Of a stretch of 64,000 nt of DNA, positions 1 through 64,000 are shown in pieces. Each line of letters begins with the position of its first letter. Position 1 is the stretch's first letter. The stretch comes from an uncultured Gammaproteobacteria bacterium (GTDB taxonomy: Bacteria > Pseudomonadota > Gammaproteobacteria > Steroidobacterales > UBA11654). Location of the stretch: positions 25,117-89,116 of the forward strand of contig CALMWC010000007.1 of the NCBI GenBank assembly GCA_937801655.1, written 5' to 3'. The notes under the pieces are model-generated. The model saw only the letters and a program-made list of their open reading frames with translations. It was not told the DNA's origin and ran no database searches. The translations under genes were made by a program, and so were the position numbers.

Positions 1-1
1 G

Positions 2-544
2 AGTGAGATAGCAAAAAGAGGGGGTAGAGGTGTATATCTTATGTGCGGTGTTGGAGAGCTGCCAGATGGAAGATGCAGAAAACATGAACCCATTATGTTT
101 GATGCTTTGGGACAGTTTGAGCGCTATCATGGTGATTTCGGACGATGTGCAGTAATAAAGAACCCAACACAAGAACATATTGAGAAACATCAATCCTTAT
201 TAGAGGGCTGGTCCAAAGCAAAAGAGTACCTCTATCCTGGAGCTACTTATTCACAGATCTCAAATGAAGTTGGTAATTATGTAAGAAAAGTTGGCTTTAG
301 GAATTTTAGGAATCCAATAGTGCACAGTCTAGGACTCGAACATACGGATGACCCAAAATTATTTGGCACTCAGCCGGGTGTAAAAGAAAGCCAAGTATTG
401 GAGAAAAATATGGTGATTAATATTGATATGCCTTTTACAGAAGTTGGTTGGGGTTCAGTTCATATGGAAGATACAATTTTAATAACGAATGACGGTTATA
501 AGAGATTATCAAATTCAAGTTTCGATCTGATAGTCTCAGGATAG
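2..544 (+). CDS. M24 family metallopeptidase/amidohydrolase (Xaa-Pro aminopeptidase fold), 5'-truncated by window edge
   Basis: Frame is open from position 2; pita-bread-fold motifs YHGDFGR, HSLGLEH, NIDMP and HMEDTILIT. Confidence 0.8.
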   Translation, partial: SEIAKRGGRGVYLMCGVGELPDGRCRKHEPIMFDALGQFERYHGDFGRCAVIKNPTQEHIEKHQSLLEGWSKAKEYLYPGATYSQISNEVGNYVRKVGFRNFRNPIVHSLGLEHTDDPKLFGTQPGVKESQVLEKNMVINIDMPFTEVGWGSVHMEDTILITNDGYKRLSNSSFDLIVSG

Positions 545-554
545 GTTTTACTCT

Positions 555-1148
555 TTAGCAAGCAACTCCCCTCCCCCAATTGGAATAACTGGATTGATGA
601 TTGAGCAGTATTTTTCTTGGATAATTTCTATTCTCCTTTATTGCCCAGTCTGCTCTTGAACTATAAAGCTCTACATTATTCCACCACAATTCTGGATTCT
701 TACCCTTTGATGATGCCAATTGAATATCTTTTTTTAACCACCCTAAACCTCCATTATAAGAGCTGAGTATCATTGCCCATTGATTGCATTCATTTTTTGT
801 TTTAATGTTTTTATCAAGCCATTGATCAAACAGCAGCATCGCACGAATCGACCAAATTGGATTGTAGACATTGCCATTAGAAAGCTCAGGATAGAGCTCT
901 TTCAACCAATTTGCAGTTGATGGTGTGAATTGAGTTAGGCCCTCTGCATAAGGACTTTTAGCAAGGTAATCCCATGAACTTTCTTGTTGAATCTGTGAAG
1001 CAAATAATGCAACTGGCGCATCCATTCCCCAAGTAATCCTAGAGTAACGAATCAAATCTCTTTTATATTTAAGGCTATTTCTTGGTTCGGATGCTTGGGT
1101 TGGCATGGATAGAAGTAAGAAAGTAAATAAGAAGAAAAGTTTTTTCAT
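555..1148 (-). CDS. SLT-domain lytic transglycosylase (phage endolysin-like) with N-terminal signal peptide
   Basis: Catalytic QQES motif, GLTQF, SYNGG and ENRNY motifs of SLT enzymes; hydrophobic N-terminus ending PTQA; ATGA overlap with the upstream holin. Confidence 0.88.
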   Translation of the reverse strand: MKKLFFLFTFLLLSMPTQASEPRNSLKYKRDLIRYSRITWGMDAPVALFASQIQQESSWDYLAKSPYAEGLTQFTPSTANWLKELYPELSNGNVYNPIWSIRAMLLFDQWLDKNIKTKNECNQWAMILSSYNGGLGWLKKDIQLASSKGKNPELWWNNVELYSSRADWAIKENRNYPRKILLNHQSSYSNWGRGVAC

Positions 1149-1429
1149 AAGGCAAGAGACATACCAAGGATTGTCGCAAGTATAATCAATGCTCTTCTAA
1201 TTGCGATAGACGATCTTATTATTGGGTCCTGGTCTTTACCATCATTAATTCCAGGCCTCATATGAGGAAATAAAAGATAATCAATCCAATAACCCAGAAT
1301 AGCAGCAAGTGTTACTAAACTTGCTTTATATATAATTACAGGAAGTTGTGCTGGGCTAATTAAAAAAACAGACACTAATAATAGGGTGGTAATGATGGCG
1401 AAAAGACTTCTATTGATTGGTGCTTGCAT
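1145..1429 (-). CDS. Putative 2/3-TM phage holin (Holin_2-3-like)
   Basis: 94 aa with hydrophobic segments; SPAQLPVIIYKASLVTLAAILGYWID..LFP..RP and C-terminal RRALII match the holin family found in Mu-like lysis cassettes; directly upstream of the SLT gene. Confidence 0.8.
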   Translation of the reverse strand: MQAPINRSLFAIITTLLLVSVFLISPAQLPVIIYKASLVTLAAILGYWIDYLLFPHMRPGINDGKDQDPIIRSSIAIRRALIILATILGMSLAL

Positions 1430-1565
1430 AATTATAACCTTCTATTTTAATGATAATACTTTACTAAATTTACATACAGATATGAAAATGATTATAAAAT
1501 TATTCTATTTCATATTTCTTAAATGATAGTATACAGAACATAATTTTGTAAAAAGAGAAAGGTAT

Positions 1566-2393
1566 ATGAATAAAGAACTTCCTCAAGAAATAATCAACTA
1601 TGCGATAGAAATTACTAGTAGTTTTGGCCTCAAACTGTTGACGGCATTGATTGTAGTAATTGTTGGTAAGCAATTAGTTAAAATACTGCTTAAGGTTATC
1701 AAGGTAGCACTGGAGAAAGCTAATACCGAAGAAACCGTTAGAATCTTTATAGCTAATTTACTCAATACTGTGTTTACAGTAATTATATTTGTGGCTGCTA
1801 TCAATCAATTGGGTGTCGAAACTACCTCAATTATTGCTCTTTTAGGTGCGGCTGGTTTAGCGATTGGATTGGCTTTGCAAGGCTCATTAGCTAATTTTGC
1901 AGCTGGAATTCTTATTGTTATTTTTCGACCATATAAAGTGGGTGATTATATAGAAGCCGGCACTAATGTTGGCACAGTTAAAGACATACAAATTTTCTCC
2001 ACTGTTTTAAGAACTCCGGATAATAAGTCCATTGTTGTTCCTAATGGTTCGATAATGGATGGAAGTATTACTAATTATTCCGAACAACCCACTCGACGAA
2101 TAGATATTATTGCAAGTTGCAGTTATGAAGATGACTTGGATAAAGTTAAGGAAGTGCTGCAGACTATACTGGATAATGAAGAGCGAATACTAACCGAACC
2201 TAAACCTCAAATAGCAGTTTCTGAGTTGGCTGAAAGCAGCGTTAATTTTATTGTTAGGCCCTGGGTAAATTCTTCGGATTATCTTCCTGTAATGTATTCT
2301 TTGTTAGAAAATATAAAGAAGACTTTTGATAAAAAAGGGATCTCAATACCCTATCCACAAAGCGATATTCATATTCATGAAAAAAAGGCATAG
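1566..2393 (+). CDS. mscS: Small-conductance mechanosensitive channel
   Basis: GAAGLAIGLALQGSLANFAAG, FRPYKVGD, IVVPNG and IPYPQ motifs. Confidence 0.95.
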   Translation: MNKELPQEIINYAIEITSSFGLKLLTALIVVIVGKQLVKILLKVIKVALEKANTEETVRIFIANLLNTVFTVIIFVAAINQLGVETTSIIALLGAAGLAIGLALQGSLANFAAGILIVIFRPYKVGDYIEAGTNVGTVKDIQIFSTVLRTPDNKSIVVPNGSIMDGSITNYSEQPTRRIDIIASCSYEDDLDKVKEVLQTILDNEERILTEPKPQIAVSELAESSVNFIVRPWVNSSDYLPVMYSLLENIKKTFDKKGISIPYPQSDIHIHEKKA

Positions 2394-2414
2394 CTCTTAA
2401 GAGCTATGCCTTTT
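2383..2414. terminator. Bidirectional intrinsic terminator between convergent mscS and hydantoinase B
   Basis: Perfect palindrome AAAAGGCATAGCTC-TTAA-GAGCTATGCCTTTT with a T-tract on each strand. Confidence 0.85.
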
Positions 2415-2426
2415 GATACTTTAGCC

Positions 2427-4310
2427 TTAAGAAGCGGCTTTTACCCAAGTTTGGAATACTGGATCGCTTGGAGCATCCAAGCCTGTTTCTGCTTTACATC
2501 GTTTTTTGAGTTCAGCAATGCTTTCAAAACCTTTGTCAAACAATTTTGTTTTACCTCTGGCTGCAGACATTTTTGCTCTTAATTTAGTCGTAGCGGCTTT
2601 ACTGACACTATAATCAGGTTTTACAATCACACCATAATTATCTTTAGCACCATTTCTTGTTAGCAATCCTGCTTCTACATCAAAAGCAACTCTTTCAGCA
2701 GGTCTTGTGAATGGATCTCCCCAACCACCTCCACCCCAGGTGACATGGTAAAGTGTGTCGCCTTCACAGACTTGTAACCGATCGCATTTTGAGGGAAGAA
2801 TTTCAGTATCACCATTTTTTCGTACCAATGTTTTAGTACTTCTAGCGCCTGGATGTCCACCATTTACACCCCATGGATAAGTGAGCCATCGGTCGTCATG
2901 TATCGATACATTACCTGGTTCTAAAAACTTATAGGTGGTTGCTAAAGCATTTCCTCCACGATGAAAGCCTGCTCCTCCTGAATCAGGAACGGTATAGTAT
3001 TCTTCTATTACTAAGGGAAAGTAACTTTCAAGAAATTCATTAGGTACGTTGGTAAAGCTGGGCCATAGAGAGTGACCATCAGGACCATCTCCCATTGGTT
3101 TTCCAGGAACACCACCAAATCCAATCATATAGAGTTGATACCATTCACCGTGTTTGTCGTAGCCTGAATACATTAAATGTGGACTGTCTGAAAATCCTGC
3201 TGCACAGAGGAAGTCAGGTGCTCCTTGTCCTAATAAACCACCAAGTACGTCAAATATTCTTCCTAATGCATGAGTCCTACATGAAAGAGCTGCAGGATAT
3301 TTTGGTTTTAAGATACTGCCATCAGGGATTCTGACTTCCATCAGGTCATAAAAACCATCATTAAACATAATTGCAGGGTCGAACACCATAATCATATAAA
3401 CACCACAAAACATTTTAAACATCTCTTCATTTAAGAAGAAATTAATTGAACTGGTTGACTGAGGGTCAGTTCCTTCAAAATCAAAAATAACTTTATCACC
3501 TTGTCTCCACATAGCACATTTGATTTTATAAGGACCCATTTCCAAGCCGTCATCACAAATATAGTCTTCAAAGTATTGTTTTTCAGTAGGCACTGTTGTT
3601 TTAATGAGTTTAGCCATCGCTTTTTTGTTACGATCCAGAAGTTCTTCTAGTGCAGAGTAATAAACGTTGTCACCGAATCTTTCTGCGGCTTCAATAACTC
3701 TTTTTTCTGCTGTTCTAATTGACGCTACAATGGCATTGAAATCACTTCTATTCCATTGAGGTAATCTGCAGTTATGAAGTATTAGCTCAAGCATATCTTC
3801 CTGAAGCACATCTTTTTTGTAAATCTTTGTTGGCGGAATTCTAATACCTTCTTCAAAAATCTCTGTTGCATCTGTCGGTAAACTTCCAGGTACTTTGCCA
3901 CCCACATCAGTCATATGACCAAACATAGCAGCATAACTGATCAGTCTTCCATCTTTAAAAATAGGTCTAAGAAGAAGCCAATCATTATTATGACTGACGG
4001 CACCATTACATGAATAAGGATCACTAGTAAGGAACATATCACCTTCTTCGATAGTCCCTTCAAAAGCTTCTTTAAAGCCATGAATAAAGCTACCAAATTG
4101 TCCTACGACCATCTTACCCTCAAGATTGGCAATCATTGGAAACTCATCACCCTGCTCTCTTATTCCTGGTGACATAGCAGTTCTAAATAACACTGCATCC
4201 ATTTCCCATCTGGCTGAGAACATTGCATTTTCTATCACATCAAGAGTGATGGGATCAAGTTTAACTTTTTTGAATGGTTTATTGTTGGTTTGTATTAATT
4301 TTGCTGTCAT
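2427..4310 (-). CDS. Hydantoinase B/oxoprolinase family subunit (ATP-dependent lactamase beta)
   Basis: RTAMSPGIRE, SDPY...SHNND, HMTDVGG, EEGIRIPP and GGGGWGDP motifs. Confidence 0.93.
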   Translation of the reverse strand: MTAKLIQTNNKPFKKVKLDPITLDVIENAMFSARWEMDAVLFRTAMSPGIREQGDEFPMIANLEGKMVVGQFGSFIHGFKEAFEGTIEEGDMFLTSDPYSCNGAVSHNNDWLLLRPIFKDGRLISYAAMFGHMTDVGGKVPGSLPTDATEIFEEGIRIPPTKIYKKDVLQEDMLELILHNCRLPQWNRSDFNAIVASIRTAEKRVIEAAERFGDNVYYSALEELLDRNKKAMAKLIKTTVPTEKQYFEDYICDDGLEMGPYKIKCAMWRQGDKVIFDFEGTDPQSTSSINFFLNEEMFKMFCGVYMIMVFDPAIMFNDGFYDLMEVRIPDGSILKPKYPAALSCRTHALGRIFDVLGGLLGQGAPDFLCAAGFSDSPHLMYSGYDKHGEWYQLYMIGFGGVPGKPMGDGPDGHSLWPSFTNVPNEFLESYFPLVIEEYYTVPDSGGAGFHRGGNALATTYKFLEPGNVSIHDDRWLTYPWGVNGGHPGARSTKTLVRKNGDTEILPSKCDRLQVCEGDTLYHVTWGGGGWGDPFTRPAERVAFDVEAGLLTRNGAKDNYGVIVKPDYSVSKAATTKLRAKMSAARGKTKLFDKGFESIAELKKRCKAETGLDAPSDPVFQTWVKAAS

Positions 4311-4321
4311 TTCTTACTCCC

Positions 4322-6394
4322 TTAAGCGTCTGGGTTAATTAGAATGTTGCCGAATTTATCAACTTTGCCATTATGGCCTGATAAAATTAGTGTCGTTGAA
4401 TCCATCTCAGTCACAATCGCTGGACCTTGGACAACATTGCCTTGTTTTAATAGCGAACGTCTGTATATCGTAGCTATTTGTTTTTTTCCTTCCATAAAGA
4501 CTTCAGCGTTATCATCAATGATTGATTTTTTCGTAGGCTCTTTACTGCCTCTACCAACCGACGGAGCTTTTATACTTAATGCTTTGTCTTTCACTACAGC
4601 CCTAAGGTTTACTAATTCTTTTTCAGCATCCAAAGAGAATGTAAAGAGTTGTTCATGCTGAACATCAAACTTATCACCAATAGCATCAAGCCCTTTCTTT
4701 TTAAGATCCGATAACTCAAAATCTACTGTGATAGTAAGGCCCTGGCCATGATATCTAATATCAACTTGAAAAGAGGTTGATCTATTTTTCTTAGGAGAGC
4801 CCTCAGCATCCAATGTTTTAGAGGCTTTCTTTTCAAGATCAGTAAAGATCTTTACTACTTCTTGTTTACTAGTGTCTTTAAATTTTCTAATAAATGACAT
4901 AGACGATTCATCTTGAATATTAGTTGTAACATCACCATAAGCACATAGTACGCCTGGTCCTGGCGGTATGATTACTGGCCAAGAATTAATTAGCTTACCA
5001 AGAGCATTGGCATGCAATGGACCGGCTCCACCAAAACCAATTAAAGCAAACTCTCTTGGATCGTATCCTTTCTCAACGGAAACCAATCGAAGTGCGCCAT
5101 ACATAGTTTCATTTACAATATCAATGATACCTTCAGCTGCTTTATTCATAGATAATCCTAATGCACGTCCTATGGGTTTTACTGAGTCTTGAGCTAGATC
5201 TTTTCTTATCTTCCATTCCGAGTCTCCACCCAACTCAACTCCTGATGGCATATAACCTAAAACTACATTGGCATCAGTTACTGTGGGTTCTGTACCCCCT
5301 TTATTGTAAGCCGCAGGACCAGGTTCTGCTCCTGCACTTTGAGGACCTACTCTTAATGCACCGGTTAGTTCAGGTACATGAGCAATAGAACCTCCGCCTG
5401 CACCCACCGTTCTCACATCAACAGAGGAAGCACGAACAGTCACATCTCCTACTGTTGTTTCTCTACTTTGTTCAGCAACTCCATCTTTTACCAGTGATAC
5501 ATCAGTGGATGTTCCACCCATATCAAAAGTTAGAAGATTTTCATAACCTGCTTGTTTAGCAATCCAAATAGCACCAGTTACGCCTCCTGCAGGTCCACTC
5601 ATCAATAGATTTACAGGCGAATCTGAAGATGCTTTTGCAGAGGCTAATCCACCGTCTGATCTTAGAATTTGTAACTTGATGTCTTTTCTCATTTTCTTCA
5701 GACCATTTTGAAGGTTCTTAACATACTCAGCCACCTTTGGTCTGACATATGAGTTAGCTACAGTCGTTATTGTTCTTTCATATTCTTGCATTTCTGGAAC
5801 AACTTCTGATGAAAGAGAAACAGGAATCTTTGGCAATAATTTTTTCTTTCTTATTTGTGTTCTAATTTCTTTTTCATGCTTGTCATTAGCAAAAGAATTT
5901 ATTAACGAAACGGTTATTGCTTCAATTCCTTTTTTAGATAATTCTTTAATGTCATTAGCAAGTTTCCCTACTTTCAAACTGGAAATAACCTCACCTTTTG
6001 CTGACATCCTTTCATCAGCTTCAATAGTCAGAGCTAATGGTGCTAAAGGATCACTTTTATTGTAGATAACCCAACCACCTAAACCACCTGGTACAAAGGA
6101 TCTTGCGATCTGCAGAACCTGACGATAACCTTTAGTTGTTATAAGACCTACTTTTGCTCCTGTACCGGTTAAGATCGTATTTGTTGCAACTGTTGTACCA
6201 TGCATTACAGAAGTGATCTCACCTGGCTCAATACTCGCCTTCTCGCAAACCTTGTGAATACCATTGAAAACACCTCTTGAAGAATCATCCGGTGTACTGG
6301 GAACTTTTGCTGTATGAAGTGCCCCTGTTTTTTCGTTGACTAAAAGAAGGTCAGTGAATGTTCCTCCTACATCAACACCTAGTCGATAGCTCAT
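4322..6394 (-). CDS. Hydantoinase A/oxoprolinase family subunit (ATP-binding)
   Basis: GVDVGGTFTD, HGTTVATN, SGPAGGV, DMGGTSTD, GAGGGSIA and FGGAGPLHA motifs. Confidence 0.94.
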   Translation of the reverse strand: MSYRLGVDVGGTFTDLLLVNEKTGALHTAKVPSTPDDSSRGVFNGIHKVCEKASIEPGEITSVMHGTTVATNTILTGTGAKVGLITTKGYRQVLQIARSFVPGGLGGWVIYNKSDPLAPLALTIEADERMSAKGEVISSLKVGKLANDIKELSKKGIEAITVSLINSFANDKHEKEIRTQIRKKKLLPKIPVSLSSEVVPEMQEYERTITTVANSYVRPKVAEYVKNLQNGLKKMRKDIKLQILRSDGGLASAKASSDSPVNLLMSGPAGGVTGAIWIAKQAGYENLLTFDMGGTSTDVSLVKDGVAEQSRETTVGDVTVRASSVDVRTVGAGGGSIAHVPELTGALRVGPQSAGAEPGPAAYNKGGTEPTVTDANVVLGYMPSGVELGGDSEWKIRKDLAQDSVKPIGRALGLSMNKAAEGIIDIVNETMYGALRLVSVEKGYDPREFALIGFGGAGPLHANALGKLINSWPVIIPPGPGVLCAYGDVTTNIQDESSMSFIRKFKDTSKQEVVKIFTDLEKKASKTLDAEGSPKKNRSTSFQVDIRYHGQGLTITVDFELSDLKKKGLDAIGDKFDVQHEQLFTFSLDAEKELVNLRAVVKDKALSIKAPSVGRGSKEPTKKSIIDDNAEVFMEGKKQIATIYRRSLLKQGNVVQGPAIVTEMDSTTLILSGHNGKVDKFGNILINPDA

Positions 6395-6515
6395 TTTCTC
6401 TCCTAAATTTTACTTGTTTGTTCTAAAGAATATTTTATCTTAAATTTACTATTCCTGAATTCTACTAAACCAGATTTAACAGTTATCTTTTAAGTTTAGA
6501 TGGATAATAATACTT

Positions 6516-7430
6516 TTATTGGAAATTTATTTCAGCATTTTCTGGAAAAATTCCTGCTTTAGGAACCATGGCTGGAACCGAATGCTCTAATTTTTCTTCT
6601 AACCATTCGGAGGTGCTAACAATTTGCTTTAAATTTACACCTGTTTCAATACCCGATCTGTCAAGCATATAAAGTAAGTCATCCATAGGAATATTGCCAG
6701 TAGCTTTCGGTGCGAATGGACAACCACCAATGCCTCCTGTGGAGGCATCAATAATAGTGACACCCGCTTCAATAGCAGCAGCAGCATTAGCTAGACCTGT
6801 ATTCCTAGTGTTATGCAGATGTGTTCTAAGAGGAATATTAGGCGCTAATTCTTTAATAAGCGAAAAGGTCTTTTTAACCTGATTGGGAACAGCAACACCA
6901 ACTGAATCAGCTAATCCTAGAATATTGGGTTCACCTTCAAGGACTTTTTCAGCAATGGAAGCAATGAGTTCAGGATCAACTTCACCTTCGTAAGGGCAAC
7001 CAAAGGAACAGGCGATAATTACATTGGTTCTAATGCCTGCTGATTTTGCATCGGATGCTATTCTAAGCCAATTATCGATAGATTCTTGTGTGACTACATT
7101 TTGATTTTTCATATTATATGTATCAGTACTGACTATCACCATCCCCACTTCATCAATGCCACAATCTCGAGCTCTTTCGAAACCTCGTTGATTCATAATT
7201 AATCCAATATAAGAAACATCATCACGGTCAGGAAGGCTTTCTACTAACTTTTCAGCATCAGCCATTTGCGGTACTTTTTTTGGATGCACAAAGCTGGTTA
7301 CTTCAATTTGTTTAATTCCAGCATCCATTGTTTTAATTATAAAATCTCTTTTAACATCTGTTGGAAGTATTTTTGGCTCGCTTTGCAATCCATCTCTTGG
7401 TCCTACTTCAAGTAGTGAAACTTTACTCAC
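6516..7430 (-). CDS. Hydroxymethylglutaryl-CoA lyase family protein (DRE-TIM)
   Basis: EVGPRDGLQ, FGCPYEG, HLHNTR and GGCPFAPKATGN motifs; GTG start with GGAG RBS. Confidence 0.9.
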   Translation of the reverse strand: MSKVSLLEVGPRDGLQSEPKILPTDVKRDFIIKTMDAGIKQIEVTSFVHPKKVPQMADAEKLVESLPDRDDVSYIGLIMNQRGFERARDCGIDEVGMVIVSTDTYNMKNQNVVTQESIDNWLRIASDAKSAGIRTNVIIACSFGCPYEGEVDPELIASIAEKVLEGEPNILGLADSVGVAVPNQVKKTFSLIKELAPNIPLRTHLHNTRNTGLANAAAAIEAGVTIIDASTGGIGGCPFAPKATGNIPMDDLLYMLDRSGIETGVNLKQIVSTSEWLEEKLEHSVPAMVPKAGIFPENAEINFQ

Positions 7431-7519
7431 AAAATATCTCCTTTATAAGATTTAATATTTGATATGCAAGTGTATACAAATATTATGATATTCTCTATTT
7501 TTTAGATACGAGGTTTAAG

Positions 7520-8389
7520 ATGGATATTGGAAGAATATCAGCAATCACTATTGGTGCATCTGATCTTGATATTATGGAGCAAACTTATTCTAAATATTTG
7601 GGATATCGTTCCATAAAGACAGGTTTTATAACTCATGATGAAGCTCATAACTGGGGAGCTGAAAAATTAGTTGATGCTCCTTATATAATTATGCAGCCTG
7701 AAAAATCAGATGACTTTTCGTTTCGTTTCGTTTTGCAACCCAATCAATCTAATTATATTCCTTTTAAGTCTTATGGCTGGAATGCTGCTGAGGTGATTGT
7801 AGAGAATGTGGATGAATTGGAAGAAATTATACGAGAGTCACCATTTGAGATTATCGGTCCGCCAGCAGACCTATCATTCACAAGTGATATAAGAGCAATG
7901 CAAGTTATAGGCCCAGCTCAGGAAATACTTTATCTAACTCAATTTAAAAGAAAAATTGAAGAATTTGATAGTCCCATTCCCAGATGCAGTGTTGATCAAA
8001 CATTCATTGTAATTTTGGCAGGTAAGTCGATCAATTCCATGCAGGATTATTATTCAAATTTATTTAACTTAGAAAAAGCACCAATTATGGAATCTAGGAT
8101 TCGCTCGATATCAAAGGCTTTTAATTTACCTGAAAGTACAAAATACAATGCTGCTGCAATTGCAATCAGGGATCAATGCTTAATTGAATTGGATGAAATG
8201 CCAAAAGAAGCATCGGAAAGATCTGTTTCGCAAGGTTACTTATCGCCAGGCATATCGATAGTTTCATTTAAGTTGTATGACCGAAATAAAATGATCAATA
8301 GTTATCAATCTCACTTGCCTAACTTAGAACAATCCAAATGTGTGATTGAACGCGGATTGAATAATGAGCTAATAGAACTGATTTACTAA
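7520..8389 (+). CDS. VOC/glyoxalase-like fold protein of unknown function
   Basis: Two repeated beta-alpha-beta-beta-beta-like modules (GWNAAEVIVENVD, GPAQEILYLTQ, GLNNELIELI). Confidence 0.55.
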   Translation: MDIGRISAITIGASDLDIMEQTYSKYLGYRSIKTGFITHDEAHNWGAEKLVDAPYIIMQPEKSDDFSFRFVLQPNQSNYIPFKSYGWNAAEVIVENVDELEEIIRESPFEIIGPPADLSFTSDIRAMQVIGPAQEILYLTQFKRKIEEFDSPIPRCSVDQTFIVILAGKSINSMQDYYSNLFNLEKAPIMESRIRSISKAFNLPESTKYNAAAIAIRDQCLIELDEMPKEASERSVSQGYLSPGISIVSFKLYDRNKMINSYQSHLPNLEQSKCVIERGLNNELIELIY

Positions 8390-8503
8390 TAAAATTAGAA
8401 TAATTAAAGTTTAAGATTTATCATTTTATTTGCATTAGTTTTTACAATTTGATCTATTCTGCTGTAGAATTTACATACTTAATTATATACGGGGAAATAG
8501 ATA

Positions 8504-10714
8504 ATGAAGCAGAATATAAAACTATCGATATTTTCATTGATTGCAGCGTCACTAATACTAACATTAGATGTCTATGCTCAAAATGAAGGTGGCCTAGAAG
8601 AGATTGTGGTTACAGCTCAAAAAAGATCTGAATCTTTGCAAGAAGTACCCATTTCTATCCAGGTTTTTTCATCCGATGATATCGAACGTCTCGCAGTTAC
8701 AAATACAATTGACTTAGTGAGAAATGTACCGGGTATGGTTGGTGTTACTAATGTGGGTCTACCACAAGCAGCAGCATATTTCATAAGAGGTATAGGGCAA
8801 GATGAATCCGTATCAACTCTTGATCCGGCAGTAGGAACTTTTGTTGATGGCGTCTTTTTATCAAGACAAATTGCTAACAATTCAAGATTGTATGATATTG
8901 AGAGCGTTGAAGTCCTGAAAGGACCACAAGGTACTTTGTATGGAAGAAGCACTACGGGTGGTGCAGTTCGTATTATTACCAAGAAGCCAACTGAGGAAAC
9001 TGAAGGCTGGTTTGATATTGCGTATGGTGAATACAACACTATAGAAGCTTCTGGAAAACTTAATTTTCCATTAGCTGATAATCTCTTCGCTAAGGTAACC
9101 ACTTTCTATATTGATCAAGAAGATGGATTTCTACAGAATGTCACCTTGAATAAAGACCAGTGGAAAAGAGATGCCAGAGGCGCCAGAGCACAACTAATGT
9201 ATGTTCCTAATGATCGCACAGAGATTTTATTCTCAGCAGAGTACTCTCAAGATGATACTGGAGGAGCTCAAGGCTCTAATAAACTGAGCGCTTGTTGTGG
9301 AGATGATTTATTTGTAGTTGAGAGTGGATTGGAAAATACTTGGGCCAGTACTGAATTAATGGCCTTGAGTGTGAAAGCAACAATGGATTTTGATAATTTC
9401 CAAATGGAAGTCATTGCTGCTGATCGTGATTTGGATCATAGCTTCAATAATGATTATTCCGACCAAATCGTTCCTGCTTACTCCATTCCAAACCTGAGTA
9501 ATCATCAGCAAACCAGTCTTGAGATTAATTTTACAGGCGAAGTCGATGGTGCCAATTATCCAGGAATCCAATGGGCTGTAGGCGCATCATATTATGACGA
9601 TGATAATGCTGTTCTTTTTGGCGATGCTTTATTCCTTTTTGGTGGAGCAGTGGCTGGAACATTCATGAGAGATCTAACCAACGTCACAGAAGCTCGAGCA
9701 ATATATGCTGATATCTCAGTTGAACTCGGCGGTGGATGGGGCATAACAGCGGGTGGAAGACTCACTAAAGATGAACGAGAAGTTAATGTAGAACAGTTTT
9801 TAGACTTAAATGGCGTTCCATGGCAAGCCAGAACACGAGCTAATTTTATGGATCGAAGTGGATGGTTATCAACAGCGGCTATAGGTCAACCTTTTGATAA
9901 TGCAACGGTTGAAGCACTTGGTACTAAAACTAAGCTTGAAGCTGATGAATTCACAAGTCGTGTTGTTCTGGACTATAAGAAGTCAGAGGATCTTATGTTC
10001 TATGCCAGTATTGCTGATAGTTTTAAGGGCGGTGGCTGGGCATCAAGAGTTACAGCTGCTGGTGATTTTAAAGATCTTAAGCCTGAATTTGTCACCAACT
10101 TTGAAATGGGAATGAAAAGTGAGTGGGCTAACGATACCGTTAGAGTGAATCTTACTTATTTCAGTGCAGATTATACGGATCTTCAAATCACAGCGATTGA
10201 TCAAAATACTGGAGCCTTTGTTTATTCTAATAAAGCCGATGCATCGGTTGATGGAATAGAAGGTGAATTTGTATATATAGCATCAGACAATCTTACCCTG
10301 TTTGCTAACCTTTCAACACTTGAAGGCAATTACACTGATTTAAGACCAGGAGCTGAAGGACTTGCGACTAAAGAATTAAAAAGAACTCCAGATTTCTCAT
10401 ATCGCTATGGTTTATTATACGATCAAGCTATTGAGTCAGGAGAGGTAGGTGTGACTGCAGTTATCAATAAAACAGATGAGTATTTCAGCAATCAAAACAA
10501 TACTCCCAATGGTTACAGACCAGCAGTGAGCAAGCTTGATTTTACAGTTACTTATCGACCTAATGATGGTGACTGGAGATTGATAGCAAGTTGTAATAAC
10601 TGTACTGATGAGAGGAATGCTAACTCCACTCTTGATTTTGGTACCTTAGGTTTTGTCACTCAATTCCAAGATATGCCAAGATTATGGAGAGTCTCATATC
10701 GATACGATTTCTAA
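8504..10714 (+). CDS. TonB-dependent receptor
   Basis: Signal peptide, TonB box LEEIVVTAQKR, plug motif VEVLKGPQGTLYGR, C-terminal YRYDF. Confidence 0.96.
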   Translation: MKQNIKLSIFSLIAASLILTLDVYAQNEGGLEEIVVTAQKRSESLQEVPISIQVFSSDDIERLAVTNTIDLVRNVPGMVGVTNVGLPQAAAYFIRGIGQDESVSTLDPAVGTFVDGVFLSRQIANNSRLYDIESVEVLKGPQGTLYGRSTTGGAVRIITKKPTEETEGWFDIAYGEYNTIEASGKLNFPLADNLFAKVTTFYIDQEDGFLQNVTLNKDQWKRDARGARAQLMYVPNDRTEILFSAEYSQDDTGGAQGSNKLSACCGDDLFVVESGLENTWASTELMALSVKATMDFDNFQMEVIAADRDLDHSFNNDYSDQIVPAYSIPNLSNHQQTSLEINFTGEVDGANYPGIQWAVGASYYDDDNAVLFGDALFLFGGAVAGTFMRDLTNVTEARAIYADISVELGGGWGITAGGRLTKDEREVNVEQFLDLNGVPWQARTRANFMDRSGWLSTAAIGQPFDNATVEALGTKTKLEADEFTSRVVLDYKKSEDLMFYASIADSFKGGGWASRVTAAGDFKDLKPEFVTNFEMGMKSEWANDTVRVNLTYFSADYTDLQITAIDQNTGAFVYSNKADASVDGIEGEFVYIASDNLTLFANLSTLEGNYTDLRPGAEGLATKELKRTPDFSYRYGLLYDQAIESGEVGVTAVINKTDEYFSNQNNTPNGYRPAVSKLDFTVTYRPNDGDWRLIASCNNCTDERNANSTLDFGTLGFVTQFQDMPRLWRVSYRYDF

Positions 10715-10745
10715 ATAATAATTTTAGATAATTGTTAATATAATT

Positions 10746-10771
10746 GGCCGGTAGCGATACCGGCCTTTTTT
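10746..10771 (+). terminator. Intrinsic terminator after TonB-dependent receptor
   Basis: GGCCGGTA-GCGA-TACCGGCC stem-loop followed by T6. Confidence 0.9.
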
Positions 10772-10779
10772 ATTAATGA

Positions 10780-11601
10780 ATGTTAATCATGGAAGTATTA
10801 AGTCAAACTGAAATAATCAGTATTATTATTCTAATCTTATTCTCAGGGTCGATCGCTGGAATATTAGCTGGGTTAATTGGTGTAGGTGGAGGTATTGTGG
10901 TTGTCCCTGTCCTCTTTTATTTGTTTACTTATTTGGATTATAACGAAGCCATTATTATGCATATGGCAGTTGCTACCTCACTCTTCATCATTGTTCCAAC
11001 GAGCATCAGATCGGCTCTACAGCATAGAAATAGAGGTGCATTTGATAATAAGGTTTTTAAACGTTGGCTTATTCCTCTTGCATTTGGTTCTTTATTGGGA
11101 AGTATTATTGCTAGTTTTTTATCTTTTGAAACATTAACTTTATTTTTTGCTGTAATAGCTGGTTTTGTTTCAATTCAAATGTTGAGAGACCAAAAAGAAA
11201 GAAAGTTACCAAAACTTATTTTCAATATTGCCCCTCTCTTTATAGGGTTCGTTTCAGCCATGATGGGTATTGGAGGTGGAACTCTCAGTGTTCCTGTTAT
11301 GAACTTGTCAGGTATAGAGATTAAAAAAGCTATAGGAACATCCGCTGCGTTTGGAACTGTTATTGCCATACCCTCTTCTATTGGTTTTATTATTACTGGA
11401 CTTTCCCAGTCTTCACTTTTGCCTGAATACACTATTGGCTATATCAACTGGTTATTTTTTATTTTAATAGTTCCTGTAACATTAATATTTGTTCCAATTG
11501 GTGTGAAAATAGCTCACAAAATACCTCAAAATATTCTGCGAAGATTGTTTGGTTTATTTTTAGGCATCACTGCTATCAAAATGTTTAGTGATTTGATTTA
11601 G
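10780..11601 (+). CDS. TSUP (TauE/SafE) family membrane transporter
   Basis: Duplicated GLIGVGGG / MMGIGGG motifs, AVATSL, AIGTSAA; about 8 TM segments. Confidence 0.9.
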   Translation: MLIMEVLSQTEIISIIILILFSGSIAGILAGLIGVGGGIVVVPVLFYLFTYLDYNEAIIMHMAVATSLFIIVPTSIRSALQHRNRGAFDNKVFKRWLIPLAFGSLLGSIIASFLSFETLTLFFAVIAGFVSIQMLRDQKERKLPKLIFNIAPLFIGFVSAMMGIGGGTLSVPVMNLSGIEIKKAIGTSAAFGTVIAIPSSIGFIITGLSQSSLLPEYTIGYINWLFFILIVPVTLIFVPIGVKIAHKIPQNILRRLFGLFLGITAIKMFSDLI

Positions 11602-11646
11602 AATTTAAACAGCCATACTGATCATCATTTGTTATGATTATTTTTT

Positions 11647-12093
11647 ATGAATAAATTAAATAAATTTCTTGAAGAACTGGCGTCTCCATTAAAAAAATAC
11701 GCCATCTATTTATTACGAATAGGTCTTGGCACTTCCTTTTTTCTTCATGGCTATGGAAAACTTCCAATCCAGCAGAGTTTTATTAGTTGGTTATCATCAA
11801 AAGGGATTCCATTAGCTGAAATTACTGCTCATTTAATTGCCTGGGGTGAAATAGTATCGGGTATTGGTATTCTAACAGGGGGTTTAATTGGATCTAGAGC
11901 TTATCTAGCAGGAGTTTTAATCACGAGATTATCAGGTGGAGCAGTAATGATTATAATGATCGGTGCTTTGTTAATAGCTCATTCTGATTGGGGTATTTTC
12001 TTTGGAGAAAGAGGATCTATTTTATTCGCTAGTGAACAGCTGTTTCTATTGCTCTTGGGTACTTATTTTGCAATTAAAGGAAACGATGCTTAA
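11647..12093 (+). CDS. DoxX family membrane protein
   Basis: LLRIGLG..F..HGYGK and AWGEIVSG motifs; 4 TM segments. Confidence 0.8.
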   Translation: MNKLNKFLEELASPLKKYAIYLLRIGLGTSFFLHGYGKLPIQQSFISWLSSKGIPLAEITAHLIAWGEIVSGIGILTGGLIGSRAYLAGVLITRLSGGAVMIIMIGALLIAHSDWGIFFGERGSILFASEQLFLLLLGTYFAIKGNDA

Positions 12094-12103
12094 TCGATAG
12101 TCA

Positions 12104-13822
12104 TTAGAAGCTAAGGGCTTGTGATTCTCCACTTCTTAACTGTTCTTCTATGTTCTTCATTTGGTTTTGCAATAAGGTAACTCTTTCAACTTCTTTGTCT
12201 AAAAACTTTTGCCAGTTTTGAACTGTTCTTACAGTTGCTGGTGTTGGGCACGAAATAACTTTTCCTTCAATTTCTTTACCCATATCCTTGAATGCTTTCT
12301 GCGTTTCCAATGTCACAGTTAGTGTTTCTCTATCCATTCCTTCGGAAGCAGCACATTCATTTAGAGCAATTTCATTTCTAGCATCGGCATCAATCTTAGC
12401 TGATGCAAATGATGCTTTAGAGTCCTCATACATAGCTACTTCAAATTGACACATGCCTAATGTGATATATGAATCATCCAATCGTTTAAGATCTCCTTTG
12501 TTGATCGCAACTTTAGCAGAATCCACACAGCCCTTAAAATCAGCTATGTTGGATAATGATCTAGCAAGTCTTATGTCTAATTCTCCATCGTCTGATAATT
12601 TTGCTGCTTCTCTCAAAGCAATAATTGCATTATCGTCATACTGAGCTAAAAACCAAGACTGTGATAGTAACTTCCAATTTTTAACTTCTTTATCCAATAA
12701 GTCTTCATCCATTGCTTTTTGAAGAAGTTTTGCTGCTTCATATGGCACTTCAACAGATAGATACAATTGAGCCATTTGAACAAATTCACTACTCTTTTCT
12801 AAGAATCCTTCGTGATATGCCGTTTGATAAGCAGCCATTTGGCTTTCTTCTTGCCTGTCTTGACCATAAAAAGCGGAAAGCTGAGTCCAATATTCTTTTT
12901 TAGACCATTCAACTACTAGTCGTTCAAGAACTTCTTTAACTTTATCCATTTCTTCTAATTCAAAGTAAGCTGCCCTTAAAAGCAACCACCATTGTTCTTT
13001 TGTAGGGCCGATGGCTAGATTTTTTACATCAGTTTCTAAACCTCTAATGGCTTCTTCTATAACGGGATAATCATCCGAACTTTTTCTTGTTGAAGCTAAA
13101 TCCATTTTCAGTTTATTTTTCACTTGATTGGCTAGGACAATGTAATCGAAATTATTTTTATCGTATTTAATTCTGTTTTCAGATGCAGCTGTTGTTACAT
13201 TTTTTTGCAGTTGCTCCAATCTAAAAGCATTTCTTTCTTCCGATAGCGTTATTGCTTGTTCAACTATTGGTATCATTTCTCTGTATTTTTTTTGTTGGTA
13301 TAGAGCTGAACCTTTTAAAATATATAAATCAGGTCTGGGTGCAGAATCATTAGCTAAAATGGAGTCCACTGCTTTGATAGCGTTTGTCCAATCTTCTAGC
13401 TGAAAATAGAGTTGAGCAATAGTAAACCTTGAAGCCGAGACCAATCCATCGGGTACATTCTCATCATCAACTACTTTTTGGTAATAAATGATAGCTCCTT
13501 TATAGTCTTCTTTTAGGTATTGCAGATATGCTAAGAAGTAGTTAACTTGTCCTCTTTCATAAGGCGATAGTTTTTTAAACGCCAATATACTTTGAAGTTC
13601 ACTTAATCCTTCATCAAGTTTTTCATTTTCTATAAGATCTTGAGCTACGCCTAGTTTCTTAGCAACTTTTTCACTCATTGAACCTGTTTTCTTAGTTTTT
13701 CTTTTAGCGTTTTCTTCTTGGGCATAGACCGATGAGAAGCTCAAGCTTTTATGTTCGTTATTAAACTCTAAAAAATTAATTAAAAGAGAAATAACAATGA
13801 ATAATACTATTTTAATTTTCAT
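12104..13822 (-). CDS. Periplasmic TPR protein of the TonB2 system (TtpD-like)
   Basis: Signal peptide, TPR-like helical repeats, PYEAAKLL motif; last gene of the ttpC-exbB-exbD-tonB operon. Confidence 0.8.
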   Translation of the reverse strand: MKIKIVLFIVISLLINFLEFNNEHKSLSFSSVYAQEENAKRKTKKTGSMSEKVAKKLGVAQDLIENEKLDEGLSELQSILAFKKLSPYERGQVNYFLAYLQYLKEDYKGAIIYYQKVVDDENVPDGLVSASRFTIAQLYFQLEDWTNAIKAVDSILANDSAPRPDLYILKGSALYQQKKYREMIPIVEQAITLSEERNAFRLEQLQKNVTTAASENRIKYDKNNFDYIVLANQVKNKLKMDLASTRKSSDDYPVIEEAIRGLETDVKNLAIGPTKEQWWLLLRAAYFELEEMDKVKEVLERLVVEWSKKEYWTQLSAFYGQDRQEESQMAAYQTAYHEGFLEKSSEFVQMAQLYLSVEVPYEAAKLLQKAMDEDLLDKEVKNWKLLSQSWFLAQYDDNAIIALREAAKLSDDGELDIRLARSLSNIADFKGCVDSAKVAINKGDLKRLDDSYITLGMCQFEVAMYEDSKASFASAKIDADARNEIALNECAASEGMDRETLTVTLETQKAFKDMGKEIEGKVISCPTPATVRTVQNWQKFLDKEVERVTLLQNQMKNIEEQLRSGESQALSF

Positions 13823-13823
13823 A

Positions 13824-14471
13824 CTATCTTTCTAACTCAAATGTAATTTTATGTTGAACCCCAGGAACATCGATTGGCGTTCCATTGATGACTCGAGGTT
13901 TGTATTTAAATTTAGCCGTTGCTTTAACAGAGGCATTTGCAAATAAGCTGCTTGTGCACTCAACTACTTTTGCACCACTTGTGGTTCCATTTCTTGTCAC
14001 TGTGTATTCAATGATACACCAACCCTCTATACCTCTTGAGAGCGCTCTGTTGGGATAAATTGGTGCTACTTTAACAATTGGTAGGTATTCACCTTCTCCT
14101 GCATTAAAGCCCCCTATTCCAGCACCAACACCGACACCTGTATCTACGGCACCAATATTAACAGTCTCAGCTGATGTATCTATATCATCGAGTTGTTGTG
14201 GTGTATCAGGGGGTGGCTCTTCTGGCTCTGGTGGTTTTTTTGGTTTTGCAGTTTTTGTATCCAATGATTCATCTTTTTTAACTCTGACAAAATCAACAAA
14301 GCGAAGATCATTTTTTTTAGTAATAGAATCTTCACCAGTAGCAATTAGAATTTGCATTAGCCAAAGGATAGAAAACGTAGTAAAAATAGAAATAAAGCCA
14401 GCTAATACAATCCTTATTATTGGATTACCTAGATCGATATTATTATTTGTTTGCTCTATTGCTTCAGACAT
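13824..14471 (-). CDS. tonB: Energy transducer TonB
   Basis: N-terminal TM, Pro-rich linker KPKKPPEPEEPPP, C-terminal PIYPNRALSRGIEG...FKYKP. Confidence 0.93.
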   Translation of the reverse strand: MSEAIEQTNNNIDLGNPIIRIVLAGFISIFTTFSILWLMQILIATGEDSITKKNDLRFVDFVRVKKDESLDTKTAKPKKPPEPEEPPPDTPQQLDDIDTSAETVNIGAVDTGVGVGAGIGGFNAGEGEYLPIVKVAPIYPNRALSRGIEGWCIIEYTVTRNGTTSGAKVVECTSSLFANASVKATAKFKYKPRVINGTPIDVPGVQHKITFELER

Positions 14472-14483
14472 GTTTACTTTTAT

Positions 14484-14891
14484 TTAATCTTCTTCTGCAG
14501 CAATTGAAACATTAAAAACTCCTGCTTGTCTCGCTGCGTCCATAACTGTTACCAATGTTTCTGTGAATGCTTTTTTATCAGCTTGAATGATCACTGAACC
14601 CTCAGGATTTTCTGCATGCATTCTTTCAATATTAGCTCTTACAGCCCTGGGATCAATTCTTCTTCGGTTAATCCAGATTTCATTATTAGAGCCAATTGCT
14701 ACTAGAATGTTTGCGTTCTCTTTTTTGACAGCTGTGGGGGCATCGGGTCTATTAACATCAAGACCTGATTCTTTTACAAACGAGGCTGTCACAATGAAGA
14801 ATATAAGCATGATGAAGACTACATCAAGCATTGGTGTTAAGTTAATTTCGGCTTCTTCTTCTGGAGCTGCCTGAAATAAATTTTTTCTCAT
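14484..14891 (-). CDS. exbD: Biopolymer transporter ExbD
   Basis: INLTPMLDVVFIMLIFFIVT and IQADK motifs. Confidence 0.95.
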   Translation of the reverse strand: MRKNLFQAAPEEEAEINLTPMLDVVFIMLIFFIVTASFVKESGLDVNRPDAPTAVKKENANILVAIGSNNEIWINRRRIDPRAVRANIERMHAENPEGSVIIQADKKAFTETLVTVMDAARQAGVFNVSIAAEED

Positions 14892-14913
14892 AATAAGTTA
14901 TCCTTTATCTGTC

Positions 14914-15432
14914 TTAATCGTCTTGACTAAGTTCTTCTTCTAAACTATCAACCTCAGTGGTTACCTTTTGTGTAAGTAATGTTGCAAGAAATACACCAGA
15001 GAGTGCACCAACCATTCCCGCCATCGTTGGTATTGTTGCTTTTGATACCCCAGAGGCCATTGAACGAGCATTACCGGAACCCGATACTGCCATTACATCA
15101 AACACCTCAATCATGCCTGTAACTGTTCCCATTAACCCAAGTAATGGACAAAGAGCTACCAAGGTTTTAATGATTGGTAGGTACTGGTTTGCTGACATAT
15201 TAAATTCGGAAATTAGCTTTTCTCTTAAGGCTTCTGAAGCCCAAGATTTTTTATCCATTCTTGCATTCCAAGTAGACTGAATGGCAGCTTTTAATGTTTT
15301 AAGTTCCGATTGAAAATATGCAATTCTCTCTAGAATTAACATCCACATAAGGAATATCACTACAGCAATAACATTAAGCACCTGTCCACCCATTTCTAGG
15401 AAATCTCTCACTGCTATAAATGTTTCAGTCAT
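14914..15432 (-). CDS. exbB: MotA/TolQ/ExbB proton channel (short ExbB)
   Basis: CPLLGLMGTVTGMI and MASGVSKATIPT motifs. Confidence 0.92.
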   Translation of the reverse strand: MTETFIAVRDFLEMGGQVLNVIAVVIFLMWMLILERIAYFQSELKTLKAAIQSTWNARMDKKSWASEALREKLISEFNMSANQYLPIIKTLVALCPLLGLMGTVTGMIEVFDVMAVSGSGNARSMASGVSKATIPTMAGMVGALSGVFLATLLTQKVTTEVDSLEEELSQDD

Positions 15433-15460
15433 AAAATGCTCTCTACTAATTATTTATGTC

Positions 15461-16822
15461 TTAGCTTGAATGTTTTTCAGAATGACGAGCAATTATACCT
15501 GCACCTTGTTCTTGGATGATTTGGGTAACCCTTCTGCTTCTTCCACTAACAATTGTATGCAGCAAAGTTGTTGGTATTGCAACGACTAAACCTAATACTG
15601 TGGTAACCAATGCCTGAGAAATACCACCAGCCATTAGTTTTGGATCACCTGTTCCATATAATGTTATGGCTTGGAAGGTTTTAATCATTCCTGTTACGGT
15701 TCCCAGTAGTCCCATCAATGGAGCAACAACTGATATAACTTTAATAATCATTAGGCCTTTGTTGAGATCAGGAGTTTCTTTAAATACTGCCTCAGCCATT
15801 TTGAGTTCAAGTGTATCAGTGTCTACATTTTTATTTTCTTCATAAACACCCAATACCCTTCCAAGAGGATTATCATCAGTGATTACATCACTTTCCAGTT
15901 GAGCAGTAACTTTTTTATCAGCTGCAGTAAGAACCACTAGCCTTTGTATTGCAATACTGACACCAAAAAAACCTAGAAGCAGAACCAAGTAACCCACAAT
16001 ACCACCTTGGTCAACTCTTTCTCTTAAGTTTGGTCTATCAACTAGAGAACCTAAGACACCACCCAATGTAGGATCAAGGCCAAAAGCAACTTTTTCATCT
16101 GATTCAACAAATATATCTGAAGTACTTTTAGTGAATCGTCTTCCTTCTGGTTGTCTCGGAATTTCTGTCACGTTACCAGTTTCCACTGAATAGTTAAGGT
16201 ATTTGCCATCGGCTACTATATTAAAAGCACCAACTCTGACAACCTCAATTGTGTTTTTAGTTCCATTTGTATCTATAACATCAGTGGAGAACTTAACCAC
16301 TTTTCCTGATTCAGTCATTTCTTTTTGAAGTTCAAACCAGAGTCTTTCAATCTCATCTATCGAGGGTAATTTTGAATTACTACCAATTTTCTTAGCTAGC
16401 CCTTCGAGAAATGGGACTCTATCTGGGTATTGAATATTAGTGAGAGAATTCTCAAAACGTGTTCTAGCATCACCAGCAACTTGCTGCATTACACCAAAGA
16501 GTTCTTTTAATGCACCTAGACGTTCGTTTAGAGTTTCTTGAAGTATATTAAGTTCTGCTTCATTTTCTTCAAAAATAGCTTCCAGCCTAGTGCTTCTATT
16601 TTCTTCATTTATTTTTGTGGATTCAGAGTCAGCCAACAATTCTTCTTGTTGATTTCTTTTTTGTCTAAACTCGTTTTCTCTTTTTTTATTTTCGGCATTG
16701 TCATTAATTTTGCCTTGTTGAACACGTTCAAGCAATTGATCAACTGTTGTTGCAGCTTGTTGAGAAAAAACAGGAAAAGATATTAGAGCAAGTAATCCTA
16801 TAATTATTTTAAAGTTTTTCAT
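15461..16822 (-). CDS. TtpC-type long MotA/TolQ/ExbB protein
   Basis: Large periplasmic coiled-coil N-terminus plus APLMGLLGTVTGMI...GDPKLMAGGISQAL C-terminal domain. Confidence 0.9.
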   Translation of the reverse strand: MKNFKIIIGLLALISFPVFSQQAATTVDQLLERVQQGKINDNAENKKRENEFRQKRNQQEELLADSESTKINEENRSTRLEAIFEENEAELNILQETLNERLGALKELFGVMQQVAGDARTRFENSLTNIQYPDRVPFLEGLAKKIGSNSKLPSIDEIERLWFELQKEMTESGKVVKFSTDVIDTNGTKNTIEVVRVGAFNIVADGKYLNYSVETGNVTEIPRQPEGRRFTKSTSDIFVESDEKVAFGLDPTLGGVLGSLVDRPNLRERVDQGGIVGYLVLLLGFFGVSIAIQRLVVLTAADKKVTAQLESDVITDDNPLGRVLGVYEENKNVDTDTLELKMAEAVFKETPDLNKGLMIIKVISVVAPLMGLLGTVTGMIKTFQAITLYGTGDPKLMAGGISQALVTTVLGLVVAIPTTLLHTIVSGRSRRVTQIIQEQGAGIIARHSEKHSS

Positions 16823-17595
16823 TATATTGTCTCCGCTGTGTCTACAGGCAGGATAACTAAATCAGGTGCAATCTGTTTCTTAGCAATTTTAAGGCCCATT
16901 TTTATTTCATTACGATGAGAGTCTGCATCTTCCCATTGCTTAGTTCTCTGATTCCAAACACCCGATGTTTTGCCATCAATGGATTGATACATGAAAGAGA
17001 TTCTTCCTACTTTAAGAAAATCTAATTGTAGAGTTTTTCCGTCAACATCTAATGTATCTTTATAGGTTTCAATAGTTTTACCATAGTCATTTTCTATTTG
17101 ATAAGCTTCAGAGACTTTTCTAAATTTTTCAGCAACAGTCACATCTTGTCTTTCCATAATTTCTTTTAGGCTGTCTACTCTTTTAGTTCTCTCATCCAAA
17201 AGAAAGGGAATATCTAGTGATACAAATTGATCCAATGACTCAATCATCTTTGTCATTGTTGGTACAATTTGTCTATTGATTTGTGAAGCAACAACAATTG
17301 ACTTTTCAAGGTCTACTTTTACTCTTGCTTGATTTTCAATCTGCAACTCTAAAAGTTTATTGTAGATTTGTAAGCCATCAATCTCTTTAAGCGTGGCTCT
17401 ATATTTGTCTTCCATTTTTCTTGTCTGTTCTACAACGGTGTCAACTCTTAGTTGTGAATCTTGAGCCAACAAGGTTCTCTCTGTCTGACCATTTAGAACC
17501 TGGCTTAATGTTTGAGCTGGAAGAATCATAGGTATAGCAATTAGCATAAAGCTAATGATTACTATATTTGTCGTTAGTCTATGAAAATGTTTCAT
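16822..17595 (-). CDS. DUF3450 family protein (first gene of TtpC-TonB2 operon)
   Basis: LDIPFLLDERTKR, EKFRKV.EAYQIE.DYG and LKVGRI motifs; start moved to ATG 17595, which has a GAGGGA RBS and gives a signal peptide. Confidence 0.85.
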   Translation of the reverse strand: MKHFHRLTTNIVIISFMLIAIPMILPAQTLSQVLNGQTERTLLAQDSQLRVDTVVEQTRKMEDKYRATLKEIDGLQIYNKLLELQIENQARVKVDLEKSIVVASQINRQIVPTMTKMIESLDQFVSLDIPFLLDERTKRVDSLKEIMERQDVTVAEKFRKVSEAYQIENDYGKTIETYKDTLDVDGKTLQLDFLKVGRISFMYQSIDGKTSGVWNQRTKQWEDADSHRNEIKMGLKIAKKQIAPDLVILPVDTAETI

Positions 17596-17796
17596 ATAGT
17601 TCCCTCGAATGATTTTTAAGTAATTAATTGGAGGACTTCTATCCTCACCAAAGTAGTTGATAATATCATAACCAATATATAGTCCAACAATAAATTTTGA
17701 ATTATTCATTAAATATTTTTTTTATCAATTAGCATAAATAAACAAATTATCTTAGTTTTTTGCATATATATATAACCTTTATTTATTGAATAGTAG

Positions 17797-17826
17797 TTGA
17801 CAAGGCAAAGGCTTAAGATGAATAAT
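17797..17826 (+). promoter_or_regulatory. Sigma70 promoter of the ilv-leu leader
   Basis: TTGACA (17797-17802), 18 nt spacer, AATAAT (17821-17826). Confidence 0.6.
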
Positions 17827-17832
17827 TGCAGA

Positions 17833-17937
17833 ATGAAACTTAATTATGAAAAAATATTAATTGATTTAAACTCACAAAGTATTATTTTGCTTGGGTTACT
17901 ACTGCTAGTTTTACCTAGTTATGGGGCGAATTATTAA
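17833..17937 (+). CDS. ilv-leu operon attenuator leader peptide (about 34 aa)
   Basis: ATG 17833 is in frame by coordinate with ...NYEKILIDLNSQS-IILLGLLLLVL-PSYGANY-TAA; Ile/Leu/Val codon run precedes the terminator. The printed block near 17831-17840 is hard to read, so the first codons are less certain. Confidence 0.75.
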   Translation: MKLNYEKILIDLNSQSIILLGLLLLVLPSYGANY

Positions 17938-17961
17938 TATTGCAAAGTTAATAAATAATTT

Positions 17962-19049
<1,088 letters not shown>

Positions 19050-19092
19050 ATGCTGATACGCACATAAGTTATATTTTTAAGGGAAGGTAAGA

Positions 19093-20631
19093 ATGAATCA
19101 AGACAATAACATAATAATATTTGACACTACGCTCAGGGATGGCGAACAAGCTCCTGGGTGCAGCATGACTTTGGGTGAAAAATTGAAGATTGCACATGCT
19201 CTAAAAGAACTAAATGTTAATGTTATAGAAGCAGGCTTTGCTGCTGCTTCTCCTGGTGACTTTGAATCAGTAAAAACTATAGCTTCAGAAATTGATGGAC
19301 CCACTATCTGTACATTGGCTCGATGCAATGAAAAAGATATTGAACAAGCATCACTTGCATTAGAGCCAAGTAGCAATAAACGTATCCATGTTTTTGTTGC
19401 CACCAGTGAAATTCATTTAAAACATAAACTTAGGATGGCCAAAGAAGAAGTTCTAAAGTCTGCTTTTGAGGCTGTAAGGATGGCAAAGTCTTTTTGCGAT
19501 GATGTCGAGTTTTCTCCTGAAGATGCATCAAGAACTGATCATGATTTTTTGAGTGAAGTAGTTAATGCAGCAATAGAGGCTGGAGCAACAACGATAAATA
19601 TTCCCGATACTGTGGGTTATACAATTCCTTATGAGTTTGGGGAACTTTTTCAATATTTAATCAGTAACTGTAAAAATAGTGACAAAGTAATATTTAGCGC
19701 TCATTGTCATGATGATCTTGGGTTGTCTGTTGCAAATAGTTTGGCTGCTTTAGAATCAGGTGCCAGACAAGTTGAATGCACTATAAATGGAATCGGTGAG
19801 AGAGCTGGTAATACTTCGTTGGAAGAAATTACAATGGCAATTAAAACCAGAAAAGAGTATTTTGATTTTCAAACATCCATCGATACCACTAAGTTATACC
19901 CTACTAGCAGACTTGTATCATCCATAACGGGGATGCATGTACCAAGAAATAAAGCCATTGTTGGAGACAATGCTTTTGCACATGAGGCTGGCATTCATCA
20001 ACATGGGATGTTAAGACATTCTTCAACATATGAAATTATGAAGCCTCAAGATGTTGGTATAGCAAGATCAAATTTAGTTTTGGGTAAGCATAGTGGAAGA
20101 CATGCATTTTTAGATCGTGTCAAAGAACTAGGTTTTGAACTAGGTGAAGATAAGGTAAATCCTGCGTTTAAAGAATTTAAAAAACTGGCTGATAGAAAAA
20201 AAGATATATTTGATAGTGATATTGAAGCCATTGTTTTGAATACAAAAACAGCAAATATGAGTAGTTGGGAGTTAGTGGACCTAGAAACATCTTCTGGATC
20301 ATCTTGGGGAGCTCAAGCTTCAGTTAAATTGAAAAATAAGAATGGGACTATCGAAGATACTAAAGAAAGTATTTCATCAAAAAACGGACCCATTGAATCA
20401 GTTTTTAAAGCTATTGAAAATATTACAGGATATAATCCAAAGCTAATTAATTTTGAAATCCACAGTGTCAGTATGGGGGATGACGCTCAAGGCGAAGTTA
20501 CTGTGACTGTGAATTATGAGGGACAAGATTATCGTGGACATGGAATTAGCACTGATATAATTGAATCTGGAGCATTAGCTTATCTGGAAGTTATTAATCG
20601 AATTGATCGAAATAAAAATAGAAATAATTAG
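19093..20631 (+). CDS. leuA: 2-isopropylmalate synthase
   Basis: DTTLRDGEQ, HCHDDLG, GERAGN, HEAGIHQHG and LGKHSGRH motifs; regulatory C-terminal domain. Confidence 0.97.
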   Translation: MNQDNNIIIFDTTLRDGEQAPGCSMTLGEKLKIAHALKELNVNVIEAGFAAASPGDFESVKTIASEIDGPTICTLARCNEKDIEQASLALEPSSNKRIHVFVATSEIHLKHKLRMAKEEVLKSAFEAVRMAKSFCDDVEFSPEDASRTDHDFLSEVVNAAIEAGATTINIPDTVGYTIPYEFGELFQYLISNCKNSDKVIFSAHCHDDLGLSVANSLAALESGARQVECTINGIGERAGNTSLEEITMAIKTRKEYFDFQTSIDTTKLYPTSRLVSSITGMHVPRNKAIVGDNAFAHEAGIHQHGMLRHSSTYEIMKPQDVGIARSNLVLGKHSGRHAFLDRVKELGFELGEDKVNPAFKEFKKLADRKKDIFDSDIEAIVLNTKTANMSSWELVDLETSSGSSWGAQASVKLKNKNGTIEDTKESISSKNGPIESVFKAIENITGYNPKLINFEIHSVSMGDDAQGEVTVTVNYEGQDYRGHGISTDIIESGALAYLEVINRIDRNKNRNN

Positions 20632-20641
20632 GTAACATTTA

Positions 20642-21571
20642 ATGTCATTAAAACCAACAAAAAATATCTGGTTCAATGGAGAACTCGTACCTTGGGAAGA
20701 TGCTAAGGTGCATGTTCTCAGTTATGCCTTGCATTATGGGTCTGCAGTCTTTGAGGGAATTCGAGCATATAAAACTCCAGACGGTACAAAAATATTCAGA
20801 TTAAAAGAGCATTGTAAAAGGCTCTTAAACTCAGCAAAGATATATCGAATGAAAGTTCCTTATGATTTAGATGAAATCATGAATGCTTGCCGCTTAATAG
20901 TTACTTCAAATGATCTTAATAATGGAGCATATATAAGACCTATAGCATTTAGAGGTTATGGTGATCTTGGTCTACATGCATCGCTTGATGAGGAAGTTGA
21001 AACAGTAATAGCAGCTTGGGAATGGGGACCTTATCTTGGAAAAGAAAGCGCAGAGACTGGTGTTGATGTCTGCATTTCTTCATGGAGTAAGATTGCACCC
21101 AATACTATCCCTGTTATGGCTAAAGCTTCCGGTAATTATCTATCAGGAACGTTGGTGGCATTTGAAGCCAAAGAGAATGGTTATGATGAAGGCATATGTT
21201 TGGATTCAAATGGAATGGTTAGTGAAGGAGCTGGGGAGAATGTCTTTTTAGTTAAAGACGATAAGATCTATACCCCGCCACTAAGTTCATCAGTCTTAGA
21301 TGGAATAACTAGGGATTCCGTTATTAAGATTGCAGACTCAATTGGCTATTCAGTTTCTGAAAAGGAAATACCCAGAGAACAACTATATCTAGCTGATGAA
21401 CTATTCTTTACTGGAACGGCGGCTGAAATCACACCCATTAAGAGTGTTGATAGGCTGATGATTGCTAATGGTGCTAAAGGACCTGTGACTGATCAAATAC
21501 AAAAAATATTTTTTGGGTTGTTTGATGACACTGTATCAGATGAATGGGGTTGGTTGGATTCAGTCGAGTAA
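20642..21571 (+). CDS. ilvE: Branched-chain amino acid aminotransferase
   Basis: LHYGSAVFEG, AKASGNY, EGAGEN, LDGITR and FTGTAAEITP motifs. Confidence 0.96.
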   Translation: MSLKPTKNIWFNGELVPWEDAKVHVLSYALHYGSAVFEGIRAYKTPDGTKIFRLKEHCKRLLNSAKIYRMKVPYDLDEIMNACRLIVTSNDLNNGAYIRPIAFRGYGDLGLHASLDEEVETVIAAWEWGPYLGKESAETGVDVCISSWSKIAPNTIPVMAKASGNYLSGTLVAFEAKENGYDEGICLDSNGMVSEGAGENVFLVKDDKIYTPPLSSSVLDGITRDSVIKIADSIGYSVSEKEIPREQLYLADELFFTGTAAEITPIKSVDRLMIANGAKGPVTDQIQKIFFGLFDDTVSDEWGWLDSVE

Positions 21572-21574
21572 ATC

Positions 21575-22990
21575 ATGGCATCCAAAGGTAAAACTTTATT
21601 TGAAAAAATATGGGAACAGCATGTAGTAGTCCCAGAAACAGAAGAAACGCCTGCCATTATATACATAGACTTGCATCTCATTCATGAGGTAACAACTCCT
21701 CAAGCATTTACTCTCTTAAGAGAAAGTAATTTAAAAATTCGAGCTCCAAAAAAGATACTAGCTACCATGGATCATTCAACACCGACAGTGCCCATAAGTT
21801 CACTCAAGGATCTGGATGTAGTCGCGGAGAAAGGTCCAGCACAACAAATTAGAGACATGATTCAGAATTGTAAAGATTTTGGTATTGAACTTTATGATTT
21901 TAATAGTGATCGAAGAGGTATTGTTCATGTTATAGGACCTGAGTTGGGAGCAACTCAGCCAGGAAGAACAATGGTCTGTGGAGACAGTCATACCAGCACT
22001 CATGGAGCTTTTGGTGCTTTGGCATTTGGTATTGGTACGACAGAAGTCGCTCATGTTCTTGCCACACAATGCTTGCTTCAAAGAAAACCAAAAACACTTG
22101 CTGTTAATTTAACTGGTAATTTAAATGATGGTGTTTCTGCTAAGGATATTATTTTAAAAGTAATCGGAGAAATAGGAGTCGATGGAGGCACAGGCCATGT
22201 TATTGAATACAGGGGCGATACTGTCTCCTCTTTATCTTTAGAGCAGAGAATGACTGTCTGTAATATGAGCATTGAGGCTGGAGCAAAAGCAGGCATGTTT
22301 GCACCCGATGATGCAACTTTTGAATATTTGAAAGACCGACCCTTTTCCCCGCAAGGAACAGACTGGGAAAAATCCATTAAAAAATGGTCTGAATTAAAAT
22401 CTGATGATAATGCCGTCTTTGATAAAGAGGTGAATATAGATGTTAATTCACTGGAACCCATGATTACATTTGGAACCAATCCAGGTATGGTAATGCCCAT
22501 AAATGGTGTAATACCTGACCATCAAGGAAGTGTTAGTTTTAAACAGGCATTGAATTATATGCAAGTAGAGTCTGGAAAACCTCTACTGGATCGTCCTATT
22601 GATGTAGTTTTTATAGGGAGTTGTACTAATTCAAGACTATCTGATCTAAAGGATGCAGCTACTATATTGGAAGGCAGGAAAGTTTCAGAAAATACAAGAA
22701 CTTTGATTGTTCCAGGTTCACAAAGCGTGAAAAAAGAAGCAGAACTTTTAGGTCTGGATAAAGTTTTTAGAAGAGCCGGTGCAGAATGGAGAGAGTCAGG
22801 ATGTTCTATGTGTCTTGGCATGAACGGCGACACTGTTGGTAAGGGTCAATTGGCGGTCAGTACCAGCAATAGAAACTTTGAAGGAAGGCAAGGAGTTGGC
22901 TCTCGAACAATCTTGGCAAGCCCAAAGACTGCTGCTGCATCAGCAATTACTGGAACGGTTCAAGATCCAAGAAAATATGAGGTGAGATAA
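21575..22990 (+). CDS. leuC: 3-isopropylmalate dehydratase large subunit
   Basis: HEVTTPQAF, CGDSHT, GSCTN, GCSMCLGMN and STSNRNFEGRQG motifs. Confidence 0.98.
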   Translation: MASKGKTLFEKIWEQHVVVPETEETPAIIYIDLHLIHEVTTPQAFTLLRESNLKIRAPKKILATMDHSTPTVPISSLKDLDVVAEKGPAQQIRDMIQNCKDFGIELYDFNSDRRGIVHVIGPELGATQPGRTMVCGDSHTSTHGAFGALAFGIGTTEVAHVLATQCLLQRKPKTLAVNLTGNLNDGVSAKDIILKVIGEIGVDGGTGHVIEYRGDTVSSLSLEQRMTVCNMSIEAGAKAGMFAPDDATFEYLKDRPFSPQGTDWEKSIKKWSELKSDDNAVFDKEVNIDVNSLEPMITFGTNPGMVMPINGVIPDHQGSVSFKQALNYMQVESGKPLLDRPIDVVFIGSCTNSRLSDLKDAATILEGRKVSENTRTLIVPGSQSVKKEAELLGLDKVFRRAGAEWRESGCSMCLGMNGDTVGKGQLAVSTSNRNFEGRQGVGSRTILASPKTAAASAITGTVQDPRKYEVR

Positions 22991-22991
22991 A

Positions 22992-23564
22992 TTGGAAAAG
23001 ATTAAAAAATTTACAGCCAAAACAGTCAACTTACCCAATGAGGACATTGATACAGATCAGATCATTCCAGCCAGATTTTTAACCTTGCCATCAAAGGAAG
23101 GCATTGGTGAGTGTTTGTTTGCTGATTGGCGTTTTGATAGTTCTGGAAATACCAATAATGATTTTATTCTTAATAAAGATGTGTCTATGGGTTGTGAAAT
23201 TCTAGTTGCTGGAAATAATTTTGGTTGCGGGTCTTCAAGAGAGCATGCTCCCTGGGCTTTGGTTGATTATGGTTTTAAGGCAATCATTAGTACCTCCTTT
23301 GCAGATATTTTTAAAAACAATTCATTAAAAAATGGATTATTACCAATTGTTCTCCCCAAGGACGTTCATGAATGGTTACTCGATAATCCTGGTATAGATA
23401 TTACTATTGATCTGGAAAACACAAGAGTAGAATTTAATAATGGTGATAATCATGAATTTGAAATTGAGGCTTTTTCAAAATATTGTTTAATTAATGGTTT
23501 GGATCAGTTGAGTTTTTTACTAAATCATGAAGACGATATAATGAAATATGAAGGGACTTTATGA
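22992..23564 (+). CDS. leuD: 3-isopropylmalate dehydratase small subunit
   Basis: DTDQIIPARFL and NFGCGSSREHAPWAL motifs; TTG start. Confidence 0.97.
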   Translation: MEKIKKFTAKTVNLPNEDIDTDQIIPARFLTLPSKEGIGECLFADWRFDSSGNTNNDFILNKDVSMGCEILVAGNNFGCGSSREHAPWALVDYGFKAIISTSFADIFKNNSLKNGLLPIVLPKDVHEWLLDNPGIDITIDLENTRVEFNNGDNHEFEIEAFSKYCLINGLDQLSFLLNHEDDIMKYEGTL

Positions 23565-24617
23565 AAGCAAAAGTAACACTGTTATCAGGAGATGGAATTG
23601 GACCAGAGATTTGTCAGGAAGCACTCAAGGTCTTAAGCGCTATAGAAGATAAATACGATCATGAAATAGAAGTCAGAGAAGCTTTGTTTGGTGGAATCGC
23701 TATAGATCAAACAGGCTCGCCCTACCCTGATCAGACTAGAGTATTGTGTAAAGAGTCAGATGCTGTTTTGCTAGGAGCTGTTGGCGGACCTAAATGGAGT
23801 GACCCAAAATCAGAAACAAGACCAGAAAAAGGTTTGCTTGATATGCGATCAGACCTTGGCGTCTATGCCAATATTAGACATATAAAAACCTATCCCCAAT
23901 TGATAGAGAACTCACCAATAAAAAACAAATATTTAGAAAATGTGGACATTGTCTTTGTTCGAGAATTAATTGGCGGTATCTACTTTGGTCAAAAAGAAAG
24001 AAATGAAAATGATGCAATGGATGTATGTCAATACACAAAAGATGAAATAATTAGAATAACTCAGGTAGCTATAGAATTAGCATCTGCAAGAAAAAATAAA
24101 ATAACATCGGTGGATAAAGCGAATGTAATGGCGACTTCGCAATTGTGGCGTAGTGTCACCACCGATTTAATTGAATCACAATTTAAAGATATTGAGTTGG
24201 AACATATTTTGGTAGATGCAGCGACCATGCATCTTCTTTCCAGACCATCTGACTTTGATGTGATTCTTGCTGATAATTTATTTGGTGATATTTTAACAGA
24301 TGAAGCATCAATGCTTACTGGGTCCATTGGGATGATTCCATCGGCTTCACTTGGCAATGAAAGTTTTGGAGTTTATGAGCCTATCCATGGTTCAGCACCC
24401 GATATACAGAATCAAGGAATTGCAAACCCATGTGGAATGATATTGTCCTTGGCATTATTGCTTAGGCATTCATTAAAACTTGAAACAGAAGCTTCAGCCA
24501 TAGAGTCAGCTGTTAATGAAACATTGAACCAAGGCATCTATACTGCTGATCTGAGCAATAAGGATGTTGTCGATACAGCTCACAATGGGTTCAGCAATCG
24601 CATCTAATATTCTTTGA
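23561..24617 (+). CDS. leuB: 3-isopropylmalate dehydrogenase (apparent +1 frameshift in the last ~12 codons)
   Basis: GDGIGPE, SVDKANV, NLFGDILTD and EPIHGSAPDI motifs; ORF stops at 24607 but the conserved tail TMGSAIASNIL-stop lies in the next frame, ending 24617. Confidence 0.95.
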
Positions 24618-24637
24618 TTAATACCCTATTATTTTAC

Positions 24638-24693
24638 TTGTAAAGTTAGAGTCAATACATATAATGTACTACTACATTAATACAATGGTACAT
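24638..24693 (+). promoter_or_regulatory. his operon promoter with overlapping palindromic operator
   Basis: TTGTAA (24638), 16 nt spacer, TATAAT (24660-24665); imperfect inverted repeat ATGTAC-N18-GTACAT at 24664-24693. Confidence 0.6.
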
Positions 24694-24699
24694 ATATAA

Positions 24700-25011
24700 A
24701 TGAAAATAGAAAGAGTATTAACTAATAAAGAAGAGAAACAAACTGAAGAAAGATTTTATAAAGCAGTTCAATCTTTAAAGAATAGTGATGAATGTCGTTC
24801 ATTTTTTAATGATATTTTTACACCTGCTGAATTGCAATCCATCAAAGACCGCTGGTCTGTAGCAGAACTACTTAATAAGGGTTATACCTATCGTGAAGTC
24901 AATTCTTATACTGGCGTAAGTGTTACAACCATTGGCCGTGTTGCACGGTGTTTATTTAATGGTTCAGGTGGTTATGATATCGCTCTCAATCGAGTACAAA
25001 ATAATGGATAA
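24700..25011 (+). CDS. YerC/YecD family TrpR-like regulator (HisR candidate)
   Basis: DIFTPAELQSIKDRW, YREV...TGVSVTTIGRVARCL and GGY motifs; first gene of the his operon. Confidence 0.9.
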   Translation: MKIERVLTNKEEKQTEERFYKAVQSLKNSDECRSFFNDIFTPAELQSIKDRWSVAELLNKGYTYREVNSYTGVSVTTIGRVARCLFNGSGGYDIALNRVQNNG

Positions 25012-25903
25012 CAATAGAATAAAGATTGCAATACAAAAATCAGGCAGGTTGACAGAACACACCATCAGTTTGTTAAAAAAATGTGGACTAATAATCAGTC
25101 ATACTAGAAATCACCTTATTGGCTATGGAGAAAATATGCCATTTGATCTTATGTTTGTTAGAGACGATGATATACCAGGCTTGGTTCAGGATAATTTATG
25201 CACACTGGGTATTGTAGGGATGAATGAGGCACTTGAGAAAAAAATAGAAATAGAGAATTTAGAAAAAGCATCGGCAAACTTTGAAATAGTTTCTAATTTA
25301 GACTTTGGACAATGCAAGTTATCTTTTGCTTATCCAGATGATTCACCTGTTCAAGATTTGAAAAACTTAGAGGGAAAAACTGTTGCCACAAGTTATCCTA
25401 ATATCGTTTCAGACTATATTTCAAAAGCAGGATTAAATATAAGCGTTACTCAGTTCTCAGGTGCGGTAGAGTTGGCTCCAAGTTTAGGCAAGGCAGATCT
25501 TATATGTGATTTAGTTTCTACTGGACAGACACTTAAAGATCATAACTTATCGGAAGGTCAAACGATATTAGAAAGCACTGCTGTAGTCATTAAATCATTG
25601 CAAGCAATGGATAGTATTGAGGAAAACTGGGTCAATAAGCTCATTGAACGAATTCAAGGAGTGCTGCAGGTCAAGGAAAGTAAATACATTATGATGCATG
25701 CACCTAGAGCATCTATAGATTCAATAACTAATTTACTGCCTGGAACAGAATCACCAACCATCATTCCACTTGAAGGCACAAATGAAACAGTTGCTTTGCA
25801 TGTTGTGTGTAAAGAAAATGTTTTTTGGGAAACACTGGAAGATCTTAAGGCCAAAGGTGCTTCATCCATTTTAGTTGTGCCCGTTGAAAAAATGCTAATG
25901 TAA
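25004..25903 (+). CDS. hisG: ATP phosphoribosyltransferase (long form)
   Basis: IAIQKSGRL, VRDDDIP, ATSYP, GAVELAP and DLVSTG motifs; start reassigned to ATG 25004. Confidence 0.96.
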   Translation: MDNNRIKIAIQKSGRLTEHTISLLKKCGLIISHTRNHLIGYGENMPFDLMFVRDDDIPGLVQDNLCTLGIVGMNEALEKKIEIENLEKASANFEIVSNLDFGQCKLSFAYPDDSPVQDLKNLEGKTVATSYPNIVSDYISKAGLNISVTQFSGAVELAPSLGKADLICDLVSTGQTLKDHNLSEGQTILESTAVVIKSLQAMDSIEENWVNKLIERIQGVLQVKESKYIMMHAPRASIDSITNLLPGTESPTIIPLEGTNETVALHVVCKENVFWETLEDLKAKGASSILVVPVEKMLM

Positions 25904-25906
25904 TTC

Positions 25907-27214
25907 ATGAGTATTCAAGAAATAATCAACTGGAATGAATTAGATAAATCTGCAAAAAAAAGGCTGATTGAGAGACCAAATGTGGCAATAGACGATAGAA
26001 TTCGAGCTACAGTAGAAACTATTTTAGATAAGGTAGGATCCTCTGGGGATCAGGCAATAAAGCAACTGACCTTGGAATACGATGGTGTCAGTATTGATCA
26101 ATTAAAAATGAATGATATTGAGATCAAAAATGCAATAAAGAGAACTTCAAATCAGATCAAGGATGAGCTCAAAAAAGCAATAGAGAACGTAACCATATTT
26201 CATCAAAATACCATGGCCTCCCCTTCTTCAAAAATAGAGGTTAAACCTGGGGTGTTTTGTGAAAAAATAATTAAACCTATAAACAATATTGGTTTATACA
26301 TTCCAGCTGGAAGAAACCCATTGCCTTCAACAGCCATAATGTTAGGAGTTCCTTCAAAATTAGCCGGTAGTAAGAATCGTATTTTATGCTCACCACCAAA
26401 TAAAAATGGATTGATTGATGACAGTATTGTTACTGCCGCCTCATTTTGTGGAATAACTGATATGTTTAAAATTGGTGGTGCACAAGCAATAGCTGCATTA
26501 GCATACGGTACAGAGTCAGTCACTAAAGTTGATAAAATATTTGGACCAGGCAATAGTTTTGTGACAATGGCAAAGACCATACTTTCTTCTACAACAGAAA
26601 TAGCAATTGACATGCCTGCAGGACCGACCGAAGTCTTAGTAATATCCGATGGCAATACTGAACCTGATTATGTTGCTTATGATCTGTTATCACAAGCAGA
26701 ACATGGTCCCGACTCTCAAGTAATTCATATTTCTTCTGACAGAGAATTTATTAAAAAAGTTCAAGAAAGTATCAATCGCATTATGCAAAACTTAGCAACA
26801 AAAGATATTGCAAAATATGCTTTGTTAAACAGCAAATCTATTTGGGTTCAAGATATAAAAGCAGCCATAGATATATCGAATAGTTATGCTCCAGAACATC
26901 TCATTATTTCAGTAGAAAATTCAAGACAGTATCTAGATTCAATAGAGTCTGCTGGGTCAATATTTCTCGGTTATTGGAGCCCTGAATCTGCTGGTGATTA
27001 TTGCAGTGGCACAAATCATGTATTACCAACATCAGGCTATGCGAAATCATTAAGTGGAGTCTCAGTTGAAAGTTTTACAAAGTCAGTATCCGTTCAAGAA
27101 CTCACTAAAACAGGGTTGGAGAATTTGTCAAAGACTATTACTGTATTGGCTAGAGCAGAAGGTCTCGAAGCACATGCAAAAGCAGTAGAGGTAAGGTTAA
27201 GAGATAATGACTAA
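25907..27214 (+). CDS. hisD: Histidinol dehydrogenase
   Basis: GGAQAIAALAYG, DMPAGPTE, LSQAEH, APEHL and GTNHVLPT motifs. Confidence 0.97.
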   Translation: MSIQEIINWNELDKSAKKRLIERPNVAIDDRIRATVETILDKVGSSGDQAIKQLTLEYDGVSIDQLKMNDIEIKNAIKRTSNQIKDELKKAIENVTIFHQNTMASPSSKIEVKPGVFCEKIIKPINNIGLYIPAGRNPLPSTAIMLGVPSKLAGSKNRILCSPPNKNGLIDDSIVTAASFCGITDMFKIGGAQAIAALAYGTESVTKVDKIFGPGNSFVTMAKTILSSTTEIAIDMPAGPTEVLVISDGNTEPDYVAYDLLSQAEHGPDSQVIHISSDREFIKKVQESINRIMQNLATKDIAKYALLNSKSIWVQDIKAAIDISNSYAPEHLIISVENSRQYLDSIESAGSIFLGYWSPESAGDYCSGTNHVLPTSGYAKSLSGVSVESFTKSVSVQELTKTGLENLSKTITVLARAEGLEAHAKAVEVRLRDND

Positions 27215-28271
27215 AGCAATAGAAAAACTGGTTAGACCTGAGGTGCTTAATTTAAAACCTTATGTGCCAGCTAAGAGCATCCAAGATGCGGTTAGACTGA
27301 ATGCTAATGAAAGCCCTTATTGTGTAACCGAACAAGCAAAAAAAGATGGACTAAATCTTTACCCTGATGCAGTGCCGATTAGAATAAGAGAAAGGATTTC
27401 TCAGTACCTTGATGTGGACGAAAATAATTGTGTTATTACTAGAGGGAGCACTGAGGCAATCGATGTTTTACTTAGGGTTTTTTGTCAACCAAATATTGAT
27501 GAAATCATTATTTTTCCTCCAACATTTGAAATGTATCAATTTTATGCTGCGATACAGGGTGTTTCTATTAAGTCCATACCATTACTAGAAACTAATAACT
27601 ATGAGATTAATCTAGAGCTATTAGGCAGAGAGTTATGCACTCAAAGTAAGTTAATATTTTTATCTTCACCATCCAACCCAATAGGCCATACAATTAGCAA
27701 AGACACTATATTTAAAGCATGTGAGATGTCTAAGGATTTTGGATTGTTGGTATTGGATCTAGCTTATATTGAATTTGCAGATGAGGATTTTACTAAAGAA
27801 GTTCTCTCAGCCTATTCGAATGTTGTTGTACTCAGAACCCTATCAAAAGCCTTTGGTTTGGCAGGATCCAGATGTGGAGTATTGCTAGCATCATCAGAAA
27901 TAACTAATTACGTAATGAGAGTCCTTCCACCCTACTCTTTTTCTAAGCCTGCAGAGCAAAGTATTTTAGAGGCCTTGACAGAAGATGGTATTGAAACTTC
28001 TAAGCTGAATATAAATGAAATAATAAAAGAAAGAATCTATTTAGAAGAGGCATTCACTAGTATTGGTTGTATTAAAAAAATATATCAATCAAATGCTAAC
28101 TTTATTTTAGTTGAAGTTGAAAATGCTGACCAGTTCTGTGATAAAGCTAAAGAGTATGGGCTTCTTTTACGGAATGTTGGTTATCAGCCCACTCTCTCTA
28201 ATTGCGTCAGAATTACTGTTGGCACTAGGGAGCAAAATGACTTATTAATTAAAGGCATTAAAACATTATGA
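27207..28271 (+). CDS. hisC: Histidinol-phosphate aminotransferase
   Basis: LNANESP, SPSNP and RTLSKAFGLAG motifs. Confidence 0.95.
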   Translation: MTKAIEKLVRPEVLNLKPYVPAKSIQDAVRLNANESPYCVTEQAKKDGLNLYPDAVPIRIRERISQYLDVDENNCVITRGSTEAIDVLLRVFCQPNIDEIIIFPPTFEMYQFYAAIQGVSIKSIPLLETNNYEINLELLGRELCTQSKLIFLSSPSNPIGHTISKDTIFKACEMSKDFGLLVLDLAYIEFADEDFTKEVLSAYSNVVVLRTLSKAFGLAGSRCGVLLASSEITNYVMRVLPPYSFSKPAEQSILEALTEDGIETSKLNINEIIKERIYLEEAFTSIGCIKKIYQSNANFILVEVENADQFCDKAKEYGLLLRNVGYQPTLSNCVRITVGTREQNDLLIKGIKTL

Positions 28272-29344
28272 AAACTGATTTGAAAAAAATAATCTTCGTA
28301 GATAGAGATGGAACAATTGTATTTGAACCAAATGATTTCCAGGTAGATGCTTTGGAAAAGATCAATTTTGTACCTGATGTTATTGCATCGCTTTTTCAAC
28401 TGAGACAAAAAGGTTACAGCTTAGTGATGGTTACGAATCAGGATGGCTTAGGAACTGATTCTTTTCCCGAAGAAAACTTTATTGAAAGTCAGAAATTTAT
28501 TGAAAAATTGCTCAATTCACAAGGAGTAATGTTTGATGAAGTCTTAATATGCCCACATTTTGAAAAAGATGGTTGCGACTGTAGAAAACCTCTCACAGGA
28601 ATGGTGACTAAGTTTCTTGTCAATACAAATATAGATAAAGAGAGATCTTATGTTATTGGCGATCGAGATACTGACATGCAGTTTGCAAAGAATTTAGGCA
28701 TAGAAGGATTTCAAATAGATCCATATAAGGAATGTCAATGGACTGATATCACTACAAAGATATTAAATGTTGATCGTAGATCTTCAGTCATTCGTGAGAC
28801 TAAGGAAACTAAAATTAAAACAACTGTAGACTTAGAAAAATCTGAACCTGTTTCCATCAATACAGGAATTAATTTCTTTGACCATATGTTGGAGCAATTA
28901 GCAAAACATTCAAATGTATCTATGATTATTGATTGCGATGGTGATTTAGAGGTCGATGAACATCATACAGTTGAGGATGTTGCTATAACATTGGGTCAGT
29001 CAATTAAAGAATCGTTAGGAAATAAATATGGGATTAATCGATATGGTTTTACTTTACCAATGGATGAGTCATTAGCATCGGTTGCAATTGATCTCTCAGG
29101 GAGACCATATTTTGTTTTTGATGGAGATTTTGATAGAGAGAAGGTGGGTGGTTTACCGACAGAGTTAGTTTCTCATTTTTTTCGTTCCTTGAGTCAGTCA
29201 ATTGGAGCTAATATCCATTTATCTGTTAAGGGTCAGGATAATCATCATATGATTGAAGCATGCTTTAAAGTGTTTGGTAGAGCATTAGGTCAAGCCATAA
29301 GAGTATCTGGAACTGATTTGCCTTCTACCAAAGGCATTTTATAG
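28268..29344 (+). CDS. hisB: Bifunctional histidinol-phosphatase/imidazoleglycerol-phosphate dehydratase
   Basis: N-terminal HAD DRDGT, TNQDG, CRKP; C-terminal RETKET, HHTVED, NHHMIE, PSTKG. Confidence 0.97.
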   Translation: MKTDLKKIIFVDRDGTIVFEPNDFQVDALEKINFVPDVIASLFQLRQKGYSLVMVTNQDGLGTDSFPEENFIESQKFIEKLLNSQGVMFDEVLICPHFEKDGCDCRKPLTGMVTKFLVNTNIDKERSYVIGDRDTDMQFAKNLGIEGFQIDPYKECQWTDITTKILNVDRRSSVIRETKETKIKTTVDLEKSEPVSINTGINFFDHMLEQLAKHSNVSMIIDCDGDLEVDEHHTVEDVAITLGQSIKESLGNKYGINRYGFTLPMDESLASVAIDLSGRPYFVFDGDFDREKVGGLPTELVSHFFRSLSQSIGANIHLSVKGQDNHHMIEACFKVFGRALGQAIRVSGTDLPSTKGIL

Positions 29345-29943
29345 TGCCAAAAAATACTATTGCTATAGTTAACGCAGGAGGTTCAAATATTTCTTCATTA
29401 ACGTTTGCTTTGGACCGACTCAAAGCAAATTATACTACTACAAACCAAATCGCTCAGATTGAAGACTCGAGTCATGTCATCTTACCAGGAGTTGGAGCCG
29501 CATATGATGCGATGGGTAAGTTAAAAAAGTCTAATTTGATTGAGGTAGTTAAAAACCTAAAACAGCCTACACTTGGTATCTGTTTAGGCATGCAACTCTT
29601 ACTAGAATATTCGATGGAAAATAATGTCAATTGTTTATCAATTATTGAAGGGGGATGTAAGGCATTTACACAACAAGACAAATACCCAGTTCCACATATG
29701 GGCTGGAATAATGTGAAATTTAATAAAATCTCACCGCTTACTGAGGGTTTAAAGAGTGAAGATTATTTTTATTTTGTGCATAGCTATTATGTACCCATAA
29801 GTGATTCTGCTATTGGTATTACGGATTATTCAGAATCATTTACTAGCATCATTCAGAAAGATAATTTTTATGGTACTCAGTTCCATCCTGAAAAATCTAG
29901 TGATCAGGGTTCAAAATTATTAAGAACATTTATAAATTTATAA
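29344..29943 (+). CDS. hisH: Imidazole glycerol phosphate synthase glutaminase subunit
   Basis: LPGVG, GICLGMQ, PHMGWN, FVHSY and QFHPEKS motifs. Confidence 0.97.
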   Translation: MPKNTIAIVNAGGSNISSLTFALDRLKANYTTTNQIAQIEDSSHVILPGVGAAYDAMGKLKKSNLIEVVKNLKQPTLGICLGMQLLLEYSMENNVNCLSIIEGGCKAFTQQDKYPVPHMGWNNVKFNKISPLTEGLKSEDYFYFVHSYYVPISDSAIGITDYSESFTSIIQKDNFYGTQFHPEKSSDQGSKLLRTFINL

Positions 29944-29949
29944 CAATCT

Positions 29950-30687
29950 ATGAAACTTATACCAGCAATTGATTTATTGGATGGAAGATGCGTCAGACTT
30001 CTTAAGGGTGATTTTGGGAAGGTGACATTCTATGATACTAAACCACTGGACTTGGTTAAGAATTATGAGGCGATGGGGTTTAAGAATATACATATTGTTG
30101 ATTTGGATGGAACAAGAGATGGTAAATCAAATAATGGTGATGTTATTGAACAGATTATTGAGAAATCACACTTAAAGATTCAATTAGGTGGTGGTATTAG
30201 AAGCGGCCAAGATATCAGGCAATGGTTGGATACTGGTGTCAATTATTTGATTATTGGGAGTTTTGCTATTGATAGCTTTGATGACTTTTCTCAATCAATT
30301 GAAGAACATGATAAATCAAAGATTATTATTGCCTTGGATGTAATGATCGAGAGCAAGAAACCTATAGTGATGACTCATGGCTGGAAAGAATCAAGCAATC
30401 AGTCGTTATGGAATTTAATTGAGAAATTCAATAAAGTTGGTTTTGATCATTATTTAGTTACAGATATTAGTAAAGATGGAACCCTAATTGGACCAAATAT
30501 TGATCTTTACAAGCAGTGTCTTGAAAAATCATCAGAGTCATCTTTTATAGGTTCAGGAGGTGTATCCAATATTCAGGATTTATACCAACTTAGAGAAATT
30601 GGTATACAGGCTTCAGTATCTGGTAAAGCATTATTGGAGAATAAAATCTCTAAAAAGGAGGTGTTTGAATTCTTACAAGAAGAATAA
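29950..30687 (+). CDS. hisA: ProFAR isomerase
   Basis: IPAIDL..G.CVRL, HIVDLDG, GGGIRS and [13 protein letters not shown] motifs. Confidence 0.96.
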
Positions 30688-31436
30688 TTCCATGTCTTGA
30701 TGTGAAAGATGGACAAGTAGTCAAAGGAATACAATTTAAAAATCATGAAATTGTAGGAGATATCATTGATCTTGCCTCCAGATATAATTATGAGGGAGCT
30801 GATGAGCTTGTCTTTTATGATATAACAGCCAGTCCAGACCGAAGGTCAGTTGATAGAAAGTGGATTAATCTTGTAGCTAAAGAAATCAACATACCCTTTT
30901 GTGTAGCTGGTGGGATAAAAACCATAGCTGATGCTGAGGAAGTTTTAAATTATGGAGCAGATAAAATATCTATTAATACACCTGCTTTAAAAAATCCGGA
31001 TTTAATTGAACAATTAGCTAAGCGTTTTGGCAGTCAATGCATAGTTGTTGGTATTGATAGCTTTGCAATAAAGAAAGATTATAAGGTGCATTTATACACA
31101 GGCGATCCTGACCAATCAAAAGAGTCAAATAAGACCACTAATAGTTGGATAAATGAAGTACAGGATAGAGGAGCTGGTGAGATAGTTCTTAATTGTATGA
31201 ATCAAGATGGAGTAAGGAAAGGCTATGATATTGATCAATTAAGAGAAATGAGAAATCTATGCAAGGTGCCATTAATTGCTTCAGGCGGAGCTGGGAAAAT
31301 GTCGGATTTTTATGATGTCTTTAATCAAGCGGATGTCAGTGGATCTCTTGCTGCTAGTGTTTTTCACAAGAAGATCATTGATATATTAGATTTAAAGAAA
31401 TATTTACAACAAAAACAAATTGAGGTCAGATTATGA
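30669..31436 (+). CDS. hisF: Imidazole glycerol phosphate synthase cyclase subunit (probable ATT start)
   Basis: Frame extends upstream of GTG 30702 as [17 protein letters not shown], bounded by TGA at 30666; [18 protein letters not shown] and IASGGAG motifs. Confidence 0.95.
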
Positions 31437-31735
31437 GCACAAACAATAACCAATTTATATTTGAGTTAGAGGATATTATAAAAGAGAGACTCACCGAAGG
31501 GTCTGATAAAAGTTACACCTATAAACTGATGCAAGATGGAATCAATCAGGTTGCTAAGAAAGTGATAGAAGAAAGTTCAGAATTTGCTATTGCTTCGATA
31601 CAAAAAAAGAATGATACAAAAGATATTGTATGGGAAGCAGCTGACTTGATGTATCACTTCTTAATTTTATTGAATGCTTCAGGAGTCACTCTAAACGAAG
31701 TTTTTAAAGAGCTTGAGAATAGAAATAAAGGTTGA
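31433..31735 (+). CDS. hisE: Phosphoribosyl-ATP pyrophosphatase (HisE domain only)
   Basis: SYTYKL, KKVIEES.E and EAADLMYH motifs; no cyclohydrolase domain. Confidence 0.9.
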
Positions 31736-31772
31736 TATTAGTTCGATGTAATGACGCTGACTGCGTGATGAT

Positions 31773-33188
31773 TTAAAACAACTTATTAGGATTCATTGTA
31801 TTGTTAGGATCAATTGTCTTCTTTATAGCTCGCATCAGGTTCATTTTTGTTTCTTCCGAGAAGAACTCTAGTTCATCTTTTAATTTAGATCCAATTCCAT
31901 GTTCCGCACTGAAAGAGCCACCATATGATTCTGCTATAGTATGCACCAATCTATTTACAGCCTGATTTTTTTCTAAAAAGATATCTTCCTTCATGGCCTC
32001 TGGTTTACTTTTAGTAAAATGAAGATTCCCATCCCCAAGATGACCAAATACAAATACATTTGATGGTCCTAATAAGTCTTCTAATCTACCGATGGTTTTT
32101 TCTATAAATATTGGAATATGCTTAATGGGCACTGAAATATCATGTGCCATGCCTCTGCCATGATGTTTTTCTGCTTCAGAAATACTGTGTCTGATTTTCC
32201 AAAAGTCATTTCTCTCTTTTTCATTTGAAGCAATGACTCCATCAACTAGATTATTTGATTGAACTTCTTCCTCAAGGTAATTCATAATTTTATCGTTATC
32301 AGGGTGATCTTCATGTATGGATACTTCAATAATAATATGCCAAGGATGAGAGGAATCTAATGGGATTCTGTGATTTGGTAGGTATTTTTCCACAGCCTTA
32401 ATGCATGATGAACTCATAATCTCAAAGGCAGTTAATCGATCAGTGAATGTCTTTTTAGAACTTTTAAGAACTTTAATAGCATCCTCAACTGTTTTAACAG
32501 CTACCATTAATGAGCAATAGCTCTTTGGTAGTGTTGATAATTTAATACAAGCTTTTGTAATCAGTCCTAATGTTCCTTCAGCACCAATAAATAATTGCTT
32601 TAAATCATACCCAGTATTGTCTTTTCTAAGACCTTTAAGATCACTTAGAATGCTTCCATCAGGCAAAACAACTTCAATACCCATTATATGCTCCCTTGTC
32701 ATTCCATATGACAACACATTAACACCTCCAGCATTGGTTGATATATTACCTCCTATTTGGCAACTTCCTTCAGCGCTTAAACTTAATGGAAAAAAAAGAC
32801 CATTATCAACAGCATGATCTTGAATGTGAGTGAGGATACAGCCAGTTTCAACAATTATCGATTGATTATGTATGTCTGTTTCAATAATTTTATTCATTTT
32901 GGAAGTATTTATTACAATTTCTAATCTTTTGTTTGTGGAATGAGGAATGTTTGCACCGCATAGGCTTGTGTTTCCTCCCTGAGGGATTACTCCAATATTA
33001 TTTGTATTGCATAGCTTAATGATAGAGGAAACTTCATCAGTTGAAATTGGAAGTATAACAATAGGTGTTTCTCCTTTAATATGCCCTCTCCAATCTTCAA
33101 GAAATTTTTTGACCATATCCGGATCAGTAATGCATCGATCTGCATCTGTTATAGCCGTCATTTCAGCAATCAATTTTTCTAGATGCAT
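31773..33188 (-). CDS. FAD-binding oxidoreductase (D-2-hydroxyacid dehydrogenase/GlcD-like)
   Basis: PQGGNTSL, IGGNISTNAGG, KDNTGYDL, GHLGDGNLH and SAEHGIG motifs; start probably ATG 33188. Confidence 0.9.
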   Translation of the reverse strand: MHLEKLIAEMTAITDADRCITDPDMVKKFLEDWRGHIKGETPIVILPISTDEVSSIIKLCNTNNIGVIPQGGNTSLCGANIPHSTNKRLEIVINTSKMNKIIETDIHNQSIIVETGCILTHIQDHAVDNGLFFPLSLSAEGSCQIGGNISTNAGGVNVLSYGMTREHIMGIEVVLPDGSILSDLKGLRKDNTGYDLKQLFIGAEGTLGLITKACIKLSTLPKSYCSLMVAVKTVEDAIKVLKSSKKTFTDRLTAFEIMSSSCIKAVEKYLPNHRIPLDSSHPWHIIIEVSIHEDHPDNDKIMNYLEEEVQSNNLVDGVIASNEKERNDFWKIRHSISEAEKHHGRGMAHDISVPIKHIPIFIEKTIGRLEDLLGPSNVFVFGHLGDGNLHFTKSKPEAMKEDIFLEKNQAVNRLVHTIAESYGGSFSAEHGIGSKLKDELEFFSEETKMNLMRAIKKTIDPNNTMNPNKLF

Positions 33189-33201
33189 AGTGGTATCTAA
33201 C

Positions 33202-34230
33202 TTATGGATTTTTGTATGTTTTGAATGTTGACCACAGTGCAATAAAAAGAGCAGTCACTACTGGACCAATAATAAATCCTGATAATCCAAATATCGTGAT
33301 ACCACCCAATGTTGATAGAAGAATTAAATAATCCGGTAAATTTGTTTCTTTTCCTACAAGGTATGGACGAAGAAGATTATCAATCAGGCCAATGATAAAT
33401 ATACCTGATACTATTAAAACCAATCCTTTAATTAAGGCTCCATTAAAAATAAGCATAAGAGCTATTGGAAGCCATATTATAGAGGCACCAATGCCAGGTA
33501 CAACACTGAATAAAGCCATCATTGCACCCCATAGAATCGATCCTTCAATATCAAGAGATAGTAATATCAGTCCCCCAATAGATCCTTGAACTATAGCGAT
33601 TAATATAGTGCCTTTAACAGTAGCTTTAATAACAGTTGAAAATTTATTCATTAATAATCTTTCTTGGTCATCATCCATAGGAAAGGACTTAATGCATGAC
33701 TCTATTATTGTCTCTCCATCTCTAAGGAAGAAAAATAATAAGTAGAGCATGATAAAAAAAGAAAGTAAGAACTGAAGTAGATTTTGACCAGTATTCATCA
33801 AAAGAGTGACAATGAATTTTGTTGTCCCTACTCCGATATTATTTAATTGTTCAATGAGTTGATTTGCATTTAATCCTATGGAATCAAGTCGAACTAAGAG
33901 GTTTGGTAATAATGCATTAAACCAATTAACTATTTGCCCTAGATTGTATTCACCCGACTCAATTTTATTTAATATGATTAAAGATTCTGAGCCAATGATA
34001 GTGAAAACAATAAATCCAGGCACTAATACTAATACTACAATAGCGATAATAGTCAGAAGAGAAGCCAGTGAAGGACTCGATTTTTGTTGTATTAGATAGT
34101 TTCTTAAAGGGTAGAATAATATGGATAAAACAATAGCCCAAAGAATCGGTAAAAAGAAGTTCCATAAGATTGCAGTGAATAAAATCGTAATTAAGCTCAA
34201 TACAAATATGAATGCATTTTGACTTTTCAT
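33202..34230 (-). CDS. AI-2E family transporter
   Basis: FFFLRDG, DNLLRPYLVG and GFIIGP motifs; multi-TM. Confidence 0.9.
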   Translation of the reverse strand: MKSQNAFIFVLSLITILFTAILWNFFLPILWAIVLSILFYPLRNYLIQQKSSPSLASLLTIIAIVVLVLVPGFIVFTIIGSESLIILNKIESGEYNLGQIVNWFNALLPNLLVRLDSIGLNANQLIEQLNNIGVGTTKFIVTLLMNTGQNLLQFLLSFFIMLYLLFFFLRDGETIIESCIKSFPMDDDQERLLMNKFSTVIKATVKGTILIAIVQGSIGGLILLSLDIEGSILWGAMMALFSVVPGIGASIIWLPIALMLIFNGALIKGLVLIVSGIFIIGLIDNLLRPYLVGKETNLPDYLILLSTLGGITIFGLSGFIIGPVVTALFIALWSTFKTYKNP

Positions 34231-34298
34231 TTGTGTTTTCTTCTCAAAAATCTTTAAATAAATATAATAGTTATAAATTAAGTTAAATAATACTCATT

Positions 34299-34757
34299 TT
34301 GAATAATATTGTAGACAACATAATAAGGGAGCTTGAGTTTCAAGCTGGAATTGTATTAGGCTCATTTGGTTTGAATGCAGATCTTAAATCAATTCAGAAT
34401 CTACTTAGCAAGGAATCTATTGATAAAGAGTTAAAAGATGCATGTCATATAATATTTAGAACCCATTTTATCAGACAAGCTTTGATAAGAAATGATGCTG
34501 AAGACGCTTGTTATAACTTAATCATTCTTTGGGATCATTGCTCAACTGCAGAAGATACAACTTATAACTCTATTCTTGTTGATTCGATAGATAAGCTTTT
34601 AAAAGTTACTAATAAAAAAACCCAAACCGTTAAGAATAGGCACTTAAGAGTGCTGGAGCTCAATAAAATGAATTGGTCTATCGATGCGATTTCAGCTGAT
34701 ACTGGTTATTCTAGGAGACAAATATCTAGAGTAATTAATGGCCATACTAAAAATTAA
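34299..34757 (+). CDS. Hypothetical protein with C-terminal helix-turn-helix
   Basis: 152-aa ORF; tail WSIDAISADTGYSRRQISRVI is HTH-like. Confidence 0.6.
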   Translation: MNNIVDNIIRELEFQAGIVLGSFGLNADLKSIQNLLSKESIDKELKDACHIIFRTHFIRQALIRNDAEDACYNLIILWDHCSTAEDTTYNSILVDSIDKLLKVTNKKTQTVKNRHLRVLELNKMNWSIDAISADTGYSRRQISRVINGHTKN

Positions 34758-34762
34758 ACTTA

Positions 34763-34839
34763 TGGTCGGGACGAGAGGATTTGAACCTCTGACCCCCTGA
34801 CCCCCAGTCAGGTGCGCTACCAGGCTGCGCCACGCCCCG
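34763..34839 (-). tRNA. tRNA-Pro(GGG)
   Basis: Reverse complement CGGGGCGTGGCGCAGCCTGGTAGCGCA-CCTGA-CTGGGGG-TCAGG...GGTTCAAATCC...CCCGACCA; usual position after ihfA-merR. Confidence 0.97.
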
Positions 34840-34846
34840 TGTAAAG

Positions 34847-35188
34847 TTAATCTAATATGTCTATTAAATTTTCTACTTCTGATTTGATAGCATCTAGTGT
34901 TGAAGATTGAGCTTCTTCATGATTCTCGTCATCACTGAGTTTTTGTTTTGCGCCTTTGATTGTGTAGCCATTACTGTAAAGAAGATCTTTAATTTGTCTA
35001 ATCAGGATGACATCATGTCTTTGGTAATAGCGCCTATTGCCTCTTCTTTTTAGCGGCTTTAATTGTGAAAACTCCTGTTCCCAATAACGTAAAACATGAG
35101 CTTCAACTTCGCATAAGTCACTAGCTTCACTTATAGTAAAGTACCTTTTTGTAGGAATTGAGGGAAGTTGAGGATTAATCTGAGGCAT
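34847..35188 (-). CDS. MerR family transcriptional regulator
   Basis: [18 protein letters not shown] and RRGNRRYY motifs; conserved downstream of ihfA. Confidence 0.93.
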
Positions 35189-35474
35189 TAGATAGTGTTT
35201 TTACTGCCTCTTTTAATTTTTGCCCAGATTTAAATGTTACAACTCTTCTTGCTGAGATCTCCACATCTTCTCCAGTTCTTGGATTTCTACCAGGTCTTGA
35301 CGTTTTATCTTTTAATTGAAAATTTCCAAAGCCAGACAGCTTAACTTCATGTCCTTCTTCTAGTAGCTTTTTAATGTTATCAAAAAGTGAGTCAACTAAT
35401 TCTTTAGCCTCTCTTTTATTCAATCCTATTTTATCATTAAGATCTTCTACTATGTCTGCTTTGGTGAGTGTCAT
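35175..35474 (-). CDS. ihfA: Integration host factor alpha
   Basis: [23 protein letters not shown] and ARRVVTF motifs. Confidence 0.97.
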
Positions 35475-37516
35475 TGTCTTATTATTATTTCAAAATTAGA
35501 TTGTATATGTTTATTGATATTTATCATGAATTCGTCAATTTCTTCATCGGTTAGGGTGCGTGATTTTGCTTGAAAAATCAAGCCTAATGAAATACTTTTC
35601 TTTTCGGGTTTAATGGTTTTCCCATCATAAATATCAAAAATTACTACATCTTTGAGTTCTTTAATATTCAGTGTATATATCGCTTTAACAACAGTATTAA
35701 TTTCTATGTCTTCAGACATCAATATCGATGTATCTCTTCGAGATGAAGGAAAATATTTTTGTTCTTTATATCCATAAGCAATTCTTTTACTCACAATAGA
35801 GTAATCAATCTCAAAAACTATAGGCTCACTATTAAGATTTAAATCAAAAATAATTTCAGGACTGAGGCTGCCTATGTATCCTATGGTTTTATTTTTGAAA
35901 AGTATCTTTCCAGATTTTCCAGGATGAAGCATTTTATGATTGGATTTTTTATAACTGATGTAGTTAGAAATCCCCAATGATTCAAATAGAATTTCCAGAT
36001 GGCCTTTCATGTCGTAATAATCGACTAATTCAGATGAATAACCCCACTGTTCTTTATTTCTTGACCCATGTATTAAGCCAGATATTTTTTCATCTTCATT
36101 AATTTTATTTTTAGTTCCAGTAAATATCTTACCCACTTCAAATAATCTTATATTTTTATGCTGCCTTTTAAGGTTATGCATAAGATTATTGATTAAGCCT
36201 GGTAGGAGTGAATTTCTCATTACTGACATTTCTATGGAAAGAGGATTTTGTAAATCCATAGATTGACCAATCTTATTTTGATTGAGGTCATTCATTATAG
36301 GACTGACAAAGCTGTAATTAATGACTTCTGAATAGCCTACTCCAGTGAGGATATTGCACAGGTTATTTTTATCTATTAGTCGACTTGATTCATTTATGAA
36401 TTCACTGGGTTCATCTTCAATGCATTCTTTAATGTTGTTATAACCATAGATTCTTGCTATTTCTTCAATCAGATCGCATTCGTCATTAATATCAAATCTG
36501 TAGGGAGGTGCTTTCACATTCCAACCCTGATAGCCAAACTCATTTTCTTCAATATCCATTTTTAAGTTTTTCAGTATTGATAATATTTCTATGTTTGGAA
36601 TTGTGATGCCTAATATTTTTTTAATCTTATTTTTTCTCAAATTAATTGTTTTATTTATCGGTATATATTCCTCAGATATTTTTGAACTAATTGGACCGTT
36701 TTCTCCACCAGCAATCTTATTGAGCAATATTGTAAACATATCAATTGCTTCAATTTGAATCGTTGGGTCTACCCCTCTTTCAAATCTTAAACTCGCTTCA
36801 CTATGAAGGTTTAACATTCTAGGGCAACCCATAATTGTCTTAGGGTTAAAATAGGCAGATTCTATAACTATACTTTTTGTTTGGTCTGTTATCGAAGAGC
36901 TTATACCTCCCATGATACCTGCAATACCAAGTGGTTTATTTTGATCAGCTATGATTAGGAAATTATCATTCAGTGATTTAGAACTTCCATCCAATAGCTC
37001 AATTGATTCTTTGTTGTTAGCTTTTCTAACAACAATAGGAGAATTGATACAATCTAAATCATAGGCATGTAATGGTTGTCCAATTGTAAGCATTACATAA
37101 TTAGTGATATCAACAATAATATTTATTGATTTATAACCGGATTCTTCTAATTTTTGTCTTATAGCTTGGGGTGTTTTTGCATTAGAATTAATATTATTGA
37201 TGATTCTTGTAGCAAAGACAGGGCAGTCTTCTGAGGAAGATACATTAATCTTTACGCTGCGATCATGATGCACTGCAGCAGATTGAAATTTATTTTTAGA
37301 CTGTTTGATTAGATCCATAGCTAATAGCTCATTTGTTATGCCTCTAACACTAAAGCAATCAGCCCTATTCGGAGTGATATCAAATTTAATTATTTCATTA
37401 CTCTTTTGATTGATTATTTCACACTCAACCCCTGACATTGTTAATCGTTCCACAAGCTCACTGCTTGTAAACTTAGATTTACAATGCTCATTAATCCAGT
37501 TGGTTGATAATTTCAT
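35471..37516 (-). CDS. pheT: Phenylalanine-tRNA ligase beta subunit (short, B2 domain absent)
   Basis: [35 protein letters not shown] and RTLTD motifs; only 681 aa. Confidence 0.95.
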
Positions 37517-37519
37517 AAT

Positions 37520-38506
37520 TTATTTAAATTGATTGAGAAAATGCAAATCATTATCATAAAAAAGTCGGATGTCTTTAATTTCATGTCTTAGCATCGCCAA
37601 TCTCTCTACACCCATACCAAATGCATAGCCAGTGTATATTTCTGGATCTATTTTTAGGTTTTCTAAAACTTTTGGATGAACCATTCCACAACCAAGTATT
37701 TCAAGCCAACTTCCATCCTTGGAGAGAATATCAACCTCTGCAGAAGGTTCTGTAAAAGGGAAATAAGAAGGCCTAAACCTCAATTCCATATCTTTTTTAT
37801 AGAACGTATTAATGAACTGATGAAGCATACCCTTTAAATGGGTAAAGTTGATATTTTTATCAATAACAAGTCCTTCAATTTGATGAAACATTGGTGTATG
37901 GGTTATATCAGAATCTCTTCTATAAACTTTCCCTGGAGCAATAACCTTTATTGGAACACCATGTGTTTCCATGCTTCTAATTTGTATTGGGGAAGTATGA
38001 GTTCTTAGTAAGTAGTTTGTATTAAAATAAAAAGTATCATGCATAGCTCTTGCAGGATGATTCTCTGGAATGTTTAAAGCAGTAAAATTATGATACTCAT
38101 CTTCAATTTCAGGACCATCTTCAACTCTAAATCCAGAACTGTGAAAGATGCTTTCTATTTCACGAAGAATAGAAGATATTGGATGTATATTACCTCTGTT
38201 ATTTTTACGGCCATTTAAAGTTACATCAATCGAAGACGATGCAATTTTTTCTTGAATGCTAACATCTGCAAGCACTAGTTTTTTGGTCTCGATCAGTGAT
38301 TGAACTTTTTCCTTTATACTATTAATTCTTTGACCAGCTTTCGGTCTTTCAGGTGGAGTGAGCTTACCCAATGATTTTAATTCTTTGGTTATTTTACCTT
38401 TTTTACCAAGATACTTTACACGGAGTAGTTCAAGTTCTTTTAGATTAGAACACTCTGATATTTCTTGAATTGATTTTGAAGAAAGGTCTGACAAACTGTC
38501 TGACAT
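37520..38506 (-). CDS. pheS: Phenylalanine-tRNA ligase alpha subunit
   Basis: HPARAMHDTF, LRTHTS, FRPSYFPFTEPS and GMGVERL motifs. Confidence 0.98.
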   Translation of the reverse strand: MSDSLSDLSSKSIQEISECSNLKELELLRVKYLGKKGKITKELKSLGKLTPPERPKAGQRINSIKEKVQSLIETKKLVLADVSIQEKIASSSIDVTLNGRKNNRGNIHPISSILREIESIFHSSGFRVEDGPEIEDEYHNFTALNIPENHPARAMHDTFYFNTNYLLRTHTSPIQIRSMETHGVPIKVIAPGKVYRRDSDITHTPMFHQIEGLVIDKNINFTHLKGMLHQFINTFYKKDMELRFRPSYFPFTEPSAEVDILSKDGSWLEILGCGMVHPKVLENLKIDPEIYTGYAFGMGVERLAMLRHEIKDIRLFYDNDLHFLNQFK

Positions 38507-38507
38507 T

Positions 38508-38870
38508 TTATGAATTCTCTAATGCTGATTTAGCTTTCTCTGACAGTACTTTAAACGCATCAAGATCATTGACTGCAAGGTCTGCTAGAATCTTTCTATC
38601 AATTTCTATATTGGCAGACTTTAAACCATTCATAAATTTACTATAAGAAAGATCATGCATTCTTGCCGCTGCATTTATTCTTACAATCCATAGCGAACGA
38701 AATGTTCCTTTTTTCTTTTTTCTATCTCTATAAGCATACTGCCCTGCTTTAATTGCGGCTTGTTTTGCAACCTTAAATAATCTGCTTCTAGCTCCATATT
38801 GGCCTTTAGTCTTTTTTAAGACTTTCTTATGTTTTGCCTTAGATGTAACGCCTCTTTTTACTCTTGCCAT
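38508..38870 (-). CDS. rplT: 50S ribosomal protein L20
   Basis: [22 protein letters not shown] and DRKILA motifs. Confidence 0.98.
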
Positions 38871-38887
38871 TTTTTTTCCTAGTTAGT

Positions 38888-39085
38888 TTAACTGTAAGGT
38901 AGAAGTTTCTTAATGCTCTTAACATCTCCATCAGAAATAATGGAAGAAGCCCTTAAGTGTCGTTTTCTCTTACTACTCTTTTTTGTTAAAATATGATTCT
39001 TATTAGCTGAACTTCTTTTAAATTTTCCCGTGCTGGTTTTTTTGAACCTTTTAGCAGCACCTCGATTTGTTTTTAATTTTGGCAT
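38888..39085 (-). CDS. rpmI: 50S ribosomal protein L35
   Basis: [14 protein letters not shown] and HILTKK motifs. Confidence 0.98.
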
Positions 39086-39099
39086 AATTTAACCTTTAA

Positions 39100-39612
39100 T
39101 TATTTTGGAGCCACAACCATTATTAGTTGTCTTCCTTCAAATTCAGCTTCCTGTTCAACAGTGGCAATTTCTTCTATATCAGTCAGTACCCTTTTGAGAA
39201 GATCTTGTCCTAATTCTACATGTCTCATCTCTCTTCCTCTATACCTCAGTGAAACTTTAACCTTATTACCTTGTTCTAAAAAATTGGTAATTTTATCAAC
39301 TTTAACATTGTAGTCACCCACTTCAATCAGTGGTCTAAATTTAATTTCTTTAACTTGTATTGTTTTTTGTTTCTTTTTAGATCCTTGCGTTTTCTTTTTT
39401 TGCTCAAATAAGAATTTACCATAATCTAAAAATCTACAAACAGGCGGCTCTGTATTTGGTGAAACTTCTACAACATCCATTCCTTTTGTTTTCGCTAACT
39501 CTATTGCATCCTCTATAGCAAAGATCCCCAATTGTGTTCCATCTTCATCTATAAGCCTTATTTCTGAGGACTTGATTTGTTCATTTTTTCTTATCTTTTT
39601 TCTAGCAGCGAT
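39100..39612 (-). CDS. infC: Translation initiation factor IF-3 (non-canonical ATC start)
   Basis: Frame extends to ATC at 39612 (IAARKKIRKNEQI..IRLID) behind a GGGG RBS; PPVCR.LDYGKF, KEIKFRP and RGRE motifs. Confidence 0.95.
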   Translation of the reverse strand: MAARKKIRKNEQIKSSEIRLIDEDGTQLGIFAIEDAIELAKTKGMDVVEVSPNTEPPVCRFLDYGKFLFEQKKKTQGSKKKQKTIQVKEIKFRPLIEVGDYNVKVDKITNFLEQGNKVKVSLRYRGREMRHVELGQDLLKRVLTDIEEIATVEQEAEFEGRQLIMVVAPK

Positions 39613-39621
39613 ATCTTTCCC

Positions 39622-41538
39622 CTACATTTTTAATTCTTGTCTTAAAATTCCTAAAAATTTGTCTAAATCCATTTTACCAAGATCTTTACCATTTTGGCTT
39701 CTCACACTTAAAATATTATTCTCCACTTCTTTGTCACCAACGATTACAAGGTAAGGAACCTTTTTTAATGTGTGATCGCGAATTTTAGAACCTATTTTTT
39801 CGTTTCTCAAGTCTAATTCGACTCTAAAACCTTCTTTTTTTAGATTATCGTGAATAAATTCACCATATTCTGCCTGAGAATCACCAATTGAAAGGATACT
39901 GACTTGATTTGGTGCCAACCATAATGGAAATTTTCCTTCAAAATGTTCTATTAAAATACCAAAAAATCTTTCTATTGATCCTAATAGCGCACGATGAATC
40001 ATAATTGGATGATGTTTTTGACCATCGCTGCCTATGTAATTCATATCAAATCGCTCTGGGAGGTTGAAATCTAACTGTATTGTTGAGCATTGCCATAGGC
40101 GTCCTATAGCATCTTTTATCTTAATGTCTATTTTTGGCCCATAAAAGGCACCACCTCCATCATCAAGCTTGTATTCTAGATTTTTACCTTTTAATGCATT
40201 CTCCAGTGCCGAAGTTGCTTTTTCCCAAATTGAATTACTTCCAACAGATTTCTCAGGCCTTGTTGCTAGATGTATCTCATATTCTTTGAAGGTAAATGCA
40301 TTAAGCATGTCTATGGTTAAATTAAGAATACTGGTGATTTCATTCTCAATCTGATCTTCCATACAAAATACATGTGCATCATCTTGTGTAAAGCCTCTAA
40401 CTCTCATAAGACCATGAAGTGCTCCTGTCATTTCATGTCGATAAACCGTTCCTAATTCAGCATATCTAATTGGCAGTTCTCTGTATGATTTCAGTGAGTT
40501 TTTGTAGATTAGGATATGAAATGGGCAATTCATTGGTTTCAATTGATAGAACTGATTTTCATCTTCAATTGCCTTAAACATAGATTCCTGATAAAAATCA
40601 GCATGACCTGAAGTTTCCCATAAACTGTCTAGTGCTATGTGTGGTGAATAAAGTAACTCGTAATCTGCATCTTTATGTTTAGCTTTCCAAAAATCTTCAA
40701 TAATGTTTCTAATTCTTGATCCATTGGGATGCCAAAATACCAGGCCTCCACCGGCTTCTTCCTGAATGCTAAATAGGTCTAGTTCTTTACCAATTTTTCT
40801 GTGATCTCTTTTTTCTGCTTCTACTAAGTGATCTAGATACTTATCTAGTTCTTTCTTGTTTCGCCATGCAGTACCATAGACTCTAGTTAGCATCTCATTT
40901 TGTGAATCACCCTTCCAATAAGCTCCAGATACTTTGGTTAACTTGTAAGACCCTATAAAACCTAAATCTGGTAAATGAGGACCCACACATAGATCTATAA
41001 AAGTGCTATCTTGATTGGTGTATATCTGAAAGTTTTTTTCTTGATCACTGTCTTCAATTATTTTAACTTTGTAGTCTTCATTAAGATTTTTAAAAGAATT
41101 AATTGCATCCGCTCTATCATGGAGTGTCTTTTTGATAGTTGATTTTTCTTTTATGATGAGACGCATCTCTTTTTCAATTGATTCTAAATCTTCTGAAGAA
41201 ATAGATTCATCTGAGAGAACATCATAGTAAAAGCCATCATCAATTGTTGGTCCTATAGCAAGTTTACAATTTGGGTATAAAGTTTTTATTGCAGATGCAA
41301 GAACTTGGGCTGTAAGCGTATGCCTCATGATTTCCAAGCCTTCATCAGAGTCTATCGTGATAATTGATACATTAGTGCTGTCTGCAAGGAGGTCACTTAA
41401 ATCTTTTTGTACACCATCAATCGTAACAGCTATTGCACTTTTAGCTAACCCAGGTCCAATTGATTTAGCTAAATCATAACCGTTTGAACCATCGGGTAGT
41501 TCTTTTTCTGATCCGTCAGGTAATGTAATAGATAACAT
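39622..41538 (-). CDS. thrS: Threonine-tRNA ligase
   Basis: TGS N-terminus, DLC.GPH, KRDHRK, KPMNCP, RVRGFTQDDAH, GAFYGPKID and HRALLGS motifs. Confidence 0.98.
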   Translation of the reverse strand: MLSITLPDGSEKELPDGSNGYDLAKSIGPGLAKSAIAVTIDGVQKDLSDLLADSTNVSIITIDSDEGLEIMRHTLTAQVLASAIKTLYPNCKLAIGPTIDDGFYYDVLSDESISSEDLESIEKEMRLIIKEKSTIKKTLHDRADAINSFKNLNEDYKVKIIEDSDQEKNFQIYTNQDSTFIDLCVGPHLPDLGFIGSYKLTKVSGAYWKGDSQNEMLTRVYGTAWRNKKELDKYLDHLVEAEKRDHRKIGKELDLFSIQEEAGGGLVFWHPNGSRIRNIIEDFWKAKHKDADYELLYSPHIALDSLWETSGHADFYQESMFKAIEDENQFYQLKPMNCPFHILIYKNSLKSYRELPIRYAELGTVYRHEMTGALHGLMRVRGFTQDDAHVFCMEDQIENEITSILNLTIDMLNAFTFKEYEIHLATRPEKSVGSNSIWEKATSALENALKGKNLEYKLDDGGGAFYGPKIDIKIKDAIGRLWQCSTIQLDFNLPERFDMNYIGSDGQKHHPIMIHRALLGSIERFFGILIEHFEGKFPLWLAPNQVSILSIGDSQAEYGEFIHDNLKKEGFRVELDLRNEKIGSKIRDHTLKKVPYLVIVGDKEVENNILSVRSQNGKDLGKMDLDKFLGILRQELKM

Positions 41539-41540
41539 GC

Positions 41541-44399
41541 TTAAGTGTTTATAATTTCTCTAATTTGATTTTTTTCATTTACTCTGTTCTTTTGCCACTT
41601 AGATCGATGATCTGCAGGTTCAATTTCTACCGCTGTCACTTTGTACTCAGGACAATTAGTAGCCCAATCACTGTTTTCTGTTGTTACAACATTCGCTCCA
41701 GTTTCTGGGTTATGAAATGTAGTATACACAACACCAGCAGGTATTTTTTCAGTAACAATTGCTTTCAATGTAGTTTCACCTTTCCTACTTCTGAGCAATA
41801 CTAAGGAACCATCTTTGATGCCTCTAGTCGAAGCATCCGCTGGATGTATCTCCAAAACATCTTCATTTGACCATAGATTATTATGTGTCCTTCTGGTTTG
41901 TGTGCCAACATTATATTGGACAAGGTTTCTGCCAGTTGTTAGCAGTAAAGGAAATTTACGATTAGCAGTTTCAGTAGTTGGAACATAATCTGTGATCATA
42001 AATTGCCCTTTCCCTCGAACAAATTCATCCACATGCATTATTGGTGTTCCTAAAGGTGCTGCCTCATTACAAGGCCATTGAATACTTCCTACCTCATCTA
42101 GTTTCTTGAAGGACACGCCAGTAAAGGTGGGTGTTAGTTCAGCTACTTCATTTAAAATTTCTTCAGATGAATTGAAAGACATTTCATAGCCCATAGCAGT
42201 TGCTAATTCTTGTGTTATTTCCCATTCATGTTTACCCGTGAGTGGCTTCATCACAGGCCTGACTCTATTGATCCTTCTTTCAGCATTAGTGAATGTCCCA
42301 TCTTTTTCGAGAAATGAAGTCGCTGGTAAGAAGACATGAGCAAAATTTGCTGTCTCGGTCAAAAATAAATCTTGTATGACCACACATTCCATAGACCGGA
42401 AGGCTTCTTCAATATGTTGTGTGTTGGGTTCGGACTGAACAAAATCTTCGCCTTGAATGTATATGCCTTTAAATTTACCACCAACAGCTGCATCGAACAT
42501 GTTTACAGATCTTAATCCTGGTTCTTTTTGTATTGTTACATTCCATTTCTTTTCAAAAGTAGCTCTTGCTTTGTCATCACTAATTGGGCGATAACCAGGT
42601 AGTTCATGAGGAAAGGATCCCATATCACATGAACCTTGAACATTGTTTTGGCCTCTTAGAGGATTCACTCCTGCTCCGATATAACCCACATTGCCTGTAG
42701 CCATAGCCAAATTTGCCATACCCATTACCATAGTAGATCCTTGTGAATGTTCGGTAACACCAAGACCATAATAGATAGCACTTCTTTCCCCTGAAGCATA
42801 GAGGCGAGCAGCTTTTCTAATAATATCAGCACTAACACCAGTAGGTTTCTCTGCAGCTTCAGGTGAATTTGAATCATCTTTTATGAATTCAATCCAATCA
42901 TTAAATGCCGCTTCTTCACATCTGTTCTTGATGTAGTCATGATCAATTAAGTTTTCATGAACCGCGACATGAGAGAAGGCATTTATAAGCGGAACATTGG
43001 AACCTGGAAGTATAGGAAGATGAAAATCGGCTTTTATATGTGGCGATTCCACTATGTCTGTTTTTCTTGGATCAACAACAATTAACTTGGCACCTTGCCT
43101 TATTCTTTTTTTCATTTGCGATGCAAAAACAGGATGGCCTACGGTTGGATTTGCTCCAATAATAACAATTACATCTGCACTTTGAACACTGTCAAAATGT
43201 TGAGTTCCAGCGGATGTACCAAATGTTTGCTTTAAGCCATAGCCTGTTGGTGAATGACAGACCCTCGCACATGTATCAACATTATTATTTTCAAATGTAG
43301 TCCTGATCAGTTTTTGAACAATATAGGCCTCTTCATTAGTGGTTCTAGCCGAGGTGATACCACCAATAGAATTGGTGCCATAATCATTTTGAATATCTTT
43401 GAAACGTTTCGCAGTATATTGAATAGCCTCATCCCACTCGACCTCTCTCCATTGATCCTTAATACTTTCCCTTATCATCGGCTTAATAATCCGATCTTGA
43501 TGTTTTGCATAACCCCAGGCAAACCTTCCTTTGATGCAACTGTGTCCTTTGTTTGCCTTACCGTCTTTATAAGGAACCATTCTTACAACATCATTATTTT
43601 TTATTTCAGCTTTAAAGGAACAACCAACACCGCAATAGGCGCAAGTTGTTAATACGGTTTTATCCGGTACGCCTTTCTCTACTACAGATTTTTCTATTAA
43701 ACTTCCCGTGGGGCAAGCTTGAACACATGCTCCACATGAAACGCATTCTGATTCAAAAAAGTTATCAGAAATACCTGGTTTAATTTTAGATTCAAAACCT
43801 CTTTCATCCAAAGACAATGCAAAAGTACCTTGAACTTCATTGCATGCTCTGACACAACGAGAACAGACAATGCATTTTTCAGGATCAAAATTAAAATAGG
43901 GGTTTGAAGAATCAATATCAATTCCTAAATGATTACAACTATTATCATCGGAGTATTTTGATGGCTCTAGTTGATTGTTTTGTAATAGTTGATGATCATC
44001 GGCTTGTGTTTGTAGGTCACAGTCACCGTCTGATGAGCAAGTATTACAATCCAATGGGTGGTCTGAAGTATACATCTCTAGTAAATCTTTTCTTAGGGCA
44101 TCCAAATGATTATTTTTCGTTATTACTTTCATTCCATTATCCAGTGGAGAAGTACAGGCAGAGGGGTAACCAAAACCTTTTCTACCTTCAAAATCTATAA
44201 TGCACAGCCTGCATGAGCCAAAGGCATCAAGATTATCTGATGCACATAAGCTGGGTACATCAATGCCAATAGTAGACGCGGCTCTCATGATCGATGTTCC
44301 TTCGGGCACCGTTACCTCAATACCATCTATGAAGCCAGTCACATTGTTTTTAGATTCTACTTTTGGTGTACCGTAGTTTTTTTCTTTTAGTAAAGTCAT
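41541..44399 (-). CDS. fdsA: NAD-dependent Mo-formate dehydrogenase alpha subunit
   Basis: N-terminal Fe-S motifs (GSCRLC, HPLDC..C, CIVCSRCVRAC, CVSCGACVQACP, CAYCGVGC); Mo-ligand DTCARVCH; LRGQNNVQG; TNCPEYK. Confidence 0.93.
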   Translation of the reverse strand: MTLLKEKNYGTPKVESKNNVTGFIDGIEVTVPEGTSIMRAASTIGIDVPSLCASDNLDAFGSCRLCIIDFEGRKGFGYPSACTSPLDNGMKVITKNNHLDALRKDLLEMYTSDHPLDCNTCSSDGDCDLQTQADDHQLLQNNQLEPSKYSDDNSCNHLGIDIDSSNPYFNFDPEKCIVCSRCVRACNEVQGTFALSLDERGFESKIKPGISDNFFESECVSCGACVQACPTGSLIEKSVVEKGVPDKTVLTTCAYCGVGCSFKAEIKNNDVVRMVPYKDGKANKGHSCIKGRFAWGYAKHQDRIIKPMIRESIKDQWREVEWDEAIQYTAKRFKDIQNDYGTNSIGGITSARTTNEEAYIVQKLIRTTFENNNVDTCARVCHSPTGYGLKQTFGTSAGTQHFDSVQSADVIVIIGANPTVGHPVFASQMKKRIRQGAKLIVVDPRKTDIVESPHIKADFHLPILPGSNVPLINAFSHVAVHENLIDHDYIKNRCEEAAFNDWIEFIKDDSNSPEAAEKPTGVSADIIRKAARLYASGERSAIYYGLGVTEHSQGSTMVMGMANLAMATGNVGYIGAGVNPLRGQNNVQGSCDMGSFPHELPGYRPISDDKARATFEKKWNVTIQKEPGLRSVNMFDAAVGGKFKGIYIQGEDFVQSEPNTQHIEEAFRSMECVVIQDLFLTETANFAHVFLPATSFLEKDGTFTNAERRINRVRPVMKPLTGKHEWEITQELATAMGYEMSFNSSEEILNEVAELTPTFTGVSFKKLDEVGSIQWPCNEAAPLGTPIMHVDEFVRGKGQFMITDYVPTTETANRKFPLLLTTGRNLVQYNVGTQTRRTHNNLWSNEDVLEIHPADASTRGIKDGSLVLLRSRKGETTLKAIVTEKIPAGVVYTTFHNPETGANVVTTENSDWATNCPEYKVTAVEIEPADHRSKWQKNRVNEKNQIREIINT

Positions 44400-45928
44400 T
44401 TTTGTATAAGCTCATTTGGAAAGAATTCAATTATAGAACGAATTGGATTTGGCGTCATTCCACCCATTGCACATAATGAAGTTGCTTCCATTGTCTCGCA
44501 TAAATCATTTAGTAGGTTAGCATCATCTGCATTCGCTTTGTTTTTTTGTAATCGATTAATTATTTCAACGCCTCTCACAGAACCAATTCTACAAGGTGTG
44601 CATTTTCCACAGGACTCTTTCACACAAAATTCCATAGCAAATTTTGCTTGTTCAGCCATATCTACCGTATTATCAAATACGATAATACCTCCATGGCCTA
44701 TTGATCCTTTGAGTTCTTGTAGAGCCTCTATTGTCAAAGAGGTATTAAGCATACTTGATGATAAATAGATTCCTAATGGACCACCAATTTGTATGGCATG
44801 TATTGGGTTGCCTGATTTTGTACCAGAGCCAAAATCTCTAACCAACTCTTCGAGGGAAATATCAAATCTAGTTTCAATAAGACCACTGTGTTTTATATTA
44901 CCGCTTAATTGAAATGGCATGGTTCCAACTGATTTATTACTTCCTATTTTTGAAAACTCATCTTCATCACTATCTAAAAGCATGGGAATCGTAGCCAAAG
45001 TAACGACATTATTTATTAATGTAGGTTTTTTAAATAAACCACTGATAGCTGGCAATGGAGGTTTTGATCTAACTAAACCTCTCCTACCTTCAATACTTTC
45101 CATCATCGCTGTTTCTTCTCCGCAAACATAAGAGCCGGCGCCAATTCTTAGATCAATATTGAAGTCAAAACCTGAATTGAGAATATTCTTTCCAAGAAAA
45201 TTATTCTCTACTGCAATCTCTATAGCTTGTAAGAGAAAAGTTTTTGCTAATGGGTATTCAGACCTTAAGTATATATAGCCTATAGAAGCACCCACTGCAT
45301 ATGCTGCAATGGTCATACCTTCGATTAAAGAAAATGGATCTGATTCCATAACTAACCTATCTGAGAAAGTACCACCATCCCCTTCATCTGCATTGCATGC
45401 TAAATACTTAATAGAACTATCTTGATCAAACACTGTTTGCATCTTAATGCCTGTTGGAAAGGCGGCGCCTCCTCTTCCAGTAAGGCCAGATTCTTTGATC
45501 GTATTGATGGTCTCTTGAGGTCCAATTTTAAGGGAATTTAATAGAGGCTTATATCCTTTAGTATTTTTATAACACTCGATATCTAAAGGATCATGATGCC
45601 CTATTCTGGAGAAAACTAGTCTTTTTTGTTTTTTAATAAAATCAATAGATTGAATATCAAAGGGCTCTCTCTTATTAAAATCTATGAAAAAATCCTCAAT
45701 AGTAGTTAAATCTGATAAATCTATATCTCTATAGCTAACACCCCTTCTTATCCCTTCTTTTTCTATTTCAATGTATGGTTCTAACCAAAATGCACCCCAT
45801 GAACTATTTCTGATAATTTCTATGTTATTTTTATTTATTAGTTTACTAATAACTTCATAAATATATTGTGCTCCAACAGAATTTGCGGAAGTTTCATTGG
45901 GTATGAAAATTTTAATTGCTTTATTCAT
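44396..45928 (-). CDS. fdsB: Formate dehydrogenase beta (NuoF-like diaphorase) subunit
   Basis: GRGGAAFPTG, CNADEGD, GAGSYVCGEET, ESCGKCTPCRIG and SLCAMG motifs. Confidence 0.92.
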   Translation of the reverse strand: MNKAIKIFIPNETSANSVGAQYIYEVISKLINKNNIEIIRNSSWGAFWLEPYIEIEKEGIRRGVSYRDIDLSDLTTIEDFFIDFNKREPFDIQSIDFIKKQKRLVFSRIGHHDPLDIECYKNTKGYKPLLNSLKIGPQETINTIKESGLTGRGGAAFPTGIKMQTVFDQDSSIKYLACNADEGDGGTFSDRLVMESDPFSLIEGMTIAAYAVGASIGYIYLRSEYPLAKTFLLQAIEIAVENNFLGKNILNSGFDFNIDLRIGAGSYVCGEETAMMESIEGRRGLVRSKPPLPAISGLFKKPTLINNVVTLATIPMLLDSDEDEFSKIGSNKSVGTMPFQLSGNIKHSGLIETRFDISLEELVRDFGSGTKSGNPIHAIQIGGPLGIYLSSSMLNTSLTIEALQELKGSIGHGGIIVFDNTVDMAEQAKFAMEFCVKESCGKCTPCRIGSVRGVEIINRLQKNKANADDANLLNDLCETMEATSLCAMGGMTPNPIRSIIEFFPNELIQK

Positions 45929-46391
45929 TATTTTGGATCTTGTGTTTTTTCAAGTGACCGATAATCTTTTTTGTAGTTGCTTCACCGATAACCTCATCGT
46001 TTATCATTACTGATGGCCCTAGTGCACAGTTACCCAAACAAAAGACTTCTTTTAATGTAATGTTTAAGTCGGATGAGGTTTCGTCTAAGTTCAAATTAAA
46101 ATGTGAAGTAACATCACTAAGAAGCTGTTTACAATTTTGACTTTGGCATGCTTCAGCTTGACATAGTTTTATTATATTCTTCCCAATCGGCTCTAATCTA
46201 AAATCATCATAGAAAGTTATTACATCAATTATTTCAGCTTGTGAGTAATTAAATACAATCGCTAATTCTGATATATTGTCTTTACTGATAAAGCCTAGAT
46301 GGTCTTGTACAGCATGCAATGCAGGCATAAGCCCACCTTTGATGTCAACGAATGGTGATAGTATTTTTTTTAAATTAGTAGACATAATCAT
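45921..46391 (-). CDS. fdsG: Formate dehydrogenase gamma (NuoE-like 2Fe-2S) subunit
   Basis: LMPALHAVQ, TFYDDF, CQAEAC and CLGNCALGPS motifs. Confidence 0.92.
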   Translation of the reverse strand: MIMSTNLKKILSPFVDIKGGLMPALHAVQDHLGFISKDNISELAIVFNYSQAEIIDVITFYDDFRLEPIGKNIIKLCQAEACQSQNCKQLLSDVTSHFNLNLDETSSDLNITLKEVFCLGNCALGPSVMINDEVIGEATTKKIIGHLKKHKIQNNE

Positions 46392-46397
46392 TAAGTA

Positions 46398-46700
46398 CTA
46401 GCTAACTGGTTTTTTCCAATCTTCAAAACCTCCATCGACACTATAGACTTCTATAAAGCCCATGGAAGATAAATACTGAGCAGCATTTTGACTTGAGTGT
46501 CCATGATAACAATAGACAATTGTTGGTATTTTTTTATCTGCTTCATTAATGAAGTTTTCAATGTTTTTATCATTTAAATTAATCGCATTATCCATATGAC
46601 CACTATTGAAACTAGTCTGATCTCTAATATCTATCAGATATGTCTGACGAAGAATTAACTCATTTGCATCAGTTGTTGATATTCGCTTAAAGTTGTTCAT
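46398..46700 (-). CDS. glpE: Single-domain rhodanese, thiosulfate sulfurtransferase GlpE-like
   Basis: DIRD..SF..GH, active loop CYHGHSSQ, VYSVDGGFEDW. Confidence 0.9.
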   Translation of the reverse strand: MNNFKRISTTDANELILRQTYLIDIRDQTSFNSGHMDNAINLNDKNIENFINEADKKIPTIVYCYHGHSSQNAAQYLSSMGFIEVYSVDGGFEDWKKPVS

Positions 46701-46780
46701 ATAAAGTAATGAAAATTATAAAATTAATGACATTATAATTACTAGAATCATTAATAACATTACTTATTTAAACGAAAATT

Positions 46781-47953
46781 ATGGATTTCGATGTCATCAT
46801 CATAGGTTCTGGGCCAGTTGGTTTAAGCTTTGCTCGTGCACTTTCCGACAGTGATCTGGCTATTTGTGTTCTTGAGCAAAACAATGAATTGTCATTGTCT
46901 AAGCCTAAATACGATGGTAGAGAAGTAGCTCTCACTCATCTTTCTAAAAAAATTATGTCGGAATTAGAGATATGGGACCGAATAGACCCAGATTCTATTT
47001 CATATATTAAAGAAGCAAAAGTATTAAATGGTATGTCCCCTTATTCATTACATTTCAATCATGAAGAAACTAGTGAGAATGCTTTAGGCCATCTTATTCC
47101 TAATCATGAGATAAAAACTGCAGTTTATGAATCTATCACAGACGTAAAGAATATTACTTTACTTACTGAGACTAAAGTTGAGAGCTTTAGTATCAATGAT
47201 GGTGGTGTAAGTATTGAGCTGAATAACGGTGAAATACTAACTTCTAATTTATTAATTGCTGCTGATGGAAGATTGTCTAATGCTCGAAGAGCGATGGGTA
47301 TTCCGTCAGAGGTAAAAGATTTTGGTAAAACTGTTATTGTTTGCAAAATGGATCATGAAGAAGCTCATAATAATACCGCTTATGAATGTTTTCATTATGG
47401 TAGAACATTGGCTGTATTACCTATGGTTGGTCAATGTTCATCGATTGTTATTACGATTTCCTCCGATAAGGCAAAGGAAATAATCGATATGCCTGATAAG
47501 CAGTTTAATTTAGATATCCAAACTCGATTCAGAGATAAGTTGGGTGAGATGAAATTAACAGGTGATAAATATTCTTACCCATTATTTGCTTCGCATGCTG
47601 ATTATTTTCATAGCGAGCGGTTTGCTCTCATTGGTGATGCAGCAGTTGGAATGCATCCGGTGACGGCTCATGGCTTTAACTTGGGCCTTAGGGGTGCTTA
47701 TAATCTTTCTAAAATTATTAAATTGTCATTGACGAGTAATCAAAATTATTACTCTGTTGAGACTCTGAGTGAGTACAATCGGAAACATCAACTGGTGACA
47801 AGACCTCTTTATTATGGAACCAATCTGATTGTTGATCTCTATAATAGCGATAGGGTCACAGCGAAAATGCTAAGGCGACTAGCTTTGAGATTTGGTAATA
47901 ATTTCTGGCCAGTAAAAAAACTGATTATGAATCAGTTAACTGAAACAAATTAG
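46781..47953 (+). CDS. ubiM: Ubiquinone biosynthesis flavin hydroxylase UbiM
   Basis: GSGPVG FAD motif, YDGREVALTH and GDAAVGMHPVTAHGFNLGL signature. Confidence 0.85.
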   Translation: MDFDVIIIGSGPVGLSFARALSDSDLAICVLEQNNELSLSKPKYDGREVALTHLSKKIMSELEIWDRIDPDSISYIKEAKVLNGMSPYSLHFNHEETSENALGHLIPNHEIKTAVYESITDVKNITLLTETKVESFSINDGGVSIELNNGEILTSNLLIAADGRLSNARRAMGIPSEVKDFGKTVIVCKMDHEEAHNNTAYECFHYGRTLAVLPMVGQCSSIVITISSDKAKEIIDMPDKQFNLDIQTRFRDKLGEMKLTGDKYSYPLFASHADYFHSERFALIGDAAVGMHPVTAHGFNLGLRGAYNLSKIIKLSLTSNQNYYSVETLSEYNRKHQLVTRPLYYGTNLIVDLYNSDRVTAKMLRRLALRFGNNFWPVKKLIMNQLTETN

Positions 47954-47961
47954 TTTGATCA

Positions 47962-48783
47962 ATGAAAACAGAAGTTCCTGTTCAGCTTAATTCAATTGTT
48001 AGGAGAATAACCGCTTCTAATTCTAGTGTATTTACAGGCCCTGGAACCAATACTTATTTGATAGGAAATAATGATGTTTCAATTATAGATCCCGGTCCAA
48101 ACATAATTGAGCATATAAAAGTTATTGAATCGTCATCTAAGAATATCAATAGAATACTTCTCACCCATACTCATCCAGATCATTCTCCTGGTGCCACTCT
48201 ACTCCAAAAAAGATTGAACATTCCAATATATGGATTGGCTACAGACTCTTCTTTAGAGAAAGATGAAATTATTGACTTTGAATCTTACTTTTCAGATGGT
48301 GATTTAATCACTACTGAGGAGTATAGAATTGAGATTATCCATACACCGGGTCATGCTTCTAATCATTTATGTTATTTATTACAACAAGAGCAAATCTTAT
48401 TCACAGGCGATCATATAATGGAAGGATCTACAGTCGTGATTGCTCCGCCTGATGGCAATATGTCAGATTATATAAATTCTCTAATAAAAATTAAAAACTA
48501 TGATGTCAGTCAGATAGCACCAGGTCATGGCGAGGTCATTACAAACCCAAATGAAATTATTGATTGGACTATCAAGCATCGGTTAGAGAGAGAAGCAAAA
48601 GTCATTAAATCCATAGAAAGGTTTGGTGTATGTAAGCTTCAAGAGCTCCTAAAAGAAGTTTATTCAGACGTTGATCCAAGACTTCATCCTATAGCTGAAT
48701 GGTCTCTGAATGCACACTTAGAGAGACTTATGGAACTTGGAAAGGTTGTTGTCGATAATCATGAGTATTCGGTAAACAAGTAA
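47962..48783 (+). CDS. MBL-fold metallo-hydrolase (LACTB2-like)
   Basis: TGPGTNTY, THTHPDH, HTPGH, FTGDH and PGHG motifs; C-terminal winged-helix-like region. Confidence 0.9.
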   Translation: MKTEVPVQLNSIVRRITASNSSVFTGPGTNTYLIGNNDVSIIDPGPNIIEHIKVIESSSKNINRILLTHTHPDHSPGATLLQKRLNIPIYGLATDSSLEKDEIIDFESYFSDGDLITTEEYRIEIIHTPGHASNHLCYLLQQEQILFTGDHIMEGSTVVIAPPDGNMSDYINSLIKIKNYDVSQIAPGHGEVITNPNEIIDWTIKHRLEREAKVIKSIERFGVCKLQELLKEVYSDVDPRLHPIAEWSLNAHLERLMELGKVVVDNHEYSVNK

Positions 48784-48834
48784 TTATTATTTTCATAAAT
48801 TGATTTATTATTATTGAATAAGTAGGCTAGTCAT

Positions 48835-50073
48835 ATGGATAGCTCGATATACATAACTTATGCGGTACCAGTCTTCTTTTTAATGATTGGTATGGAATTA
48901 GTTTTCGGCCTTATAGCAGGAAAAAATAATTATCGACTCAATGATTCAATTGCAGCTATATCTTTAGGATTGATTAGTCGACTGCCCCCATTACTTAACT
49001 TAGGGCTTCAAGGTATCGTTTGGACATATGTCGCTAAGAATCTTAATTTACAGTTACTCTCAAAGGAAAGTTGGATCACTTGGATCGTTGCTTTTCTACT
49101 CTATGATCTTTGTTATTACTGGATGCATCGAATGAGCCATGAGATTAAGTTCTTGTGGGCCTCGCATGTCGTTCATCATCAGGGGGAAGAATTTAATTTA
49201 AGTACTGCATTGAGACAAACCAGTACTGGTTGGCTATGGAAATTTATTTTCTATATCCCACTTTTTGCTATCGGTGTTCCAGGAGAAGTATTTTTCACAG
49301 TGGCAGCAATGAACTTGTTGTATCAGTTTTGGGTTCATACTGAGCATATAAAAACATTAGGCTTTCTCGAGAAGATATTTATAACACCCTCAAATCATCG
49401 GGTCCATCATGCACAAAATGCAGAATATATAGATGCTAATTACGGTGGTGTATTTATACTATGGGATCGAATTTTTGGCACCTATATTCCCGAAAGAGAT
49501 AATCTTAAACCAATTTATGGAACGGTTAAACCTCTTAAAAGCTGGAACCCAATTTGGTCAAACTTTGAGATTTATTACCAAATGATAAGAGATAGTTTCT
49601 ACACCAAGAGTTATAAAGATAAAATAAAAGTATGGTTCTCTGATACTCGTTGGAGACCTGAAGATGTATCGTTAAAGTTCCCTACAAGTTCGAATGACTT
49701 GAGCGCTTTTGAGAAGTATAACCCCCAGGTTAACAGTACATCTAAAATATTTTCTACAATTCAGTTTGTCATTAATAGCATCATCTCAACCGTAATCATT
49801 TTTACTATAGATGATCAAAGTTATGTTCAAACAGCACTCTTAGCTATTACATTAATAGTCTCCACAACATTAGTAAATTTAGTTCTAGAAAATGCAAAAA
49901 AATGTTATCAAATAGAGTTAGGTTGGACGGCAGTTGTTTTAACTTTGATATTTTTTGAAGTATTAAATCCAAATCTTTTAGTGACTCAAATCTTTTTTTA
50001 TCAATCTGTGTTCAATATTTTTTATATAGCTATTTTCATGCCATTGAATAAACGTTTCTTAATTACTAATTAA
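48835..50073 (+). CDS. Sterol desaturase/fatty acid hydroxylase family (alkylglycerol monooxygenase-like)
   Basis: His boxes HRMSH, HVVHH, WVHTE and HRVHH; NYGG..I.WDRIFGT; extra C-terminal TM domain. Confidence 0.88.
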   Translation: MDSSIYITYAVPVFFLMIGMELVFGLIAGKNNYRLNDSIAAISLGLISRLPPLLNLGLQGIVWTYVAKNLNLQLLSKESWITWIVAFLLYDLCYYWMHRMSHEIKFLWASHVVHHQGEEFNLSTALRQTSTGWLWKFIFYIPLFAIGVPGEVFFTVAAMNLLYQFWVHTEHIKTLGFLEKIFITPSNHRVHHAQNAEYIDANYGGVFILWDRIFGTYIPERDNLKPIYGTVKPLKSWNPIWSNFEIYYQMIRDSFYTKSYKDKIKVWFSDTRWRPEDVSLKFPTSSNDLSAFEKYNPQVNSTSKIFSTIQFVINSIISTVIIFTIDDQSYVQTALLAITLIVSTTLVNLVLENAKKCYQIELGWTAVVLTLIFFEVLNPNLLVTQIFFYQSVFNIFYIAIFMPLNKRFLITN

Positions 50074-50081
50074 TTTATTTA

Positions 50082-50720
50082 ATGTCTCTAGAAATTGTTT
50101 TCCAAATAATTAGTATTCTCATACCTGTTATATTTGCAATAACAGTCCATGAAGTCGCACATGGTGCTGTTGCTAGAATGTTAGGTGATGACACAGCAGA
50201 ACGACAAGGACGATTAACACTCAACCCTATCGCTCATATTGATCCAATAGGAACACTAGTGCTTCCGAGTGTATTGTTGTATATCGGAGGCTTGGTTTTT
50301 GGATGGGCAAAGCCAGTACCTGTAAATGCTTATAAACTAAGAAACCCTAAAAAAGACATGCTCTTTGTAGCAATCGCTGGACCGATAGCTAACCTACTGA
50401 TGGCATTATTGTGGGCATTCATGTTATTTATTCTTCGTTCTATGGATGTCCAGATATCTTCCGAAGCCGTTTATATATTTATAATGACTATGATTCAAAC
50501 AGGTGTTTTTATAAATTTGGTACTCATGTTCTTTAATATGCTCCCTATTCCTCCTTTGGATGGTGGACGGGTGCTAAGAAGTCTTGTAAATGATGATATG
50601 AGTAGAAAAATAGACTCTATAGAACCCTTTGGTATTTTCATCGTGTTGGGATTATTATTGATAGGATTGCTAGACCCTATGTATAGGGCCATTGAATTTA
50701 TTACATCCATTTTGATATGA
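50082..50720 (+). CDS. Site-2 protease (M50) family protein
   Basis: HEVAH, AGPIAN and NMLPIPPLDGG motifs. Confidence 0.93.
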   Translation: MSLEIVFQIISILIPVIFAITVHEVAHGAVARMLGDDTAERQGRLTLNPIAHIDPIGTLVLPSVLLYIGGLVFGWAKPVPVNAYKLRNPKKDMLFVAIAGPIANLLMALLWAFMLFILRSMDVQISSEAVYIFIMTMIQTGVFINLVLMFFNMLPIPPLDGGRVLRSLVNDDMSRKIDSIEPFGIFIVLGLLLIGLLDPMYRAIEFITSILI

Positions 50721-51661
50721 ACAGATCAATATTGATATCAATAATTTCATATTTATGCTTTTTTAATGGTGCTTTTGCATCTTTCCAAATGGATAAGCTT
50801 AGCCACTCATTAGAGAGCATAGAATACATTGAAAAGACGGATTTTAGATCAGAGAGTCTCAACACAAGAGTTAGGTTTATTGTCATACATTACACCTCTT
50901 CAAATTGGGAACAATCACTTAAGATTTTAACAAAAGCTGACTATGAGGTGAGTTCACACTATTTGATACCAGAATCATTTGATGAAAGCTATAAAGAAGA
51001 TGACTTGTTTGTTTACAAAATTGTTGATGAGAATGATCGTGCATGGCATGCAGGTGAAAGCAATTGGCAAGGAAGGAGTCATATTAATGATCAATCTATT
51101 GGCATAGAGTTAGTTAATAATTCTGAGTGCTACTATCAACCGAATAATAAAAAACTAAACTATAAAGAAAATTATATTTGTAGTTTTTACGACTACGATC
51201 CAAAACAAATACAACTATTAATCAAAGCAATAAAACCAATGCTTGAAAGACATGATGAGATAAAGCCAACACATATTATTGGTCACTCAGATATAGCACC
51301 CAATAGAAAATATGATCCAGGTCCTCGTTTTCCATGGTATACGCTCTACCAAAATGGTATTGGTGCATGGTATGACAATGAGACTGTTGATAAATACTGG
51401 CGTCAGTTTACAACAACAAAGATGCCATCAACTCTTGATATTCAATGTGCCTTAAGAAAGTATGGCTATGAGGTGGATTTAACTGGGACAGAAGACGAAC
51501 AGACATATGCTGTGGTGAGAGCCTTCCATTATCATTTTCAGTCATGGAATAACAAAGGAGATATTGATGTCGGCACAGTATCAACATTGTGGGCTCTGTT
51601 GGAAAAGTATAGGCCTGATGTTCTTGATAGTAATTCAAAAATTGTCTGTCTGGAGGATTAA
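50717..51661 (+). CDS. N-acetylmuramoyl-L-alanine amidase (AmiD-like)
   Basis: IHYT, VSSHYLI, RAWHAG, SIGIE and GHSDIAP.RK.DPGP.FPW motifs; C-terminal PG-binding-like domain. Confidence 0.9.
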   Translation: MNRSILISIISYLCFFNGAFASFQMDKLSHSLESIEYIEKTDFRSESLNTRVRFIVIHYTSSNWEQSLKILTKADYEVSSHYLIPESFDESYKEDDLFVYKIVDENDRAWHAGESNWQGRSHINDQSIGIELVNNSECYYQPNNKKLNYKENYICSFYDYDPKQIQLLIKAIKPMLERHDEIKPTHIIGHSDIAPNRKYDPGPRFPWYTLYQNGIGAWYDNETVDKYWRQFTTTKMPSTLDIQCALRKYGYEVDLTGTEDEQTYAVVRAFHYHFQSWNNKGDIDVGTVSTLWALLEKYRPDVLDSNSKIVCLED

Positions 51662-51669
51662 AAAAATCA

Positions 51670-52695
51670 ATGAAGATTGACATCATACTTGATCCCACTC
51701 ATACAACCGATGAATTTTTAGAGTTAGGTCTTATGGCAGAAAGACTTGGATTTAATGCGGTCTTAACTGCAAACTACCCTTCAGCTATTGATCCATTTAT
51801 CAACTTTTCCATCCTTGCTAAAGAAACCGAGAAAATCAAGTTGGGGCCTGTTGCAATAAGTCCATTTGAAACACATCCACTGAAACTATCTAATCTTCTT
51901 TATGGTTTGAATCAACTCTCCAAAGGCAGAGCAAAAATCTTTATTGGTGGTGGTGGTGGGACACTTATCTCAATGGGTCTAAAAAATAATCGCCGTGAAA
52001 TGCATCCCAATATGGTGCAGGGAGTCAAAGAATGTGTTGATTTTCTTAAGCAGTTGTCACCTGAGAAAGAAATAAACTTCAATCAAGATGTATTCCAAAT
52101 CAATGCTCCAAAACCACAATGGATAAATCAGCAAAGACCACAAATATTCATAGCAGCTAGCAAGCCCAAGATGCTATCGATGGCTGCTGAAACAGCTGAT
52201 GGAATTATGATGAGTGATGTTCCATTAGTTCGTGTTAATGAATGTATGGAGATTATTAATACTTCCTTAAAGCATTCAAGACGAGAAAGAGCATCAATCT
52301 CAGTGAGTAATCTTTTTTCTTGGCATGTTAAATCAAATCGAAAAGAGGCTATCTCTGAAGCAAGAAAGAAACTCTTTGTTCGTGGAATGTTGGAGAATTG
52401 GTACATATCAAAATTTTTAGATGAAGATGAATGTAAAATTATTGAAAATAATCTTCATGCATTTGCAATGGCTTATGCAAATAATAGTGATGTTATCGAA
52501 GGTGTACCAGACCATCTCATTGAAAAACTCATAGAGCAGCTAACTTTTACTGGTCTTACTAATGATGTTGATCAATTTACAGATGAGTTGATACAGTTTA
52601 AGAATGCTGGACTGGATGAGTTTGCTATTCGTTTGTATGAAAAGCCAGAAGAATCAATGAAACTTATCGCAAATAAAGTTCTACCCTATTTATAA
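51670..52695 (+). CDS. LLM class flavin-dependent oxidoreductase
   Basis: AERLGF, DPF, HP..L..L.QLSKGRA, PKML..A...ADG and GLDE luciferase-like pattern. Confidence 0.82.
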   Translation: MKIDIILDPTHTTDEFLELGLMAERLGFNAVLTANYPSAIDPFINFSILAKETEKIKLGPVAISPFETHPLKLSNLLYGLNQLSKGRAKIFIGGGGGTLISMGLKNNRREMHPNMVQGVKECVDFLKQLSPEKEINFNQDVFQINAPKPQWINQQRPQIFIAASKPKMLSMAAETADGIMMSDVPLVRVNECMEIINTSLKHSRRERASISVSNLFSWHVKSNRKEAISEARKKLFVRGMLENWYISKFLDEDECKIIENNLHAFAMAYANNSDVIEGVPDHLIEKLIEQLTFTGLTNDVDQFTDELIQFKNAGLDEFAIRLYEKPEESMKLIANKVLPYL

Positions 52696-52713
52696 TCAAA
52701 CCAGAGATAAAGA

Positions 52714-53139
52714 TTAGTTTTTAGCAACTGGAACCTTGAAAAAGACATAAAGAAAACCAATAAGACCCAGAACTCCAACTACAACTCTTAAAATAAGATC
52801 CTTCAAGCCAAATAATGTGGCATAGCCAACAAATATGATTATCATCGTTGTGGCTAATATCTTGGCTTTTTTAGGTATGCCCTTCCCCTCTCGGTAATCT
52901 TTTAGATAAGGACCAAAAGTTTTGTTCTTAATCAGCCAGTCATAGAGTCTCTGCGATGATCTTATATAACAAGCCGCAGCAAGAATTAAAAAAAGTGTTG
53001 TTGGAAGACCGGGAATGATTACTCCAATGGCACCAAGAATTACAAATATTGAACCGAGTACTACCCATAGAACTTTCACAAATAAATTACCCGTTTCATT
53101 TGCTGTATGTATATTTGATTTATTTTTATCGTTGTTCAC
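52714..53139 (-). CDS. YbaN/DUF454 family membrane protein
   Basis: LG.IG..IPGLPTT.FLILAA.C..RSS and FGPY motifs. Confidence 0.9.
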   Translation of the reverse strand: MNNDKNKSNIHTANETGNLFVKVLWVVLGSIFVILGAIGVIIPGLPTTLFLILAAACYIRSSQRLYDWLIKNKTFGPYLKDYREGKGIPKKAKILATTMIIIFVGYATLFGLKDLILRVVVGVLGLIGFLYVFFKVPVAKN

Positions 53140-53284
53140 ATTCTAGTGTTCGTATGAATAGAAACTAAAAGATTCAAATTATTAGATTATTTATTATGAA
53201 AAAATATTTAGAGATTTGTTGGCAGCAAATAAAACCTAGTTGCAGTAAGATAAAGAAATAAGATTTAATGGAGTAAATACTAAA

Positions 53285-53695
53285 ATGAAATATCTAACAC
53301 TAACAATTGCAATCACTTTTTTAAGTTTAAATCTATCAGCAGCACATCATGAGGAGCCAAAAGGTATTGGAGGACTAATATCATCTGAGGTTTTTGATTT
53401 AGCTGGAGAAATGGATTTGCATGTTGAAAAGTATCAAAGTTGTGGAGACAGTGCTAATCAAAAACACTATCACCCAGTTGGTACTTTGGTTTATGTCATC
53501 AATGGTAAAGGAGCTTCCAATGCTTCTGGTGAATGGAAAACGTATACAGATGGGTCTTATTGGTTTGAGCCCTCTATGTGGAAACATGGTGGTATTGATC
53601 CTAATGAACCTAAGTTTGGAGATGATCAATGTACAGAGAACCTAGTTATTAGAGTGAGCAGAAAAGGTGAAGAACCCACTGTATTTGTAGAATAA
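53285..53695 (+). CDS. Exported cupin-domain protein
   Basis: Signal peptide; HYHP...VYV..G and WFEP...H cupin motifs. Confidence 0.7.
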   Translation: MKYLTLTIAITFLSLNLSAAHHEEPKGIGGLISSEVFDLAGEMDLHVEKYQSCGDSANQKHYHPVGTLVYVINGKGASNASGEWKTYTDGSYWFEPSMWKHGGIDPNEPKFGDDQCTENLVIRVSRKGEEPTVFVE

Positions 53696-53770
53696 TATAA
53701 TAATGATGGCTTATATGATTGTTGTTTAAAAAAATTTGTAAACGGATATAGCTAAATCACCTTAAGTTAA

Positions 53771-53847
53771 TGGTAGGCGCGGACGGATTCGAACCGTCGA
53801 CCTCTTGCGTGTCGAGCAAGCACTCTAACCAACTGAGCTACGCGCCT
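53771..53847 (-). tRNA. tRNA-Val(GAC)
   Basis: Reverse complement AGGCGCGTAGCTCAGTTGGTTAGAGTG-CTTGC-TCGACAC-GCAAG-AGGTCGACGGTTCGAATCCGTCCGCGCCTACCA. Confidence 0.93.
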
Positions 53848-53900
53848 ATATATAAATTTCATTTTATAGCATTATCAATGCTTCTTTTAAGCTTTATTTG

Positions 53901-53922
53901 AAAAATAGGGATTCGTCCCTAT
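53901..53922 (-). terminator. Possible terminator hairpin
   Basis: ATAGGGA-TTCG-TCCCTAT stem-loop followed by a short T-run on the minus strand. Confidence 0.4.
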
Positions 53923-53965
53923 ATTTAGTAGTAGGTATTAAGAAATGAACAATTAAGGATTAATT

Positions 53966-54280
53966 ATGGAACGAAGTGTTTACACATCACCCGAAGAACA
54001 AATGAAAAAAACCTATCCAGTCAAGGAACGATTGATAAAAGGACTCTTTGTTCTTTTATTCAGTTTTGCTTTTTCCATATGCCGTTTTCTTATCGGTATT
54101 ATTGCTCTCGTACAGTTTTTATTTGATTTGATCTCTGGGGAGCCAAGCATTCGTTTATGTAACTTTTCAGCCAAGTTAAATGATTATGTTTCTGAAATCA
54201 TTGCTTTTGTGAGTTATCAGTCAGACATAAAGCCTTTCCCTTTTTCTGATTTCCCAAGCAATGAATTAAAAAAGAACTAA
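53966..54280 (+). CDS. DUF4389-like small membrane protein
   Basis: QFLF.LI.G.P...L..F...L..Y and KPFPFSDFP motifs. Confidence 0.75.
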   Translation: MERSVYTSPEEQMKKTYPVKERLIKGLFVLLFSFAFSICRFLIGIIALVQFLFDLISGEPSIRLCNFSAKLNDYVSEIIAFVSYQSDIKPFPFSDFPSNELKKN

Positions 54281-54302
54281 ATAAAAAACCCACTACTCGG
54301 TA

Positions 54303-54707
54303 TTATTTATTTAGGTAAGTAATAGTTAATTGCAAGCAAGTGGCAAAAGTAGCCCAGAGAAGGTATGGAATATTTGCGTAGACTATCCAGCGAAGCTCAG
54401 GAGCAGCCTGCCATAATGCATAGAATGCCCAGACAAGCGTTCCAGCAACCAACAGAATATCAATTGAGGCAAGGAAGTTATTTTTTAGACCAAACTGTAG
54501 TGGCGTAAATGCGAAATTAAATACAAGATTTAGAGCAAAAGGTAGTACAACAACCCAAGGAATCTCTTTTGTAACCGCCTTATAAAAAACAGTACCGAAT
54601 GAAATAGCAATAATCGTATAAAGCATTGCCCACACTGGACCAAAAAGCCACGCTGGTGGAGACCAAAAAGGTTTTATAAGTTGTTCATACCACTCAAAGC
54701 TTTGCAT
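54303..54707 (-). CDS. tspO: TspO/MBR family protein (short form)
   Basis: WY..L.KP.W.PP.WLFGPVW and PYLLWATFA motifs. Confidence 0.9.
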   Translation of the reverse strand: MQSFEWYEQLIKPFWSPPAWLFGPVWAMLYTIIAISFGTVFYKAVTKEIPWVVVLPFALNLVFNFAFTPLQFGLKNNFLASIDILLVAGTLVWAFYALWQAAPELRWIVYANIPYLLWATFATCLQLTITYLNK

Positions 54708-54714
54708 ATTCTAA

Positions 54715-55059
54715 TTAGGCAATCATCATATAAACTTTCCGAATAGTCTCTTTTACTTCCGCAGTACCTTTCCAACCTTTAGGAAAAACAAAACTATCTC
54801 CTGCTTTAACCTCTGTGACTATTCCTGAGTCAGAGGTAAGTATCCAATGACCCTTGAGAATATGACAAAATTCAGTTACCTCTAAGTCCAATTGAAGTGT
54901 TCCTGGTTCACATTCCCAAGTTCCAGCAAAGGTATTATCTTGATCTAGAAAACCTGAATCTGTTTGTTTTGGTAATGGACCTATCGGATCTCCAAAAGAA
55001 TCAGTTTCAATAAGATCATGTAAATCAATACATTGATGTTGAGCTTTAATTTCTGGCAT
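54715..55059 (-). CDS. Cupin domain protein (DUF861/EutQ-like)
   Basis: GTWECEPG, EFCHIL.G, AGDSFVFPKGWKG and RKVY motifs. Confidence 0.88.
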   Translation of the reverse strand: MPEIKAQHQCIDLHDLIETDSFGDPIGPLPKQTDSGFLDQDNTFAGTWECEPGTLQLDLEVTEFCHILKGHWILTSDSGIVTEVKAGDSFVFPKGWKGTAEVKETIRKVYMMIA

Positions 55060-55111
55060 AAAATATTATCCTAATTGTAATTAAATAAATCGAAGTTTAG
55101 TGTCTATGTTT

Positions 55112-55408
55112 TTATGATTTATTAGCTTCGACTGACAGATAGACAGATAAATCTTTAATGTCCTCTTCGGTGAAACCTGATACATGCCATGAGGCAATTA
55201 TTCGATCCATGATTTGGTTAGCAGATGAGCCTTTAAATTTATCAATAGAATGACAACCCAAGCACCCTCTTCTCATAGCAGTATCTGCTATTGTTTTTCC
55301 AAAATCATAATCGCCTATAACTTCTGAACTATCATGACCATCTGCAAATGAAATTGAAGTAATTGTTATTGAAATTATCGCGATAGCTATTTGTATGTAT
55401 TTAATCAT
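55112..55408 (-). CDS. Small exported monoheme c-type cytochrome
   Basis: Signal peptide, G...GK..., CLGCH heme motif, C-terminal TEEDIKDLSVYL helix. Confidence 0.75.
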   Translation of the reverse strand: MIKYIQIAIAIISITITSISFADGHDSSEVIGDYDFGKTIADTAMRRGCLGCHSIDKFKGSSANQIMDRIIASWHVSGFTEEDIKDLSVYLSVEANKS

Positions 55409-55454
55409 TGTCTCATGATATAAAAGTTTGGTTTAAAAGACCATGTAAGGTTTT

Positions 55455-57491
55455 TTAATTGGTTGATGTTCTATCTGATTCTACGTACTTAATACCGAAG
55501 TTAAATTCTTTTACTAATTTAATCTCATCTCTTAATTTTGCAGCTTCTTCAAAGTCAAGATCTCTAGCTGCATTAAACATTTTTACTTCAAGTTCGTCGA
55601 TAACTTTTGATATTTGCTCAGGTTTAGAGGGATCAAAGGTTTTTCTAATAGATTTAGGAATCTTAATGAATTTTTTTGTAGACCGTGCTCTAGCACCTTG
55701 CATCACATCTTGTATATTCTTGATTATTGTTTTTGGCTCAATGCCATGCTTCTTATTGTATTCAATTTGAGTATCTCTTCTTCTCGTTGTTTCTTTAATA
55801 GCACGTTCCATTGAACCAGTTATCTTATCTGCATACATAATAGCCTTACCATTGATGTTTCTAGCCGCTCTTCCCATAGTTTGTATCAATGCACCTTCTG
55901 ATCGTAAAAAACCCTCTTTATCCGCATCTAAGATGGCTACAAGTGATACTTCGGGTAAATCTAGGCCTTCTCTGAGTAGATTGATGCCGACAAGCACATC
56001 GAATACACCTAATCTTAAATCTCTCAATATTTCTGATCGTTCAACAGTATCAATATCGGAATGCAAGTATCTAACCTTAATGCCATTATCATTGTAATAG
56101 TCAGCAAGATCTTCCGACATCTTTTTAGTTAAAGTGGTGACTAAGATTCTTTCGTTATTAGGTGTTCGTTTTCTGATTTCAGATAAGAGGTCATCCACTT
56201 GGTTGGATACGGGTCTAATATCAACTTGAGGATCAATTAGACCTGTCGGTCTTACAATTTGCTCAATAACAGCTCCTGACTCTTCCAGTTCAAATTCTCT
56301 GGGTGTTGCAGATACATAAATAAGTTGGGAAGCAATCTTTTCAAACTCTTCAAACATCAAGGGTCTGTTATCTAATGCTGAAGGCAGTCTGAACCCATAT
56401 TCTACTAATGTTGATTTTCTTGAATGATCACCTTTATACATACCTCGGAGTTGAGGAAGAGTGACATGACTCTCATCAATGATAATCAATGACTCATTTG
56501 GAAGGTAGTCAATCAAACATGGCGGCGGTTCGCCTGGATTTCTTCCTGATAAGTAACGACTGTAATTTTCAATGCCAGAGCAGAATCCTAATTCTTTGAT
56601 CATCTCTATATCGTATAAAGTTCTTTGTTCTAATCTCTGATATTCAACAAGTTTATTGAGTTTTTTTAATTCATTTAAACGTATGTGTAATTCTTTTTTT
56701 ATTTCTTCTGTGGCCTGAATCATAATTTCTCTTGGCGTTACATAATGCGTTTTTGGAAACACAGTAAGCTGTCTAACCTTTCTTATAATTTCTCCCGTTA
56801 GTGGATCAAAGAATGATAGACCCTCTATTTCATTATCAAAAAGCTCTATTCGAAGTGCTTGATTATCTGAATCTGCTGGATAGACATCAATAACGTCACC
56901 CATGACTCTAAATGTGCCTTGTCTAAAGTCAATGGCGTTTCGTTGGTATTGCAGTTCGGCTAATCTTCTTAAGATATCACGCTGATCAATCTTATCTTTA
57001 ATGGATAAATGTAGAACCATATTCAGATATAATTTTGGATCACCCAAACCATAGATTGCAGAAACCGAAGCAACGATTATCGTGTCTTTTCTCTCTATGA
57101 GTGCTTTGGTAGCAGAGAGCCTCATTTGTTCTATATGAGTATTAACCGATGCATCTTTTTCAATGAATATGTCCGTTGAGGGAACATAAGCCTCAGGCTG
57201 GTAGTAATCATAATAGGAAACAAAGTATTCAACTTTATTTTCAGGGAAGTAATCTCTCATTTCACCATAGAGTTGTGCTGCAAGAGTTTTATTTGGAGCC
57301 AATATTAAGGTTGTTCTTTGTTGGTTGTTAATGATGTTAGCTATAGTGAAGGTTTTCCCCGATCCTGTGACGCCTAATAGAGTTTGCTTCAGGAGTCCAG
57401 AATTCAGACCATCCTCAAGTCCTTTTATCGCCTGAGGCTGATCTCCTTTTGGTTTATAATTTGAAACTAATTTAAACTTATCATCATTCAT
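55455..57491 (-). CDS. uvrB: Excinuclease ABC subunit B
   Basis: [40 protein letters not shown] and UVR domain FEEAAKLRD. Confidence 0.99.
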
Positions 57492-57549
57492 ATTTTGCTA
57501 TTATAGCTGTGATAAAATCATTATGAATTAAAAAGGTAATAAAATATCA

Positions 57550-58740
57550 ATGGCATTATTAACAAAAAGAATCAATAGTGTAAAACCATCAGCAACAATA
57601 ACTATTTCAGCCAAAGCGATGGAGTTAAGAGCACAAGGAGTTGATGTTATTAGCCTTAGTCAAGGTGAACCTGATTTTGACACACCTAAGCATATTAAAG
57701 ACGCTGCAATTCAAGCGATCAATGATGGTAAAACAAAATACACATCAGTCGATGGAACGCCAGAGATTAAAGAAGCTATCATTAACAAGTTTAAAAGAGA
57801 CAATAATCTAGATTATAAACCAGAAAATATTTTGGTCTCCACAGGTGCTAAGCAAACATTATTTAATTTATTTCAATCTGTTCTTGAGGAAGGAAATGAA
57901 GCAATTGTTATCAGCCCCTATTGGGTGTCATATCCAGACATGGTTATATTAGCTGGAGCAAAACCAGTCATTGTTGATACATTGCAGAAAAATAATTTCG
58001 ATCTTGATTTAGATCTTTTAAGAGAAGCTTTATCCGATAATACTCGATTAATAATTTTGAATTCTCCATCCAACCCAACTGGTGTAACGTTTACAAGAGA
58101 GCAATACCAAGGCATGGGTAGTATATTAAAAGATTATCCAAATGTCTTAATTGCTACAGATGATATGTATGAACATATATATTGGGGCAATGAAAAGTTT
58201 TGTAGTTTTGCTGAAGCCTGTCCAGATTTATTTGATAGGACAATAACCGTCAATGGGGTGTCTAAGGCGTATGCGATGACCGGTTGGAGAATAGGATATT
58301 GTGGTGGACCTACTGACGTCGTGAAAGCTATGAAAAAGATACAAGGTCAAAGCACATCGAATGCATCATCAATATCACAGGTTGCAGCTACTGCGGCCCT
58401 AAATGGTTCCCATGATGAAGTCCTAGGTATGGTTAAAGAATACAAAAATAGGCATCAATACTTGTGTGAGGCCTTAAATTCTCTAGATGGTTTCAAAGCC
58501 GTTCCAGGAACTGGAGCATTTTATTTATTTCCAAATATCAACGAAGCCATAGAAGCATTGGGTATGAAAGATGATTTAGAGTTTTCAGAATATTTATTAG
58601 AAACAGCAGGAGTTGCTGTTGTGCCAGGAACTGCATTTGGTGCAAAAGGCTATATAAGAATATCTTATGCTACTAGTATGGATGTTTTGGAAGAATCAAT
58701 TAGTAGAATAAAAAAGGCCTTAGGTAATAAGAACTCTTGA
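57550..58740 (+). CDS. PLP-dependent class I/II aminotransferase (aspartate aminotransferase-like)
   Basis: GEPDFDTP, NSPSNPTG, DDMYE and SKAYAMTGWRIG motifs; conserved uvrB/aminotransferase/tRNA-Asn order. Confidence 0.93.
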   Translation: MALLTKRINSVKPSATITISAKAMELRAQGVDVISLSQGEPDFDTPKHIKDAAIQAINDGKTKYTSVDGTPEIKEAIINKFKRDNNLDYKPENILVSTGAKQTLFNLFQSVLEEGNEAIVISPYWVSYPDMVILAGAKPVIVDTLQKNNFDLDLDLLREALSDNTRLIILNSPSNPTGVTFTREQYQGMGSILKDYPNVLIATDDMYEHIYWGNEKFCSFAEACPDLFDRTITVNGVSKAYAMTGWRIGYCGGPTDVVKAMKKIQGQSTSNASSISQVAATAALNGSHDEVLGMVKEYKNRHQYLCEALNSLDGFKAVPGTGAFYLFPNINEAIEALGMKDDLEFSEYLLETAGVAVVPGTAFGAKGYIRISYATSMDVLEESISRIKKALGNKNS

Positions 58741-58780
58741 CTATTAACACTTGATGAATCAAAATCCATTTTAGTTCTAC

Positions 58781-58856
58781 TCCCCGGTAGCTCAGTTGGT
58801 AGAGCGATTGACTGTTAATCAATGGGTCGCTGGTTCGAGTCCGGCCCGGGGAGCCA
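58781..58856 (+). tRNA. tRNA-Asn(GTT)
   Basis: TCCCCGGTAGCTCAGTTGGTAGAGCG-ATTGA-CTGTTAA-TCAAT-GGGTCGCTGGTTCGAGTCCGGCCCGGGGAGCCA; upstream TTGACT-17nt-CAAAAT. Confidence 0.97.
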
Positions 58857-58923
58857 GACACAATAAATCTTCAATTGTTTCTATGTGTATTTATTTGATT
58901 GAGCTTTTTTTTCATAATGAAGC

Positions 58924-60086
58924 TTACGAGATGAAATTAATTGGATTTCCAGATTCCCAGGACCTGCAGGTAGGACACTGCCAAGATAATGCTATGGTTT
59001 TATAACCACAATTGTTGCATGTATATTTATAGTTATTCTTGGTTGCCTTATGCAAACTTTGCCTTAGGTTTGAGATAAAATCTTGATTGTTTATTGTTGT
59101 AGTAAAAGAAGCTTCATTAAATTTAAGTATTTCATTGTAGTATATTTGCTTTGAAATATATTCAATCAATGATGTGGTAATAATTTTTTGATCTAATTCT
59201 AGATTCATTATAGACAGATGGGCTAGGGATTCGTTTACCTCAGGTTTTTCTTTGATTATATTTTCTATAACAGATATAACTTTATCTTCTTCATTGGATT
59301 CTTTTGATAGTTTAAATAATATTGGCAGTAGTAAAAGATGTCCAAGTTTTGATACTTTGGATAGGTTTTCATAATGTTTAATTGCATTAGTTAAATTTTT
59401 ATTATCAACTTCAATTCTTGTCTGGAGAAAATATGCTCTAATTGAATGATTGTTTTGAGCTTTTGCTTTATTAATGTATTCAATTGATAATTCTTGGTTA
59501 TCAGACTTTAGATGATCATCTGCTATTTGACATAAGTAATGAGTAATCATTGTATTAGAATCATTCAGTGGATCAATATCAATCAATTCTTCAAGAGCAA
59601 TAAGAGCGTTATCCCATTCAGATGTGTATTCATAAATCTTAATGAGTTTTCTTAAAGACGATATTTCATGATGACTTTATTGTTTTTAGCTTTAGAAATA
59701 TATTTTCTGATTTATCATAAATACCAGCTGCAAAGTAATCTTCAGCTAGTTCTTCTAATGTTTGATAATAATGATACTCATTCAATTGATCTTTTTTTAA
59801 TATCATTTCATGAAGTTTTATAGCTTTATCGATATTTCCTTGTCTTCTAAATAAGACTCCTAAAGCTAGATGAGTTTCAATCGTATCATCGTCTATATTA
59901 ATGATTTTAGAGAAAAGATTTATAGCTTTATCTGATTTTTCATCAAGTAAATACTTAAGTCCAATTAAATAATCTGGGTTAATTACATTTGTATCATCTT
60001 TATCAATGAATCTGAGGTAAAGATAGCTAGCAAGACCAAATAGAATAAAAATGGCTGCTAGAGTAGATTGTATTTTCTGATGGCAT
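58924..60086 (-). pseudogene. lapB: LPS assembly protein LapB (YciM), split by two apparent frameshifts (probably sequencing artefacts)
   Basis: Hand translation gives TM, PDYLIGLKYLLDEKSDKAI, ETHLALGVLFRRQGNIDKAI, then LIKIYEYTSEWDNA and rubredoxin CNNCG...CPTC; shifts near 60074 and 59680. Confidence 0.85.
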
Positions 60087-60108
60087 TGATTGCTATTACC
60101 AAAGAATA

Positions 60109-60399
60109 TTACTTACCTTCATTAACTATTTGTTTTAGTTTTTTACCAGGTTTAAAGTGTGGAACATAGCGTTCTGCTATTTCAACTGACTCACCTGATT
60201 TAGGATTTCTACCAATTCTTGATTTTCTATATCGCAATGCAAAGCTACCAAAGCCTCTTATTTCTATCCTTTTACCTGATGCTAGTGATTCTAGCATTGA
60301 ATTGATAATAGTTTTAATTGCTAAATCTATGTCACGCTGTGGTAACTGATCTTGATCTTTGGATATTAATTCAATTAAATCTTTTTTATTAATGTTCAT
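60109..60399 (-). CDS. ihfB: Integration host factor beta
   Basis: RIEIRGFGSF, GRNPKSGE and VPHFKPGK motifs. Confidence 0.97.
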   Translation of the reverse strand: MNINKKDLIELISKDQDQLPQRDIDLAIKTIINSMLESLASGKRIEIRGFGSFALRYRKSRIGRNPKSGESVEIAERYVPHFKPGKKLKQIVNEGK

Positions 60400-60447
60400 T
60401 TATTAATTACATCAAAAATAAGTAAAAAAAGGAACTATATTAAATAA

Positions 60448-62124
60448 TTAATCTTTTTTAAATTTTGATTTTAAGAGTTCCCCTAAACTAGTTTTTGAAA
60501 TAGATTCTTTTTCATCTGCTTTATAAGAATCAATGGCTTCCCTTTCTTCCTTCTCTTCTTTTGCTTTAATGGATAGTTTTAAAGTTCTACTTTTTCTATC
60601 AGATCCTATAATTTTAGCTTCTATTTCATCGTTTGGTTTAAAGATAGTCCTCATATCTTCCACTTTATCTCTAGATACTTCTGAGACATTAAGAATTCCT
60701 TTTATTTCTTTATCTATTAGTATTAGAGCATTTCTTTCATCTACTTCACTAACAATGCCTTTTATAATTGATCCTCTGGGATTGGATTGATTGAATTCTA
60801 AAAACACATCTGCATTTAACTGCTTAATACCTAAAGAAATTCTTTGTCTGTTGGCCTCAATTGAAAGTATGGATGATTCTATTTCATCAGATTTTTTGAA
60901 TTGTGATAGGTCAATATTATCTTCTTCATTCCATGAAATATCTGATATATGTATGAGTCCATCTATTCCACCATCAAGTTCAACAAATATTCCAAAATCA
61001 GTAATGGATTTAATTTTACCTATTATCTTGCTTCCTATAGAATTATTTTCAGCAAAATTCTTCCATGGATTATCTTTGCATTGTTTGATTCCTAATGAAA
61101 CTCTTCTTTTTTCATTATCAATATCAAGAATCATGACAGTTACTTGATCGCCAATATTTGCTATTTTATAGGGGTTTGGGTTGCTGTTGGTCCAATTAAT
61201 TTCAGAAACATGCACTAATCCCTCGATGCCTTCTTCTATTTCAACAAATAAACCATAGTCAGTTATATTGGAGATCATACAATCTATTTTGTTTCCTATT
61301 TGATGCTTGCTTATAATTTTCTTCCAAGGGTCTTCATCCAGTTGTTTTAGTCCTAAGGACACTCTGTATTTTTCTCTATCTATGGATATTATTTTAACTT
61401 TAACTTTATCTGCCATAGAAAGTATTTCAGATGGGTGTTTGATTTTTTTCCAAGCTATGTCTGTAATATGAAGTAATCCATCCAATCCTCCCAAATCTAT
61501 AAATGCGCCATAATCTGTTAGATTCTTTACTATTCCTTCTATTATTTGTCCTTCTGTTAGTTTTGAAATAATTTCTGATTTATTTTCTAGGGTGTCTCCT
61601 TGCAATGCACCTTTTCTAGAAACCACAATATTATTTGTTTTTCTTTCGGCTTTAATAATTTTAAATTCAGAGACTGTTCCTTCTAGATACTGTGTATCTC
61701 TTACTGGTCTTATGTCTACAAGTGAGCCAGGCAAAAATGCATTAATTTGATCAATGAGTACAGTGAAACCTCCTTTTACTCTGGTTTGAATATAGCCTGA
61801 GATAATTTCATCTTCATTCTTTGCATTGATGATATTTGCCCAGGTGGTTTCATTTTTTGCTTTTTGTCTGGATAGTCTTGTTGTCCCGTCACCATTTTCA
61901 ATTTCTTCAATGACAACTTCAACGTTATCACCCACTTGAATCTCAATTTCACCACCCGGATTTTTGAATTGGTTAAGACCTACAAATGATTCTGATTTTA
62001 GTCCTGCATTAAGTACTGCATGATCATCGGTTATCTCAATTACTGATGCTTCTATTAATTGTCCTTTTTTTATAGTTTTACTATATTCGCTATTCTCAAA
62101 TAAGCTTTCAAAATTTTCATTCAT
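60448..62124 (-). CDS. rpsA: 30S ribosomal protein S1
   Basis: Six S1 repeats; AFLPGSLVD and DYGAFIDLGGLDGLLHITD motifs. Confidence 0.98.
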   Translation of the reverse strand: MNENFESLFENSEYSKTIKKGQLIEASVIEITDDHAVLNAGLKSESFVGLNQFKNPGGEIEIQVGDNVEVVIEEIENGDGTTRLSRQKAKNETTWANIINAKNEDEIISGYIQTRVKGGFTVLIDQINAFLPGSLVDIRPVRDTQYLEGTVSEFKIIKAERKTNNIVVSRKGALQGDTLENKSEIISKLTEGQIIEGIVKNLTDYGAFIDLGGLDGLLHITDIAWKKIKHPSEILSMADKVKVKIISIDREKYRVSLGLKQLDEDPWKKIISKHQIGNKIDCMISNITDYGLFVEIEEGIEGLVHVSEINWTNSNPNPYKIANIGDQVTVMILDIDNEKRRVSLGIKQCKDNPWKNFAENNSIGSKIIGKIKSITDFGIFVELDGGIDGLIHISDISWNEEDNIDLSQFKKSDEIESSILSIEANRQRISLGIKQLNADVFLEFNQSNPRGSIIKGIVSEVDERNALILIDKEIKGILNVSEVSRDKVEDMRTIFKPNDEIEAKIIGSDRKSRTLKLSIKAKEEKEEREAIDSYKADEKESISKTSLGELLKSKFKKD

Positions 62125-62126
62125 TT

Positions 62127-62789
62127 TTATTTATTTATATATTTTAATGTTTTATCAAATACTTCATTAATTGTTAATTTATCTGTATCTATTATATATG
62201 CATCAGTAGGTATAACTAATGGTGATATCTTTCTAGATACATCTCTACTATCTCTATTGTCTAACTCTTCAATTAGATGCGGAAGGCTAACATTAATTCC
62301 CTTCTGCTTCAACTGCTTATGTCTTCTTTGAGCTTTAATTTCATTTGAAGCTGTTAAGAATATTTTTATTTGTGAATTTTTAAATATAACGCTTCCCATA
62401 TCTCTGCCTTCAGCAATTAGACCAGGTTCTTTGTAAAAGGATCTCTGTAATCCTATCAAAGATTTTCTAACATCAATATTTGATGAAATTATTGATGCTC
62501 GTGTAGCACATTTCTCATTATTAATTTCTTCAGTAATATCTTTATCGTTACAGATAATTTTAAATTCCTTATTAGCAGTTATAAATCTAATATTTAGAAT
62601 AGAGATAAGAGATATGATTTCTTTAATATTATCAGTGTTAATGTTTTCAATTTCAGATAAGTATGCAACTGCCCTGTATATAGATCCACTATTTAAATAG
62701 TTAAGACATAAGTGATTTGCTAGTGATAATGCAAGCGTACCCTTACCTACTCCACTAGGACCGTCTATAGTGATTATCTGTAAATTCAT
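62127..62789 (-). CDS. cmk: Cytidylate kinase
   Basis: ITIDGPSGVGKGT, EGRDMG and KIFLTAS motifs. Confidence 0.96.
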   Translation of the reverse strand: MNLQIITIDGPSGVGKGTLALSLANHLCLNYLNSGSIYRAVAYLSEIENINTDNIKEIISLISILNIRFITANKEFKIICNDKDITEEINNEKCATRASIISSNIDVRKSLIGLQRSFYKEPGLIAEGRDMGSVIFKNSQIKIFLTASNEIKAQRRHKQLKQKGINVSLPHLIEELDNRDSRDVSRKISPLVIPTDAYIIDTDKLTINEVFDKTLKYINK

Positions 62790-64000
62790 AATTCTTTTTG
62801 AATGATATTCATTCCAATTGAATTCATAAGAGTAATAAATGATGGGAAAGAAGTATTAATATTCTCACAGTTTTCTACTTCTATTTTTTCTTTTGCAACC
62901 GATGAGGCAACCAATGCCGTCATAGCGATTCGATGATCCCCAAAAGAATCAACTAAGCCCCCACTGATAGTTCCACCTTTTATTATTAATCCATCTTGAT
63001 ACTCATTAACTTCTACAGATAGATTTTTAAGTAGATCTACCATAGATTTAATTCTATCAGATTCCTTAAAGCGTAATTCTTCAGCGTTTCTTATTGTGGT
63101 TTCACCGGTAGCAACAGACGCAGCTAAAAATATTAATGGAAGTTCATCAATTGCTAGTGAGATAAGTTCATTTGGAACTTTTATACCAATTAGTTTAGAG
63201 GAAGAAACTATTACATTCCCAGTCGCTTCATAACTATTATTAGTAATCTCTATATCAATATCTGCACCCATAAGTTGAAGAATATTTATCAATCCTGTTC
63301 TAGTTGGGTTTAGCCCTACATCACGAATTACTATTCTAGAATCTTCTGATAATAATGCTGCAATAATAAAAAAAGATGCAGATGAAAAATCACCAGGCAC
63401 TTTAATTATATTTGGACTTTGAAGTCTTCCAGGATTAACTTCAATGCTATTTTTATTTTAGATATTGGGTAATTAAAGAGTCCCAACATATTTTCAGTGT
63501 GATCTCTAGTTACTGTATCTGTGTGAAGAATGGTCTTATTTCTACAAAATAATGAAGCTAGAATTATCGCAGATTTTATTTGAGCACTAGGTATATTAAG
63601 CTTGTAGTCAATTCCATTTAATGAACCTAGAGGCGGCTTAATTGTTACTGGTGCATTACCATTATTAGTTGAAATATTAGCACCCATTAGTCTTAGAGGA
63701 GAAGCAACTCTCTCCATTGGCCTCTTAAGCAATGAATTATCACCGGTTAATGTAGTGTTAAATTTTTGGGATGCTAGTATGCCCATGAATAATCTTATAG
63801 ATGTACCAGAGTTGCCAAAATCTAGTTCCTTATTTGGTTCTGATAATCCATCTATACCAAGACCTTTTATTTCTATGCACTTTTGATTAGCCACTATATT
63901 TAATCCAAGTGACTTACTGACATCAATTGTTCGCCTAACATCTTCAGATTCCAGTAAGTTATGTATTGTCGTCTGACCTTCGCATAGCATAGAGAATATT
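62786..64000 (-). pseudogene. aroA: EPSP synthase, 5'-truncated by window, one apparent frameshift near 63457 (probably artefact)
   Basis: GNSGTSIRL, RPMERV, SAQIKS and RDHTE in one frame; PGDFSSA, DELP, KESDRI and DHRIAM in another; the join falls in an A-run. Confidence 0.93.

Follow-up and report, generated by a model that had tools for sequence, protein, structure and literature searches.

A phage-derived holin and transglycosylase pair kept without other phage genes in a genus of uncultured marine Gammaproteobacteria

A gene for a holin-like membrane protein and a gene for an SLT-domain transglycosylase form a pair of phage origin that stands in an uncultured gammaproteobacterial genome (G000) without any other phage gene, spanins included. 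The pair is under purifying selection of the same strength as the essential gene lysS, and within the genus the pair has moved among three chromosomal contexts. Conservation as strict as that of an essential gene suggests that the cell now uses the pair itself. Our best explanation, to which we give a probability of about 0.45, is that the lysis cassette of a B3/BcepMu-type transposable phage was captured and then retained by selection as an accessory module of the host, for self-lysis gated by membrane potential. Triggered self-lysis that aborts phage infection, or sacrifices the cell for another reason, would be its most likely use, a suggestion we make tentatively.

The two genes and their neighbors

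The features of the locus are given in Table 1, in coordinates of the window, the whole 64,000-nt stretch of DNA that we analyzed. The holin and SLT genes overlap by 4 nt (ATGA). An M24 peptidase gene is convergent with the SLT gene and has its stop at 544, leaving a 10-nt gap; mscS is divergent and starts at 1566, leaving 136 nt of intergenic DNA before the holin gene. The flanking gene products match the Peptidase_M24 and MscS domains of Pfam. These ORF coordinates agree with an earlier note on this DNA, which had described an intact two-gene unit between the two neighbors. The note's claim of host-like base composition also held, with a GC content of 0.372 for the SLT gene and 0.358 for the holin gene compared with 0.356 ± 0.023 for 42 genes of the window. 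The GC3 of the SLT gene (0.318) lies slightly over the window range (0.197-0.298). Overall, the composition of the pair is ameliorated to host values.

Table 1. Features of the holin-transglycosylase locus
Feature	Position	Strand	Details
Holin-like gene	1145-1429	-	94 aa; Holin_2-3 (PF13272)
SLT lytic transglycosylase gene (predicted)	555-1148	-	197 aa; family-1, SLT domain (PF01464)
Predicted Sec (signal peptidase I) signal peptide of the SLT enzyme	1092-1148	-	residues 1-19; by inspection
Codon of the catalytic Glu56 (E-S motif, QQES)	981-983	-	alignment
AT-rich intergenic region between the pair and divergent mscS	1430-1565	.	one promoter-like site, consensus scan

A consensus scan of the intergenic region gave a promoter-like site for the pair on the minus strand (1552->1523, TTTACA-18-TATCAT), a weak result, as the scan found 2 sites where 8.4 are expected by chance. 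This region is conserved in G014, and no LexA-type or other shared operator was recognized by eye upstream of the holin gene. Fourteen public DNA runs, some of which may be the source sample, each contain 96% or more of the words sampled from window positions 1-2500, indicating that the arrangement is not an assembly chimera. Contigs from three metatranscriptome runs of two studies cover parts of both genes, a weak indication of expression given possible DNA carry-over; positions 1324-1617 are uncovered by these contigs, which is no sign of absence.

The holin-like protein

The membrane protein matches PF13272 (Holin_2-3) with an E value of 2e-19 and 70.2 bits (cut-off 27), and phrog_1528, annotated "holin", at 2e-21. 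We modeled it using AlphaFold 2 and also ran a hydropathy profile. The model (pLDDT 82) has three helices, at residues 4-24, 26-53, and 69-93, so that the C-terminus lies inside the last helix. As in other Holin_2-3 proteins, this is a small protein with two to three membrane helices whose gene lies directly upstream of an endolysin gene. Residues found across PF13272 are retained (K35, Y47-W48, D50, F54-P55, R58-P59, and R78-R79), and the holin of the genus lacks the basic N-terminal extension found in most phage copies. We found no experimental demonstration that a PF13272 protein acts as a holin, and a full-text search returned no paper matching "Holin_2-3". The PF13272 holin of phage KS10 is an annotation only in the accessible text of its report (PMC2628397), and the same is true of the phage B3 holin.

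The transglycosylase and its leader

The second protein matches PF01464 (SLT; 7.8e-12, 45.2 bits against a cut-off of 21.3) and phrog_669, annotated "endolysin" (4e-43), so that both of the HMM searches proposed in the earlier note gave strong matches. Its AlphaFold 2 model has a pLDDT of 92.6, and the top Foldseek matches are MltF (TMq 0.63-0.71), MltC, Slt70, MltD, and MltE; a sequence search of solved structures gave 0 matches at E <= 0.01. The E56-S57 pair of the QQES motif is invariant in an alignment of 46 sequences, and Glu56 is likewise invariant in a second alignment, in line with the note's observation of an intact catalytic Glu. Sequence and model together predict a family-1 lytic transglycosylase with a goose-lysozyme-like fold and its catalytic Glu in the E-S motif. 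By sequence comparison, the enzyme derives from a phage endolysin.

Inspection also bore out a Sec-type signal peptide on the enzyme. The leader consists of MKK followed by a 12-residue core rich in L and F, with P at -4 and A at -1 (TQA|SE). In all nine genus sequences compared, the hydrophobic core spans 12-13 residues and is L/F/I-rich, and the G/A/S/T fraction of the leader is 0.08-0.31, compared with a median of 0.42 in viral homologs. The uncharged leader segment of 81 viral homologs has a median length of 19 residues and is G/A/S/T-rich. According to the accessible part of PMC9239132, Pseudomonas Mu-like siphophages have transglycosylase endolysins of the SAR type. By heuristic inspection, the genus enzymes lack the charge-free, weakly hydrophobic, G/A/S/T-rich stretch of about 18-22 residues that defines a SAR endolysin. 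A long SAR-like phage leader was thus probably replaced by a short, classical, cleavable Sec signal peptide. Such a peptide would keep free enzyme permanently in the periplasm, as is the case for housekeeping transglycosylases.

Phage ancestry of the pair

The SLT enzyme is 42-52% identical to endolysins of Pseudomonas phages of the B3/JBD25 type, of Ralstonia and Burkholderia phages, and of phage NCTB, and residues 8-60 of the holin are 48-60% identical to the product of the gene adjoining those endolysin genes. Identity between the pair and its phage homologs reaches 52% at most. The viral relatives of the SLT enzyme were found by an alignment-based scan of viral contigs; a scan with the single SLT protein gave no relative. 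A holin homolog lies directly upstream of the SLT gene in at least 75 of 82 viral and phage loci, and the annotated order in phage B3 is holin, endolysin, ORF26, and Rz/Rz1. The link to Mu-like lysis cassettes drawn in the earlier note therefore stands for the B3/BcepMu type; it does not extend to phage Mu itself, which has no holin according to the accessible text of PMC9239132.

Apart from the pair, the locus carries no trace of a phage. When we compared the 5,499 ORFs of the 82 viral loci with G000, only the 82 SLT and 75 holin ORFs matched the pair's locus, and six others matched scattered places elsewhere in the assembly. Three genus loci likewise match viral ORFs almost only at the pair, with one extra ORF match just upstream in L065. 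Pfam scans of 62 other window ORFs, and of 25 ORFs from the 25 kb of the contig that precede the window on its left, found no phage, integrase, or transposase family, in line with the earlier note, which had reported clean flanks and had asked whether phage genes lay just left of the window. A working lysis cassette of a phage or prophage would be embedded in phage DNA and followed by spanin genes; here, about 89 kb around the pair is without phage genes. No spanin gene lies between the SLT stop and the M24 stop, and the spanins that normally follow such a cassette, as the note had pointed out, are now lost from the locus. As a control, we sampled 400 genomes of the class and found only two other carriers of PF13272; in both, the gene is embedded in 20 kb of Mu-like prophage.

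Distribution, contexts, and selection within the genus

PF13272 is present, with an adjoining SLT gene, in 11 of 17 species of the genus, and 40 further copies of the genus type occur in marine metagenome contigs. Most commonly, the pair follows prfB-lysS (9 species and 19 metagenome contigs). It otherwise lies beside mscS, as in this genome (2 of the 11 pair-holding species and 8 of the 40 contigs), or in a variable island at the lysS/ygfZ junction. The mscS neighborhood, part of the M24-SLT-holin-mscS order that the note had proposed for a synteny search, is peculiar to two species and gives way in most relatives to a position behind prfB-lysS, so that the proposed tie to mscS and osmotic stress is not a general property of the pair. 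No neighboring gene is conserved across the three contexts. We also considered the M24 gene as co-inserted cargo and rejected this, as its product has no signal peptide and the gene is absent beside the pair in L164 and L165.

Behind prfB-lysS, the holin start lies 8-35 nt past the lysS stop, with a GGAG ribosome site ahead of the holin gene in most copies, no terminator-like site found between the two genes, and no room for a phage late promoter. The spacing and the lack of a terminator-like site point to constitutive co-transcription with an essential operon, an awkward fit for a lethal holin. Empty sites were confirmed in G004, G005, G006, G000, and G014. G001 and G012, whose contigs end at the 3' end of lysS, were left out of lysS-site scoring, and G006, whose assembly misses the whole 6.4-kb region, out of mscS-site scoring. 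Several MAG contigs break at the pair's locus, and no direct repeats or att-like sites were seen when filled and empty lysS/ygfZ junctions were compared.

The earlier note had reasoned that a recent, decaying remnant would be absent from close relatives or show a dN/dS near 1; the pair occurs in most species, and its dN/dS is far below 1. NG86 omega for unsaturated pairs is 0.02-0.05 for the holin, 0.04-0.14 for the SLT enzyme, and 0.04-0.07 for the neighboring lysS, with dS saturated between clades. In the phylogeny against phage homologs that the note had called for, all genus copies form one clade apart from 75 viral sequences (support 100/98), and this result holds when metagenome copies are added (99/98), which fits a single capture of the pair by the genus. 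The pair has also been exchanged within the genus: between G007 and G013, pS is 0.46 for the SLT gene compared with 0.77 for lysS. Wherever a contig end does not truncate a genus copy, the holin and SLT genes are both intact. Among the 40 genus-type copies from metagenomes, a single one (L193) shows disruption, its genes fused and the catalytic-Glu region replaced. Collectively, these results indicate that the pair is a resident host module and not a decaying remnant.

At the lysS/ygfZ junction, 11 related contigs hold the pair in an island together with a gene for an uncharacterized 83-aa protein (orf83), an RCK ion channel gene, and, in some contigs, known defense genes. A KAP NTPase gene lies beside the pair in 4 of these 11 contigs, and the two NTPases scanned (L179 and L175) match PifA in PADLOC at 1e-32 and 1e-30. 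PD-T4-3 occurs in two island contigs; the one scanned, L179, matches at 5e-32, and L175 holds a homolog. This defense-island context in related contigs lends indirect support to the idea of abortive infection. Among genus-type metagenome loci, known defense genes are next to the pair in 4 of 40 only; among species loci, in 0 of 11. None was found beside it in the other 29 genus-type contigs or in G000. PADLOC models matched neither protein of the pair (0 families), G000 holds no homologs of the island partners, and an ESM Atlas search with orf83 gave no usable match. The RCK channel was not found in the 17 species genomes, by a search that had no positive control among those genomes.

Discussion

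If the pair serves self-lysis, the transglycosylase would be exported via Sec, lose its cleavable signal peptide, and reside in the periplasm, where it could cut glycan strands, leaving 1,6-anhydro-MurNAc ends. Export would not require the small three-helix membrane protein, which may act like a pinholin: at a critical level, or upon a fall in membrane potential, it would depolarize the inner membrane, and the pre-exported enzyme would be freed to destroy the wall. Since spanins are missing, only turgor or shear would make the outer membrane yield. Transcription may now come from the host, by read-through from prfB-lysS in most species and from the pair's own promoter region beside mscS here. 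Self-lysis and defense are favored by the retention of the presumably lethal parts, namely Glu56 and the family-invariant holin residues, and by the patchy distribution, within-genus exchange, and variable-island location of the pair. Against them stand the lack of any sensor or regulator encoded with the pair in this genome, the missing spanin, the Sec-type leader, and the rarity of defense genes nearby. Altruistic lysis would also be harder to select in free-living plankton. In a more elaborate and doubtful version, the pair would be an anti-phage defense of a new kind, a minimal suicide switch that does its own sensing. The transglycosylase would be pre-exported, and the phage pinholin would act as a membrane-potential tripwire, so that any membrane-perturbing phage sets off premature lysis. 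The pair would stem from a larger island cassette (orf83, holin, SLT, and RCK ion channel), which a single reduction stripped down to the two genes alone; these would then have been joined to the prfB-lysS operon, in a lineage whose streamlining also cost it MltG.

Non-lytic wall maintenance is a close rival of self-lysis, if a somewhat less likely one. The exported transglycosylase would supplement a very small host set in glycan-strand turnover, septum splitting, or vesicle control, with the membrane protein as its regulator or anchor and neither lethal at native levels. Selection matching that on lysS, a position in most species directly behind prfB-lysS with no terminator-like site, and a classical signal peptide in place of a SAR-like leader all agree with such a role. 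Besides the pair's SLT enzyme, the G000 assembly (82% complete) has no confident PF01464 protein; otherwise only one SLT_2/MltB-like and one RlpA-like gene were found, and no MltA. YceG/MltG occurs in only 1 of 17 genus genomes. The holin-endolysin-spanin operon of E. coli DLP12, which serves in wall maintenance and modulates vesiculation according to the accessible text of PMC7918800, is a precedent. However, the pair is dispensable: at least three species with 91-95% complete genomes have a confirmed empty site and carry no SLT-domain gene elsewhere. A complementary distribution of the pair and MltG was rejected, since MltG is missing almost throughout the genus, pair-negative genomes included. 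Island location, within-genus exchange, and patchiness are atypical of housekeeping genes, and wall maintenance leaves the stronger constraint on the holin than on the enzyme unexplained.

The phage ancestry and the disrupted copy L193 would fit a functionless prophage remnant awaiting decay, yet this reading is hardly credible given a dN/dS of 0.02-0.14 with dS saturated between clades, intact genes in all copies uncut by contig ends, and host-like composition; the phage homologs are at most 52% identical, and the trees do not support recent independent insertions. Split lysis arrangements exist, among them the Rhodobacter GTA lysis genes and pyocin Hol/Lys, and the pair could in principle serve an unlinked phage-like element (a gene transfer agent, tailocin, or satellite) elsewhere in the genome. 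MAGs often miss such elements, and this assembly is 82% complete. We nevertheless consider this very improbable, as only six ORFs of the 82 Mu-like viral loci besides SLT and holin match the assembly, at scattered places, and the genome's third tyrosine recombinase lies among metabolic genes. Release in the manner of type 10 secretion, in which local wall opening or lysis of a subpopulation frees protein, vesicles, or DNA, is improbable as well. The pair is intact and under selection, and phage-derived systems of holin and peptidoglycan hydrolase do export or release cargo, as the accessible parts of PMC9527704, PMC10847048, and PMC13284979 describe. However, the T10SS endolysins ChiX and TtsA lack signal peptides and depend on the holin for export according to the accessible text of PMC9527704, whereas the enzyme here has its own. 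This signal peptide and the lack of a neighbor common to all three contexts weaken the export role suggested in the earlier note, and no spanin is present. The adjacent M24 protein, as noted above, has no signal peptide and is not always beside the pair.

Host-retained phage lysis genes are known from type 10 secretion, pyocin and GTA release, and DLP12, mostly in large genomes of pathogens or model organisms and usually beside prophage remains or cargo. Here, an abundant uncultured marine lineage has kept a bare two-gene cassette throughout its diversification, in a genome of about 1.4 Mb, a size at which each retained gene is expected to pay its way. Selection at the level of a tRNA synthetase, a rebuilt secretion signal, lost spanins, and three genomic contexts make the case distinctive, and we found no paper on this genus's pair in the literature outside subscription journals. 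Pair-positive and pair-negative sister species offer a clean natural experiment on the cellular uses of a holin with a wall-cutting enzyme, which bears on phage defense and on cell lysis, and hence carbon release, in ocean bacteria. The island cassette (orf83, holin, SLT, and RCK channel) is flagged as a candidate unit.

Comparison with known systems

Both proteins are homologous to those of the B3/BcepMu/KS10-type Mu-like phage cassette (PF13272 holin, SLT endolysin, Rz/Rz1) and occur in the same order, with the catalytic Glu, two invariant Cys, and the holin motifs kept. Unlike that cassette, the pair has no spanins or other phage genes, a shorter and strongly hydrophobic leader, host-like composition, and conservation across the genus. 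As in pinholin/SAR-endolysin systems, the enzyme would reach the periplasm without the holin, so that the likely role of the holin is depolarization and not export; the leader differs in looking cleavable instead of signal-anchor-release.

Like T10SS (Serratia ChiW/ChiX, Salmonella TtsA, Yersinia Tc release), the pair combines a phage-derived holin with a peptidoglycan hydrolase used by the cell. The T10SS hydrolases have no signal peptide, are exported by the holin, and are encoded beside their cargo, often with a spanin (PMC9527704, accessible text), whereas the pair has a Sec-type enzyme, no conserved cargo gene, and no spanin. Patchiness, a hot-spot site, and within-genus exchange are shared with abortive-infection genes of defense islands such as the PifA-like KAP NTPases, from which the pair differs in matching no PADLOC model and in mostly having no defense gene nearby. 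The E. coli K-12 DLP12 genes (S-R-Rz/Rz1) are likewise a host-kept phage lysis module with a proposed non-phage role (PMC7918800, in the part accessible). DLP12 lies in a recognizable defective prophage of one species, with spanins kept and a lysozyme-type enzyme, whereas the pair stands alone in core-genome neighborhoods and has diverged along with a whole genus.

Holin and transglycosylase genes without a prophage

Window positions 555-1429 are taken up by two minus-strand ORFs, a holin gene and, downstream of it and overlapping it by ATGA, an SLT lytic transglycosylase gene. The SLT stop lies 10 nt from the end of the M24 gene and the holin start 136 nt from the mscS start. The intact unit described in the earlier note was thus recovered, and profile searches recognized both products (see table). 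The predicted structure model of the holin has three helices. For the enzyme, AlphaFold gave a model (pLDDT 92.6) that can be superposed on the catalytic modules of MltF, MltC, Slt70, MltD, and MltE. The catalytic Glu, previously called intact, is Glu56 of the E-S motif and is invariant in 46 homologues.

Features of the pair, its relatives, and other loci (coordinates without a prefix are window positions; G000 is the source assembly of the window, and L-numbers are extracted loci)
Feature	Location	Strand	Details
Holin gene	1145-1429	-	94 aa; Pfam Holin_2-3, 70.2 bits (cut-off 27); PHROG 1528 'holin'
SLT gene	555-1148	-	197 aa; SLT domain; PHROG 669 'endolysin', 4e-43
Holin motif DYLLFPHMRPG	1250-1275		
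G000 lysS 3' end	L036:1498-1560		LysS ends ...DVLLFPHMR
83-aa ORF (orf83)	e.g., L179:3480-3731	+	9/11 island contigs: L167-L171, L173, L174, L177, L179
CASTOR/POLLUX-type RCK ion channel	L168:202-2082, L169:251-2131, L175:3412-5277, L177:1093-2499		621-626 aa
Variable island	e.g., L179:435-3391, L175:301-2409, L182:998-3106		between lysS and ygfZ
Holin-SLT fusion	L193:4746-5543		265 aa
Amidase_2 (AmpD/AmiD-like) gene	50717-51661	+	
AmpG-like MFS gene	G000:C3:56957-58240		
Split aroA (EPSP synthase)	62786-63400 and 63406-63990	-	profile positions 233-415 and 29-210
Split TonB-dependent receptor	G000:C7:10355-12977 (L002)		left of window; overlapping ORFs, 736 aa and 142 aa

The source assembly comprises 1.40 Mb in 24 contigs (82% complete), and the window takes up positions 25117-89116 of a 94-kb contig. 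The reported absence of a surrounding prophage held: the 62 further ORFs of the window and the 25 ORFs in the 25 kb to its left encode housekeeping and metabolic products. We searched 5,499 ORFs, translated from 82 viral or phage loci bearing a homologous cassette, against the whole assembly. At the pair's locus, the only viral-locus ORFs to match were those for SLT and holin, and six others matched scattered places elsewhere. The recombinases of the assembly are two Xer-like proteins and one further integrase, the latter encoded among metabolic genes. As a positive control, we looked at the other carriers of PF13272 above the cut-off, of which a sample of 400 genomes from the class contained just two; both have the gene within 20 kb matching Mu-like viral ORFs throughout. 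In three 20-kb loci from the genus, such matches are almost confined to the pair, with one more ORF just upstream in L065. Elsewhere on the contig, aroA is split by a stop or frameshift, if not through faulty assembly, and a TonB-dependent receptor gene is also split.

Phage ancestry and a changed leader

The nearest phage proteins to the SLT enzyme (42-52% identity) are endolysins of B3/JBD25-type Pseudomonas phages, Ralstonia and Burkholderia transposable phages, and jumbo phage NCTB, and the gene adjoining those endolysins matches the holin. In IMG/VR, relatives number at least 520, most of them on contigs of 32-40 kb, with none exceeding 52% identity among the matches listed. The pairing had been called typical of Mu-like phages. 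This stands for the B3-type cassette, annotated in phage B3 as holin, endolysin, ORF26, Rz/Rz1, and terminase, but not for Mu itself, for which PMC9239132 describes a different, holin-less lysis scheme. In contrast to phage cassettes, the pair in the genus lacks spanins and every other phage gene.

The N-terminal uncharged segment of the viral homologues is G/A/S/T-rich, its median length being 19 residues; the same source assigns the transglycosylase endolysins that Mu-like siphophages of Pseudomonas encode to the SAR endolysins (Chamblee et al., PMC9239132). In contrast, all nine genus enzymes examined carry a 12-13-residue L/F/I-rich core, then proline and a small-x-Ala site. By inspection, this leader is predicted to be a textbook cleavable signal peptide, in line with the Sec-type signal proposed before. 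Low GC could explain the shift in composition but not the change in length. A basic N-terminal extension found on most phage holins is absent from the genus holins and the two nearest viral relatives.

Long residence in the genus under selection

PF13272 was detected in 11 of the genus's 17 species representatives; the three sister-genus genomes and 21 other families of the order gave no hit. An SLT gene lies beside it wherever the contig runs on. Scanning 185,579 species genomes with a genus-motif pattern returned only 10 loci, whose sequence and neighbor genes fit the genus; a 5.8-billion-protein collection yielded 47 clusters with 62-98% identity to the query, spread over hundreds of contigs and all with PF13272. 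When the nine genus enzymes were placed in a tree with 75 viral or phage sequences, they grouped as one clade (100/98; stem 0.72), and the grouping persisted when 38 metagenome copies were added (99/98).

Nei-Gojobori dN/dS, from pairs with unsaturated dS, was 0.02-0.05 for the holin (0.054 at dS 0.35 for G000-G014 and 0.026 for G002-G011, all species genomes of the genus) and 0.04-0.14 for the SLT gene, compared with 0.04-0.07 for the neighboring essential lysS. The base composition of the pair fits the host, as noted earlier. Only 1 of 40 genus-type metagenome contigs (L193) carries a disrupted copy; there, holin and SLT are fused into one ORF, with about 55 unrelated residues in place of the last holin helix and the N-terminal part of the enzyme with its catalytic Glu region. 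In three metatranscriptome libraries from two studies, contigs reach 456-683, 909-1092, and approximately 1119-1323 at low depth, and none extends over 1324-1617; being assembled, they attest that the sequence is present but tell neither its level nor its strand, and carry-over of DNA is possible. It is solid that the cell makes, or can make, two predicted products, both preserved by selection: a family-1 lytic transglycosylase exported by Sec and a small membrane protein of phage type. Domestication of the pair by the host is well supported.

Three genomic contexts

The expected M24-SLT-holin-mscS synteny was only partly borne out. The mscS context (type B, with the pair between mscS and M24 or CMD) recurs in G014 and eight metagenome loci, whereas nine species carry the pair behind prfB-lysS. 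M24 is missing beside the pair in L164 and L165. In G002 and G004, both M24 and the pair are missing, and CMD lies directly against mscS.

Type A comprises the nine species and 21 of 45 metagenome loci. Here prfB, lysS, holin, and SLT succeed one another, facing convergent ygfZ and sdhC, deep in a core neighborhood (pyrG, kdsA, eno, ftsB ... lepA, lepB, rnc, era, recO). Among the 21 metagenome loci, 19 have lysS immediately upstream. Counted from the lysS stop, the holin begins 8-35 nt later, usually preceded by GGAG, and no terminator-like site was found. The lysS/ygfZ junction is empty in all three sister-genus genomes and in G000, G004, G005, G006, and G014. G001 and G012 (contigs ending at the lysS 3' end) were left unscored at this site, as was G006 for type B, the whole region being missing.

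In type C (11 metagenome loci), the pair occupies the same junction in opposite orientation, within a variable island; lysS and ygfZ are convergent core genes, and in some populations their junction is such an island. In the SLT tree rooted by phages, type B is basal, type C forms three successive groups, and type A is a single nested clade (99/95), so type A looks to have derived once from an island-type ancestor. In species G007, the SLT enzyme belongs to clade III and LysS to clade I, and pS between G007 and G013 is 0.46 for SLT and 0.77 for lysS, which indicates exchange of the pair within the genus.

Many MAGs have contigs that stop within the pair, immediately next to it, or where lysS ends (3'): G014 (C77/C34), G010 (C110), G008 (C28), G011 (C1), G009 (C6), G001 (C16), and G012 (C23). 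These breaks suggest population-level variation at the site, where an island may have gone unassembled. Separately, the lysS and holin genes share an identical 17-nt string in both G000 and G015; strings of at least 15 nt occurred in only 1 of 2,000 random 285-nt segments. Phage holins read LFPYARP at this place, the H-M being specific to the genus holin. The match could reflect coincidence, gene conversion, or rearrangement microhomology.

The 83-aa ORF sits 3-6 nt upstream of the island holin. Its product combines an amphipathic N-terminal stretch with a PPTIVPPP linker and a beta-rich tail. It matched no Pfam or PADLOC family, gave no usable Atlas hit, and has no G000 homologue; the ancestral cassette may have included it as a third component. 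The RCK channel, which a search of the 17 species genomes did not detect, adjoins the pair in 6 of 11 island loci (in three it is upstream, and in three it overlaps the SLT stop) and, where present, is always adjacent. That this adjacency survives rearrangement suggests functional coupling. Island loci also encode a DUF2779/Cas4-like nuclease (5/11), a KAP NTPase (4/11; two were scanned and matched PADLOC PifA, at 1e-32 and 1e-30, as well as PDC-S20 and QatA), and a GIY-YIG protein homologous to PADLOC PD-T4-3 (2/11; 5e-32 in L179, the sole one scanned). None of these partner genes has a homologue in G000.

Possible functions and known systems

Triggered self-lysis is the role we favor, probably used in phage defense, because the lethal parts are intact and the pair resembles defense genes: it is patchy, sits at a hot spot, is exchanged, breaks assemblies, and in some relatives lies near PifA-like and PD-T4-3 genes. 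An enzyme that exports itself needs no export pore, so this is not what the membrane protein provides; as in pinholin systems, it would most likely act by depolarizing the membrane. The enzyme's own signal, together with the lack of a conserved neighbor gene, also makes the earlier suggestion of dedicated cargo secretion (type 10-like) unlikely.

The rival to self-lysis is non-lytic wall maintenance. Four points form the main evidence against self-lysis and support this rival: the seemingly constitutive operon position after lysS, the cleavable SLT leader, the lack of a sensor, and the lack of a PADLOC match for the pair. The DLP12 operon offers a precedent (PMC7918800). The transglycosylase set of the genus is also very small: besides the phage-derived SLT, G000 showed only an MltB-like and an RlpA-like gene, and MltA was not found there. 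YceG/MltG, present in most bacteria, was detected in only 1 of 17 genus genomes and in none of the six high-quality ones. Judging from its Amidase_2 and AmpG-like genes, the cell can probably recycle anhydro-muropeptides released by transglycosylases.

Host-retained phage lysis cassettes are a known kind, and this pair belongs among them. What distinguishes it is its setting, long residence, rebuilt leader, and newly seen island cassette.
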